Positions 1 through 64,000 of a stretch of DNA of 64,000 nucleotides are shown here, piece after piece. Numbering within the stretch: position 1 is the stretch's first letter; every line of letters starts with the position of its first letter. The DNA comes from a virus. The stretch lies in the UHGV virus genome UHGV-0042229, one strand, 5' to 3'. The notes under the pieces were generated by a model that did no database searches, was not told the DNA's origin, and worked only from the letters and a program-made list of their open reading frames with translations. The position numbers and the translations under genes are program-made.

Positions 1-35
1 CATGGAACAGGTACACCAACGGGCAGCGCCGAGCC

Positions 36-63
36 TTCCCCTAAACCAACGTTTTAGTCTTAA
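36..63. other. cix-like crossover site for Cin (TTCCCCTAAACCAACGTTTTAGTCTTAA)
   Basis: Imperfect dyad around an AAACC..GTTT core, resembling Gin/Hin/Cin crossover sites, about 50 bp upstream of cin; recalled consensus, not aligned. Confidence 0.5.
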
Positions 64-115
64 TCCCTACCTATACCAACGATGTATTTTTAACTAAACA
101 AAGAGGTTGTTTTTC

Positions 116-688
116 ATGCAAATTGGCTACATTCGTGTGTCAACAAATGACCAAAACACAGATTTACAAAGAAATGCACTGAACTGCGCAGGATGTGAAC
201 TGATTTTTGAAGATAAAATAAGCGGAACAAAGTCAGCCAGACCAGGCTTGAAAAAGCTGCTCAGAACGTTATCAGAAGGAGATACGCTGGTTGTCTGGAA
301 GCTGGATAGGCTTGGCAGAAGTATGAAACACCTTATCACGCTTATAGAGGAGTTGCGGGAAAAAGGTGTTAATTTCCGTAGTCTGACAGACAGTATTGAC
401 ACATCAACACCCATGGGGCGTTTCTTTTTTCACGTCATGGGGGCTTTAGCAGAAATGGAACGTGAATTAATTGTTGAGAGAACACTGGCCGGACTGGCAG
501 CTGCACGCGAACAGGGACGCATTGGCGGACGTCGCCCGAAGTTGACAAAAGAACAACATGAGCAAATAGCGAGGTTGATCGAAAATGGCTACAGCAGGAA
601 ACAGTTGGCAATTATTTACGATATCGGTGTATCGACGATTTATCGTTATCATCCTGTAGAGAAGCGCCAAACTCAATCTGAGCTGTAA
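116..688 (+). CDS. cin: Cin serine DNA invertase (resolvase/invertase family)
   Basis: Translation MQIGYIRVSTNDQNTDLQRNAL... has the catalytic Ser motif and a C-terminal HTH; ATG at 116 follows an AAAGAGG RBS (ORF track begins at TTG 107). Confidence 0.9.
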   Translation: MQIGYIRVSTNDQNTDLQRNALNCAGCELIFEDKISGTKSARPGLKKLLRTLSEGDTLVVWKLDRLGRSMKHLITLIEELREKGVNFRSLTDSIDTSTPMGRFFFHVMGALAEMERELIVERTLAGLAAAREQGRIGGRRPKLTKEQHEQIARLIENGYSRKQLAIIYDIGVSTIYRYHPVEKRQTQSEL

Positions 689-1123
689 TTCTAATGCCGC
701 GTCGGTGTAATTTATCTTGATAGAATAGGTACATTTATCGCGCGGCACATCAATTCGATGTATCTAGCGCCTGCTGACCGCTAATGAAAACTGTTCTCGA
801 AATGTTGTCCCTAGTCCGAGACTAGGGTATCACCTCTGGAAAGCATACGCAGAACCTTTTTTAACCCAGGGTGCCCAGCTTTTTTGCTGCTCGCCTTATT
901 CGCAAAAATTAGCTCACATCCTGCGCTTTCAAGTGCTTTTCACTGCATAGCTGTGTTTTGTTCATTTGTCTATATGCGTACATAGCCTATTAGCATATTT
1001 TCTGCCCACTATCGTTATTTATTGCAAGCTACAGGTTTTAATTAACAAAACCAGTGTGTGTGGAAATCACAAAGTGCATACCGTTCTCAAATGTTGTTCA
1101 ACTTACTGTTGTATAGGTAAAAA

Positions 1124-1387
1124 ATGACATTTTATGTACATATCGTGATGTTATCCCTTCTTGGTGGGGTGTATTCGTATTTGAGTGGGCTATGTGAAAA
1201 CCGTTACGAGTCTTCATGCAAGAAATTGCTGGCCGAATGTATTTCCGCCGTACTTGCTGGCTTTATTGGCATGTATCTCGCGGAATATAAGGACATGAAT
1301 GAAAGCCTTCAGAGCTGCATGGTTCTTATTTTCAGCGCCAATAGCAGGCTTATTATTGAAGGTTCCAAAAGTCGGTTGAATAGGTAA
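1124..1387 (+). CDS. small hydrophobic protein, possibly holin-like
   Basis: 87-aa ORF with hydrophobic segments directly upstream of lydA. Confidence 0.3.
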   Translation: MTFYVHIVMLSLLGGVYSYLSGLCENRYESSCKKLLAECISAVLAGFIGMYLAEYKDMNESLQSCMVLIFSANSRLIIEGSKSRLNR

Positions 1388-1461
1388 GTCTCTTATGCAA
1401 CATAACCGGTTGAGAAGTTACTTTGCATACCATTACCTCCTGACAACGTAGGAGGGAACTT

Positions 1462-1791
1462 GTGCTTGACACACAGGAATTAGCTCCAGTTGCTATTGCG
1501 CTCCTGCTTTCAGTAATTGGTGGGATAGGCACGTTCCTGATGGATGTCCGAGACGGTCGCCAGTCTGGCAATTTGTTGGGATTGGTTACGGAGATCTTTG
1601 TTGCAGTGACAGCTGGCGCGGTGGCGTACCTATTGGGGCAACACGAGGGCTGGGAGTTATCAATTACGTACTTAATGGTAACGATAGCCAGCAATAACGG
1701 TCATGAGGTGATTTCAGGGATGAAACGAGTGAATATCGATAGCATTCTGAATGTTCTTACAAGTTTGGTGAAAAAGGGAGGCGGGAAATGA
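1462..1791 (+). CDS. lydA: holin LydA-like membrane protein
   Basis: 109-aa protein with multiple TM segments; size and position match P1 lydA upstream of the darA operon. Confidence 0.5.
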   Translation: MLDTQELAPVAIALLLSVIGGIGTFLMDVRDGRQSGNLLGLVTEIFVAVTAGAVAYLLGQHEGWELSITYLMVTIASNNGHEVISGMKRVNIDSILNVLTSLVKKGGGK

Positions 1792-2231
1792 TTGGCTGGG
1801 GTGTATGCGTTCTTGCGTTAGCCTTAGCCGATCGCTATTTGCTAAAACGCAAGGACATCACGCATTTAGAACTTGGTGATGTGGAAATTAAACCGGGTTT
1901 CATCCGGGTGCCGTTCAAATACCGGTCTAAATTCCCGTTTTTGCGCGGCGCAACGGTCAGATATTGGATCCGCGATGTTCAGAAGCCGACGACAGTGATT
2001 GAAGGCGAACAACGTTGTTTGACGTCGGCTGAACAGGGCGAAAACAGTGAATGGTTGTACATACCCACTGAATATATGGGTAAAGGAGAGCGACTGTGGC
2101 ATTTCAACGTCATGGTTACGCATGGCGACTCGTTCATTAACCCGTTGTATCGGATTTTCCCTGTTACTCAGCAAATCCGCAGAAGTTACGTAATAAATCT
2201 CGCACAGGATGTGTCAGATGACGAAAAATAA
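1788..2231 (+). CDS. lydB: LydB-like antiholin
   Basis: 147-aa ORF overlapping the lydA stop by 4 nt; P1 gene order. Confidence 0.45.
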   Translation: MIGWGVCVLALALADRYLLKRKDITHLELGDVEIKPGFIRVPFKYRSKFPFLRGATVRYWIRDVQKPTTVIEGEQRCLTSAEQGENSEWLYIPTEYMGKGERLWHFNVMVTHGDSFINPLYRIFPVTQQIRRSYVINLAQDVSDDEK

Positions 2232-2820
2232 GTATGCAACGGTCGATTTTGACCAGGTTAATGAAAAGGGGCTGAAATCCCTTATCGCGGCGATCAATAA
2301 AACCGGTGTTACGGTAATTGAGGTTGACTCCAGCAACCGCGCAACAACGAAAGATGGCGTTAAAGTTAAAACCGCAAAGCTGGTTCTTAACGACGGACAA
2401 ATTCTTGCCATACAGGTAAACGATACTGGCGATATATCGTCTGTGAGGCTGAATGGAAAAGCTATTCCTAACGCTCAGTCGCCGGATATCAAGACGCTTG
2501 GTACCGTCATGGGGCAAGCGGCCCGCAAAAACTCCGCAAAATTCCAGAAATCACTGATCGCCAAAGCGAAACGTGTTGCCAATCCGGTAGACAAGAAACC
2601 GGCAGTAAAATCCAACTTTCAGCGCCTGCAAGAGGCAAAACAGCGGAATGCTCAGGTGGTTGCCGCTTATAAATCAGCGCAGAACTCGGTGTCTTTCAAT
2701 CAACAGCAGATCACTGATTTGCGGGCGAAGCTGGATAAGGAGACAGGCCGACTCAATAACGAAAAGGCCCGAAATGGCGAACTCAAACGCCGTCTTAAGC
2801 AACTGAAAGCAGGAAATTAA
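2209..2820 (+). CDS. darA-operon protein (Hdf-like position)
   Basis: 203-aa ORF immediately upstream of and coupled to the 639-aa DarA-like gene. Confidence 0.4.
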   Translation: MCQMTKNKYATVDFDQVNEKGLKSLIAAINKTGVTVIEVDSSNRATTKDGVKVKTAKLVLNDGQILAIQVNDTGDISSVRLNGKAIPNAQSPDIKTLGTVMGQAARKNSAKFQKSLIAKAKRVANPVDKKPAVKSNFQRLQEAKQRNAQVVAAYKSAQNSVSFNQQQITDLRAKLDKETGRLNNEKARNGELKRRLKQLKAGN

Positions 2821-2821
2821 C

Positions 2822-4741
2822 ATGGAACAGTTCAATATCAATAAAGGGGTGACGATCAAGCCTGGGCTTGACGTGCTTCCCCCGCCAGTGACTGATGATG
2901 AATATCGCGCATTAATGGCCGGTGAGGACCGCTATCTGATGACGGAATCCAACACCCTGGAGGAAATCGAGGCTACGTTCTTCTATGACACGCCGATCCA
3001 CTGGTGTGCTACGGATTTACTGGAGGCGATTAGTTCTACTCGTTTGCAGTTACACCGGACCATGCAGGCATTTGTCCGGGCATTGAACCAGAAGCTGAAT
3101 GGTACCGGAATCTCTGCGGGGAGTGATAAAACGGGGGATGTGGCCCAGAGCGGCGCGCGCGCGATCGGCGGTGCTGAAATTGGCCGGGCACGGAACGTTA
3201 ACGGGCTGCCGGTCCTGCCAGCCATTATTCCGCTCAGTGATGGTCAGACTATCAGCATTCTGTTTCATAGCCCGACAGCGGAAAACCGGATCACCAATAG
3301 CGATACGCTGGTTGCTTTCCAGTTCTTACTGAATAAAAAAGACGTTACTCACACCGTTGCTCCGATGAGTGGACGTGATATGACGCTGGCGCAGGTCACC
3401 ATGAAACTTGCCAACCTTGCAGAGAAAAACTCGGCAAAATTCCAGCGTGCGCAGAAGAAGAAAAAAGCCCTGGTTGATGAAATAACCCAACTACAGGCTG
3501 ACAGTGACCAGAAAGAGGATGCCATGAGCGACCTCGCGGATCAGGTGGCAGTGGTAGAAGGGCAGAAGGCAGATCTGGAGCAGAAAATTAACGCGGTCGC
3601 CTCGGAAGCGGATTCTCTTTATGAAGAGAATGAGCGTTTGCAGGCGGAGATTGATCAGCTCAATCGAACAGGTGGGCGCGATACCATTGCTCCAGTGGCA
3701 ATAACTGGTGGGCACTCACGCGCGTTGACGGATCGCCTTGCCAGTATCAAAAATCGCATGCATATGGACGGTGAAGCGACGCTCAGTAATGGTGCATCAA
3801 TGAAGCAATTCATTGGGGATGGCGAAGGGTATATCCAGTTAACCGATCCGGATGGCAGCGTATACATGATCAAGGCTAAATCCATACAGGGTGTGGACAT
3901 GGCAGATGCAATCGGCAAGCTGTTTAAAGCCTATAAAGCGGGTAATGTATCGGAATACCTGGTCCAACCAGAAGAACATAAACCGGAAAACGTCGAACCT
4001 GAACCAGCGGAGGATACCGGTAGCTCTTCGCCTGAACCAGAAGTCTCTGTAGGTGCATATCGATATGCCCTGCAAATGCGTCCGGCGGCCCCTGGCGCAA
4101 TACCTGAAGGTAACAAAGCAATTCTGCCGCGCCCTGATGAAGGTGACCCGTATTATGAATATGCACGCTACGGCATTGCTACTTACGATACCCCGCTTTC
4201 TGATCAGCAAATGAGTGAGTACGACCTGAAGTTATTGCCTCGCGAGGATTCTTTCGATTTCCTGGCGAAGACACTTACTAATGGTCCGTTTGGCAAATAT
4301 GCACAAAAAGCTCTGGAGCTGGCCACCAGCTCACCAGACGAGTTCCGCGTAATGCTGAAAACTCAGTTTCAAAAAACTTTCCCCAATATTGCGTTTCCTG
4401 GGGGCGCAGGCACCGAGAAAATGGTGCAGAGCATGATCAATGCATTGCAGGCCGAAGTCGGTGAGATTACTCAGCCAGAACCGGCCCCGGCACAGCCTGA
4501 TGAAACGGTTAGCGAAGCAGATGCAGAGGCTAATAAAGCCATTGAATATCTCAATAACGTGATGGATATGCAAAGCACTGACATGGCGGAGATCCGTAAC
4601 GCCCGGGGCAATGTCCGGGAAGCGATTGCAGCCCTTCAGGCTGCCGGACGTTTTGAGGAAAACGAAGAGCTGGTTAACGGCGCAGCTCGCCACCTGGCTG
4701 ATCTGTTGGTAGCAATCCAGAAAGCGGGGGTAGCGGCATGA
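2822..4741 (+). CDS. darA: DarA-like internal head antirestriction protein
   Basis: 639-aa acidic protein with coiled-coil; position and size as in the P1 darA operon. Confidence 0.55.
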   Translation: MEQFNINKGVTIKPGLDVLPPPVTDDEYRALMAGEDRYLMTESNTLEEIEATFFYDTPIHWCATDLLEAISSTRLQLHRTMQAFVRALNQKLNGTGISAGSDKTGDVAQSGARAIGGAEIGRARNVNGLPVLPAIIPLSDGQTISILFHSPTAENRITNSDTLVAFQFLLNKKDVTHTVAPMSGRDMTLAQVTMKLANLAEKNSAKFQRAQKKKKALVDEITQLQADSDQKEDAMSDLADQVAVVEGQKADLEQKINAVASEADSLYEENERLQAEIDQLNRTGGRDTIAPVAITGGHSRALTDRLASIKNRMHMDGEATLSNGASMKQFIGDGEGYIQLTDPDGSVYMIKAKSIQGVDMADAIGKLFKAYKAGNVSEYLVQPEEHKPENVEPEPAEDTGSSSPEPEVSVGAYRYALQMRPAAPGAIPEGNKAILPRPDEGDPYYEYARYGIATYDTPLSDQQMSEYDLKLLPREDSFDFLAKTLTNGPFGKYAQKALELATSSPDEFRVMLKTQFQKTFPNIAFPGGAGTEKMVQSMINALQAEVGEITQPEPAPAQPDETVSEADAEANKAIEYLNNVMDMQSTDMAEIRNARGNVREAIAALQAAGRFEENEELVNGAARHLADLLVAIQKAGVAA

Positions 4742-5103
4742 CACTATCAGCTATTGAGTTAATGGATCTCAGCGATAAGTTGGATGCTCTGATGTCCAAA
4801 GCGGCTATCGCGAGTGGTATGGAGTTGCTGGATATCAGCGATGAAATTGACCAGATCATGCAACAGATGGGGTACGGCGCGTCCGGCGGTGGTAGTGGCG
4901 AGGAAAAACAACCTTCGGAACATGATGGTGTGCCAAAACTGGTTGCTGATTTCCTGGCTGATAAATTCGTCGATCAGAGCACCGATGCATTTATCGGTAC
5001 CTTGCAGGATTTGAGTCAATATGTTGGCACATACATCGACCTGGACCAGGTTAAACAGCACACGGCGGCATGGATAGCCGCCAACATTAAAGAGGCAGCA
5101 TAA
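4738..5103 (+). CDS. small acidic darA-operon protein (DdrA-like)
   Basis: 121-aa ORF overlapping the darA stop. Confidence 0.4.
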   Translation: MTLSAIELMDLSDKLDALMSKAAIASGMELLDISDEIDQIMQQMGYGASGGGSGEEKQPSEHDGVPKLVADFLADKFVDQSTDAFIGTLQDLSQYVGTYIDLDQVKQHTAAWIAANIKEAA

Positions 5104-5115
5104 GGCGTAACAGGG

Positions 5116-8103
5116 ATGAGCTTAAGCGATCAGGTGGTAATGGCCACCAGCATAGAAACGCTGATCGAGCTGCTAAAGAACCTGCCCGATTATGGGCGGG
5201 TTTCGTATGTGGTGACAGCGAAGGGAGACGAGGTAAAAACAGCGTTTGATATCGTCGATGCCTCAGCTCTTTTGGTATCCAATACTCTGGATGGGAAAAT
5301 TAATCCTGACTATCCCCAGGAACTTCAGCCGCGCGACCGGACCCGCGCATCCAGCCTTCTTCAGGTTAACCAGATATCCAAAGATTTGCGGCCAGCTCAG
5401 CTTACTGATTCCGGTTTATCCAGCCATGGTGCGCCGATAATTGGTGAGGACAATGCCGTTGAGTCAGGTAATGGACGGACCATGGGGATCATCAAAGCCT
5501 ATCAGGACGGCAATGCGGATCGGTATCGTGAGTACCTGATTGAACATGCGACCGAATTCGGAATACGACCTGAAAAGGTTGAATCAATGACGGCTCCGGT
5601 ACTGGTGCGCCGCCGGTTAACGAAGGTTGACCGTGTTCAGTTTGCCAAGGACTCAAATATTTCTGATCTCCAGGAAATGGCAGCCAGTGAAAAGGCTTTT
5701 GTTGATGCCGACAGCATAACTCCGGCGATGATGGCGCTGTTTAACCCATCAGAAAGCGGAGATCTGCTTAGCCGCAGTAATGACGCGTTTATTCGCGGAT
5801 TCATGACGCAAGTTGGTGCCACACAGGCTGCTGGCCTTGTAACGGAAGATGGGCGACCAACACGGCAACTTGTTGACCGTATACAAAACGCGATCTTTGC
5901 CAAGGCATATAAGGATGCGCGCCTGGTAAGAATGGTTGCAGAAGAACCTGATCCGGATATGCGTAATGTTCTGACGGCGCTTAATGCGGCAGCCAATGAT
6001 TTTGTCCAGATGCAGGCTTTATCAGGAGAAGCGCACAAGCAGGCTGTGACAACTATTGTTGATGGTATTGAGACAGCGGATAGTCTCGATAAAAAGGCGC
6101 TGGCGGCATTGAAAGATGCGGTAGACCTGGTAAGGCAATCGAAGGAGTCAGGCCAACATATTACCGATGTTATTGCTCAGGGGGATATGTTCAGCGAAAC
6201 AGCCCCGGAAGTGAAAGCTCTCGCGTTGTTCATCGTCGCGAATAACCGTAGCGCGAAGCGTATGGCCACCGCCTTTAAATTGATGGCTCAACGTATCAAT
6301 GATGAGTTACAGCACCAGGGCCAGGCGCTGGGGGATATGTTTGGCGGTGGTGATGTGTCGTTACAGGATATCCTTCGCCAGGTGTCTCAGGAACTGGAAA
6401 ACGAAGGCATGCAAGGGATATCCGGCGGTCTTTTCGAGTCCGTTTCCGGCGGTAGTTACAACGGTGTTGCTCCATATACCAGTTTGCTATTACATCGGGC
6501 ATCCGGCATCAAAGACATTATTCATCTGATCAGGCTGCTTTCCCGTACAGATCCCCAGGATGAACAGCTTGTACAAGTGCTTGCGCATTTTGTTCGAATG
6601 CCTGTTGCCGACGTGAATAAATGGTGCCGATTATTCGGTATCAGCAATTCGTTACTTCGCGGATTGTTAAATCACGCATCCTCCCTTGGGCGCGACGGCT
6701 TTGATGAGATAGCGCAGGCGATAAAAAACGGAGATATGCCACCAGCTATTGACTGGTTTTCCATTCGCCCAACCAGGGTGAAAGCATTCCTTAGCGCGGC
6801 GCATTCGGCATCACCATTGGCAGAAATGGTTCAGAGGTTGTCGCTCATATTCACAGACCATACCGCGTTGGGTGATTTGACTCTGGACGAGATGAAAGAA
6901 GCCTCCATTCAGTGGGCCGATCAACAAAATGAGGTTAACTCTGACTTCTTGCCAGCATTCAGGAAGGCCGTTAGTAAAGCTGATGATGCCCGTGGAATTC
7001 TGAGGGCATTTAAGGCATTGCAAAGTCAGGTTAATAAACATGTCGGTGATATCGATGGGGTAACGGCGGAAGGCAGGGATATCCTTAAAGAGCACGGCAT
7101 AACGCCAGAGTTTATTGATGAGATCAGGACTGATATGCAGCGTGAGGTCGTATCGTCCCTGCAAATCGTAGCCAGAGCGTTGGCGGATGCTAATCCGAAG
7201 AGTGCGGCCATTGTTAACCGTGTTATTGGTGATATTGAAGCATCGGAGGGCATGGGGGCGCTGAAACTCTTCCTTTCGCGAGCGTTTAATCCTAACGGCA
7301 ATATTCTCCCCGGCATTATTGGTGAGGCTAAAAAGTATGTCAGCGAAGAAGAACTTGAGCATCTTGACCAACTACTTAAGCGATTCTCATATAACCCGCA
7401 GACACGCTGGCAAATGAATCAGCAAAGTATGGGTTCGGTCCACGAGAAAGTGTTATCTGCCATGAACAGTGCGATCGCCAACTCATCCGTATCTGAAGAA
7501 AAAGCTCTTGAGTGGGCCGACTCTTTTATCACGGAAGAAGTGGAAGAAGCCCGCGCTGGACAGAATGGTGGGATAGACCTGCGCAAGGAACTTGCTGATA
7601 TTTATCGCCTGACCGGCGGTAAAATTTCGACCTTATCAAAGGTGGTTCACCACCAGGGAAGGGCATATGCAAATATTAATGGTGTTGTTGCTGTCAATTT
7701 GAACGATGAAAATGCAAGTGCACTGTGGCACGAGCTGGGTCATCATCTTGAGTACAGTAACCCTGGTTTGTTAGAGAAAGCCCGGTCATTCCTGAAGGCC
7801 AATGTTGAAGGGGATAAGCCATCTTTCGTTAATATCGGTGGGCGTGGCAAGCCTGAATGGTGCTTCAGATCTCGATTGAGTAATATTTATATGGCGAAGG
7901 TATACCCGCCAGCCTCAGTAAGTAACACCGGGAAAATTCGGCAGAAATCACCGACTATTTCCAAAACGTCAGCAACGGAAGTATTCTCTATGGCTCTTCA
8001 GTTGTATCATGACAAAGAGGCCGCTGCCGCATCACTGATGAATGGTGACGGATTGCTGGAACTGTTATTAGGTGTGGCAAAGGAGCTAAATAATGCAGAT
8101 TAA
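5116..8103 (+). CDS. ddrB: DdrB-like large head/antirestriction protein
   Basis: 995-aa ORF following darA/ddrA; P1 operon order. Confidence 0.5.
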   Translation: MSLSDQVVMATSIETLIELLKNLPDYGRVSYVVTAKGDEVKTAFDIVDASALLVSNTLDGKINPDYPQELQPRDRTRASSLLQVNQISKDLRPAQLTDSGLSSHGAPIIGEDNAVESGNGRTMGIIKAYQDGNADRYREYLIEHATEFGIRPEKVESMTAPVLVRRRLTKVDRVQFAKDSNISDLQEMAASEKAFVDADSITPAMMALFNPSESGDLLSRSNDAFIRGFMTQVGATQAAGLVTEDGRPTRQLVDRIQNAIFAKAYKDARLVRMVAEEPDPDMRNVLTALNAAANDFVQMQALSGEAHKQAVTTIVDGIETADSLDKKALAALKDAVDLVRQSKESGQHITDVIAQGDMFSETAPEVKALALFIVANNRSAKRMATAFKLMAQRINDELQHQGQALGDMFGGGDVSLQDILRQVSQELENEGMQGISGGLFESVSGGSYNGVAPYTSLLLHRASGIKDIIHLIRLLSRTDPQDEQLVQVLAHFVRMPVADVNKWCRLFGISNSLLRGLLNHASSLGRDGFDEIAQAIKNGDMPPAIDWFSIRPTRVKAFLSAAHSASPLAEMVQRLSLIFTDHTALGDLTLDEMKEASIQWADQQNEVNSDFLPAFRKAVSKADDARGILRAFKALQSQVNKHVGDIDGVTAEGRDILKEHGITPEFIDEIRTDMQREVVSSLQIVARALADANPKSAAIVNRVIGDIEASEGMGALKLFLSRAFNPNGNILPGIIGEAKKYVSEEELEHLDQLLKRFSYNPQTRWQMNQQSMGSVHEKVLSAMNSAIANSSVSEEKALEWADSFITEEVEEARAGQNGGIDLRKELADIYRLTGGKISTLSKVVHHQGRAYANINGVVAVNLNDENASALWHELGHHLEYSNPGLLEKARSFLKANVEGDKPSFVNIGGRGKPEWCFRSRLSNIYMAKVYPPASVSNTGKIRQKSPTISKTSATEVFSMALQLYHDKEAAAASLMNGDGLLELLLGVAKELNNAD

Positions 8104-8401
8104 AATCGCAGCGCCATTAGGCGGAGATGCCATTATCGAATTTGATGATAATGAAGAAGTTTCCGGGCGTTTAAGCATTATCTCCGGTGACATTACCGAG
8201 GACATGATCGCTGAAGCCATAGCTGGGGCAAATCCCAATAGCTATATGGGATTCGTTAACACCCTTGATGCTCCCGCAAGTGATGTTCTCCGAACGCTGC
8301 ATCTTTACGCTGGCTGGTTTGTTGATTGGCCAGCAGTAGATGGTGGCGATGAGGACGACGACGATGATTTTGGTGATCATGTAGACCAGATCGTATATTG
8401 A
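8093..8401 (+). CDS. small acidic protein at end of darA operon
   Basis: 102-aa ORF with a poly-Asp tail (DEDDDDDFGDH), overlapping the ddrB stop. Confidence 0.35.
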   Translation: MQIKIAAPLGGDAIIEFDDNEEVSGRLSIISGDITEDMIAEAIAGANPNSYMGFVNTLDAPASDVLRTLHLYAGWFVDWPAVDGGDEDDDDDFGDHVDQIVY

Positions 8402-8403
8402 AG

Positions 8404-8430
8404 AAATCCCGCCAGTCGGCGGGATTTTTA
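8404..8430. terminator. intrinsic terminator hairpin between convergent operons
   Basis: AAATCCCGCC-AGTC-GGCGGGATTT followed by TTT; 10-bp perfect stem immediately after the operon stop. Confidence 0.5.
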
Positions 8431-8432
8431 CC

Positions 8433-9527
8433 TCACGAGAAGCTTTTTTCTGATGTCAGCCAACAGTGCTCGTGCAAATCTCTTGGTGGTTTTTCGACAA
8501 ATGCCTCTTCAGCCACATCCTGCCAGGGGATTTGTTTAGCCCATTCAGTTATAGCGTTATGGTTTGCCGAGAATAACGGTATTGTATAGGCCTTCAGCCA
8601 GTCTAATGTGCTGGAGTTGTGTTTTTGAGCGTGATGTTTCGCATGGTGTTTGGCGATCACGATCGTAGGCACTACCCATTTACTACCGTCAGTCATTGTG
8701 AAGTGCATATTACGGGGAACAGATGACTTTTCCATCAACTCCCGAATCCCGGGAAATTTCCCCAAGATCAATCGGCGATATTCATCGCTATTGCGCCCAC
8801 CAAACTCTTTGGCTTTGAATTCAAGATATGCTTCAGAAACGAGAGGTGAATCCTCTGTGTTTAGAGTTATCGCCGTGAAAAAACCAGCAGGATTGTTTTT
8901 ACTATGGGCCAACCGGTGATGCGAATCATAAAAGTACCCTTTCTCGCGTTCCGATGGTTTCGACAGCAACAGCAGGCGCGAGTCATAATTGGTTAAATTG
9001 CCAGTTATCACTGCATGAGCGCGATCGCTGATTTCCGCCGAGTTAATAACGATGAAAAGATCGTGCGGTCCAGTAAAACCAGCCAGAGACTCTTCGTTAT
9101 TCAGACAATAGGTTATATAGACGCATCCCCATGTTTCACTGATATGCACCAACCCTTTGTCAGGGTGTATTCTGAAATAATTGCCAAGAAAAGGGTGTTT
9201 TTGGGTAACTCGCTCCCAATAACGGAACATATAGTCAATTATTGTTTTTCGACTATCGTTAATCGCAGGAGAAACAACCACTGTACGGGAACACGAATAC
9301 AGTATTGTTTGCAGGATGCTAATCACTGCCACAATAGAGGTTTCCCCAATACCATGTGGTGTGGTGGCAGTGACTTTGGCTCCGGTGTTCTTTATCGCGT
9401 TAATAATTTTTGCCTGATGAGGTGTTAACTCAATATCAAGCAACTCTTTTGCTGCCAGTTCCCAATTGTCTTTATACCGTTCTATCAGTGCTAACCAGGC
9501 AGATTCATTCTGTATACGATTAATCAC
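8433..9527 (-). CDS. terminase large-subunit (PacB) paralog with degenerate ATPase motifs, no nuclease domain
   Basis: ITGNLTNYDSRLLLLSKPSEREKGYFYDSHHRLA... aligns by eye with Pac[34 protein letters not shown]...; Walker A GTGKS is GIGET and Walker B IIDEAS is VINSAE. Confidence 0.6.
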   Translation of the reverse strand: MINRIQNESAWLALIERYKDNWELAAKELLDIELTPHQAKIINAIKNTGAKVTATTPHGIGETSIVAVISILQTILYSCSRTVVVSPAINDSRKTIIDYMFRYWERVTQKHPFLGNYFRIHPDKGLVHISETWGCVYITYCLNNEESLAGFTGPHDLFIVINSAEISDRAHAVITGNLTNYDSRLLLLSKPSEREKGYFYDSHHRLAHSKNNPAGFFTAITLNTEDSPLVSEAYLEFKAKEFGGRNSDEYRRLILGKFPGIRELMEKSSVPRNMHFTMTDGSKWVVPTIVIAKHHAKHHAQKHNSSTLDWLKAYTIPLFSANHNAITEWAKQIPWQDVAEEAFVEKPPRDLHEHCWLTSEKSFS

Positions 9528-10308
9528 TTTCCACCTCTTCCGTGGTGTTTTCTTGCAGTTCTGTTAATGCAGCACGACATAGGTTCCGGGCATTGGCTAT
9601 AGCCACACTTTTGACTTCATCCGTCATCGTGCAGGTAATGTACTGATCGAGTTCTTCAGCGCGGATGATGCTTTTGCCAATCAGAAACTGTATTTGCCAT
9701 AGCAGATCGGCATCCATAATCAGAATTTCTGCCGGGCCTTCAGGGCCAGCCGGGAAGGAAACATAAGACTGTTTGCCCAGGCCGACAACTCGACAACTTG
9801 CTTCAAGAATTGCGCGCTTGAGGTCTGACTTTATAACGGAAACAGGTTGATTTTCACCAGTGATTACGCCGTTGACATGGAAAGGCATGTAGCTTGAAAT
9901 ACGCTCCACTTTCCACACGCCAGCAAGCGATCCTTCATGCAGCACAATGGGGGTAACCGCGAGTTTCATCTCACCATATAACTGCTGGCAGATAGCTGGA
10001 TTGCTGAATACATCTAAAGGCTCACATTCAAACAGCGGCGCAATCTGCATGAGGTCCATCATGGTCATCCCTGGGGTACGAGCAGTAATGAATTTGCGCA
10101 TACCAGTATCCATTGCGCTCCAGATTGCTACACCATGCTTTTTGCTCACTTCTTCAGTAAAGCCAAGGTGGCACATGATGGTTTTTTCGATAGCCAGATC
10201 GGAGATAGAAACCTTTTCGCCAGGTACACCATCATTATTGATGGTCACTTCGACACTCTGGCCATTACGCAGGCGGTATTGAATTGTTTTAGTATTTTGT
10301 GCTGCCAT
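9520..10308 (-). CDS. hypothetical protein
   Basis: ORF in operon with ssb; start placed at internal ATG (MAAQNTK...) to avoid overlap with the upstream small ORF. Confidence 0.45.
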   Translation of the reverse strand: MAAQNTKTIQYRLRNGQSVEVTINNDGVPGEKVSISDLAIEKTIMCHLGFTEEVSKKHGVAIWSAMDTGMRKFITARTPGMTMMDLMQIAPLFECEPLDVFSNPAICQQLYGEMKLAVTPIVLHEGSLAGVWKVERISSYMPFHVNGVITGENQPVSVIKSDLKRAILEASCRVVGLGKQSYVSFPAGPEGPAEILIMDADLLWQIQFLIGKSIIRAEELDQYITCTMTDEVKSVAIANARNLCRAALTELQENTTEEVESD

Positions 10309-10322
10309 AGTCTTTTCTCTGC

Positions 10323-10505
10323 TTAAAAACTGATGTATTGCGCCTTCAGGTGGGTCAGGAATGTTTTCCCACCAGCGAAAGCAATATCTCGGGGTGTTCT
10401 GTTCGTTAAAAACGCGTTCCATTGCCAACTTTGGCGTTTTTTAGCGAGTTCGTGCTTTTGTTGGCGTTTGGACCACCGCTTTTCTTTCAGTCGTTTTTTA
10501 CTCAT
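10323..10505 (-). CDS. small basic protein
   Basis: 60-aa Lys/Arg-rich ORF immediately downstream of ssb. Confidence 0.3.
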   Translation of the reverse strand: MSKKRLKEKRWSKRQQKHELAKKRQSWQWNAFLTNRTPRDIAFAGGKTFLTHLKAQYISF

Positions 10506-10510
10506 AAACT

Positions 10511-10999
10511 CTAAAACGGAATATCGTCTTCAAAGTCCATTGGAGGTTCGTTATTGGCGCTGCTCTGAGGTTTGCCACCACCGCTGTATTGCTGGTGGTT
10601 TTGAGGTTGGTTTGACTGCCCCCAGCCATTTGAGGACTGTGAATCGTCGCGGCGAGCGCCGATCATTTGCATGGTGCCGCCCTGGCTGACGATAATTTCC
10701 GTCGTGTAACGTTCTACACCGGCGTCATCTGTCCACTTACGGGTTTTAAGTTTCCCTTCGATGTAGACCTGAGAACCTTTTCGTAAATACTCACTCGCAA
10801 TTTCAGCAATTTTTCCGAACAAAACGACTTTATGCCATTCTGTTTGCTCTTTCTGTTGGCCTGTTTGCTTGTCGCGCCATGATTCATTCGTTGCGATGCT
10901 GAGTCTTCCGACTGCTCCGCCATTTGGTATATACCTGATATCTGGGTCTTGTCCCAGGGTACCTATCAGGATGACTTTATTTACACCGCGTTGTGCCAC
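10511..10999 (-). CDS. ssb: single-stranded DNA-binding protein
   Basis: OB-fold N-terminus ([23 protein letters not shown]...), Gly/Gln-rich linker and acidic tail DFEDDIPF. Confidence 0.9.
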
Positions 11000-11018
11000 T
11001 TATCTCACCTAATAAAAT

Positions 11019-11035
11019 AAATTAATTAGAGCAAT
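11019..11035 (-). promoter_or_regulatory. C1 operator (1 mismatch to ATTGCTCTAATAAATTT)
   Basis: AAATTAATTAGAGCAAT on the + strand, 20 bp upstream of the ssb start. Confidence 0.6.
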
Positions 11036-11168
11036 AATGTATATCTTTGAAACGTAGCTAACAAGTGATTTGCATTATCCTGTGCCTTCTAAAGGGATCG
11101 AGTCAGTCGGTATTGGCTGTGAATGAGTGTTTGTCCTGGAGCGTAAAAAATTCGCTTATGAGGTCTTT

Positions 11169-11726
11169 ATGAAGGGAAAAACAGCCGCAGGAGGCGGTGC
11201 AATTTGCGCTATCGCGGTGATGATTACCATCGTGATGGGTAATGGCAATGTGCGAACCAACCAGGCGGGGCTTGAGCTGATTGGTAACGCTGAAGGTTGC
11301 CGACGTGATCCATACATGTGCCCGGCGGGGGTATGGACTGACGGGATCGGTAATACACACGGGGTAACGCCGGGTGTGCGAAAAACCGACCAGCAAATCG
11401 CCGCTGATTGGGAAAAGAATATCCTGATCGCTGAACGCTGTATTAATCAGCACTTCCGGGGCAAAGACATGCCCGATAATGCCTTCAGTGCAATGACAAG
11501 CGCGGCATTCAATATGGGATGCAATAGCTTACGGACCTACTACAGCAAAGCGCGAGGCATGCGAGTAGAAACGTCCATCCACAAGTGGGCGCAGAAAGGG
11601 GAATGGGTGAATATGTGTAACCATCTCCCTGATTTCGTGAACAGTAACGGCGTGCCCCTGCGAGGTTTAAAGATTCGCCGTGAAAAAGAACGCCAGCTTT
11701 GCCTGACGGGGCTTGTCAATGAATAA
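11169..11726 (+). CDS. lyz: SAR endolysin (lysozyme with N-terminal signal-arrest-release TM domain)
   Basis: MKGKTAAGGGAICAIAVMITIVMG... hydrophobic N-terminus then lysozyme core (GNAEGCRRDPY...); P1 Lyz is the prototype. Confidence 0.85.
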   Translation: MKGKTAAGGGAICAIAVMITIVMGNGNVRTNQAGLELIGNAEGCRRDPYMCPAGVWTDGIGNTHGVTPGVRKTDQQIAADWEKNILIAERCINQHFRGKDMPDNAFSAMTSAAFNMGCNSLRTYYSKARGMRVETSIHKWAQKGEWVNMCNHLPDFVNSNGVPLRGLKIRREKERQLCLTGLVNE

Positions 11727-12017
11727 ACTCCGGCAGCTCCGCCGACTTTCGACAATGAAGTTATCGCTGGCGGCGATAGTTTTTGACTCGATTTTCATGG
11801 CGGTATATGTGCTCAATGAGACGTGGCCACTGGAACCGCTATTGTATGCCGGGCTTCGGCTGTGCCTGACATTTTTGAGCATGGCTGCGAGATTGATGCA
11901 GCAGAAAGAAACCGCTTCAGATTGTCCACGCCGCGCGGTGCGCAAATATATGGCACGCAGGCGAAGGCGATAATAGTTAACGAGAACCCCGGCAGCTGCC
12001 GGGGTTATTTTTGGTGG

Positions 12018-14748
<2,731 letters not shown>

Positions 14749-14815
14749 TTAATTAGAATAATTCGCATCGTGTTTGAACGGAAATTTAACACTAGTCACT
14801 TGTTAAGGATTACCA

Positions 14816-17800
14816 ATGAACAAGCTATCTATGGGGGTGTTTCGCTGTTCAAGTGTCAGCGAAATATTGAAATACATTAGGGCAATAACATCTCACCGAG
14901 CGCCGATTAAATACGGCGTGGAAAAGGTGGAAGGCAAAAGCTATGACCGACTGCGCCGTGAGGCGAATCAGAAGGCGATAGATTTGCTTAATTCGCTGGT
15001 GGACGGCGCGACACTGACAGATGAACAGCGCCAGATCCTGGCTGGGTACACCGGTGAAGGCGGCATTGGCGGGTCCGTCTCCGAATATTACACACCAAAG
15101 CCGATCGCTGAAGGTGTCTGGGAGATCATGAAGCTCTACGGCGCGGACGTAGGTAACACTCTGGAACCATCGGCGGGAACCGGCGTTTTTAATGAGACAA
15201 AACCGGTTGGTACGGTGATGACCGCGACTGAGATCAGCAGTGTTTCCGGTCGTATAAACCAGCTGTTGCACCCGGAAGACAGCGTACAGATTTCTCCGTT
15301 CGAACAACTGGCTGTAAGCACGCCTAACGATTCATTCGACCATGTTGTGGGTAACGTTCCGTTCGGTGGTCGTGATAACACACGCAACATCGATAAGCCT
15401 TACGCAGAAGAAACGGACATGGGTTCTTACTTCATGCTCCGCATGCTGGACAAGATAAAGCCAGGCGGATTCATGTGCGTGATTGTGCCGCCGTCCATTG
15501 TTTCAGGTTCAAACATGAAGCGGTTACGCCTGCGCCTATCACGGAAAGCTGAATTTCTTGGTGCCCACCGCTTGCCTACCGGTACTTTTGACGCAAACGG
15601 GACCAGTACAGTTGTTGATGTGGTGCTGATGCGCAAACATCCGGCAGAGATGGCTGAGAAAATCCCCCTGGTGGATGAAAGCACTCTCGAATCGGCAAAT
15701 GTGCTTTGGCCAACGTTTATTTCTGGCAAGTGGTTTGAAAAGGACGGCCGCCGGTTTGTTCATGGCACCCAGGAAAAGGGCTTCCAGGGGCGTATTGAGG
15801 TTCGTGCCGACGGTCAGATTGATAACCAGGCTCTTAAAGCGAAGCTGATTCATCGTTTCGAAAGCCGTATCGACTGGTCTTTGCTCGATATGGCTGAACC
15901 GTCACCGACCGCAGACGTTGTTGGTGAAGGGGAAATGCGCCTGATTAATGGCGTATGGCAAAAATATGCTGGTGGTCGCTGGATTGAAGCTGATGCCGGG
16001 AAGGAACTTAAGATCGATGCTGCCAGTTATGGCGCGGATAGCTGGGAGGCTCTTCAGCGTAACCTGACTACAACAGAAGGCCGTCTCGGCATGACATTTA
16101 CCCAGATGGCAAATGTCCGCGATAAGTACACCACATCAATCAGCGACGATATGGTGCAGCTGGTGGACTGGATTAACAGCCAGCCTGAAAAATACCGTGA
16201 ACGCTTGTATCGCGGGGCGATGATTGGCCGGATGTTAATTGAATATCAGGACATGAAGGCCGCCGGGCATAGTGCTGAACAAATCGAACAGCAGCGCCTT
16301 TCTCTGGTATCCCGTTTGCAGGCAGAGATTGACCGTTTTGGTAACCCCGGTCGCGGTCCGATAGCGAAATTGTCGGGGAGCGGTGCGCGCGCCTGGTTTG
16401 CTTTCCGTGGTGCAATTAAGCTGGATGGCACTATTTCTGACGAGCTGACAGGGAAGCTGGTTACGCATGATTCCAGCGCAAGTTATGACTCCACCAGCTA
16501 TCAGGACACCCTGCGTTATCTCTATAGCGATCTCACCCGCGATCCAATCCAGCTCGATGATTTCCGCCTTGCGTTTACCGGCGAACTGCCAGCCAGTGAT
16601 GAAGAGTTGCTTAATTTATTGGCCAGCACCCCTGGTATTGCGGTTTCACCGTATGGCGGGATTGTTCCGTTCGCCCGCGCCACCAGCGGCGACATTAACG
16701 AGATAGTGGCTCCAAAACAGGAATTCCTCGCCACACTCCCCGACGGTCCAGTAAAGAACAACGTCCTTAATCAGCTGGCAGCTATCGAAGAGAAGCGCAT
16801 CAAGACGCCAGCAGAGAATATCCGGTTTAAGCTCAATAGCCGTTGGTTCGACCGTTCCGTCATTCTGGAATTTTTGCAGGAAAACGGCTATCCGGATCTG
16901 CGCTATGTGCAGTCAGTGCAGCTGGAAGGCGACGAAATGGTTTCTGACACCTATCACGGTGGTGATGGTCTGTTCGTCGGGCACCGATACGGTGTCGTCC
17001 AGCGCAAGGATAAAGAAACAGGTGAGATTCGCTACGAGTGGGACCGTAAATCAGGTGAAAACGCGACCGGGTTCCCGGCACAGCTGGAAAAGTATCTCAA
17101 TGGTGCGCGTATCGGTGGCAAAGATAGCGCGACGGCGAACGGCTACCGCGAGCAGATGGCACTGCTTGAGGACCAGTTCAATAAGTGGATCAAGACGCAC
17201 GATCGCTACGATGAGCTGGTTGCCAAATACAACGATGTGTTCAATAGCAATATCCCGTATGAACACTCTGGCGATCCGCTTGGGTTGAAGGGATTAAGCG
17301 GTAAGCGCCAGCCATTTGATTACCAGAATAGCGAGGTGCGCCGACTGTCCGAAGATGGGCGCGGCATCCTGGGCTTCGGCACCGGGCTGGGTAAAACCAC
17401 GACCGCGCTGGCGCTTGAGGCGTTCAACTATGAGAACGGTCGCTCCACCCGTACTGCGTATGTAGTGCCTAAATCAGTGCTGGAAAACTGGTATTACGAA
17501 GCAAAAGAATTCCTGAGTGAAGAGGCATTCAGTAACTACCTGTTCGTCGGTCTTGATGTGCTGATGGATGGCGATCAGATTCGCCAGGTGCAGGTGCTCG
17601 ATGAGAACGGTAAACCTGTTCTTGGTACTGATGGCACTCCAGTTATGCGCGATGCTCTTAAGCTGGCAGATGAAGCCACTATCACGGCGCGGATGAACGC
17701 GATCCCGCACTCAAATTACCGTGCAGTCGTGTTTACCAAAGAACAATACGCCCGCATTCCGCTACGTGATGACACCGTAGATGAGCATGCACAGGATATG

Positions 17801-20800
17801 CTTTATGACTTCGTTGCCGCCGGACGCGTAGCCAGCGCAATGGACTCCGACTCCCACCGCAAAGAGGCCGCGCGTCGCCGGGTATTGTCGGAGTATTCAG
17901 ATACCGGCACCGAAAAAGCAGAGAAGTATCCGTACTTTGAGGATATGGGCTTCGATAGTGTGATCGCTGACGAAGGTCACAACTACCGCAATAGCTATAA
18001 AAATGGTCGCGAAGCGTCACAACTGGCCTATCTGCCCACCAGCGCGGTGGCGCAATCGGCGCGAGATATGGCAATTAAAAACGCGTACCTGATGAAAAAG
18101 AATGGTGGGCGCGGGCCGGTTCTCCTGACTGCAACGCCAGTCGTTAACACCCCGATCGATGCATACAACATGCTTTCTCATGTTCTGCCGAAGGAATACT
18201 GGCAGAACATGGGGATCTACGGTCCTGATGACTTCGTTAAATTCTTCGGCAAGACCAGGCTGGAAACGGTACAGAAAATTAGCGGTGAAGTTGAAGAAAA
18301 AATGGCGCTGGTGGGCTTTGAAAACCTTGATGCGCTGCGCGGTATATTCCATCGCTGGGTAACGCTTAAAACGGCGGAAGACGTTAAGGATACCGTGGAG
18401 ATCCCGGAGCTGGACGAACACCAGCAGGATGCACCACTTACTGAAGAACAACTGGCGGCGTATGAAGAATTGCGTCAGCAGGCGGAAGCGGCGGCCAAAG
18501 CCAACAATGGCGTAACGACCTCGGTCAATGAAGACGGCGTGATTGAGCACGAGAAAGCCCGTCCGATCTTCTCAATAATCAGGGATATGGACCGCGTATG
18601 TACTGACATGGACCTGTACTATCGCCGGATCACCTATCGTTTCCTGCCGGAGTACGCCGATGCGGTGCAGCAGCTGGCGGACAGTTTGCCTAAACAAGCC
18701 ACCAGCGAAGACGACGACAGTGATGATTCAATCACGCAGCAATCGCAATACTCCCTGATAGATAAGGGCGAGTTTATTCAGTTGCAGGTTCCGGAAGCGT
18801 TCGAGCAGGAAGTGAATAAGCGCCTGGCCAGGTTTGGCATTGACGAACAGACCGTAACTCACCCCGTTACGCCCAAATACGCGAAGCTGATTGCCACGCT
18901 GAAGGAGTTTTTCCCGGAAGGGAAGCAAATCATCTTCACCGACGAAAAAACGCAGCACCAGAAGCTCAAGCGCATTATCTGCAATGTTCTTAACCTTGAA
19001 CCTTCAAAGGTAGGGATCCTGAATGCTCAGACGGTTGCCGAGGCAGGTAAAACCGGTAAGAAACTGAAAGCGGTTAAACCGCCGAAAGAGTTACCGGATG
19101 AACCAACAGATGCACAGATAGCGAAATACAACGAGCAAATGGCTCTGTATGACGCCTATATCGCGCAGCAAAATGAAATGTCGTTGGGCGGTCTGGAAAA
19201 GATTGCAGCCGACTTCCAGGAGGGCCGGACTCCGATCATCATCTGCAACAAAAAGGCAGAGGTGGGTATCAACCTGCATCGAGGAACGACTGACATCCAT
19301 CATCTGACGTTGCCATGGACTCCAGCCAGTATTGCGCAACGAAACGGTCGCGGTGCCCGAGTTGGCTCCAACCGTGCAAGCGTTCGCGTTCACTACTACT
19401 GCGGCAAGGGTTCTTTCGATGAATACCGACTGAAGACGCTGAAGCGTAAAGCAGGCTGGATCTCCGATATCCTCCGTTCAGATAAGTCAGAAATGGAGAA
19501 CGCCGACGCCAACGATATGATCGAAATGCAGATGTATACCGCTAAGGATGATGGCGAACGTCTGGCAATGATGCAGGTTCAAATGGATAAGGCGAAAGCT
19601 GCGAAACGCGCTCGCCAGAAAGAACAGGCTACTATCGACCTTCAGAACTACATCAAGGCGCAGCACGCAGCTGGTGAGGATGTGGAGGTACTTACCGCTG
19701 AATTGGAGCGAAGCAAAGCGGAACTTGAAAAGACCACCGCCGACGTCGCCAAATTCAAACAGGCGGTAATGGCCAAAGCAGCTGATAACGCAGACTGGAA
19801 GGCCCGCTGGGGGAGCGTCCATCACACAGACCGTATGTTGTTAGCACAGTATCGCGCGTCGTTGAAAAACGCCATTCAGCGCAAGGCTAATATCTCTCAA
19901 GCCATCTCCCGCTATGAGAAATTATTGAACCGTACTCAGAAGGCCGCGACGGATATCAAACGCCTGCGCCCGCTGGTGGAGGATGCAATAAATAAAGGCA
20001 TTCTGGATGTTGATCCTGACCTGGTTAACCATGCGAGTGAGTTCCTTGTTATCGGCGATCGCTCATGGCGTGTAGGCCAATACTACGATTGTGCCGGTGA
20101 TATCGTTCGCATTAAGTCGCTGGACTTCGACAGCCAGCGCGCAGACGTGGAGATCATCTTTACCTTCAAAGGCACCAAATCGGGTAACTGGGATGTGAAG
20201 ACGCTGGATAAACAGGTGGATGTAACTCCCGATGAAGATGCTGTTATGCAGAAAATCAGTGGTGGCGTCTCCATCGCCGGGATTAACGACATCATTTCCT
20301 GTGACGATTTCTACCGTTTCCAGCAGCGCGGCATGATCAAAATAACTGACTCGTACGGCGTTCAGACTACAGAGTCAGGCTATAGCATTGATTTTGTTGG
20401 TACCTATACGGACCCACTGAAGCATGCGGTTTACCCGGATCGCCGTGACGGCGCGCTGAAGTCGTCAATTGCAAAATGGGTGCTTGGTATGATGTCGGAA
20501 GGGAATAACCGCCAGATCCGTTCGGCAGAAACATTCCTGGTTGAATTGTTTGGCTCCAATTATGGCGATGTAATCGCGTCATACGGAGATACGCTATCCC
20601 CTGAAGCAATTCAGGAGAAAATAGCGGATGCGATCGCCAGAATGCCGGAAAAAACAAGCCAGGGGGCTACTCGTAACGGGGATTCTGAACTTGAAGTCAC
20701 CAATGCCATTTTCGGTACCAATGAGTTCCGGGCGTCAGATTATGAGATCACCACAGCACAGTTTGGCACCATTGGCATTTACAGCAATAAAGCCGAGATC

Positions 20801-21583
20801 AAGCAGGCAATGGACGCAGCAAGCGCGCGCATCGCAGCAGAACGGGAAGCCAATCTGAATCATGCAGTCGCCGCGCTGACTCAATCGTGGGTAACAGCAA
20901 TCAGGGAGGCCGCCACCACAGGGAAAATCACACCTGCAATAGCGGATGTCGTAAACGACGGCTCTAAATTTATGGATGCCTATCAAATGGATGCGGTGAA
21001 GTTGCCATCAGCCTATGGTCAACTCAGCTATCGCATGACCTACAACCTGGTATCAATGTTTTCCGACCTTGCCATCCTTGGGCTGGTGGATCTTAACGAG
21101 GTTACGCCGGAATTGCTCAGCATGCGCAAGAATCATGTGGAGATATTGCAGAGAATTAACACGGTTCTTGCCGGGCGCACCGATGAAGAGAAACAGGCCG
21201 ACGCTGATCGGATAAACCTAGCCCTTGGCAACATCACGGAGGAAGAGATTGCCGCCAGAAACGAGAAACAAGAAGAGTTATCATCAATACAGGGTGATGC
21301 CACCAGCATAGCTCAGTCTCTTGGTCTGAATTATCGCGTATCCACCGCCGACCTGAAGATGATGTACGCACCAAAATTCGCCGCTGGCGAGGTATTTGGG
21401 CTTCAGGAAGCCTCAGGCATGAAAGGCGTTCTTTTCCGTGCGAAAGACGCAATCAAGGCGAAATTCGGCGCTCGCTGGCTGCCAGCGAAGGCGAAGAACA
21501 GCGATTTCCCGGGTAACTGGTGGATTATCGAGACAAAACACAACGTGGCGGACGTTCTGGCCGTCATCCAACAATACGCATAA
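14816..21583 (+). CDS. darB: DarB antirestriction protein (N6-adenine methyltransferase domain fused to SF2 helicase)
   Basis: 2255 aa; MTase-like motifs EPSAGTGVF and GNVPFGG; helicase motifs GFGTGLGKTT and VIADEGHNY; length equals P1 DarB. Confidence 0.8.
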   Translation: MNKLSMGVFRCSSVSEILKYIRAITSHRAPIKYGVEKVEGKSYDRLRREANQKAIDLLNSLVDGATLTDEQRQILAGYTGEGGIGGSVSEYYTPKPIAEGVWEIMKLYGADVGNTLEPSAGTGVFNETKPVGTVMTATEISSVSGRINQLLHPEDSVQISPFEQLAVSTPNDSFDHVVGNVPFGGRDNTRNIDKPYAEETDMGSYFMLRMLDKIKPGGFMCVIVPPSIVSGSNMKRLRLRLSRKAEFLGAHRLPTGTFDANGTSTVVDVVLMRKHPAEMAEKIPLVDESTLESANVLWPTFISGKWFEKDGRRFVHGTQEKGFQGRIEVRADGQIDNQALKAKLIHRFESRIDWSLLDMAEPSPTADVVGEGEMRLINGVWQKYAGGRWIEADAGKELKIDAASYGADSWEALQRNLTTTEGRLGMTFTQMANVRDKYTTSISDDMVQLVDWINSQPEKYRERLYRGAMIGRMLIEYQDMKAAGHSAEQIEQQRLSLVSRLQAEIDRFGNPGRGPIAKLSGSGARAWFAFRGAIKLDGTISDELTGKLVTHDSSASYDSTSYQDTLRYLYSDLTRDPIQLDDFRLAFTGELPASDEELLNLLASTPGIAVSPYGGIVPFARATSGDINEIVAPKQEFLATLPDGPVKNNVLNQLAAIEEKRIKTPAENIRFKLNSRWFDRSVILEFLQENGYPDLRYVQSVQLEGDEMVSDTYHGGDGLFVGHRYGVVQRKDKETGEIRYEWDRKSGENATGFPAQLEKYLNGARIGGKDSATANGYREQMALLEDQFNKWIKTHDRYDELVAKYNDVFNSNIPYEHSGDPLGLKGLSGKRQPFDYQNSEVRRLSEDGRGILGFGTGLGKTTTALALEAFNYENGRSTRTAYVVPKSVLENWYYEAKEFLSEEAFSNYLFVGLDVLMDGDQIRQVQVLDENGKPVLGTDGTPVMRDALKLADEATITARMNAIPHSNYRAVVFTKEQYARIPLRDDTVDEHAQDMLYDFVAAGRVASAMDSDSHRKEAARRRVLSEYSDTGTEKAEKYPYFEDMGFDSVIADEGHNYRNSYKNGREASQLAYLPTSAVAQSARDMAIKNAYLMKKNGGRGPVLLTATPVVNTPIDAYNMLSHVLPKEYWQNMGIYGPDDFVKFFGKTRLETVQKISGEVEEKMALVGFENLDALRGIFHRWVTLKTAEDVKDTVEIPELDEHQQDAPLTEEQLAAYEELRQQAEAAAKANNGVTTSVNEDGVIEHEKARPIFSIIRDMDRVCTDMDLYYRRITYRFLPEYADAVQQLADSLPKQATSEDDDSDDSITQQSQYSLIDKGEFIQLQVPEAFEQEVNKRLARFGIDEQTVTHPVTPKYAKLIATLKEFFPEGKQIIFTDEKTQHQKLKRIICNVLNLEPSKVGILNAQTVAEAGKTGKKLKAVKPPKELPDEPTDAQIAKYNEQMALYDAYIAQQNEMSLGGLEKIAADFQEGRTPIIICNKKAEVGINLHRGTTDIHHLTLPWTPASIAQRNGRGARVGSNRASVRVHYYCGKGSFDEYRLKTLKRKAGWISDILRSDKSEMENADANDMIEMQMYTAKDDGERLAMMQVQMDKAKAAKRARQKEQATIDLQNYIKAQHAAGEDVEVLTAELERSKAELEKTTADVAKFKQAVMAKAADNADWKARWGSVHHTDRMLLAQYRASLKNAIQRKANISQAISRYEKLLNRTQKAATDIKRLRPLVEDAINKGILDVDPDLVNHASEFLVIGDRSWRVGQYYDCAGDIVRIKSLDFDSQRADVEIIFTFKGTKSGNWDVKTLDKQVDVTPDEDAVMQKISGGVSIAGINDIISCDDFYRFQQRGMIKITDSYGVQTTESGYSIDFVGTYTDPLKHAVYPDRRDGALKSSIAKWVLGMMSEGNNRQIRSAETFLVELFGSNYGDVIASYGDTLSPEAIQEKIADAIARMPEKTSQGATRNGDSELEVTNAIFGTNEFRASDYEITTAQFGTIGIYSNKAEIKQAMDAASARIAAEREANLNHAVAALTQSWVTAIREAATTGKITPAIADVVNDGSKFMDAYQMDAVKLPSAYGQLSYRMTYNLVSMFSDLAILGLVDLNEVTPELLSMRKNHVEILQRINTVLAGRTDEEKQADADRINLALGNITEEEIAARNEKQEELSSIQGDATSIAQSLGLNYRVSTADLKMMYAPKFAAGEVFGLQEASGMKGVLFRAKDAIKAKFGARWLPAKAKNSDFPGNWWIIETKHNVADVLAVIQQYA

Positions 21584-21616
21584 CAGGAGCGCCCGGTTCG
21601 CCGGGCGTCGCATAAT

Positions 21617-22057
21617 ATGGCCACACTATCTGATACAATAAAACCGAATAAAACATATCTTGAGGCGGTACTGCGTACGGCATTGTTAGGAAAGACAGAA
21701 GACGAATACGTTGATTTCTTCCTGTCAGGGCTACGCGGGCGATTACTGAAAAATCCCCGCCTGTACCGCAGCTATGGCCCATACTGGCCGGAAATTAAAA
21801 AATTATTACTGGAGCGCGGTTATGGTAATTTCGGTCGTCTCGTTGACCGTGACGTTCGCAAAATTTACCGTTATGACCGCCCGGCGCTAACACTCATAGC
21901 CGCGACGCTCTACAGCCAGGAGCGTTTTGATAATGGTCAGATATACTCAGCCTGGCATTTACTGCCAGTGCCTGAAGAAGTTGACGACCAGGACTATGAG
22001 TTTGAGTCTTACGATTTGGAAGTTGAAGCCTTGGCACAGGCTGGAGAGAAAACTTGA
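21617..22057 (+). CDS. hypothetical protein (Ulx-like position)
   Basis: 146-aa ORF immediately downstream of darB. Confidence 0.4.
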   Translation: MATLSDTIKPNKTYLEAVLRTALLGKTEDEYVDFFLSGLRGRLLKNPRLYRSYGPYWPEIKKLLLERGYGNFGRLVDRDVRKIYRYDRPALTLIAATLYSQERFDNGQIYSAWHLLPVPEEVDDQDYEFESYDLEVEALAQAGEKT

Positions 22058-22302
22058 AAAAGCGATACTACACAGTAAAGCATGGGACGCTACGAGCATT
22101 ACAAGAGTTTGCTGATAAGCATAACGTTGAGGTGCGCAGGGAAGGGGGAAGTAAAGCTCTGCGCATGTACCGTCCGGACGGGAAATGGCGTACGGTCGTC
22201 GATTTCAAAACTAACAGTGTTCCCCAGGGCGTCCGCGACCGGGCATTCGAAGAATGGGAGCAGATCATCATAGATAATGCATTGCTTCTCAATGCTGATT
22301 GA
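22054..22302 (+). CDS. hypothetical small protein (Lxc-like position)
   Basis: 82-aa ORF overlapping the upstream stop by 4 nt. Confidence 0.4.
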   Translation: MKKRYYTVKHGTLRALQEFADKHNVEVRREGGSKALRMYRPDGKWRTVVDFKTNSVPQGVRDRAFEEWEQIIIDNALLLNAD

Positions 22303-22310
22303 GTTTTGTT

Positions 22311-22335
22311 GGCCCGGTTTGCACCGGGCGTTTCA
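22311..22335 (+). terminator. possible terminator hairpin
   Basis: GCCCGGT-TTGC-ACCGGGC followed by GTTTCAC, between convergent genes. Confidence 0.3.
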
Positions 22336-22384
22336 CAAACAATCAACTGGTTTGTAGTTCCTGCGGCGAGATGAATTATTAATA

Positions 22385-22993
22385 TTATCGTGGTGCCGAT
22401 GATGCGATAGCCTGTATGATGTTATCAATATCGTTATCGTTCAGCATGAATATAGGTACACCATTAGAGTTTGCATTTTTTTCAGTGCTCATCAAACAAA
22501 GCCCCTCATACATGCCGCGAGTTTTTTTGAAATTGGCGACTGATGGAGTGGTGTAATTTCCTTTAAAGTGCATTCCGGCTGATTCATAAAAAGGAACCAA
22601 ATCAGACTGGCAAATCAAAGCGACCTCATTTGGAAATGCAAGTATTTCTGCCAGTATATTACTTCCAAGTCCATTACCACGATATTGCTCATATACATAT
22701 ATTTTATGACAGTACAACGGAAAATTTCCCGATGGATGTCCGAAGATTAAGGCGTATCCGAACAAGTTTTCTTCATTAGTAAAGCCCATAATGCGCAAAT
22801 GACCGGCTCGGTAACACTCTTCAAAAACGTTAATTATGTAGCTTCTCGCTGCTTTCAGCTCCTCTTCTGTCGGGAACATCATCAACCCCATAAGCGATGG
22901 AGTATAGACCAGATCCTGAAGAATCCCATTAGCTTCATTTTCGAAAATTAGCGGTAAGTGCGGTACAATTTCATTTGCCGAGGTATTAGACAT
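22385..22993 (-). CDS. GNAT-family N-acetyltransferase
   Basis: Acetyl-CoA-binding motif YEQYRGNGLGSNIL; gene and flanks are conspicuously AT-rich. Confidence 0.7.
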   Translation of the reverse strand: MSNTSANEIVPHLPLIFENEANGILQDLVYTPSLMGLMMFPTEEELKAARSYIINVFEECYRAGHLRIMGFTNEENLFGYALIFGHPSGNFPLYCHKIYVYEQYRGNGLGSNILAEILAFPNEVALICQSDLVPFYESAGMHFKGNYTTPSVANFKKTRGMYEGLCLMSTEKNANSNGVPIFMLNDNDIDNIIQAIASSAPR

Positions 22994-23192
22994 AGTATGG
23001 TGAGTCCTTTGTTTTCAAAGGACTCATGTTATCAGTGATAATCGTTTGTTGTAATAGTGTTGATAAAATAATTTTCTATTATGTAAGCAAGCTCATTTTT
23101 ATGACGGGTAATGCAAAAAAAAATAGAATCAAAAAACTAAAAAATAATAATTCATGGGGTTTTACACCATCAAAAGTCCCCACTATAAATTA

Positions 23193-23834
23193 TTAGAAAT
23201 AATTATGCTTGCCTGTTAATACCCCTTTCGGCACTTTTTTTTGTTCCAGTGTCTGGGTACCCAGAATTATGTTAATAAGTGGACTTAGTAACGATGGTTC
23301 CTGGCGGGCTTCAACTTCTCCAGCCATTGCCCTGATGTAGTCGGCGCTGGCAACGTTGTTGTATTCCGTCGCAAAGCAACATAGTAACGTCAGAACATGC
23401 TCTGTCGTTATTTCGCTCCAGTTGATGTTGAAAAATTCATCGCCTTTTTTATCGTGTTCGGAATCGAAGATGCTTTGGTGGAGGATGTATTTGCCGGATT
23501 CCTTGCGCGGTAACTTGATCGCTTTCTGGCGTTCCAGCTCCTTGTAAATCTGCATTGCTTCAATCAGTACCGGCCTGCCGTTCATGAAGGGATCGCGCAA
23601 CCTTACACGCTGGCCAACTCGACCAGTAATAAAGCTGTTTTCCTCTTCCACCAGCACGATAAAACCCTTTTCCTCTTTTTCTCGCAATTCGCGCAGCAGC
23701 TGGAGTTCCATATCGCGGCGGCGTTCAGGGTAGCTGGTCCGCTCAGCCATTATCAGCTCGTTATTGATCCATGCAGCAGTCATTGACGCCGGTTTGCCGA
23801 CGCTCATCGAAACAACGCATATTTTCTTATCCAT
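23193..23834 (-). CDS. hypothetical protein (P1 mat position)
   Basis: ORF downstream of ref; start set at MDKKICVV... after an AGGGGG RBS (ORF track extends to 23981). Confidence 0.45.
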   Translation of the reverse strand: MDKKICVVSMSVGKPASMTAAWINNELIMAERTSYPERRRDMELQLLRELREKEEKGFIVLVEEENSFITGRVGQRVRLRDPFMNGRPVLIEAMQIYKELERQKAIKLPRKESGKYILHQSIFDSEHDKKGDEFFNINWSEITTEHVLTLLCCFATEYNNVASADYIRAMAGEVEARQEPSLLSPLINIILGTQTLEQKKVPKGVLTGKHNYF

Positions 23835-24023
23835 AGCGCCCCCTACAAAAAAGAAAAGCCACCAGCGGCGGCTTAGCAATACAACTGAAGGTAGCGCCCG
23901 GTACTCAGACTGTGCCGTCCATGGAATATTTGAAAAGGGATCCATCCGTACCGGGCATGTGATGATTCTGACTGAAGTCACTTGTCAGTTGTCAATCATT
24001 TATCATTAAAAATAATATATTTA

Positions 24024-24584
24024 TTAGTGCATGATGTTTGCCATCTCATAGGCGTCAGCCAGTAACTCCATCTCTGACTTGTTCAGCAGGGTGAATTCTT
24101 TCTTGCCTCCAACCACACCATCGGCATGAACAGGGACCAGCCAGGGGTATTTTGCTCTTACTTCAGCCGGTGCTGCATGCTGGTGGTGCCATCTACAAAG
24201 TGGCAATTGCTTTTTATGACAACCCGGCGCGGTACGACCGGCGATATGGTGCAGAGACACCTCATTAGATATTACTCCATGCATATAGCAGGCAATGCAG
24301 GGGAGAGTGCCAAGAGCATTGGCGATGCGCCGTTCCTCCGCCGTTGGTGTTCTCCCCTTCAAGCCACGAGATTTTATTTTTACCGCGCTTTTCCGCGTTT
24401 TGCTGGCTGGTGGGCGCTCTTTCTGTTTAGCGATACGGCGGTCGATAGTATCTCGCATTTTCTGATATTGAGATTCTCGCCAGACCGGATCAGCCAACTT
24501 CTCCCGTTGCCGAGCGATCGCTCGTTCTCTGGCTGCCTTCTGCCACTTGCGGCACTGTTCAATTTTTTGTTCGATTGTTTTCAT
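24024..24584 (-). CDS. ref: Ref recombination-enhancement HNH endonuclease
   Basis: 186 aa, MKTIEQKIEQCRKWQKAARER..., Cys/His-rich HNH-like core; matches P1 Ref as recalled. Confidence 0.85.
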   Translation of the reverse strand: MKTIEQKIEQCRKWQKAARERAIARQREKLADPVWRESQYQKMRDTIDRRIAKQKERPPASKTRKSAVKIKSRGLKGRTPTAEERRIANALGTLPCIACYMHGVISNEVSLHHIAGRTAPGCHKKQLPLCRWHHQHAAPAEVRAKYPWLVPVHADGVVGGKKEFTLLNKSEMELLADAYEMANIMH

Positions 24585-24590
24585 ATGGTC

Positions 24591-24617
24591 AAAAAAAAGG
24601 CGGCCTAATGGCCGCCT
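24591..24617 (-). terminator. intrinsic terminator or attenuator hairpin just upstream of the ref ATG
   Basis: Minus strand reads GGCGGCC-ATTA-GGCCGCC followed by T8. Confidence 0.45.
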
Positions 24618-24830
24618 ATGATGTCAAGGAGTTAAGTAATGGCACGTCTTCGTAGTTGACAAAAACTGCGGCTCAATTATAACAATCATTTAGAGCAATG
24701 GTAGCTATTTTATTTATCGCGAATCACATTTTTTCTCTTCAGTACCTGTGTGCTATACTCCTTCTTGATTGATTGGATGCGGAATACAAACCCGCTCTTT
24801 TGTGCAGCCTGGCTCCTTGCCAGGCTTTTT

Positions 24831-25142
24831 TTATTTCATCATGGAAGCTGTTAATGCTTTGGACCTTGCTGAACTGATTGAGAGGGCTTTGTCAACGTGC
24901 CCCAAAAATTCGCCAAACTCAGACATCACTTTGGCAAAACCGCGCCGTGCTTCTTCCTCGGTGGCATTCATCACGAAATGTTCAGCACTACGCATACTTT
25001 TGACAGGGAACGCAACGGATATTGAGTCAATATCAGGCATTCTATCGCTCAACTTTACAGTGACAATGACGGCTGGCGACTGAATATTAGTGCTTACAGA
25101 CAGCACTACATATTTTCCGTCGATGTTGAAATCCTTTCTCAT
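24831..25142 (-). CDS. hypothetical protein between cre and ref (cra position)
   Basis: 103-aa ORF downstream of cre on the same strand. Confidence 0.4.
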   Translation of the reverse strand: MRKDFNIDGKYVVLSVSTNIQSPAVIVTVKLSDRMPDIDSISVAFPVKSMRSAEHFVMNATEEEARRGFAKVMSEFGEFLGHVDKALSISSARSKALTASMMK

Positions 25143-25158
25143 ATATCACCATAAATAT

Positions 25159-25175
25159 CAAATAATTAGAGCAAT
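25159..25175 (-). promoter_or_regulatory. C1 operator-like site (3 mismatches)
   Basis: CAAATAATTAGAGCAAT between cre and the 103-aa ORF. Confidence 0.4.
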
Positions 25176-25192
25176 TTCTTATGCATTGACGG

Positions 25193-26224
25193 CTAATCAC
25201 CATCTTCCAGCAGGCGCACCATTGCCCCCGTTTCACTATCCAGATTACGGATATAGTTCATGACAATATTTACGTTGGTCCAGCCACCAGCTTGCATGAT
25301 CTCCGGTATTGAAACTCCGGCGCGGGCCATATCTCGCGCGGCTCCGACACGGGCACTGTGTCCAGACCAGGCCAGGTACCTCTGACCAGAGTCATCCTTA
25401 GCCCCGTAAATCAATCGGTGAGTTGCTTCAAAAATCCCTTCCAGGGCGCGAGTTGATAGCTGGCTGGTGGATGATGGCGAGGCAACACCATTTTTTCTGA
25501 CCCGGCAAAACAAGTAGTTATTCGGATCATCAGCCACACCAGAGACAGAAATCCATCGCTCGACCAGTTTAGTTACCCCCAGGCTAAGTGCCTTCTCTAC
25601 ACCTGCGGTGCTAACCAGCGTTTTCGTTCTGCCAATATGGATTAACATTCTCCCACCGTCAGTACGTGAGATATCTTTAACCCTGATCCTGGCAATTTCG
25701 GCTATACGTAACAGGGTGTTATAAGCAATCCCCAGAAATGCCAGATTACGTATATCCTGGCAGCGATCGCTATTTTCCATGAGTGAACGAACCTGGTCGA
25801 AATCAGTGCGTTCGAACGCTAGTGCCTGTTTTGCACGTTCACCGGCATCAACGTTTTCTTTTCGGATCCGCCGCATGACCAGTGAAACAGCATTGCTGTC
25901 ACTTGGTCGTGGCAGCCCGGACCGACGATGAAGCATGTTTAGCTGGCCCAAATGTTGCTGGATAGTTTTTACTGCCAGACCGCGCGCCTGAAGATATAGA
26001 AGATAATCGCGAACATCTTCAGGTTCTGCGGGAAACCATTTCCGGTTATTCAATTTGCACCATGCCGCCCATGACCGGCAAACGGACAGAAGCATTTTCC
26101 AGGTATGCTCAGAAAACGCCTGGCGATCCCTGAACATATCCATCAGGTTCTTGCGAACCTCATCACTCGTTGCATCGACCGGCAATGCAGGCAAATTTTG
26201 GTGTACGGTCAGTAAATTGGACAT
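25193..26224 (-). CDS. cre: Cre tyrosine site-specific recombinase
   Basis: 343-aa translation MSNLLTVHQNLPALPVDATSDEVRKNLMDMF...MVRLLEDGD is the P1 Cre sequence as recalled, barring a few conservative differences. Confidence 0.97.
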   Translation of the reverse strand: MSNLLTVHQNLPALPVDATSDEVRKNLMDMFRDRQAFSEHTWKMLLSVCRSWAAWCKLNNRKWFPAEPEDVRDYLLYLQARGLAVKTIQQHLGQLNMLHRRSGLPRPSDSNAVSLVMRRIRKENVDAGERAKQALAFERTDFDQVRSLMENSDRCQDIRNLAFLGIAYNTLLRIAEIARIRVKDISRTDGGRMLIHIGRTKTLVSTAGVEKALSLGVTKLVERWISVSGVADDPNNYLFCRVRKNGVASPSSTSQLSTRALEGIFEATHRLIYGAKDDSGQRYLAWSGHSARVGAARDMARAGVSIPEIMQAGGWTNVNIVMNYIRNLDSETGAMVRLLEDGD

Positions 26225-26550
26225 TTAACACTCAGATAATGGTTTTAAGTAAAGTGTACAGGATCGGCTCTGCCTTTACCTGTTTATGGTTCTCGTCATA
26301 GAAACGCCAGCGACCGCGCGTGCGTTCTATCTTTTCTTCACCGCGCGATAATGACAGTTGGCAACTATCACGATCAAACCCTTTTGCCCGCCAGTAACCA
26401 CGATTTTTCTCAAGCTCAAGATGAGTGGACACTTTAGCAGCTGAATATCCCATTTTTCACCTCTGATTGATTGGTGGTGCTAAGTGCGCTACGCGAAATC
26501 TGGAGCACTAACACTGCCAACATTTCGCAGATTTTACGTAGCGCAACCTT

Positions 26551-26623
26551 GATCAAATGATCAAGTGATCACTATTTGACCTGATAAGGTATTGAACTGT
26601 ATGGATTTACAGGTAAATTGATC
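26551..26623. promoter_or_regulatory. GATC cluster in the cre upstream region (candidate Dam-sensitive promoter)
   Basis: Four GATC sites within 73 bp (TTGATCAAATGATCAAGTGATCAC ... TTGATCATG) between loxP and cre. Confidence 0.45.
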
Positions 26624-26642
26624 ATGTTCAATAACCCTTAAG

Positions 26643-26676
26643 ATAACTTCGTATAATGTATGCTATACGAAGTTAT
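26643..26676 (+). other. loxP recombination site
   Basis: Exact ATAACTTCGTATA-ATGTATGC-TATACGAAGTTAT, 419 bp from the cre start. Confidence 0.97.
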
Positions 26677-26719
26677 CAGGTCCGAAGAGGAGTTTACGTC
26701 CAGCTGTGCACAAAAATCA

Positions 26720-26736
26720 ATAATTATTAGAGCAAT
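26720..26736 (-). promoter_or_regulatory. C1 operator (2 mismatches)
   Basis: ATAATTATTAGAGCAAT between loxP and coi. Confidence 0.6.
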
Positions 26737-26802
26737 AAATTTAGAGAGAAAAATCCCACTCCACCAGCTAAAAACTGGATTGTTTTTCATAGTTGTTTGA
26801 CA

Positions 26803-26819
26803 ATTGCTCTAATAAATTA
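26803..26819 (+). promoter_or_regulatory. C1 operator (1 mismatch)
   Basis: ATTGCTCTAATAAATTA upstream of coi-c1. Confidence 0.7.
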
Positions 26820-27057
26820 TAGTTTTGCCGTCGTTACGTAATACGACTTTGGATTCACTATTTAATGTGTCTTCAGCGTTGTAGAGCGGCTCAGAAGGAA
26901 ATGAGCAAACAGGGAAACCTTATACAACGGCATTACAGCTATGCATTGCTCATCTTACACACAGCGCAATGTTGTTAGATTACCCCAGCATGGATCATGG
27001 GTGAAACAGTAGGTCAGAGCTTCAGGCTCTGTGTTGTCAATACAGTGAGGCATAATT

Positions 27058-27267
27058 ATGGCTTTCATTCAACCAACCATCGACGACGTTAGACATTGCT
27101 CTAACGCTTTATCTGTAGACCCTGCCGAAACCGACGCTGCCCGCGCCATTGCTGAACACTACTCAAAGATATCCAATCAGGAGTACCGCATCACCCAAGA
27201 CGACCTGGATGACCTCACTGACACAATCGAATATCTCATGGCAACTAACCAGTTAGACTCACAATAA
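27058..27267 (+). CDS. coi: Coi, C1 inactivator
   Basis: 69-aa ORF immediately upstream of c1, as in P1. Confidence 0.75.
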   Translation: MAFIQPTIDDVRHCSNALSVDPAETDAARAIAEHYSKISNQEYRITQDDLDDLTDTIEYLMATNQLDSQ

Positions 27268-27283
27268 ATGCACTAATAAATCT
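27267..27283 (+). promoter_or_regulatory. C1 operator-like site between coi and c1 (3 mismatches)
   Basis: AATGCACTAATAAATCT. Confidence 0.4.
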
Positions 27284-27377
27284 ATTATTTTTGTTTGATC
27301 CCTCTATAATATAGGTCAGTAATGACCGGTTTTCTCAGCCGGGCGTTATTGACCATGTCAATTCTGGAGGAGGATCA

Positions 27378-28229
27378 ATGATAAATTATGTCTACGGCGA
27401 ACAACTGTACCAGGAGTTCGTCAGCTTCAGGGATCTCTTTCTAAAAAAAGCTGTTGCACGCGCCCAACACGTTGATACAGCCAGCGACGGTCGTCCTGTA
27501 CGCCCGGTTGTCGTTCTACCGTTCAAAGAAACTGACAGCATTCAGGCTGAAATTGATAAATGGACTTTAATGGCGCGGGAACTGGAACAGTACCCAGACC
27601 TCAATATCCCAAAGACTATTTTATATCCAGTGCCTAACATCCTTCGCGGTGTGCGTAAGGTTACAACTTATCAGACAGAGGCTGTGAACAGCGTCAACAT
27701 GACCGCTGGCCGCATTATTCATCTGATTGATAAGGACATTCGCATCCAAAAAAGCGCGGGGATCAATGAGCACAGTGCGAAATACATAGAGAACCTGGAA
27801 GCAACAAAAGAGCTAATGAAGCAGTACCCGGAGGATGAAAAATTCCGTATGCGCGTACACGGCTTTAGCGAAACAATGCTGCGCGTCCACTACATTTCCA
27901 GTAGCCCTAACTACAATGATGGTAAATCAGTTAGTTACCATGTGCCACTGTGTGGCGTGTTTATCTGCGATGAAACTCTCCGTGATGGAATTATCATCAA
28001 CGGTGAATTCGAAAAAGCAAAATTTAGCCTTTATGACTCTATAGATCCGATCATCTGCGACCGCTGGCCGCAGGCAAAAATATATCGCCTGGCAGATATT
28101 GAAAATGTAAAAAAACAAATTGCCATCACTCGCGAAGAGAAAAAGGTCAAATCAGCCGCATCAGTTACGCGCAGCCGTAAAACCAAGAAGGGGCAGCCAG
28201 TAAACGACAACCCCGAAAGCGCGCAATAA
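27378..28229 (+). CDS. c1: C1 primary immunity repressor
   Basis: 283-aa MINYVYGEQLYQEFVSFRDLFLKKAVARAQ...; GGAGGAGG RBS; target motif repeated across the window. Confidence 0.9.
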   Translation: MINYVYGEQLYQEFVSFRDLFLKKAVARAQHVDTASDGRPVRPVVVLPFKETDSIQAEIDKWTLMARELEQYPDLNIPKTILYPVPNILRGVRKVTTYQTEAVNSVNMTAGRIIHLIDKDIRIQKSAGINEHSAKYIENLEATKELMKQYPEDEKFRMRVHGFSETMLRVHYISSSPNYNDGKSVSYHVPLCGVFICDETLRDGIIINGEFEKAKFSLYDSIDPIICDRWPQAKIYRLADIENVKKQIAITREEKKVKSAASVTRSRKTKKGQPVNDNPESAQ

Positions 28230-28233
28230 ATTA

Positions 28234-28258
28234 TGCCCGGCATCAACCGGGCATTCTT
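28234..28258 (+). terminator. terminator hairpin after c1
   Basis: TGCCCGG-CATCAA-CCGGGCA followed by TTCTTCC. Confidence 0.4.
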
Positions 28259-28261
28259 CCA

Positions 28262-29377
28262 TTATTCAGCCGCCACCGGTTTTAACAAGCCAGCATCGAG
28301 CAGTTTACGCGTCAACCACTGCTGGCCTTTACCCGTTAATTGAGGCGTCAACCGTATCTGGTAGCCATCTTCATCATCCAGCACCACTTCTTTCACCGTG
28401 AAATACCCCGCGTTGATGTACTGCTGGAACGGCACATTTTTACGTCCACCGGACGCTATCAGGATGCCGTTCTCCCGTAACCAGACAAACAGCGCGTTTT
28501 GCTTAAGTCCAACAACCTTTGCAAAATTCCCAATCAGGATCCCTTTAGCTACTGATACCCGGTCGGCAAAATCGACTTTAGGAGCGGCGGCCACCAGCTG
28601 CTGATTTAGCTGGTGGGCTTTCTGTTCCAGAAGCTGCTTTTGTTCAGCCAGTTCGGCAGCCAGGCGCAGAGCTTCTGGAAGCGTCTGGGGGATTGCAACC
28701 GGTTGCTGTTCTTTTTGCCGGAAGTAGCTGTCTTCCAGTTTTTCAAAGAATGCCCATGCCTGATCGGTTTCGAGCATTTTAGCGTGGCGGGCTGCGCCGC
28801 GTTCCGTCCAGAGGATGAGTGAGCGGGCTTTAGGAGAGATAGGATTTTGTGAGTTACTTAAAGTCACCCGCAAATTGTTCAAATCATCTCCAATAACTTT
28901 ATAGAAATGCTTACCTTCACAAAAACGTTCAGCATTACGGGAAAAGTTCTTCTTGATGTTATCCGCATCTGTCCCATACCCCTTAGCAAGGATCTTAGTT
29001 GTCACTACACGCACTCCCTGCCACTCTAGAACGGGAATTTCATCCGGCTGACTTTGAACAACCACCAGTTCTGATTCCTGAACTAAAGGTGTATTAATTT
29101 TTTCAGATTTAACGTTAGTAGCTTTCATTCTGTGTGCCTCCTTGCGTGTTTCGGCTGCGACGGTTGCGTAATTCAGATGCCCCTGTTCGAGCAGGTATTC
29201 ACGGATATCAGACAGCAGGATACGGTGAACAGCGTTCTTGTCCTTTCTCCGGTAAAGTTGTTTGGTGATCATGAAGTAGTTGGCAATAACGCCAGGTATA
29301 TCCCTGGTACTGATACAGGCAGTGTGCTGTTCAATTGCCTCGATCATCTCTTCACGGGTAACTAACGATGTTCTCAT
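28262..29377 (-). CDS. ant: antirepressor (Ant-like; Bro-N/ORF6N plus KilA-C-type domains)
   Basis: 371 aa; start codon overlaps the icd stop; domain assignment from sequence features only. Confidence 0.6.
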   Translation of the reverse strand: MRTSLVTREEMIEAIEQHTACISTRDIPGVIANYFMITKQLYRRKDKNAVHRILLSDIREYLLEQGHLNYATVAAETRKEAHRMKATNVKSEKINTPLVQESELVVVQSQPDEIPVLEWQGVRVVTTKILAKGYGTDADNIKKNFSRNAERFCEGKHFYKVIGDDLNNLRVTLSNSQNPISPKARSLILWTERGAARHAKMLETDQAWAFFEKLEDSYFRQKEQQPVAIPQTLPEALRLAAELAEQKQLLEQKAHQLNQQLVAAAPKVDFADRVSVAKGILIGNFAKVVGLKQNALFVWLRENGILIASGGRKNVPFQQYINAGYFTVKEVVLDDEDGYQIRLTPQLTGKGQQWLTRKLLDAGLLKPVAAE

Positions 29378-29595
29378 AGTCCCTCCTGAGCAGAAGCGTT
29401 AACAGGGAGGCACCAGTAACTGAGAGAATTGCGTGAATCAGTGGAAAAACGGGCAGAGAAAATACATGGGGCGTCAGGAAGCTGAGAGCGGGCCTCATCT
29501 TCTGTCGGTGCAATAACGAAGTGATAGTGACGTTTTTGGCAGGAGTAAAAGCGCCAGATAAATTCAGGATGAGTTGGGGTAGGGATAGTAGCCAT
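29374..29595 (-). CDS. icd: Icd-like cell-division inhibitor (Ash family)
   Basis: 73 aa MATIPTPTHPEFIWRFYSCQKRHYHFVIAPTEDEARSQL... after an AAGGAGG RBS. Confidence 0.55.
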   Translation of the reverse strand: MATIPTPTHPEFIWRFYSCQKRHYHFVIAPTEDEARSQLPDAPCIFSARFSTDSRNSLSYWCLPVNASAQEGL

Positions 29596-29914
29596 ATTGG
29601 CAGCCTCCTTAGACGTTGGTATGTAACCACCGCAGAAGAGACCAATCTTGCTGGCGGTGGACTGTACGGAGTTGGCCTTACTGGCGTCCAAGGTAACCAG
29701 CCTACCCGAAGGTAGCCCCATACAGCCCACCATTGTAGAGGTGTGCGTGTACGCCGATACAAAAAAAAGACGCGAGCGGCGTCTGTATCGCCTTAGACTT
29801 AAGCGGGAGGCCAATCCCGGCACCCGTTTTAATGAGGTGCCTGATAAGCATAAACCGAAAATGCCTCAAGGCGCAAGAGGTCAGGTTCAATGTAACATCG
29901 GCAGTCAAAAAACA

Positions 29915-29931
29915 CAATTTATTAGAGCAAG
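29915..29931 (-). promoter_or_regulatory. C1 operator (2 mismatches) at head of the icd-ant leader
   Basis: CAATTTATTAGAGCAAG, about 320 bp upstream of icd. Confidence 0.6.
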
Positions 29932-29934
29932 ATT

Positions 29935-31419
29935 TTACTCATTAAGCCATGCCAGAGCTTCATCAACCTGCGCTTCGTCTTCGACGCTAAGCACTTCATC
30001 CTGGGGAACATAATCCGCCAGCATAGCGAAACAATATGTATCCCAATGGTCTGGTGAGTGCAGGTTGAGTTTTTTCTTCATATCCTCCTTACTCATCACC
30101 TTCCATTGACCTGCGGAGTTAATCCCTACAGGGATTTTCGACGCTTCCTCAATAGTTTCATTACCCTTATCCAGTCTCATACGACCAGATTTTACGGCCT
30201 CTGCGGCTTGAACGTTGGCATAAGCACGTTTATCAAAGTACAGGCTCTTATCTTCACGGCTATGCATCTTTTTACCCCAGCGTATACGCTGTACGGTAAT
30301 ACCATAATACTCGTACATCAGATCCGCCGTTGCTTTACCCAGGCCATCGCCGTCTATCGCTATGGTGATATTTGGGAATCGCTCAGGATTACATTCTGCG
30401 AAAATTTTGGCGGCAAGCTGCGTTTCTGTAACGTCTGTGTATTCCAGCATTCGATAGTTGATTACACGGCGTTTATTTCGCTGGCCGGACACCATCATGA
30501 TATTGATAACGGACTTATCCCGTCCCGTACCACCAGCAACGTCCACACATGCAAGCCAGCCCCATCCTTTTGCAATCTTGACTTTCCGCCGCGTTGCACG
30601 TTCAACCTCATCACGTCCAAGAAGGAAGCCATCCTGTGATTTAGGGAATAGGCCGCGTACCTTAATCATGTACATAGGGTTATCGCGCCCGCCGTACTCC
30701 GCCAGCTTCATTTTGATAAATGCTGGCGTTACCAGCGGTGATTCCTCACTGTTAAGCGTGATCGCCGTATAAACGCCATCAGGGTTACCAGGACGCTTGG
30801 CCAGTTTATGGTGTGTATCGTAGAAATAGCCGCTTGGGCGTGTAGGCTGTGACAGCAATAAGATGCGGTTATCCTGTCCGGTAAGAGCACCGGTGATGAT
30901 ACCGAAAGCTCTATCACTGACACCGGAGGCTTCATCGATAATATACAGAAGATGATCTGCGTGTTCACCGGCGAGAGCTTCTTCACTTCCCAGACGAAAG
31001 CCCTTCGGTACTACAGTCCATACACCTTTACCAGTAACCTCATAGAAAGCGGTTTCTGTCAGAACAAAATAATCAGCAAGCCATGGAAAACGGCTGGTGG
31101 CAGTAGCCCAGTTTATCTTGATGTACTTGAATATACCGGTCATTACCTGCTGAATTTTGTTCGCAACGATAATGGCTCGGGCACCGGGATACATGATTAT
31201 GAACAACATGATCATGATAGAAGTCATGTCTGATTTCCCGGTACCGTGGCCAGACGAAACAGATGTCTTGCTACCCTGTTCCTGCACAGACTCAATAATC
31301 AGATCCTGCTGCCAGGTAGGTGTTTTGCCGAACAAAACATCAGCGGCCGCAATCCAGTCATAACGATATAGCGCCACCAGCTCGCGCCAACGTGGATCCG
31401 TTACGCAACTTCTGGCCAT
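29935..31419 (-). CDS. pacB: PacB terminase large subunit
   Basis: 494 aa with Walker [11 protein letters not shown] and Walker [10 protein letters not shown]; coupled to pacA. Confidence 0.85.
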
Positions 31420-32612
31420 TAATCATCATCCCCGTATAGCTTGCGGGTAACTTCTTCGTCTTCCTCCTCGTCTTCGTCCAGGTCTTGTTCCAGCCATGGT
31501 TCGTTTGATACACCTTCAGTATCAACATCTCCATAACCGCCTGTATCAACGATATCGGCGATTTCTTCCCTACGCTGCTCAATCCACAATGCGGCATCGG
31601 CGCGGCGGTTGGCGGCCCGTTCTCGCGCAACTTTGTCCAGATCTTCAAGAGAAGGGCCACCGACGGCTGTTTGCCTTTCCTCATCATCGGTATTGGTCTT
31701 CGGAGCACGCAGATCGGCTTTGATTTGCTCCAGCATCAGGGGCGGCACTTTCCCGCCATGCGCCTCGATGAATTCAGCTGCTTCCAGCACTGACCAGTTA
31801 TTTTCACGCTTTCGTTCGTATGCCAGCTTAACAATGCCAGCTTGCCCCATAGACAAAGCGTGCTTTTCCGCCTCCCGGCTTTCTTTTCGATAGTTATTCC
31901 GGATGCTGTAAATGGTGTTGATCAGGCTGCTTATCTGCGCGGAACAGCTGTTTAGCATGCTCGCGATACGATATTCAGGCGGAGTCCCTTCATCATCGTC
32001 TTTTTGCTGATCGCGCATTTCCTGCACCAGACGAATACACGTATCCCTGGCATTCTCCAGCATAAGGAGATGAGAAAGAGACTTTTCCAGAAGAGTGGTT
32101 TCCAGAACATCGGCCCCGGACCGACGCAACATAGCGCGCGCGGCCTTCCGCGCTTCAACGTTATCTATCAGGTAATCGCCAGCTTCGAATTCAAAGCGTT
32201 CACCATCATCATCCAGGGTGTCGCGTTCCAGGCGATCACGTAAGGTCCGGTGGGCGCGGGTGATCACGTCATGATCATCAGAACGATCATTTATGCGCTT
32301 ATTTTGGCGCTTCGCATTCTCGACTGCGGCACTGACAACGGCATTAACCCTTTGTTTTTCCGCTATTTCAGCCGCAATGTGATCACCTGCATGTTGATCA
32401 TTAGAGTGATCAATGATCATGCTTTTTAGTGGCTTCCTGACTGGCTTATTTGGCTTGCGGCTGTCCGCTGTCCTGGTGTCTTCTTTGAAGGCACGGAGAT
32501 AACGACGTGCAGTATTAGGGTTAAGATTAAACTCGGCGGCATACTGTGCGATGGTGTAACCACCATCTCGCGCCAGGCGAGCAAAATTCTTCTTGTGATC
32601 GTCCCAGGTCAC
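31419..32612 (-). CDS. pacA: PacA terminase small subunit / pac recognition
   Basis: 397 aa with N-terminal HTH-like region and acidic C-terminus; contains the pac site. Confidence 0.85.
32231..32420. other. pac packaging site with two clusters of GATC-containing hexamers
   Basis: TGATCA/CGATCA hexamers at 32234, 32261, 32272, 32284 and at 32380, 32395, 32407, 32414, about 90 bp apart, inside the 5' part of pacA. Confidence 0.75.
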
Positions 32613-32697
32613 TTATGCTTCCTTTCGTAAAAACTCTTTTTGACGCGAGGGTAACGAAAGTCACATGTCAAAAGGCCCGGAACGGGCAAGCAATCAA

Positions 32698-33150
32698 TCA
32701 GATACGTGCGGATGTGGCATTACCGTAATGACGGTGCTGACGGGCCACCTTATTGAAAAGTTGACGCGCCATTACCCAAGGCTGGTGCTCCCGGCGTTCC
32801 TTTTCGTCCTGCGTCATATAGAGTTCGTTCTGGAGTTTTTCATCAAACCGGCGCGGAGCGCGGCTACGGCGAAAGAATTCAGGATTCAGAGAGTGGATCT
32901 GAAATCTACGTGGGCGTGTACTGTCATCAATCAAAACAGACGAATACTTAGACACAGCGATAGCCTTTAAGCGCAGATAAACATCGCGCTTATCGACATC
33001 CAGATGCGGGTATTCCTTTTCAAGAATTGCTGCGAGTTCTTTCGCTGATAGAAGAGATTTAGTGCGGATCATGTAATCCGCAATCTCGTACGATGTTATT
33101 CGTGAGTGATTTATTTCCATGAAGTGGCGTCCCTGCCAGTTAAGTAACAT
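32698..33150 (-). CDS. lpa: Lpa-like late promoter activator
   Basis: 150-aa basic protein between pdcB and pacA as in P1; name from position and size. Confidence 0.5.
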   Translation of the reverse strand: MLLNWQGRHFMEINHSRITSYEIADYMIRTKSLLSAKELAAILEKEYPHLDVDKRDVYLRLKAIAVSKYSSVLIDDSTRPRRFQIHSLNPEFFRRSRAPRRFDEKLQNELYMTQDEKERREHQPWVMARQLFNKVARQHRHYGNATSARI

Positions 33151-33220
33151 CCTGTCACCTACTGATTAGCCCATGTCAACTAATCAACGTGGAATATAAT
33201 ACCCTCGATTAAAGAAATAG

Positions 33221-33237
33221 CAATACATTAGAGCAAT
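33221..33237 (-). promoter_or_regulatory. C1 operator-like site upstream of lpa (3 mismatches)
   Basis: CAATACATTAGAGCAAT. Confidence 0.45.
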
Positions 33238-33238
33238 T

Positions 33239-34282
33239 TTACCTAACACTCGACGAGTGACTTGTGATAGCGCCGACTCCAAGCGCGTAATCAAAGAACA
33301 ATCGTTGATGCATCGCCAGCCTACCGTGCGTCTTCTCCCAATTATCGCGGTCACGCTCAATATCACGCTGGCATGACTGGCACAGAGGAATTGCGTAAAT
33401 GTCATGCGCGCATAATCGACTATGACGAACGATATAAGGCGTAATGTGAGCGCCAGCTCCCGCCGCTCCACACCCACAGCATGGACGGGAAGCAACAAAG
33501 TCCATGTACTCAGGTAATTTTAGCGATTGCAGTTTTGGTATTTTGAAATGCGCCATGCCAGGGTCGGAGTCAACATCCACAGGGCATACTTTTGCACGCA
33601 TCGGCGCGGCGCGTTCTTCCATCATCTGGACATATGCTGTAGCGCGATCGTCATACGGGCGAATATCCGCCTCTTTCAGAGGTCCGCTATCCTGCGTTGC
33701 GGCTTTCATCTTATTTATTGATATACGGTAAACTTCTTCCGGCATCAGGTGCATCATGTTGCGCATGAAAGCCCACCAGCACAGTTCCTGAATACTTAAA
33801 TCATGGCCATCTGAAAGCCCCATTTCCTGACGGGCGACATCCAGTATCCAGTTAACGCGATTATTATGCAGCGTTTCTTTCAGCTCATTAAAACCACGCA
33901 TCCGGTAATGGTTATCGTGATGCCAGCACAACAACACCGCGCTCTTGTCTCGTTCAGCGTGGACAATATGGTTGTCACACCAACTACGATCTGCGGCCTG
34001 GCATTGCCCCTCTTTCCTGCGCAACCACGCCACCAGCGCGTCAATTCCACCAATACGGCGAAACAGTTCATCGCTGTTAAAAAACGGCTGCAACGCCTCA
34101 TTTGTTGCCATAGTTTGCTCGGAAAAAACGAGGCCGTCGTCCATGTGCTCGATTAACTCACGCGGCACCGGCTCCATAATAAATTTACGGCCAGCCTCCA
34201 CCAGCTTTCTGACTTCCTGATCCACTTTGAATGTGGCGACGCCAAGCTCTTTTTGTACAAAGGGAGTAATTACGGCTTTCAC
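33239..34282 (-). CDS. PdcB-like protein (downstream of phd-doc)
   Basis: 347-aa Cys-rich ORF; position as P1 pdcB. Confidence 0.45.
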
Positions 34283-34309
34283 ATCACACCTTTCATCACT
34301 GATTGGGCT

Positions 34310-34510
34310 TTATCTGCTGCCCGGCATTCTCTGTTTAAGCACAACCATTTCCTGACGGCATAACACAGCAATAGCGGTCCTGGCACCAATTTGCTTACCA
34401 ACCAGGTATTGCTTTACCTCGCTGCGACTCACGCCATCAAGAAGCATCTTTAACGCTTCACGGGACAATTTGTTGTATTTGCGTGCCATTAATCTACTCC
34501 GCAGAACCAT
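34310..34510 (-). CDS. small protein downstream of doc (PdcA-like position)
   Basis: 66-aa ORF overlapping the doc stop. Confidence 0.3.
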
Positions 34511-34874
34511 ACAATCTACGTAACGTGTCGGCGACAGAAGATACAGATATCTCTCCGGTCGCAGCCCCTACGGTAAGGTCTGCCAGTTCAGGTGAATCAA
34601 ATACCTGCACCCCGTTACGGCGTAGAAATAACAGCGCACTGTTTAGCGCGGTACGCTTATTGGCATCATTGAATATATGCCCTCTCGCTGTAGCCACCAG
34701 GTAGGTGGCGGAGACTTCGAAAAGGTCGGTGATCTCTTCGTAGGCAACTCTGGCCTGAACTCTCCCGATAATGGCCTCTGCCCTACCCGGATCTGACATT
34801 CCCGGCAGGCCGCCGTAGCGGTTTATATTCGCATCATGAAGCGCAATAAGTTCTTCCGGTGATATATGCCTCAT
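34494..34874 (-). CDS. doc: Doc toxin (Fic-family kinase)
   Basis: 126 aa [22 protein letters not shown]... with Fic motif [11 protein letters not shown]. Confidence 0.9.
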
Positions 34875-35095
34875 TATCGGTTAACCAGTTCCTTGTTGGT
34901 GGAGTCCAGGGTGTCAAACAGGGATGCAAATTCAGCATCCAGCGCCGCTTTTTTGTAGGCTTCGAAAGTAGCCTTGCTGACAATTACTGCTGGCTCACGG
35001 CCTCTGCGGGTGATTTCAACCTCTTCCCCGGCTTCAACATTGTTGAGCACTTCAGAAAGGTTGCCGCGCGCGGTACGGAAGTTAATGGATTGCAT
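34874..35095 (-). CDS. phd: Phd antitoxin
   Basis: 73 aa [39 protein letters not shown]...; stop overlaps the doc start. Confidence 0.9.
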
Positions 35096-35271
35096 AAACA
35101 CCTCGTGTACTCGTTATGTGTACACAATTATAAACTTCACAGGCATAAAGCACCAGCACTTTGCGGCTTAACAAACCTCTAGGCAGATCATTCGTAGCCT
35201 AATGTCCGAACTGCTAAAGCATCCAAGTTGCTGTAGAATCACCGCCAATTACATAAGCCTGAAATAAGTGG

Positions 35272-36833
35272 ATGAAAATGACAAGTATTCAACAACGTGC
35301 AGAGCTTCATCGTCAAATCTGGCAAATTGCTAACGATGTCAGGGGTTCGGTCGATGGATGGGATTTTAAGCAATACGTTCTGGGCGCACTTTTCTACCGT
35401 TTTATCAGCGAAAATTTTTCCAGCCATATGGAAGCCGGTGATGACAGTATCTGTTATGCGAAACTGGATGACAGCGTAATTACTGATGACATTAAAGACG
35501 ATGCCATCAAAACTAAAGGCTACTTCATCTACCCCAGTCAGCTTTTCTGCAACGTAGCTGCGAAAGCAAATACCAATGACAGACTGAATGCGGATTTAAA
35601 CAGCATCTTCGTTGCTATCGAAAGTTCTGCTTACGGTTACCCTTCAGAAGCTGACATCAAAGGTTTGTTTGCTGATTTCGATACCACCAGTAACCGCCTG
35701 GGTAACACCGTTAAGGATAAAAATGCCCGCCTGGCCGCGGTTCTGAAAGGGGTTGAAGGGTTAAAGCTTGGCGACTTTAACGAACATCAGATTGACCTGT
35801 TCGGCGATGCCTATGAGTTCCTGATTTCTAACTATGCGGCAAATGCCGGTAAGTCAGGCGGTGAGTTCTTTACACCGCAGCACGTCTCCAAGCTGATTGC
35901 ACAACTGGCTATGCACGGGCAGACCAGCGTTAACAAAATCTACGACCCGGCAGCGGGTTCCGGCTCACTGTTGTTGCAGGCGAAAAAACAGTTTGATAAC
36001 CATATCATCGAAGAAGGTTTTTCGGTCAGGAAATCAACCATACGACCTATAACCTGGCGCGTATGAACATGTTTTTGCACAACATCAACTACGACAAGTT
36101 TGATATCAAGCTGGGCAATACGCTGACTGAACCGCACTTCAGAGATGAAAAACCGTTTGATGCCATCGTTTCTAACCCGCCGTATTCGGTGAAATGGATT
36201 GGCAGCGATGACCCGACGCTGATTAACGATGAGCGTTTTGCCCCGGCTGGCGTTCTGGCCCCCAAATCCAAAGCTGACTTTGCGTTTGTATTACATGCGC
36301 TGAACTATCTTTCGGCCAAAGGTCGTGCTGCGATTGTCTGCTTCCCGGGTATTTTTTACCGTGGCGGCGCAGAGCAGAAAATCCGTCAGTATCTGGTCGA
36401 TAATAACTATGTCGAAACCGTAATTTCACTGGCTCCGAACCTGTTCTTTGGCACCACCATTGCCGTAAACATTCTGGTTCTGTCCAAACATAAAACGGAT
36501 ACCAACGTTCAGTTTATTGATGCCAGCGAACTGTTCAAAAAAGAGACCAACAACAATATCCTGACCGATGCCCATATCGAACAGATTATGCAGGTATTTG
36601 CCAGCAAGGAAGATGTTGCTCATCTGGCGAAATCTGTTGCGTTTGAGACTGTTGTCGCGAATGACTATAACCTGTCGGTAAGCAGCTATGTGGAAGCCAA
36701 AGATACCCGCGAAGTTGTAGATATCACTGAACTGAATGCCGAACTGAAAACCACCGTCAGCAAAATCGACCAATTGCGCAAAGATATTGATGCGATTGTG
36801 GCTGAAATTGAAGGCTGCGAGGTGCAGAAATGA
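35272..36833 (+). pseudogene. hsdM: type IC HsdM (EcoR124-family) interrupted by a -1 frameshift
   Basis: Two ORFs (35272..36066 and 36063..36833) together cover an HsdM with FxGxG-like AAGSGSLL and NPPY; reading frame switches at the T5 run 36018..36022. Confidence 0.85.
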
Positions 36834-38104
36834 GCGAGTTGAGTTATCTGGAAAAATTGCTGGATGGGGTTGAGGTTGAGTGGAAATCTTTGGGTGAAAT
36901 TGCCACTAAAATTTACTCAGGGGGAACCCCGGATACAAAAAGAAAAGAGTATTGGGAGAATGGAACTATTCCCTGGATGAGTTCTGGCGAAGTGAACTTA
37001 AAAAATATTGAAAGGACAGAGAAATATATTACTGAGGCTGGATTAAATAACTCTAGTGCCAAATTAGTACCGAGAAACTCTGTAGTCATAGCCTTGGCTG
37101 GTCAGGGAAAAACTCGAGGTAAAGTAGCAAGAATCCGTATCGCATTAGCTACTAATCAATCACTTGCAGCACTTACATTTGATGAAAAGAAATTCAGTTC
37201 CGATTACGTATTCCATTTTTTAGAGACTCAGTATGAGAGTTTGCGTCAAATATCATCTGGAAACAGCGGACGCGGCGGACTAAATCTGCAAATGATTTCA
37301 GCATACAAAATCCCAATTCCCTGCCCGGATAATCCGGAAAAATCCCTTGCCATCCAGTCTGAAATCGTTCGGATTCTGGACAAATTCAGCGAGCTTACAG
37401 CAGAGCTTACAGCAGAGCTTAACATGCGTAAAAAACAGTACAACTACTATCGCGACCAGTTGTTGCGTTTTAAAGAGGGTGAGGTTGAGTGGAAGACTTT
37501 GGGGGAAATTGGAGATTTTACATATGGATATGCAGCCAAAGCCATGGATTCAGGAGATGCCCGTTTCGTGAGAATTACTGACATAAATAAAGACGGGAAG
37601 CTATCGAAAGAAAACCCAATGTACGTTGAATTAAATGAGGAAAATGAGAAATATACCTTAGACAAAAATGATTTACTCATGGCAAGAACTGGGGCAACCT
37701 TTGGTAAAACAATGATTTTTGAAGAAGATTATCCAGCAGTATACGCTGGTTTTTTAATAAAGTTGAACCTAAATAAAACGATTATTAATGCCAAATATTA
37801 CTGGCACTTTGCACAAAGTGATTTTTTTTGGGAACAGGCTAATAAATTAGTATCTGGTGGTGGGCAACCACAGTTTAATGCTAATGCACTGAAACAAGTC
37901 AGAGTACCTATTCCATACCCATCTCACCCTCAAAAATCTTTAGACGAACAGGGGCGTATTGTGGATATTCTGGATAAGTTTGATGCAATCGCAGCTTCCA
38001 TCACCGAAGGTCTCCCGCGTGAAATCGAGTTGCGCCAGAAACAATACGAGTACTATCGTGATTTACTGTTCAGTTTCCCGAAACCTGAAACTGTCAGTAA
38101 TTAA
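36830..38104 (+). CDS. hsdS: type IC specificity subunit HsdS
   Basis: Conserved N-terminus [24 protein letters not shown], central repeat TAELTAEL, C-terminal conserved region [27 protein letters not shown], two variable TRDs. Confidence 0.85.
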
Positions 38105-38225
38105 TTGACCATTGCTACCGACCGGACCACCTTAACATCCGGTCTGTATATAGACTATTTTTTACGTGCCGGAAGTCACCCTTAACTCCCTTCCGGCCCT
38201 TGCCAGACGGCACAAAGGATGCGCT

Positions 38226-41200
38226 ATGACTCATCAGACACACACTATTGCTGAATCCAATAACTTTATCGTCCTTGATAAGTACATCAAAGCTGAGCCA
38301 ACAGGCGACAGCTACCAGAGCGAATCGGACCTGGAACGTGAACTGATTCAGGACCTGCGGAATCAGGGCTATGAATTTATATCCGTAAAATCTCAGTCGG
38401 CTATGCTGTCCAATGTTCGGGAACAGCTTCAGAGCCTCAATGGTGTGGTGTTTAATGACAGCGAGTGGCGGCGTTTCACGGAGCAGTATCTGGACAACCC
38501 GAGCGATGGCATTCTGGATAAAACCCGTAAAATCCATATCGACTATATCTGCGACTTTATTTTTGACGACGGGCGACTTGAGAACATCTATTTGATAGAT
38601 AAAAAGAATCTCATGCGCAATAAGGTGCAGATTATCCAGCAGTTTGAACAGACGGGTTCTCATGCTAACCGTTATGACGTCACGATCCTGGTTAATGGCT
38701 TACCACTGGTACAAATCGAACTGAAAAAGCGCGGCGTGGCGATTCGTGAGGCTTTCAACCAGATACATCGTTACAGTAAAGAGAGTTTTAACAGCGAAAA
38801 TTCCCTGTTTAAGTATCTGCAACTGTTTGTCATTTCTAACGGCACCGATACCCGTTACTTTGCCAACACCACAAAGCGCGATAAAAACAGTTTTGATTTC
38901 ACCATGAACTGGGCGAAATCAGACAACACGCTGATTAAAGACCTCAAAGACTTTACCGCTACCTTTTTCCAGAAACATACTCTGCTGAATGTTCTGGTGA
39001 ACTACAGCGTGTTTGACAGTAGTCAGACGTTACTGGTGATGCGACCGTACCAGATTGCCGCCACCGAGCGCATTCTGTGGAAAATTAAGAGCTCCTTTAC
39101 AGCGAAGAACTGGTCAAAACCGGAAAGCGGTGGGTATATCTGGCACACTACCGGTTCTGGTAAAACCCTTACCAGCTTTAAAGCCGCGCGTCTGGCAACA
39201 GAGCTGGACTTTATTGATAAAGTCTTCTTTGTGGTCGACAGAAAAGACCTCGATTACCAGACCATGAAGGAATATCAGCGTTTTTCGCCAGACAGCGTCA
39301 ACGGCTCGGAAAATACCGCAGGCCTTAAACGAAATCTGGATAAGGACGATAACAAAATTATCGTCACTACTATTCAGAAACTCAATAACCTGATGAAAGC
39401 AGAAAGCGACCTGCCTGTATATAATCAGCAAGTGGTGTTCATATTTGATGAATGCCACCGCAGCCAGTTTGGAGAAGCGCAGAAAAACCTGAAGAAGAAA
39501 TTCAAACGCTATTATCAGTTTGGTTTTACCGGCACCCCTATTTTCCCGGAAAACGCCTTAGGCTCAGAAACAACCGCCAGCGTATTTGGTCGTGAATTGC
39601 ATTCGTATGTAATTACCGATGCGATTCGTGACGAAAAAGTGCTCAAATTCAAGGTGGACTACAACGATGTGCGGCCACAGTTTAAGTCTTTAGAGACAGA
39701 AACTGACGAGAAAAAACTAAGTGCGGCTGAAAATCAGCAGGCGTTTCTTCATCCCATGCGTATTCAGGAAATCACGCAATATATTCTGAATAATTTCCGC
39801 CAGAAAACTCACCGTACCTTCCCTGGCTCAAAAGGTTTTAATGCTATGTTGGCAGTGAGCAGCGTGGATGCCGCGAAAGCCTATTATGCGACGTTTAAAC
39901 GGTTACAAGAAGAAGCCGCTAATAAATCGGCTACCTATAAACCGCTGCGTATTGCGACAATCTTCTCCTTTGCCGCCAATGAAGAACAAAATGCCATTGG
40001 TGAAATTTCCGATGAAACTTTTGATACCAGCGCAATGGACAGCAGTGCTAAAGAGTTTCTGGACGCTGCAATTCGTGAATATAACAGCCATTTTAAAACT
40101 AACTTTAGCACCGACAGTAACGGTTTTCAGAACTACTATCGTGATTTAGCCCAGCGGGTTAAAAATCAGGATATCGATCTGCTAATTGTCGTGGGGATGT
40201 TTTTAACCGGCTTCGATGCTCCAACATTGAACACGCTATTCGTCGATAAAAACTTGCGTTTTCACGGCCTGATGCAGGCATTTTCCCGCACCAACCGTAT
40301 TTATGATGCAACTAAAACCTTCGGTAATATCGTCACTTTCCGGGATCTGGAACGCTCAACTATTGATGCCATAACGCTGTTTGGTGACAAAAACACCAAA
40401 AATGTGGTGTTAGAAAAGAGTTATACAGAGTATATGGAAGGCTTTACTGATGCTACTACTGGTGAAGCTAAACGCGGCTTCATGACAGTAGTTTCAGAAC
40501 TGGAACAACGGTTCCCTGACCCTACCAGTATTGAAAGTGAAAAAGAGAAGAAAGACTTCGTTAAACTGTTTGGCGAATACCTGCGTGCCGAGAACATCCT
40601 GCAAAACTATGATGAATTTGCCACGCTAAAAGCCCTGCAACAAATCGATCTTAGCGATCCTGTTGCGGTAGAAAAATTCAAAGCAGAACATTATGTGGAT
40701 GATGAAAAGTTCGCTGAATTGCAAACAATTCGTCTCCCTGCTGATCGCAAGATTCAGGATTATCGTTCTGCCTATAACGATATTCGCGACTGGCAGCGCC
40801 GTGAGAAAGAAGCTGAGAAAAAAGAGAAATCAACCACTGACTGGGATGACGTAGTTTTTGAGGTCGATTTGCTGAAGTCTCAGGAAATAAACCTGGATTA
40901 TATCCTTGGACTGATTTTCGAACACAACAGACAAAATAAAGGCAAGGGCGAAATGATCGAAGAGGTCAAACGCTTAATTCGTTCAAGCCTAGGGAACCGT
41001 GCTAAAGAGGGCCTGGTGGTCGATTTTATTCAGCAAACGAACCTGGATGATTTACCGGACAAAGCCAGCATCATTGACGCATTCTTTACGTTTGCTCAAC
41101 GCGAACAGCAACGTGAAGCAGAAGCATTGATAAAAGAAGAAAATCTCAATGAAGATGCAGCAAAACGCTATATTCGCACGTCTTTAAAACGCGAATATGC

Positions 41201-41342
41201 CACCGAAAATGGCACAGAATTAAACGAAACATTACCAAAACTTAGTCCGTTGAATCCGCAATATAAAACGAAAAAACAGGCAGTTTTCCAGAAAATCGTC
41301 TCGTTTATTGAGAAGTTTAAAGGGGTAGGCGGAAAAATATAG
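38226..41342 (+). CDS. hsdR: type IC restriction endonuclease subunit HsdR
   Basis: 1038 aa from [20 protein letters not shown]...; helicase motifs TGSGKT and DECH; ORF track start at 38166 lies upstream in frame. Confidence 0.9.
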
Positions 41343-41429
41343 CCCAATTCGTGTTTTTCTTGCGGGTTCTTTATTAAACCCGCAAGAGATCGTGGGGTTC
41401 CAAATGGCTAATATACTCCCCTTACCCAT

Positions 41430-41516
41430 GCGCGACGATGCCGCCAAAAGTGATAGAGAACAGCCAGAAATAGATCGTGGCCATAATGATTTTGAATGCC
41501 GTGTTCATATTTTCAG
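41430..41516 (-). CDS. possible 28-aa hydrophobic peptide
   Basis: MNTAFKIIMATIYFWLFSITFGGIVAHG after GGAGCTG, downstream of a C1 operator; speculative. Confidence 0.2.
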
Positions 41517-41590
41517 CTCCAGTGATTGATTGGATACATGCCGCGCCTTGCGGCATGTTTTTATTTTCACTTTCTCTGTTTTAAAAATCA

Positions 41591-41607
41591 AGATTTATTA
41601 GAGCAAT
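41591..41607 (-). promoter_or_regulatory. C1 operator (1 mismatch)
   Basis: AGATTTATTAGAGCAAT. Confidence 0.6.
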
Positions 41608-42113
41608 TATTGTTGATGGAGAAGCGCGTTTTCATACTCCCTGACCATTAACGTAAGTACGCCGTGACTCCTGAAAACACGCGCCACTTCAATCTTATCT
41701 TCCAGCGCGAACGCGATTTTACTTAGACCAATTTTCTTAAGGAGATCAATCTTTGCTGGGCCGTCATTTCTGTCATCGGTGGCAGGACGCATAGATAGCA
41801 AAGGCTCAGCCCCATTTGTTACGTGCTTACGCAACCAGGCTCGTGTTTTATCCCTGGCTATCTCACAGCGCCCGGTTACAAACCAGAGGGTGTAAATGCC
41901 GGACAACTGGCGCACCATATCAATAACTGGAGTGATGGGAGCATCAGTGTCACAGGCGAGATTAAACTCGTTCCAGTCCTTTGTTAATGCACCTTTACCT
42001 GGTGGCGGAAGCAAATGCAGTCTGTCTTCAGTTGCCTCTGATATTGTTCCATCAATATCGACTATGACGATATACGGACGTTCCTGGTGTGCGTGTTTAT
42101 TGAAAATACTCAA
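41607..42113 (-). CDS. HAD-superfamily hydrolase-like protein
   Basis: 168 aa with HAD motif I DIDGT near the N-terminus. Confidence 0.45.
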   Translation of the reverse strand: MSIFNKHAHQERPYIVIVDIDGTISEATEDRLHLLPPPGKGALTKDWNEFNLACDTDAPITPVIDMVRQLSGIYTLWFVTGRCEIARDKTRAWLRKHVTNGAEPLLSMRPATDDRNDGPAKIDLLKKIGLSKIAFALEDKIEVARVFRSHGVLTLMVREYENALLHQQ

Positions 42114-42186
42114 ATGCCCTCCTCATTGGACGAAAAAAAATGCTGGTGGGCGCACTCCACCAGCATTAAAAGTGACACTGTAACTA

Positions 42187-43449
42187 TCAGCGGACGTAAA
42201 TAGTGCCGCAGTTCTCTTTTTCCCATGCATCGCTACGTGCATAGCAAACATCGAGAAGTCTTCTTGCCGCTGTTTCCTCTAAACCCAATTCGACAACCAA
42301 CTGCTCATGACGGCGGGTAACCACATCAAACAGGGTATGCAACCCTTTAGTTGCCAGATCATCAATGAATTCCGGTTCGAACGGCAGCTCTGCATCTGCC
42401 AACATAACCTCTTGCGCCCACTCAACTCGACGGACCAATTCCGGGCGGCGGCTTTCCATCTCTTTACAGATCAATTCATGGAAGAACTCTACCCAACCTT
42501 CCGGCTGGAACTCGCGGAAAATTGCCAACGGCTGGAAGTTTGGCATCAACCATTCGTTGATTCGGATATCAATGGCATAGCCCATGTCGCAGCAGAACTG
42601 ATAAGCAAAGTCCAGCTTAGAAACGATATAAGGACGCTCGTTATTGAACTCTTTAGGCGATGAGATCCCATAAGCCAGGAGGCGCGGGAAGAAGGAGATT
42701 TGCCCTAACGTCGGATGAAGTTTGCTTGCAGGGAAACGGCGCTCAGTAATGCCATACATTTCCTTCTTGAGCGTCGCAAATTTGGCATTCTCATTAACCA
42801 GCGCGGTAACCTCTGCTTTTTTATTAGCAAATGCCACGCGCGCTTCGCTTGCATCTTTAATAGTTTTTTTGAGCTGTTGGTTAAGGTCGGCGACCTGCTT
42901 ACGCAGTTCCTGTCGCTCGCTTTTAGCTTTGTTATAGCGTTTCTCAAGGTTAAAAGGATCAAGTTTCATGATCTCTTTATATTGAGATTTTAGCGTTGAA
43001 ATCTGTGAGTTCCGCAGTTCAACCATCGCGGTCATTTCATTGAGTTTTGTTTCCAGCTCAATGCTTATACGTTCGGCATTATCAGCACGCTGGTTGGCGT
43101 CATGCGTCGCATCGTCGATCGCGTCCTGTTGCTGGCGTTTCAAATGTTCAATTTGCAGCTGAAGCTCTTCAATTTCTTTACCCTTCAGACCGAGATCCAA
43201 CTGCATATTTTCAGCTGCATCTACCAGGGAGTTATGGCTATCAGCTTCTGCGTTATAAACATCAATAAGCTGTGCGTGAAGCATCTCCGCTGACTGAACC
43301 GCATTATCAAAAAAACGCGCTGTGAGGTCATCACAACTAACGCGGCGTTGCGCGGCCCGGATGTTCTGGATAATGGCCGGGATACCGGCATTCAGGACGT
43401 CAGGGATAGATACATTTTCGATTGATTGGTTTTGTGCTGAAGTGATCAT
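42187..43449 (-). CDS. coiled-coil protein, unknown function
   Basis: 420 aa; long heptad-rich central region, Cys/Trp-containing C-terminal domain. Confidence 0.45.
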   Translation of the reverse strand: MITSAQNQSIENVSIPDVLNAGIPAIIQNIRAAQRRVSCDDLTARFFDNAVQSAEMLHAQLIDVYNAEADSHNSLVDAAENMQLDLGLKGKEIEELQLQIEHLKRQQQDAIDDATHDANQRADNAERISIELETKLNEMTAMVELRNSQISTLKSQYKEIMKLDPFNLEKRYNKAKSERQELRKQVADLNQQLKKTIKDASEARVAFANKKAEVTALVNENAKFATLKKEMYGITERRFPASKLHPTLGQISFFPRLLAYGISSPKEFNNERPYIVSKLDFAYQFCCDMGYAIDIRINEWLMPNFQPLAIFREFQPEGWVEFFHELICKEMESRRPELVRRVEWAQEVMLADAELPFEPEFIDDLATKGLHTLFDVVTRRHEQLVVELGLEETAARRLLDVCYARSDAWEKENCGTIYVR

Positions 43450-43450
43450 T

Positions 43451-43669
43451 TCAAAGTTCCGTATTAGCTTGTGCTTCGGTCATTTTTCCTAAGTATGAAG
43501 GAGGAAGGACTACGCAATTTGTATCCAGTCCCTCACCTATGGCAGCCTGTAAAATTCTGGCTAAGGTGAGTCTCTTGTTGCGATACCTGGTGATGACATG
43601 CCTGATACCGCCGGTCGGCGTAACAAAGGCGATCAGCCAGTAGTGATATTTCCGTCGGAATGGCCACAT
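43451..43669 (-). CDS. hypothetical small protein
   Basis: 72-aa ORF at head of the minus-strand operon downstream of paired operators. Confidence 0.3.
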   Translation of the reverse strand: MWPFRRKYHYWLIAFVTPTGGIRHVITRYRNKRLTLARILQAAIGEGLDTNCVVLPPSYLGKMTEAQANTEL

Positions 43670-43690
43670 AGTGCACCTTGTAGATTGCTC

Positions 43691-43707
43691 TAATAAAAAA
43701 CGTGATG
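43691..43707 (+). promoter_or_regulatory. C1 operator-like site (3 mismatches at the 3' end)
   Basis: ATTGCTCTAATAAAAAA. Confidence 0.45.
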
Positions 43708-43739
43708 AGTGTACATCACGTTTTAAAAATATGGAATTA

Positions 43740-43756
43740 TTAGAGCAATATTATTC
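43740..43756 (-). promoter_or_regulatory. C1 operator-like site (3 mismatches), inverted partner of 43691..43707
   Basis: GGAATTATTAGAGCAAT; the pair flanks the palindrome GTGATGAGTGTACATCAC. Confidence 0.4.
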
Positions 43757-44452
43757 TGATTCTCGCTCAAAAAATGAGCTGATAAGGGGAAGCCAATCCT
43801 CTGACACTTCGCGAGGTCGCGGTTTGCCGTGGAAAAAGATTATTCGGCAGTCTTTTGGTAATGCCCCATTCCCCCTGGAGTAACGCGCGCTCGCATATTT
43901 TGAACCAGGTTCCACAACATCGGCCTTGTAACTTACAAACCATCCTGGATACAGATCCTGAAATGCTGGTGTATCATCGCCCATAACCTTTCGTAAGAAC
44001 CCCTGGTCACCCCAGCACTCAGTAGTGACACAACGAGAAATCCAACCTTCCGGATCTTGCCAGAATGAACTCCAGATATGCGCTTTAACACTATTTGGTA
44101 TCCACAGGGCACCGCTGCCACGATATTGTGGATGGTAAAAATCCCTAAGCATGGTGAAGCTGGTTGGTGGATGCTCTAGGATTGGGCGTATATCACCGGC
44201 AATAACCGTGTCCAAATCCAGATAGAACAGATCATCGGTTATATCCGGTCGGAACAACTCTATTTTCGCCCACCAGCCACGGCACTTTTGCCACTGGTTG
44301 ATCAATGGGACAACTTTGACGCCAGGTACATGTAAACGCTTCAGGTCTGTCAGGCAAATAATTTCATAGCCTTTTGGCAGTTGATTAACCAGCCACTGCA
44401 CATCGGAAGCGTTATAGTCACCACCAGAGCGAAAAACTAAAGCAATCTTCAT
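43751..44452 (-). CDS. DxD-motif glycosyltransferase-like protein
   Basis: 233 aa with [12 protein letters not shown]. Confidence 0.4.
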
Positions 44453-45141
44453 GCTGCACCATCACCTTTCACTTTCATCAATGTCAGGTTTCCGCAAAAT
44501 ACGGCACCAGTGTCGATATACTGCTGATTCCAGAATGTCTTCGGGCTTTTCACCGGAGTGTGACCAAAGATAAAACGATCTGCGCCCGAAATTTCGCCAC
44601 CAATATCATCCATCGAATCACTGATACGCTCGCGCGCCCAGACAACGTTGAAAAGCGGCACCTCCTTACCGAATTGGTATTCATTATCCGGATAGTCGGC
44701 ATGGGCTATAACGATAGTTTCTTGCCCGGTGTTCAACTCAATGATATAGGGCAGACGCTTTACCAGCTCCACCAGCGCCCAGGCTAATATTTCCTGATCA
44801 GTGTCCAGCATGAAGAACCATTGTCCGCCATTCATTAGCCAGTTATTCACGTTGCCATCTGGACTTAACGCATCAATCATCAGCCGCTCATGGTTCCCCA
44901 TCACTGCCCTGAACCAGGGCATCTGCAATAGTTCCAGACATTCGACATTTTCAGTACCGCGATCGATAAGGTCGCCGACCGATATCAGTAAATCCTGCGC
45001 CGGGTCAAAATCCACACGATGGAGTTCGGACATCAGTCTGGTGTAGCAACCATGCAGATCACCAACAACCCAGACATTCCTGTATTTGGTACCGTCGATA
45101 CGGTGATAAATTGTGGGTGCCATCATGTATTCTTCAGCCAT
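44449..45141 (-). CDS. ppp: lambda-PPase-type Ser/Thr protein phosphatase (metallophosphoesterase)
   Basis: GDLHGC, GDLIDRG and GNHE motifs. Confidence 0.75.
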
Positions 45142-45749
45142 TCTTTAAGAGTCATCTGCGGAATACCTCCCATTTTCCCGCATGAAACAACGTCAATCCG
45201 TTCACGCGCAGACTGGAATAACAAAGGCAGGTGACTTAGATTTTTTGGCGTGCCGCCGGAGTGAACGCGTGGTTCTTGTGTAGCGTCAACGCCCACCAGG
45301 GCGACATGTTTGAATCCGATATGGAAAGCCAGGTTCAGAGCGCCATATGCACTATTGCCGCTGGCAATTTCATTCTCATCTTCGCAAAGTCCGAAATGTG
45401 CGGACCAGCGCCACGCCCACCACTCGGGAGAATTCGTATTTTTTGGCTCCATGCCACGTTCAGCCACACGACGGAAGCACAGAACGCCGTCTCTGACTTC
45501 ACGTTCTTTAACATCGGGTAGTGCCATGCAATAACAAACACCACGGCGACGGCGGCCACGACCAACGCGCCGCATATTGTCTGGCGATGGATCAAGTGTG
45601 AAAAAATAAGAAGCGCGGTTCAGCCAGTCGATGGCCCCATTGACCGCTATAATCGGCACTCCGCGCGGCGCAACAAAGTTTGCGGCGCTTGGGCCACTGC
45701 CGACGATAATAACGCGATCACTGCCTCTAAATTTATTCTTGGGAAACAT
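45123..45749 (-). CDS. hypothetical protein, paralog A (GSGPS..IIAVN family)
   Basis: [14 protein letters not shown]...[11 protein letters not shown]...ALVGVDAT. Confidence 0.45.
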
Positions 45750-57234: not shown

Positions 57235-60200
57235 ATACCCAAAACGTCATGAGCTACACCTCGAGTGTCCCCCTTACAAGACACAGAACGTCTGGCAAAA
57301 AGAGGTTCCACTCTGAAGCCACTGTCATGATAAAGCTCTCTGATGTTTGGCGCGCCACTGTTAGTAATGAGAACCTTTGCACCTCGACGATGAGCATCCG
57401 TCAACAGAGACACCAGGCGTTTTTGCTCTTCAAACTTAAAGTCATGACCGGAATAGTTCGTGAATCCCTCTGTATTTGGAAGCGGTTCATACGGCGGATC
57501 GCAAAAGATGACATCTCCTTCTCCGGCAGCTTCAATCACCGCTGCAAAATCACCGCATACAAACTCAGACCGCCCTTCCGCACCGAGGAAGGCTTCCATC
57601 TCCTGTAATGGGAAATACGGAGTTTTATACTTCCCATAACCGACATTGAACTCACCGGCCTGGTTGTAGCGCGTCAATCCGTTAAAACAATGTCGGTTCA
57701 GGAACAAAAACGCCGCTGCGCGATGTAAATCATCATAGACTTGTTTGTTAAACGCATTCCGTACTGCCAAGTATCCCTCCTGGGTGTTGTAGTCCAGGAA
57801 AAAACGATGTGCCAGAGTGATAAGTGAATGCTCCTCGCGTTGCAGAGTCTTGTAAAAGTTAATCAGGTCAGCATTCACATCATTTAGCAGATTTTCCTGG
57901 TATCCGGCATTCATGAAGACAGCTCCGCCACCGACGAAAGGTTCAATCAGGCGCTTCCCTTCTGGCAAATAGCGAAAGATTTGTTCCAGAACACCAAATT
58001 TTCCACCGGCCCATTTGAATATGGACCGTTCGAATTCTGCCGCTGGTTTAACTTTTCGCTCTTTTGTTTCACTTCCTTCTTTCTGCCGACATACGGCCTT
58101 AGTAATCCGATCGCCAATCCAGCGCATTACTGGTATTGCCATACTATTGCCGATCGCTTTGTAACGCGGTCCGTCAGCTGCAAGCATTGCGGCCTCTTCT
58201 TCGCTTAAATCTGGATAGTGATTGTGCAGATATGCCAGTTCATCTGAATTAACTTTTTTACGCTTTTCCGTAGGGATCAACGTATGCCAATCAGGAAAAC
58301 CTTGCAGCCTTTCACATTCGACAGGGGTAAGACGGCGCATTCTACCGTCGCCGAGCAATACAATTGGTGCTTCATGGTTACATGTCAAAGTTGGTGCCGA
58401 ATTATCGGTTTTTATCTCAGCCCCTCCTTGCCCATGTGCCATGGCAATTATGTTTGTATCATCGCAAGTTCTGATAGCGATGTTTGAAGTATATCTGGTA
58501 GTTTCCTTCCCCTCGCCTCTGCTCGGCGCAATATTCCGGCGCACGCCTTCGAACTCAAAAAGTACCGTTGCGGGATCGAGGTCTGTTCGAGCACTTGCGA
58601 CAACAAACACGCGTCGGCGTCGTTGTGCCACTCCGAAGTATTGGGCATCAAGGATTCTCCAGGCCACTTTTCGCTGCGGTCCATAAATACAACCACACTG
58701 CGGCCACTTTGGAGCATGGCAACCGGTTTTGACATCCCACCGCCAGAATGCGTTACTTTTTCCTGATTCAGGTCGATCACCTGGTTCGAATGGCGCATCT
58801 TCTCCAGCCAATCCGGCAAGGAAACATCCGAAGGCGTTATCTGCCGATGACAAGACTCCTGGGACATTTTCCCAGACGATAACGGCTGGTTTGAGAAATG
58901 ACTCAGCCCGTTTGTCGTCAATTGCATTTGCAAGCTCCACATACTTTAAAGTTAGCGCGCCACGCTCATCATCAAGCCCACCACGTAATCCAGCGATACT
59001 GAATGCCTGACAGTTATGGACCACCGCACCATTGAGGATATAGGAATGATCACCTTCGACTTCTATGTTGTATACAGTATCTAGGCCTACCGATTTAAAC
59101 TCTTTGACTGTTCGTAAAAGCATTCCATGAGCCAATCTTGATTTACGTGACAATTTCTGCGGGCAGATTGTTACCTGATAATAATTCCGTTGATTTACCA
59201 CGCGATCCTCAATCACTTTTTTGGGCTTAACTTCAATAAAGCTGACCGAAGAAACATAACCACAAGTCTGTGACAACTCCGCAACGCCCCAAGCAAGCGC
59301 AGGACTAACACTATTAATTCTAAATCCCGCTTTACCACTTGGTGTCCCATCAGTATCAAGATAGCCTTGTAAAAACACATGACGCAATGGATGCGACATA
59401 ACCCATGCAGGGATACGCTTAGCATGGCTTAACTCGCCAAAATGTTCATTAAGCCAATTGGCATAACACGTATCATTCAAGGTTACTTTGATGCTCCCTC
59501 GGATTTCGCTTGCCACGGAAAATATGTTTTCTGGTATGCGGCAATGAAACTTTCTCAATTTCTGGCAATTTATGCCAAAAACAACCGCCTTCTTAGATTT
59601 ACCTCTCCATCTCCTAATATATCCATCGCCAACATAAGCGCCCGCAAGATACATAGCCTGTTCTTCAGACAAGAACCGAGAACAAATATCTGGAGATGCA
59701 ATATTGAAATTAGTTAGAGCACACCATTGATATCCCGGCATATCACATGCTGCTCGCCATTCCGGTTCAGACAACAACTCTCTCTTAAAATATGTGCCAT
59801 TTTTCCGGGTGTTTTGGGCTTTCCACCGAACCGCCAGGAAGGGATGGTCATTGGTTGTTCTTATACCTAAAGGCTGCCCAACGGCATTAAGTAACCCCGT
59901 ATTAGCTATTTTTGAACCAACTCTTTTTACTTGTTGTAACCGCCCGAGATGACTGACTACGTAATCGCCAGGGCAAACATCTTCTATTGGTTTATAACCA
60001 TTTTTACAAAGAACCATATGCCCCGCGGTAAAACATGGTGTCCCTCCCACCAGCACATCAGGGGCTTCAATTTCTCCAGCCTGGACTTTTTGGGCGAGTT
60101 TTGTCATGTCGCCAAGGTTGGCGACATGGGGCCAGTGGTACGCAAGAACGGCAGATGGAAAAGGCTCGATTTCAGCAAACCACGCCGGACGCATACCCAA

Positions 60201-60266
60201 CGGTTCCCAGGCAATACTCGCGGCTTCAATTCCACTGCAAACAGATCCATAGCACAGCTCTTTCAC
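57225..60266 (-). CDS. dmt: Dmt-like bifunctional DNA methyltransferase (C5-cytosine domain with intein, plus Dam-like N6-adenine domain)
   Basis: N-terminal C5-MTase motifs [13 protein letters not shown]...[25 protein letters not shown]; C-terminal Dam-like [19 protein letters not shown]. Confidence 0.85.
59013..60035 (-). mobile_element. 341-aa intein with LAGLIDADG homing endonuclease inside dmt
   Basis: Insert begins CFTAGHMVL, ends GAVVHN followed by +1 Cys; [11 protein letters not shown] and [11 protein letters not shown] motifs; block B TTNDHPF; splits GGTP|CQAFSIAG. Confidence 0.8.
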
Positions 60267-61168
60267 TGCTTAGCCTCTCCGCCAAGGGCATTTACCAGAG
60301 CATCAACCAGGCACGAAATTTCACTGGTTAACAGGAAGAAATCTGCGTCCAGTCGCTGCGCAACATCTTCACTATCAATATCAGAGTTCTGCTCAAGCAA
60401 TTCATCCGCAAATTTGACGCTGGTAAGGCTGAAGTTATGGTCCAGTGTAAATTTAATGCGGTTCTGCCAGTCGAGTGCCAACTTAGTGACGAGCTTGCCA
60501 GCTTCCAGGTGTGTGGAAATTTCATCGCTTCCCAAATCCTGCTTTTTCACTCGGGCAATACCGCCATCCTCAAGCACTGCCTTAAGTTCTGCCGCATCCC
60601 CCATTTGAAATCCCTGTGGAGCACTACCATCACGTACCCAGTCGGTCAGCGTTAATTCAATGGGATTTTCAACACTCAGGGGAACAACAGGAAGAGAACC
60701 AAGAGACTTACGCATAAGCGCGAGCATATCCTCTGCCTGCCGCGCGCTGGCATTGATATAGATACGTTTAGTTGAACCGTCGTAGATCGCCTGGATAACA
60801 GAAAACTTTGAAAAAGCCCGTGGCAGAAGAGAATGCAGAACTTCGTCTTTCAGGGAGTCCTTCTCTGTTTTCTTCAGTTTACGCGCTTGTTCTTGCTCAA
60901 GTTTTTCAATTTTTTCTTGAATAGCTCGCTGGATAACCGGCGGGGGAAGAATTTTTGTTTCGCGCTTTGCTTCAACAAGGATAAAACCATTTCCATGCAT
61001 AGCGATAACTTCGGAATTATCACCAAATGGCGATACAAAACCGAACTTGGCCATATCCTGACTACCGCATGGCGTGAAAAGGATCATTTTCTTTTTATCT
61101 TCTAAGTCGGTCAGATCCGCCTCACGAGAAAGTTTATAAATAGTAATGTTTTTCCAGTGCTTAAACAT
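60263..61168 (-). CDS. hrdC: RdgC-family recombination-associated protein (HrdC-like)
   Basis: [16 protein letters not shown]...[14 protein letters not shown]...[11 protein letters not shown]...[13 protein letters not shown] close to E. coli RdgC as recalled; track ORF start 61282 is upstream in frame. Confidence 0.85.
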
Positions 61169-61517
61169 GTTGTAACCCTTGAATATCAACCACAGAAAGC
61201 TCGTCTTTGTAGAAAAAGGCCAGGTTGTGGCACCCCCTCGTTTGAGCGTATGAGCTGGGACCAATTTCGTTCTTCCAGACAAATGGCTTCAAATCCGTAC
61301 GGCGAAGCATAAAAACGCGATTTGTTCCGCTCTGATTCCCAATGAGGCAAAAGCCTTCTTTCACCTTGATAGCCTGCAAGTTGTCGAGTTCACCGCTGGT
61401 TACACGGCTATCGAACTCCTTGCGGCTTATTAGCTCCATCTGCATCTGACGACTCCAAACAAATGCCCATTGAAGGGCGATGGCTGAATGGTACCGAAAA
61501 TACGACATAAAAAACAA
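61161..61517 (-). CDS. hypothetical protein upstream of hrdC (Uhr-like position)
   Basis: 118-aa ORF; first gene after a C1 operator. Confidence 0.4.
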
Positions 61518-61533
61518 TATTTATTAGAGCAAT
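61517..61533 (-). promoter_or_regulatory. C1 operator (1 mismatch)
   Basis: ATATTTATTAGAGCAAT at the head of the uhr-hrdC-dmt operon. Confidence 0.65.
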
Positions 61534-61614
61534 TTTGCAATAGTTGAACTCCATGTAGACCACAAACAACCTGAGTTAAAATAACGAAAATCAGAGCAAA
61601 TAATTGGTGATAAC

Positions 61615-61899
61615 GTGGCAAGTATTGCAACAAAAGACAGCATTTGTTCGGGGCACGGAGGATTCCCATCCAGGCCTCCTGTAGAGAGTGAAGCACTACT
61701 TAAAGTCAACGGAGTCGAAGTGTTAGTTGATGGTAAGCAATATGCACAGCATACCGATGGAAACAGTACGCACGGTGGGCAAGCTATATCAACCAGGGCA
61801 TGGTTTACCGTCAATGGTAAAGGGATCGTATGCGTTGGTGACCCTGTTTCATGCGGATCTACCGTAGCGTCCGGAGACGGCCTGGTTCAGGTAAGTTAG
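61615..61899 (+). CDS. PAAR-domain protein
   Basis: 94 aa with CSGHGG and DPVSCGSTVASG PAAR-like motifs. Confidence 0.55.
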   Translation: MASIATKDSICSGHGGFPSRPPVESEALLKVNGVEVLVDGKQYAQHTDGNSTHGGQAISTRAWFTVNGKGIVCVGDPVSCGSTVASGDGLVQVS

Positions 61900-61907
61900 G
61901 AGATATC

Positions 61908-62696
61908 ATGCTGGAAAAAGACTACCAGTTATCCGCATATAAAAAATTGGCCGCCGCCGGTGGGATGAAAACACCTGGTGCCATAACATCGGCACGAAAC
62001 AGTGCTAACACAGCAAAACTGCTTGCAGAAGAATTGACCGGATTAATTCTGGATACAATTGTCTATCCCGACACTATTACCAGCTATGTTTCAACGATCA
62101 GAACAACCACAACCGGCTTAACGAACATTGGAGAACTGGCAACTAAGCACGCGGACCTGTTGGCTGGTTATGCAGATCTGTCAATGCTGCTTCAACTCGA
62201 TATTGGTTGGGATGTTTACTGCCGTGCTAATGAGCGAGAAGTATCAGAACTGCCGATCTCTATTGCCATTGGTGACGCGACTACAACGAAATCGCTTGAG
62301 GACGCTGTAAATGCGCTTAATGCGTCGAGTTTAGTCGCTGCTATGGGTGACGTTAACCAGACCCTTAACACAGGCTCAGGAAGCTCGTCAGGCTCTGATT
62401 CAGGTGGCGGCGCAGTCACTCCCCCACCAGCACTGACAGAACAACAAGTTGAAGCACTGAAGGAAGCTACTGAACAATTTGGTGCTTTTTTCGACCAGAC
62501 AACAGTACCGGTAGCAGCATTGCAACAGCAGTATGAACGAGCGAAGGAAAGCGCCAGCGTAGCCATAACTGCTTATAACCATGCTATCGGAACCGCGCTG
62601 GCGGAAGCATCAGCAAATAAGGCCAGCACCGCCAGCGCAGTCGCAGCTTTGGTTCCTGATTCTGTTCTTGATGAATTAAACAAGGCGACACTTTAA
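61908..62696 (+). CDS. hypothetical protein with Ser/Gly-rich linker
   Basis: Start placed at MLEKDYQ after an AGGAGA RBS; GSGSSSGSDSGGG linker. Confidence 0.4.
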   Translation: MLEKDYQLSAYKKLAAAGGMKTPGAITSARNSANTAKLLAEELTGLILDTIVYPDTITSYVSTIRTTTTGLTNIGELATKHADLLAGYADLSMLLQLDIGWDVYCRANEREVSELPISIAIGDATTTKSLEDAVNALNASSLVAAMGDVNQTLNTGSGSSSGSDSGGGAVTPPPALTEQQVEALKEATEQFGAFFDQTTVPVAALQQQYERAKESASVAITAYNHAIGTALAEASANKASTASAVAALVPDSVLDELNKATL

Positions 62697-62735
62697 CAAA
62701 GGACTTCACAGATAATTTTTCTTCAGGAGGAAGAA

Positions 62736-63158
62736 ATGTCGTTTTTTTCAACGTTAAAAACAGCTTTGTCTTTGAAGGAGAAACTTGCTGTTACTGGTGT
62801 TCTTGTCCTGATTTGCGCACTTGTTGGTGCTGGGTTTGCATGGGAACGTTATCAGTTAAAGCAAGCCTTGGAAAAAATTGGCAGCCTTGATCAGGCTGTT
62901 AAGGAGCGCGATAAGTCAATCATTGATCTTAACCAGACCATTGAGACGATGAATAAAGCGGATCAACATTTTCACAGCCAGGAAGTGAAAAATGAATCAG
63001 AACAAGCGAAGTATGCAGACAGACAAATGGAACGAAAAGCTGAAGTTCAGAAACAACTGGTTGCGTCGGGTAGTGTTCGCCAGCGCATTCCTGTTGACAC
63101 TCAGCGGTTGCTCCGGGAGTCGATCAGCGAATTTAACGCCGACGCCGACAAAGGTTAA
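62736..63158 (+). CDS. i-spanin (Rz-like)
   Basis: N-terminal TM helix then coiled-coil periplasmic domain. Confidence 0.55.
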   Translation: MSFFSTLKTALSLKEKLAVTGVLVLICALVGAGFAWERYQLKQALEKIGSLDQAVKERDKSIIDLNQTIETMNKADQHFHSQEVKNESEQAKYADRQMERKAEVQKQLVASGSVRQRIPVDTQRLLRESISEFNADADKG

Positions 63159-63324
63159 TCACCCTGCCCCCAAAAGTGCATTTATGTGCAGGATGCCAGA
63201 GTTTAGCAGTGAATATTTTGATGATCTGCCAGCCTATATCCTTGATACAGAAACGATGCTGATGGGGATTAACAGGAAGAATCGCAACGTTAATGATTAC
63301 AACCGCGCTATCAGCGGTAACTAA
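62992..63324 (+). CDS. o-spanin (Rz1-like lipoprotein), overlapping the i-spanin gene in another frame
   Basis: Lipobox FLLTLSGC then Pro/Thr-rich mature region; true start probably internal to the listed ORF. Confidence 0.5.
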   Translation: MNQNKRSMQTDKWNEKLKFRNNWLRRVVFASAFLLTLSGCSGSRSANLTPTPTKVNHPAPKSAFMCRMPEFSSEYFDDLPAYILDTETMLMGINRKNRNVNDYNRAISGN

Positions 63325-63335
63325 AAGGGATTTTT

Positions 63336-63728
63336 ATGTCTGATAAAGTAACAGTAAAGCAAACTATCAACAAAGCGACTTCAATCTACAAAATTGAGCA
63401 AATCACTGTTGGCAAGCCAGGATCTGAACAATACCGTCGTGCTTTCGAGCTTGCCGATCAGCTTGGTTTAAAACACCCGGATTGCATTGAGCATGTATTT
63501 CCGACCTATGCTGATGAGCAATGTACTCATGTTCTTACCGAAGAGGATTTTTTCTGCACTGAAGAACGAGAAGGAGTTGATCGCTGCATTGGTGTGATTT
63601 GCTCTTCAGTGAGTTATGAGTTATTCCCTAATGTCCATGAAGATGGTGGTGTTGGATACCAATTCCTGTACGAAGGCGATGAGCTTAAATGTTATGAACA
63701 TGGTCTTCTTATCGAAAGCGTAGAATAA
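63336..63728 (+). CDS. hypothetical Cys-rich protein (UpfA-like position next to repeats)
   Basis: 130-aa ORF. Confidence 0.4.
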   Translation: MSDKVTVKQTINKATSIYKIEQITVGKPGSEQYRRAFELADQLGLKHPDCIEHVFPTYADEQCTHVLTEEDFFCTEEREGVDRCIGVICSSVSYELFPNVHEDGGVGYQFLYEGDELKCYEHGLLIESVE

Positions 63729-63882
63729 TACCCTTCCTTCCAACCGGCTATGTTGGCCGGTTTATTCAACTTATCCACAGCATAGATCCAATAAACAGAT
63801 CCTAAAGAGAACCTAGGAAGATCCAAAGAAGATCCCGGATCGCTGTAAGCCGCGTCATTACTGGCCTGAAATGGGATCAACA

Positions 63883-63989
63883 TTGACTATACGCGATTTT
63901 ATGTTGACTGTGCACGATTTATTGTTGACTGCACGCGATTTATTGTTGACTATACGCGACAGAAACATTGACTGTAAGCGATTTTAGAG
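63883..63989 (+). repeat. five 21-22-bp direct repeats (iteron-like), consensus TTGACTRYRCGCGATTT
   Basis: Repeat units start at 63883, 63904, 63925, 63946, 63968 with near-helical phasing; array may continue beyond the window. Confidence 0.6.
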
Positions 63990-64000
63990 TCTGAATATTC

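Follow-up and report, generated by a model that had tools for sequence, protein, structure and literature searches.

Inteins that join a Hint splicing domain to a nested LAGLIDADG endonuclease with two motifs are known from PI-SceI (Saccharomyces VMA1), PI-PfuI, PI-PkoII and the TliVMA intein. In phages, inteins have been described in N6/N4 DNA methylases of actinobacteriophages (Kelley et al. 2016, PMC5050341), and the accessible text of a 2025 survey lists C-5 methylase (IPR001525) as an actinophage intein host (bioRxiv 10.1101/2025.01.02.630785). As with the Dmt intein reported here, these elements sit in phage DNA methyltransferases, are patchily distributed and have been horizontally transferred. 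They are, however, actinobacterial, and the accessible text of these reports gives no insertion site within the C-5 methylase and draws no link to P1-like elements or Enterobacteria. A full-text literature search returned no description of an intein in a P1-like Dmt, nor is one mentioned in the accessible portions of Kelley 2016, Novikova 2016, a 2023 methylase paper and the 2025 actinophage survey; matches in papers on CASP14, Halobacteria and a Thermus phage were coincidental. The intein of P1-like Dmt thus does not seem to have been described. For phage P1 itself, the annotation gives the cytosine activity of Dmt only as 'perhaps at C5 cytosine'.

The insert in motif IV of dmt

The window analysed here, a stretch of 64,000 nucleotides from the virus genome UHGV-0042229, carries on its minus strand a P1-like dmt gene, which near-identical records annotate as dmt or 'Dam family methyltransferase'. 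The reading frame starts with GTG, as in the annotated P1 dmt, and encodes a precursor of 1013 amino acids (113.1 kDa). Exactly 341 stop-free codons (residues 78-418, CFTAGHMVL...NGAVVHN) are placed precisely between Pro77 and the catalytic Cys of the C5-methyltransferase motif IV (GGTP/CQAFS, with the slash at the insertion point), so that ...DVLVGGTP precedes the insert and a Cys codon directly follows it. The 341 residues amount to 38.3 kDa with a pI of 9.4, and their coding sequence has a GC content of 42.6% compared with 48.5-54.5% in the exteins. The features of the locus are as follows.

61517-61533, minus strand: C1-repressor operator-like site, one base off the consensus, located upstream of uhr-hrdC-dmt where P1 has Odmt/Op68
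57225-60266, minus strand: dmt reading frame, 1013-residue precursor with an N-terminal C5 methyltransferase (split by the intein) and a C-terminal Dam-type N6-adenine methyltransferase (domain models)
60036-60266, minus strand: N-extein, residues 1-77, ending ...VLVGGTP, the first half of motif IV (alignment)
60036-60038, minus strand: Pro codon CCA at position -1 (allele comparison)
59013-60035, minus strand: intein, 341 residues (translation, domain models, alignment, fold)
59997-60035, minus strand: N-terminal intein block with the Cys1 nucleophile; C1, F2, A4 and G5 invariant in 11 family members
59838-59867, minus strand: intein block B, T61-x-x-H64 (TTNDHPF); T61 and H64 invariant in the family
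59622-59648, minus strand: first LAGLIDADG motif, LAGAYVGDG, acidic residue D137 (sequence, family alignment)
59346-59372, minus strand: second LAGLIDADG motif, LQGYLDTDG, acidic residue D229; Pfam LAGLIDADG_3 covers Dmt residues 298-362
59013-59075, minus strand: intein blocks F and G, ending His-Asn (VVHN); TIGR01443 match, N341 invariant
59010-59012, minus strand: Cys codon TGT at position +1 (Cys419), aligned with the PCQ Cys of M.HhaI
58047-59012, minus strand: C-extein part of the C5 methyltransferase, with the second half of motif IV and motifs VI, VIII, IX and X (PF00145 and TIGR00675 stretches)
58338-58517, minus strand: variable cassette of dmt between motifs VIII and IX, the presumed target-recognition region (alignment)
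57315-58013, minus strand: uninterrupted Dam-type N6-adenine methyltransferase domain, residues 752-984 (PF02086, 190.8 bits; TIGR00571, 248 bits)
57207-57234, no strand assigned: bivalent C1 operator (Oban-like) overlapping the dmt stop codon (P1 annotation)

The gene shares its operon, operators and domain fusion with P1 dmt and P7 dam, and the position of the upstream operator-like site agrees with the annotations of both phages. Its product is 91% identical to P1 Dmt and 97% identical to P7 Dam, the latter being identical around the insertion point. Unlike the gene analysed here, P1 and P7 are without the 1023-nt intein: reference P1 Dmt and P7 Dam (672 residues) read GGTP/CQAFS with exactly residues 78-418 absent, and the P7 gene is smaller by exactly 1023 nt, with neither a gap nor a substitution at the junction. 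Reference P1 further differs by a long variable cassette and by G74W beside motif IV, whereas the cassette here is of the short P7 type, and the Pro77 codon is CCT in all empty alleles and CCA in this one. The annotated P7 dam also contains a predicted internal late promoter.

An initial annotation, made from the sequence, had read the insert as a LAGLIDADG intein at 59013-60035 that splits motif IV between Pro and Cys, and this reading holds to the base. The hallmarks it quoted (N-terminal Cys, TTNDHPF, two LAGLIDADG motifs, and His-Asn followed by Cys) are all in place, the alignment with P1 Dmt and P7 Dam confirms a clean insertion of 341 residues, and the expected length of about 672 residues without the intein (1013 minus 341) equals that of P7 Dam. 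Its remark that P1 Dmt is not known to carry an intein is right for the reference phage, but the element here is a P1-like phage-plasmid and not reference P1.

Profile searches with the insert against intein models agree with the assignment as well. Pfam LAGLIDADG_3 (PF14528) reaches 33 bits (cut-off 22.5) and Hint_2 28.5 bits, only just above its cut-off of 28.4; the NCBIfam intein C-terminal model TIGR01443 scores 28.9 bits (cut-off 15.6), and Intein_splicing stays below threshold (18.3 against 35.8 bits). Each of the two LAGLIDADG motifs contains its metal-binding Asp (D137 and D229). The C-terminal blocks align to the C-terminus of the Spl DnaX mini-intein. As a PDB sequence search with the intein yielded marginal matches only, a fold search was needed. 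With an AF2 model of the intein (pLDDT 92.1, pTM 0.89), the top PDB matches were all intein endonucleases, led by PI-SceI (Foldseek E=3e-17) and including the TliVMA intein, PI-PfuI and PI-PkoII; the predicted Hint fold was recovered, PI-SceI and the VMA inteins matching over both domains. These best structural matches span E=3e-17 to 2e-9 at a sequence identity of only 12-17%, and they share Cys1, TxxH, the C-terminal HN and the +1 Cys with the Dmt intein. The latter is smaller (341 residues compared with 425-537 in the matched chains), resides in another host protein and has Pro at -1.

Removing the intein in silico raises the PF00145 score of the host from 104 to 124.8 bits, in one stretch (8-135) that spans the junction. 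The C5 motifs become continuous, and the unbroken motif IV with its PCQ aligns to FPCQAFS of M.HhaI, placing the +1 Cys on the catalytic Cys of the methyltransferase as the initial annotation had claimed. Taken together, the motifs, model scores and fold match to PI-SceI argue that the insert is not a chance pattern. It is precisely absent from close homologues and combines Cys1, TxxH, a His-Asn end and a +1 Cys with a predicted Hint fold. On the basis of these results, we consider it likely that 59013-60035 on the minus strand is a class-1 intein, composed of a Hint splicing domain and a nested LAGLIDADG homing endonuclease, and we propose that it splices and homes. In its features it looks like an ordinary, conventional intein.

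Two other classes of element were considered and rejected. A bacterial intein-like (BIL) domain disagrees with the nested LAGLIDADG domain, the conserved +1 Cys and the location within the motif that is most conserved in the host; the only match of the intein to a BIL domain in the PDB sequence search was non-significant (E=0.9). A free-standing endonuclease or an intron does not fit an insert that is in frame, stop-free and flanked by Hint halves on both sides.

Distribution and signs of mobility in P1-like elements

The intein is present in about 27% of P1-like plasmids. We found it in 133 of about 492 PLSDB records carrying dmt, in 27 of about 104 IMG/VR alleles and in 152 of 5,426 complete E. 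coli genomes. Besides those of P1 and P7, 75 dmt alleles were empty. To our knowledge, E. coli has been treated as an intein-free organism, although its P1-like phage-plasmids carry this intein widely (about a quarter of them). Flanking sequences of a record deposited as a P1 isolate (OP279344, del res del mod) deviate by 1-2% from reference P1, and hence the record does not show the intein to be present in common laboratory P1 stocks.

All 30 P1-like copies of the intein are 1023 nt long, free of stops and intact in their splicing residues, and they represent 16 alleles. At a nucleotide diversity of 0.006, the intein is 2-6 times less variable than its flanks, for which the values are 0.039 (N-extein), 0.014 (C-extein) and 0.015 (hrdC). 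The synonymous marker at codon -1 separates the two states completely, with CCA in all 29 alleles that carry the intein and CCT in all 75 that do not (Fisher p=2e-26). Farther out on the N-side are markers at -22, -48, -104 and -118, which 66-79% of the intein-carrying alleles share but almost no empty allele has, a gradient consistent with co-conversion. The dmt gene of the window itself lacks these four markers, which indicates a shorter conversion tract. Moreover, all combinations of N-extein haplotype and variable cassette occur together with the intein. H62, whose intein is 100% identical, has the long cassette and is therefore not the source of the window. Sporadic distribution, low diversity and co-converted flanks are therefore seen together, and they point to mobility. 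They fit endonuclease-driven homing and ordinary homologous recombination between co-resident plasmids alike.

The two domains of the intein evolve differently, with a pN/pS of 0.10 in the splicing domain (9 synonymous and 3 non-synonymous segregating sites) and 0.60 in the endonuclease domain. The endonuclease is thus under relaxed constraint and may be inactive in some alleles. In its extreme form, this would mean an intein that splices with a dead endonuclease, its patchiness and the mosaicism of its flanks being due to general homologous recombination among P1-like plasmids and phages that share a cell, and to vertical descent. Such a history is possible, if somewhat unlikely. It accords with the contrast in pN/pS and with the fact that dmt is mosaic anyway, its cassette and N-extein haplotypes reassorting independently of the intein; furthermore, CCA is found in no intein-less allele, so that neither precise losses nor reciprocal exchanges at the junction are seen. 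However, no allele has lost either catalytic Asp or the conserved Lys, and within the family the two Asp residues (D137 and D229) show at least 90% conservation and Lys206 is invariant. The low diversity of the intein and the decay of donor-specific markers with distance from the insertion are as expected from repeated conversion starting at that site. The homing-cycle model predicts decay of the endonuclease at fixation (PMC1654191), but about 73% of the alleles are still empty. We retain an intein whose endonuclease is presumed active, residing in the kin of a phage that is among the easiest to manipulate. Its homing, co-conversion and fitness effects are directly measurable in a phage-plasmid for which P1- and P7-type elements provide natural empty targets.

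Proposed splicing, methylation and homing

In the following model, splicing chemistry, endonuclease activity and timing of expression are inferred. Once repression is lifted, the uhr-hrdC-dmt operon with its C1 operator would be transcribed and the 113-kDa precursor produced. Cys1 would attack the carbonyl of Pro77 (N-S acyl shift), the +1 Cys would take over the N-extein by trans-thioesterification, and cyclization of Asn341 would free the 38-kDa intein. A final S-N shift would yield Dmt of 672 residues and 75 kDa with an intact PCQ, the splicing nucleophile later acting as the catalytic nucleophile of the methyltransferase. The freed intein, or the precursor, is then predicted to cut the intein-less dmt of co-resident or co-infecting P1/P7-type elements around the junction of ...GGTACGCCT and TGTCAGGCATTCAG..., and repair from the intein-carrying copy would transfer the intein. 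Read from empty alleles, the candidate cleavage target is GTCGGGGGTACGCCT/TGTCAGGCATTCAGTATCGC.

Because splicing would restore the catalytic Cys of motif IV, cytosine methylation should need splicing. The initial annotation had made methylation dependent on it; this stands for the C5 domain, which is interrupted in the predicted protein, but not for the Dam domain (residues 752-984), which is intact in the precursor and probably requires no splicing. The intein bears on whether the C5 domain of Dmt is active, and tests of cytosine methylation in P1-like elements must consider intein status.

As a rule, neither natural nor engineered inteins work when residue -1 is Pro (PMC6486613), and on that account Dmt might splice slowly or inefficiently. 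Pro nevertheless precedes 27 of 39 related inteins located in motif IV (see below), which suggests that the family is adapted to it. A native Pro at -1, common to most same-site relatives, is of practical interest, as most tested inteins fail there.

Another reading takes the locus for a relic, in which splicing has become inefficient or the C5 domain has lost its function and the precursor is a Dam enzyme with a dead N-terminal appendage. We regard this as doubtful. Apart from the poor record of Pro at -1 in most tested inteins, it draws on the P1 annotation, which treats C5 activity as hypothetical, on G74W next to motif IV in reference P1, and on a few intein-carrying alleles (L007, L008 and NZ_CP012497.1) in which the N-extein is broken by stops or frameshifts and the intein is still intact. 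These alleles imply that the C5 domain is not indispensable, although the aberrant upstream region of L007, a poly-G frameshift, is probably an assembly artefact. A relic is difficult to reconcile with strong purifying selection on the splicing domain, with splicing residues preserved in 30/30 copies, with exteins that keep all C5 motifs and match PF00145 across the in-silico spliced junction, and with Pro as the majority state at -1 across the whole family.

For the splicing-competent intein that we favour, a role beyond that of a passive parasite is conceivable, if speculative. With the insertion at the catalytic Cys of one domain, two cysteines (Cys1 and Cys+1) and an unfavourable Pro before the first of them, the precursor could splice slowly or conditionally, responding perhaps to redox state, zinc or how far lytic growth has advanced. 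In that case it would be a Dam-only enzyme whose cytosine methylation is switched on post-translationally. The freed endonuclease might serve as a weapon against intein-less rivals, cutting the dmt of competing P1/P7-type elements during mixed infection or co-residence and thereby causing marker exclusion. On this view the motif IV family would also be a natural source of Pro(-1)-tolerant inteins.

Related inteins at motif IV

One scan of species-representative genomes identified 39 loci where a related intein is set in a motif IV context. All 39 have Cys1 and the terminal Asn, 36 have His-Asn, and position +1 is Cys in 38 and Ser in one. Inteins at this site of other C5 cytosine methyltransferases occur, for example, in Mannheimia haemolytica (a 'Hint domain-containing protein'), Metarhizobium album, Pseudoscardovia suis, Acetatifactor muris, Arthrobacter cryoconiti and a Desulfurococcales MAG. 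They are homologous to the Dmt intein (27-52% identity; 47-52% for same-site inteins in other Dmt-like methyltransferases), occupy the identical position before the catalytic Cys, and have the same conserved blocks, Pro prevailing at -1 and Cys at +1. They differ in host and methyltransferase subfamily, including the variants SPD/C and SPE/C, and none resides in a P1-type Dmt-Dam fusion. In an alignment of 11 family members, C1, T61, H64, N341, G132/G138, G224/G230 and K206 are invariant. Seven related hosts were spliced in silico, and all gave PF00145 matches across the junction. Motif IV of C5 methyltransferases is thus a widely used intein insertion point, in bacteria and at least one archaeon; our searches for descriptions of these other inteins returned database entries only.

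As a finding that would speak against an intein, the initial annotation had named a resident domain of about 340 residues at this position in homologous methyltransferases. Homologous inserts at the same site do exist, but they are inteins themselves, given that Cys1, the terminal Asn and the +1 Cys are almost always kept and that close relatives lack the insert precisely. A permanently resident nuclease or DNA-binding module in a surface loop of the methyltransferase, for which one could cite these recurrent inserts in many taxa and the domestication of LAGLIDADG folds as DNA-binding modules (WhiA is among the weaker fold matches), is highly improbable, as the insert splits the PC dipeptide of a catalytic motif and not a loop, carries a Hint half on either side of the LAGLIDADG core, retains Cys1, TxxH, HN and the +1 Cys family-wide, and is missing with codon precision from alleles that are 97% identical.

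In the records examined, intein-carrying dmt genes are labelled 'Dam family methyltransferase' or 'DNA methyltransferase', and once 'DNA cytosine methyltransferase', with the intein unnamed. One RefSeq record splits the intein-bearing dmt into three pseudogenes.

Anatomy of the insertion in dmt

The dmt gene is set in a P1-like phage-plasmid, with hrdC/rdgC and uhr upstream, tRNA-Asn, tRNA-Thr and tRNA-Met downstream; the dmt region is 97-98% identical to its counterparts in E. coli and E. albertii plasmids of the P1-like type. The relevant features are:

57225-60266, minus strand: dmt ORF, 1013 aa, GTG start, intein inside
59013-60035, minus strand: intein
58338-58517, minus strand: variable cassette of dmt, present in the window as the short P7-type version
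N-terminal in Dmt: C5 cytosine methyltransferase (PF00145, four separate stretches)
Dmt aa 752-984, C-terminal: Dam-type adenine methyltransferase (PF02086)
61517-61533: C1-operator-like site with one mismatch, upstream of the dmt operon, at the position annotated Odmt in P1
57207-57234: bivalent C1-operator-like site at the dmt stop, one half a perfect match, at the Oban position in P1

The two methyltransferase domains flank a segment that matches Hint_2, LAGLIDADG_3 and TIGR01443, a model of the intein C-terminus (Pfam, NCBIfam). Translation of 59013-60035 on the minus strand returns exactly the 341 residues reported in the initial annotation, CFTAGH...AVVHN, followed by CQAFS, and the re-derived coordinates of the intein blocks each give the expected peptide. 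That the insertion is clean was borne out by alignment: P7 Dam (672 aa) and reference P1 Dmt (754 aa) run straight through the insertion point (...GTP↓CQAFSIAG...), leaving exactly 341 columns empty, and the nucleotide sequence of the intein-bearing dmt is exactly 1023 nt longer than that of the P7 gene. The GC content of the intein is 42.6%, versus 48.5-54.5% for the exteins. As determined by megablast against phage genomes, the same 1013-aa gene occurs in OP279344, a deposited P1 isolate, and a 1095-aa version in RCS47 and vB_EcoM-Ro157c2YLVW. Since the 1013-aa dmt of the former (locus L001, OP279344.1, 'Escherichia phage P1 isolate del res del mod', host MG1655 Z1) carries the intein, at least one phage deposited as P1 has it; its flanks differ from the reference P1 sequence by 1-2%.

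An intein-only query against 5.8 billion proteins retrieved methyltransferase-embedded relatives and a few in other hosts, and nothing else. Eleven relatives were taken into an alignment, in which C1, F2, A4 and G5 (block A), T61 and H64 (block B), K206, N341 and the glycines of both LAGLIDADG motifs are invariant, while D137, D229 and the +1 Cys are conserved to at least 90%. The AlphaFold2 model computed from this 11-member alignment is confident (pLDDT 92.1, pTM 0.89), and its best fold matches in the PDB are intein endonucleases only, namely PI-SceI (E=3e-17), TliVMA, PhoVMA, PI-PfuI and PI-PkoII, with free-standing LAGLIDADG enzymes ranking after them. Comparison with the PDB by sequence only is weak; the last 41 intein residues align with the C-terminus of the Spl DnaX mini-intein. 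In architecture and mechanism the insertion is like PI-SceI, a conventional class-1 LAGLIDADG intein of that type. We consider it likely that the element is a true intein, able to splice and thereby to restore the C5 active site; its endonuclease could equally well be active or inactive at present.

The methyltransferase active site

Joining Dmt aa 1-77 to aa 419-1013 in silico raised the PF00145 score from 104 to 124.8 bits, with a single stretch (aa 8-135) spanning the junction. In M.HhaI, Cys81, the Cys of the PCQ motif, is the catalytic nucleophile. The spliced junction region aligns with M.HhaI (phmmer) and matches its PCQ, so that the Cys used for trans-thioesterification would also be the residue attacking cytosine C6. 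This alignment and the continuous PF00145 stretch uphold the central proposal of the initial annotation, a double role of the +1 Cys. Its corollary, that methylation would depend on splicing, probably applies to the interrupted C5 domain but not to the Dam domain, which is whole in the precursor and should work without splicing.

Scanning one genome per species with the family alignment yielded 260 relatives, and among the 68 full-length matches inspected, 39 are inserted in motif IV, in the forms GxP↓C...N↓CQxxS, SPD↓C...N↓C(K/T)HFS and SPE↓C...N↓CTxHS. Their hosts are Firmicutes, Actinobacteria, Proteobacteria, Bacteroidota, Cyanobacteria, CPR bacteria and a Desulfurococcales archaeon; all seven hosts spliced in silico match PF00145 across the junction. 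We also weighed the alternative that this segment is a resident, non-splicing domain of such enzymes. Homologous inserts indeed occupy the same site; however, the residues required for splicing are retained in them (Cys1 and the C-terminal Asn in 39/39, the +1 Cys in 38/39), and they are therefore allelic inteins. The one deviating member (L073, Sphingopyxis sp. GW247-27LB, 2501-3547) has Ser at +1 (AGTP↓C...HN↓SQGFSLAG); splicing may still work there, but the spliced methyltransferase would be without its catalytic Cys. In Mannheimia haemolytica, a 47%-identical intein at the same site (P0011, 439 aa, on 578 contigs) is followed by a C-extein of no more than some 20 residues (VVHN↓CQSDKGGTVKASGGGFEWRE); an intein that looks intact is thus kept in a shortened methyltransferase gene found widely in this species. 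Distant relatives with 22-25% identity were found at two other conserved sites in proteins of archaeal MAGs (L081, L085, L087-L089, L098, L107, L108; L078, L083, L086, L090, L091, L097), one ferredoxin-like (...WPAVDYGR↓C...N↓CVFCGLCVDACPFDA) and the other possibly a ribonucleotide reductase (...NPLGMGSA↓C...N↓CFVLDVPDS).

Pro at position -1 has generally defeated natural and engineered inteins (PMC6486613). In Dmt it is the native residue, and it is the majority state among the motif IV relatives (27/39), which makes adaptation of this family to Pro at -1 likely. Splicing of the Dmt intein may be slow or conditional. The C5 activity of Dmt is listed as hypothetical in the P1 annotation, for which a substitution in reference P1 Dmt (L004, AF234172) might account: G74W, three residues ahead of the catalytic Cys and beside motif IV, changes the VLVGGTP of the other four aligned alleles to VLVWGTP, and TGG at codon 74 is confined to reference P1 among 104 junction sequences compared. 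The N-extein is disrupted in a few intein-carrying alleles. Two IMG/VR P1-like contigs have an in-frame stop (L008, KKV*AGEIESP) or a poly-G frameshift (L007) there with the intein intact, either as sequencing artefacts or through recent inactivation of the C5 domain.

Signs of mobility, and spread among P1-like elements

All 30 P1-like intein copies examined (16 alleles) are 1023 nt long and free of stops. The intein has a nucleotide diversity of 0.0060; the corresponding values are 0.0387 for the N-extein, 0.0140 for the C-extein (first 480 nt) and 0.0148 for hrdC/uhr. With an approximate domain boundary taken from the predicted model, pN/pS is 0.10 for the splicing domain and 0.60 for the endonuclease domain (Fisher p=0.03), as the homing-cycle view predicts for an element that must splice at all times but depends on its nuclease only now and then. 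When 29 intein-carrying alleles were compared with 75 empty ones, the last N-extein base proved fully diagnostic, Pro77 being CCA in 29/29 and CCT in 75/75, respectively (p=2e-26). On the N-side, variants at -22, -48, -104 and -118 are shared by 66-79% of the alleles with the intein and by no more than one empty allele; on the C-side, variants to +160 are present in 83-97% versus 17-39%, and breakpoints in recombinant intein-carrying alleles lie at varying distances from the insertion. Together, the diversity and flank data show the pattern left by recurrent gene conversion that begins where the intein is inserted; this conversion may have been started by the endonuclease or by general recombination, both of which fit these data. 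The window allele belongs to a minority junction type (6/29): its N-extein is P7-like apart from four additional synonymous substitutions in the final 15 nt, and the distal donor markers are missing. This pattern points to an independent event in which only a short tract was converted.

In PLSDB, the intein is present in 133 plasmids, against 492 records with the Dam part of dmt (occupancy about 27%); IMG/VR holds 27 loci with the intein versus 77 empty junctions, and it was found in 152 of 5,426 complete E. coli genomes, where plasmids are its usual location. The records examined label the gene 'Dam family ... methyltransferase', 'DNA methyltransferase' or, once, 'DNA cytosine methyltransferase'. 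One RefSeq/PGAP record (L113, NZ_CP012497.1, 81311-82288 and neighbours) shows three pseudogenes in place of a single intein-carrying dmt, namely 'DNA adenine methylase', 'LAGLIDADG family homing endonuclease' in the middle and 'Dam family...', the last marked as frameshifted; all other records examined make no mention of an intein. Inteins in phage N6/N4 DNA methylases are known from mycobacteriophages (PMC5050341), and a 2025 survey names C-5 methylase among actinophage intein hosts (bioRxiv 10.1101/2025.01.02.630785). In the literature searched, which covered few subscription journals, we found neither a description of an intein in P1-like Dmt nor motif IV named as a shared insertion site. 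The biology is as expected, yet the intein offers a useful and tractable case on account of its host (E. coli, P1 family), how often it occurs, its absence from annotations, a +1 Cys that would double as the catalytic residue, and Pro as the native -1 residue.

Variable cassette and C1 operators

A second dmt polymorphism, unrelated to the intein, is the cassette between motifs VIII and IX. Comparison of the window with L002, L004 and L014 distinguished at least three types, namely the short P7-type, the long P1-type (+82 aa) and one represented by L014 ('GEGKEVAGNVGNGIKSGSHW'); long versus short cassette explains the 82-aa length gap between P1 and P7. Alleles with and without the intein each occur with the short and with the long cassette, the cassette reassorting freely with the intein and with N-extein haplotypes. 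Its variation probably changes the cytosine target specificity.

The conserved operator upstream of dmt, together with the P1 annotation, suggests that Dmt would be expressed only once C1 repression is lost. The P1 C1-operator consensus ATTGCTCTAATAAATTT has 15 matches in the window at up to three mismatches (0.3 expected by chance), among them 11019, 26720/26803, 41591, 57218 and 61517, which is consistent with an immunity regulon of the P1 type that is complete across the window. A small PAAR-motif-like ORF, the UpfC homologue (61615-61899, plus strand), is oriented divergently to the dmt operon, and the three phage tRNA genes downstream (54892-56552, minus strand) encode Asn-GTT, Thr-TGT and a CAT-anticodon tRNA, the same as in P1.

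Follow-up and report, generated by a model that had tools for sequence, protein, structure and literature searches.

Five direct repeats near the right end of the DNA analysed here, a 64,000-nucleotide stretch of the viral genome UHGV-0042229 (the window), are very probably the origin iterons, equivalent to incC, in the oriR of a P1-like phage-plasmid (Punavirus) with a p0111-type replicon. This assignment was made because the repeats are non-random, occupy the position of the P1 origin iterons, are linked to the initiator RepA' and recur after its gene, and because their conservation pattern, the origin layout of the replicon family and the published literature agree with it. The first-pass annotation had suggested binding sites for a replication initiator or a partition protein, belonging to a replicon different from that of P1. 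Its initiator reading and its call of a different replicon are both supported: the array sits where P1 has incC, and RepA', 42% identical to P1 RepA, adjoins the array in relatives.

Sequence inspection located five direct repeat units at 63883-63986, with exactly the letters first quoted for them. Each unit contains a 14-bp core, TTGACT-RYRNR-CGA, on the plus strand. The cores are iteron 1 at 63883-63896 (TTGACTATACGCGA), iteron 2 at 63904-63917 (TTGACTGTGCACGA), iteron 3 at 63925-63938 (TTGACTGCACGCGA), iteron 4 at 63946-63959 (again TTGACTATACGCGA), and iteron 5 at 63968-63981 (TTGACTGTAAGCGA), which begins 22 bp past iteron 4, as in P1. A repeat search returned them as a single family of five copies, with start-to-start steps of 21, 21, 21 and 22 bp. 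Tandem Repeats Finder (TRF) reported a period-21 array at 63883-63959 with a score of 105; the 22-bp step caused it to miss the fifth unit. With at most one mismatch allowed, the pattern TTGACTRYRMRCGA matched five times in the whole 64-kb window, always inside the array and always exactly; dinucleotide shuffles averaged 0.70 matches and never exceeded 3, with 5 reached in 0 of 100. The claim of five tandem units at about 21-bp phasing is thus borne out by the exact letters, the repeat search, TRF and the shuffles. Where at least three direct repeats of ~17-22 bp in helical phase would mark iterons at an origin, the window has five units at 21/21/21/22.

Two details of the earlier description need correction. 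The array had been said to run to the window edge, but the fifth core ends at 63981 and the window continues for another 19 bp. No sixth unit is present in any full-length relative, so the array is complete within the window. The repeats had also been said to begin right after the last ORF. That gene, upfA, occupies 63336-63728, and 154 bp of origin sequence containing a hairpin, a DnaA box and a GATC cluster separate its end from the array; only a probably spurious 63-aa minus-strand ORF abuts 63883.

This intergenic sequence resembles the left half of the P1 origin. Its left limit is a terminator-like hairpin with a T-run after upfA (63740-63766, plus strand); the corresponding match in the relative L002, at 6442-6458, equals window 63740-63756 by the alignment offset and is followed by TTTATT. 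A perfect DnaA box, TTATCCACA, lies at 63771-63779 on the plus strand, 112 bp upstream of iteron 1, and aligns with the DnaA site annotated for P1 where oriR has its left end (protein_bind feature, 5471-5488 of the P1 record L003). Five GATC (Dam) sites in ~11-bp AGATCC-type units follow at 63785-63841, starting at 63785, 63798, 63820, 63831 and 63838, and the alignment identifies this cluster as homologous to the 'Dam methylation site 1-5 in the region of incC' of the P1 record. A sixth GATC, at 63875-63878, stands 8 bp before iteron 1; P1 lacks it, and the RepFIB-type relatives examined have one at -6 to -8. Both flanking elements expected of Rep_3 family origins, a DnaA box and GATC sites, are therefore present, as TTATCCACA at 63771 and six GATC sites between 63785 and 63878.

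By blastn, the last 8 kb of the window is 96-98% identical to P1, and the sequence identifies the window as a P1-like phage-plasmid (Punavirus). The homology to P1 and P7 (92-96% near its end) stops just before the array, placing the left border of the swapped replicon module at 63865/63866. In blastn comparisons of the window and of L002 with P1, the last homologous position is window 63865, equal to L002 6567 and P1 5572; this is 18 bp before unit 1 and equivalent to 16 bp before the first incC iteron of P1. With window 63300-64000 as the query, P1 matches stop at query position 558 and P7 matches at 574. The same query matched P1-like phages and 675 plasmid records. Identity to the nearest matches among phages and plasmids was at most 98.9% over 701 bp, and to E. 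coli complete genomes at most 97.3% over 2 kb. Identity of the window to the RCS47, SJ46 and 'P1' records remains 96-98% through the array. The right border of the swap lies upstream of parA, at L002 8818, equal to P1 7064.

Free phage-plasmids are not the only carriers of such segments. Window 62000-64000 matched 796 places in E. coli complete genomes, of which 42 are chromosomal, for example in strain ST2747, and P1-like origin segments are thus found in E. coli chromosomes as well as in the IncHI2A plasmid pHum4b. The latter carries a diverged upfA-oriR-repA' segment (581-2932 of NZ_OR724977.1) in a 291-kb conjugative plasmid.

The P1 record annotates its oriR as a DnaA site, five Dam sites, five RepA-binding incC iterons, repA and nine incA iterons, with the repA promoter embedded within the incC iterons. 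The incC iterons start at 5588, 5609, 5630, 5651 and 5673 of that record, giving spacings of 21, 21, 21 and 22, identical to those of the window array. They are annotated as GATGTGTGCTGGAGGGAAA-type 19-mers, and those of P7 are GATGTGTGCTGGAGGGAAA-like. The shared order in P1 and P7 is upfA, a DnaA box, five GATC sites, five iterons at 21/21/21/22, one or more DnaA-like boxes, rep, and a second cluster of direct and then inverted iterons. The window shares sequence homology with the left half of this origin, and the initiators are homologous as well (42% identity, with Rep3_N and Rep3_C in both). In contrast, the window iteron TTGACT-RYRNR-CGA is unrelated to GATGTGTGCTGGAGGGAAA, whose consensus has no match anywhere in the 64-kb window with up to four mismatches allowed. 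This agrees with the earlier statement that the repeats differ from the 19-bp P1 RepA iteron, and the comparison with P1 and P7 that had been called for alongside a tandem-repeat search gave the same answer: a period-21 array, whose units differ from the GATGTGTGCTGGAGGGAAA-like iterons of those phages. An alignment of the p0111 and P1 iterons was tried and set aside; by eye about 4 of 19 positions match at the equivalent register, MAFFT matched only TG..TG, and the two were treated as unrelated. Other differences from P1 and P7 are the single perfect DnaA box at the left end (P1 has two in tandem), the extra GATC at -8, and, in p0111-type relatives, an extra GIY-YIG/T5orf172 gene between the control locus and parA. 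No substantive difference was found from the p0111 replicon itself (PlasmidFinder reference AP010962; RCS47, SJ46 and JL22), which is very probably the same element type.

The rep gene lies beyond the window edge, and its linkage to the array is taken from relatives. In RCS47, CP059910 p3 and JL22, the array is followed by DnaA-like boxes with one mismatch and then by an 885-bp rep gene. The first six nucleotides of such a box, ATATTCACA, are present in the window as ATATTC (63995-64000, plus strand), where the edge cuts it; in relatives a second box, TTATCAACA, lies on the minus strand 11 bp further on (L002 6697 and 6708). IMG/VR was scanned by geometry alone, for three TTGACT-N5-CGA units 21 bp apart, and 46 loci were returned. 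Among those with more than 207 bp downstream, RepA' (85-100% identity) followed in 43 of 43, starting 179-180 bp after unit 1. From this offset, the start codon of the window's own repA' is predicted near 64063.

The same linkage was seen in plasmids. In PLSDB, the 135-bp array region alone is present in 399 records, RepA' at 80% identity or above in 398 (with nothing else above 60%), and the iteron-rep-control module, covered to at least 80%, in 397; judged from these matches, the linkage of array and RepA' is essentially one-to-one. Identity over the array region reaches at least 99% in 259 plasmid records and 100% in 17 of 30 sampled rows. RepA' is a 294-aa winged-helix protein of the Rep_3 family, matched weakly by Pfam Rep3_N and Rep3_C, as is P1 RepA. 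Full-length comparison gives 42% identity with P1 RepA; with RepFIB-type initiators from plasmids of E. coli and Klebsiella the value is 45-49%. JL22 has a protein with the annotation 'p0111; RepFIB replication protein A', and the Rep downstream of the array in CP059910 shares 99% identity with it.

Two side observations concern the classification of this initiator. A RepA' variant, 85% identical to the common form, occurs in the IMG/VR contigs L022 and L033 with the same iteron core and geometry and a different leader, in which a perfect DnaA box, TGTGGATAA, lies on the minus strand directly after the array; from its sequence, this variant appears to be a sub-lineage of the p0111 replicon. 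In addition, PLSDB typing gives the MOB-suite label 'IncHI1B' to the replicon of CP059910, CP103610 and pHum4b, which goes by the name p0111 in the literature and in the JL22 record; this mismatch could mislead replicon surveys.

Conservation is concentrated in the repeat core. In 13 distinct natural arrays, comprising 65 units, the nine positions TTGACT...CGA are invariant, an invariance partly imposed by the search pattern, which fixes these positions in three of the five units per array. The five central positions vary almost only by transitions, such that R-Y-R-Y-R is retained, and the spacers drift; unit 5 of the window, with TAAGCGA, holds one of the rare transversions. Plasmid pHum4b was found by blastn, independently of the pattern. 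At 87.5% overall identity it keeps all five cores and their spacing, and its changes sit in spacers or central positions; we give it little weight, as the annotation shows three short hypothetical ORFs in its rep region, 59 gaps interrupt the alignment, and the divergence may be part sequencing error.

The core recurs on the far side of rep. In L002, directly after the rep stop codon, the 14-mer is found at 7652 and 7676 on the plus strand and at 7769, 7831, 7863 and 7893 on the minus strand, along with one degenerate inverted partner. A post-rep cluster in both orientations is present in L001, L002, L004, L005 and JL22. In P1 incA, three direct copies precede six inverted ones; the p0111-type cluster is arranged likewise, with about six copies against nine. 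In CP103610, this region (L005 2593-2830, compared with L002 7652-7906) has one 30-bp inverted iteron unit fewer, and the module measures 1351 bp as against 1381 bp. Such variation in the copy number of the incA-like cluster might alter the copy-number set-point. An iteron-like 14-mer, TTGACTATAAGCGA, also lies within the repA' coding sequence (L002 7369-7382) and is well conserved, being present in every relative examined (L001, L004, L005 and L007 as well as L002). Between the incA-like iterons and parA, p0111-type elements carry a gene with a GIY-YIG/T5orf172 domain (L002 7942-8751, L001 7941-8750, L005 2853-3536, and JL22, L007, 4220-4903), which P1 and P7 do not have. It accompanies repA', corresponds to 'gp57' of the JL22 paper, and exists in 810-bp and 684-bp versions.

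The same plan extends to more distant replicons. In E. coli RepFIB plasmids (for example pAA-09EL50) and Klebsiella IncFIB-type plasmids, the DnaA box lies at -107 to -120, GATC sites occupy the region between about -98 and -43 with another at -6, and five iterons with ~21-bp phasing and lineage-specific sequence stand upstream of rep. Their iterons, ATAAACTGTAACAAGT in E. coli RepFIB and TGTCTAYTGTRNGCTA in the Klebsiella IncFIB type, are unlike the window core, and RepFIB-type replicons reside on conjugative or large plasmids, whereas that of the window sits in a phage-plasmid backbone. The Klebsiella replicon, p0111 and P1 share pieces of the GATC half at the sequence level, AGATCCCGGATCGCTG among them. 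Judged by these comparisons, the origin layout is family-wide, covering P1, p0111 and the RepFIB/IncFIB type. The conserved GATC half, taken with the point at which P1 homology ends, places the left swap border inside oriR, between its host-factor and initiator-specific halves.

The replicon swap itself is already published, and the p0111 type, of which this is the standard origin array, is catalogued and occurs in hundreds of sequenced elements. P1-like phage-plasmids carry either the IncY repA or the p0111 repA', and in JL22 repA' and gp57 stand in place of repA (PMC9603915). The RepA proteins of SJ46 and RCS47 have been reported as 42% identical to P1 RepA (PMC5241659). A study of Salmonella counted 132 p0111 and 94 IncY elements, inferred ~17 switches, suggested that coexistence of the two types is possible, and cited AP010962 as the PlasmidFinder p0111 reference (PMC11165635). 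The p0111 repA has also served as a screening target (bioRxiv preprint 10.1101/2025.09.12.675607, 2025). Iterons are not mentioned in these four reports. The iteron core string had no match in the searchable full-text literature, and, within that literature, the iteron sequence seems to be the only element not spelled out before. Nor did the searchable literature return binding, replication or incompatibility experiments on the p0111-type replicon.

For the function of the array we draw on P1. In P1 oriR, RepA monomers bind phased iterons, and opening requires DnaA together with Dam methylation of the GATC sites. The embedded repA promoter is repressed when the iterons are occupied, and the incA iterons keep copy number down through titration and handcuffing. 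From this precedent we infer RepA' binding, autoregulation, handcuffing and compatibility with IncY for the p0111-type replicon. Monomers of the p0111-type RepA' would bind the five helically phased units and would open the origin for theta replication in concert with the Dam-methylated GATC cluster on the left and with DnaA of the host at the flanking boxes. Occupancy of the array would probably also repress the repA' promoter, and the cluster after repA' (two direct and at least four inverted copies in relatives) would control copy number by titration or handcuffing. A scan with the sigma-70 consensus found no plus-strand site for the repA' promoter in or beside the array, and inspection by eye gave no convincing -35/-10 pair; the scan's three matches in total, compared with 3.1 expected from shuffles, lie on the minus strand. 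Autoregulation is therefore proposed by analogy only. As iterons and initiator are both unlike those of P1, the incompatibility group should be distinct from IncY.

Three other explanations of the array were weighed. The partition-protein alternative raised in the first-pass annotation would make it a centromere-like site of the parS type, to which ParB or some other partition protein binds. Centromeres can take the form of tandem direct repeats close to a par operon, and relatives have parA and parB ~2.3 kb to the right of the array. We nevertheless consider this reading highly improbable. In P1/P7 parS, box A heptamers (ATTTCAC) and box B hexamers (TCGCCA) surround an IHF site; neither box is present in 63866-64000. 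In P1 and P7, parS is downstream of parB, whereas the array is upstream of rep, exactly at the incC position, and rep, the second iteron cluster and the GIY-YIG gene stand between the array and parA. Moreover, parAB of L002 are 99% P1-like despite the swapped repeats and rep, such that the repeats co-vary with rep and not with par.

A promoter or operator role, suggested by the -35-like TTGACT that begins each unit and fits five of six positions of the consensus, is plausible as a secondary function, given that the P1 repA promoter is embedded in incC. As the main function it is very unlikely: the scan gave no plus-strand promoter and matches at the shuffle level, and inverted copies downstream of rep suit a control locus rather than a promoter. 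The same low probability covers a functionless tandem duplication, against which stand the strict conservation of cores while spacers drift and the perfect linkage to one Rep lineage. The array could also, in principle, be the native iterons of an ordinary P1 RepA (IncY) whose consensus had been misstated, an outcome that the first-pass annotation had itself named as fatal to its proposal. The surrounding 8 kb, 96-98% identical to P1, and the unit number and spacing, equal to those of incC, would fit such an origin, but we regard this reading as refuted and its chance as negligible. The annotated iterons of P1 and P7 are of the GATGTGTGCTGGAGGGAAA kind, which the window lacks at up to four mismatches, P1 homology stops at 63865, and in no relative with the same array is the adjacent gene P1 RepA, the neighbour being only 42% identical to it.

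Reading the array as p0111-type origin iterons, we offer a more tentative proposal, which we hold with rather less than even confidence: that the p0111 iteron code, with its invariant TTGACT-N5-CGA and transition-only R-Y-R-Y-R centre, may be undescribed; that the swap border lies inside oriR; and that the shared half-origin (DnaA box and Dam sites, conserved in P1, p0111 and RepFIB-type replicons) might serve as a homologous-recombination substrate for repeated switching of replicon and incompatibility group. The shared half-origin would, on that proposal, supply the homology for replicon swaps. Assigning the window to the p0111 rather than the IncY type of P1-like phage-plasmid aids replicon typing and predictions of compatibility with the IncY elements P1 and P7. 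Beyond annotation the result is of little importance, the explicit iteron consensus and the border inside oriR being small additions; both could help in planning incompatibility experiments, or in designing mini-replicons and vectors that are compatible with those based on P1.

Elsewhere in the window, the dmt gene differs from that of P1. The Dmt ORF (57225-60266, minus strand) encodes a Dcm-Dam fusion methyltransferase of 1013 aa, compared with 754 aa in P1 as calculated from the coordinates of the P1 record. A 341-aa intein with Hint and LAGLIDADG domains lies inside it (59013-60035, minus strand), at motif IV of the C5-methyltransferase (GGTP/CFTAGH...VVHN/CQAFS), with the Cys of the PCQ motif as the +1 extein residue. 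The 1020-bp intein insert is not found in reference P1 and is present in 133 plasmid records at 95-100% identity. In a second variable region, at about 58338-58521 on the minus strand, ~184 bp replace ~430 bp of P1 dmt, to which this segment has no similarity by blastn. Annotated lengths of dmt are 3288 bp (~1095 aa) for RCS47 and 2589 bp (~862 aa) for CP059910.
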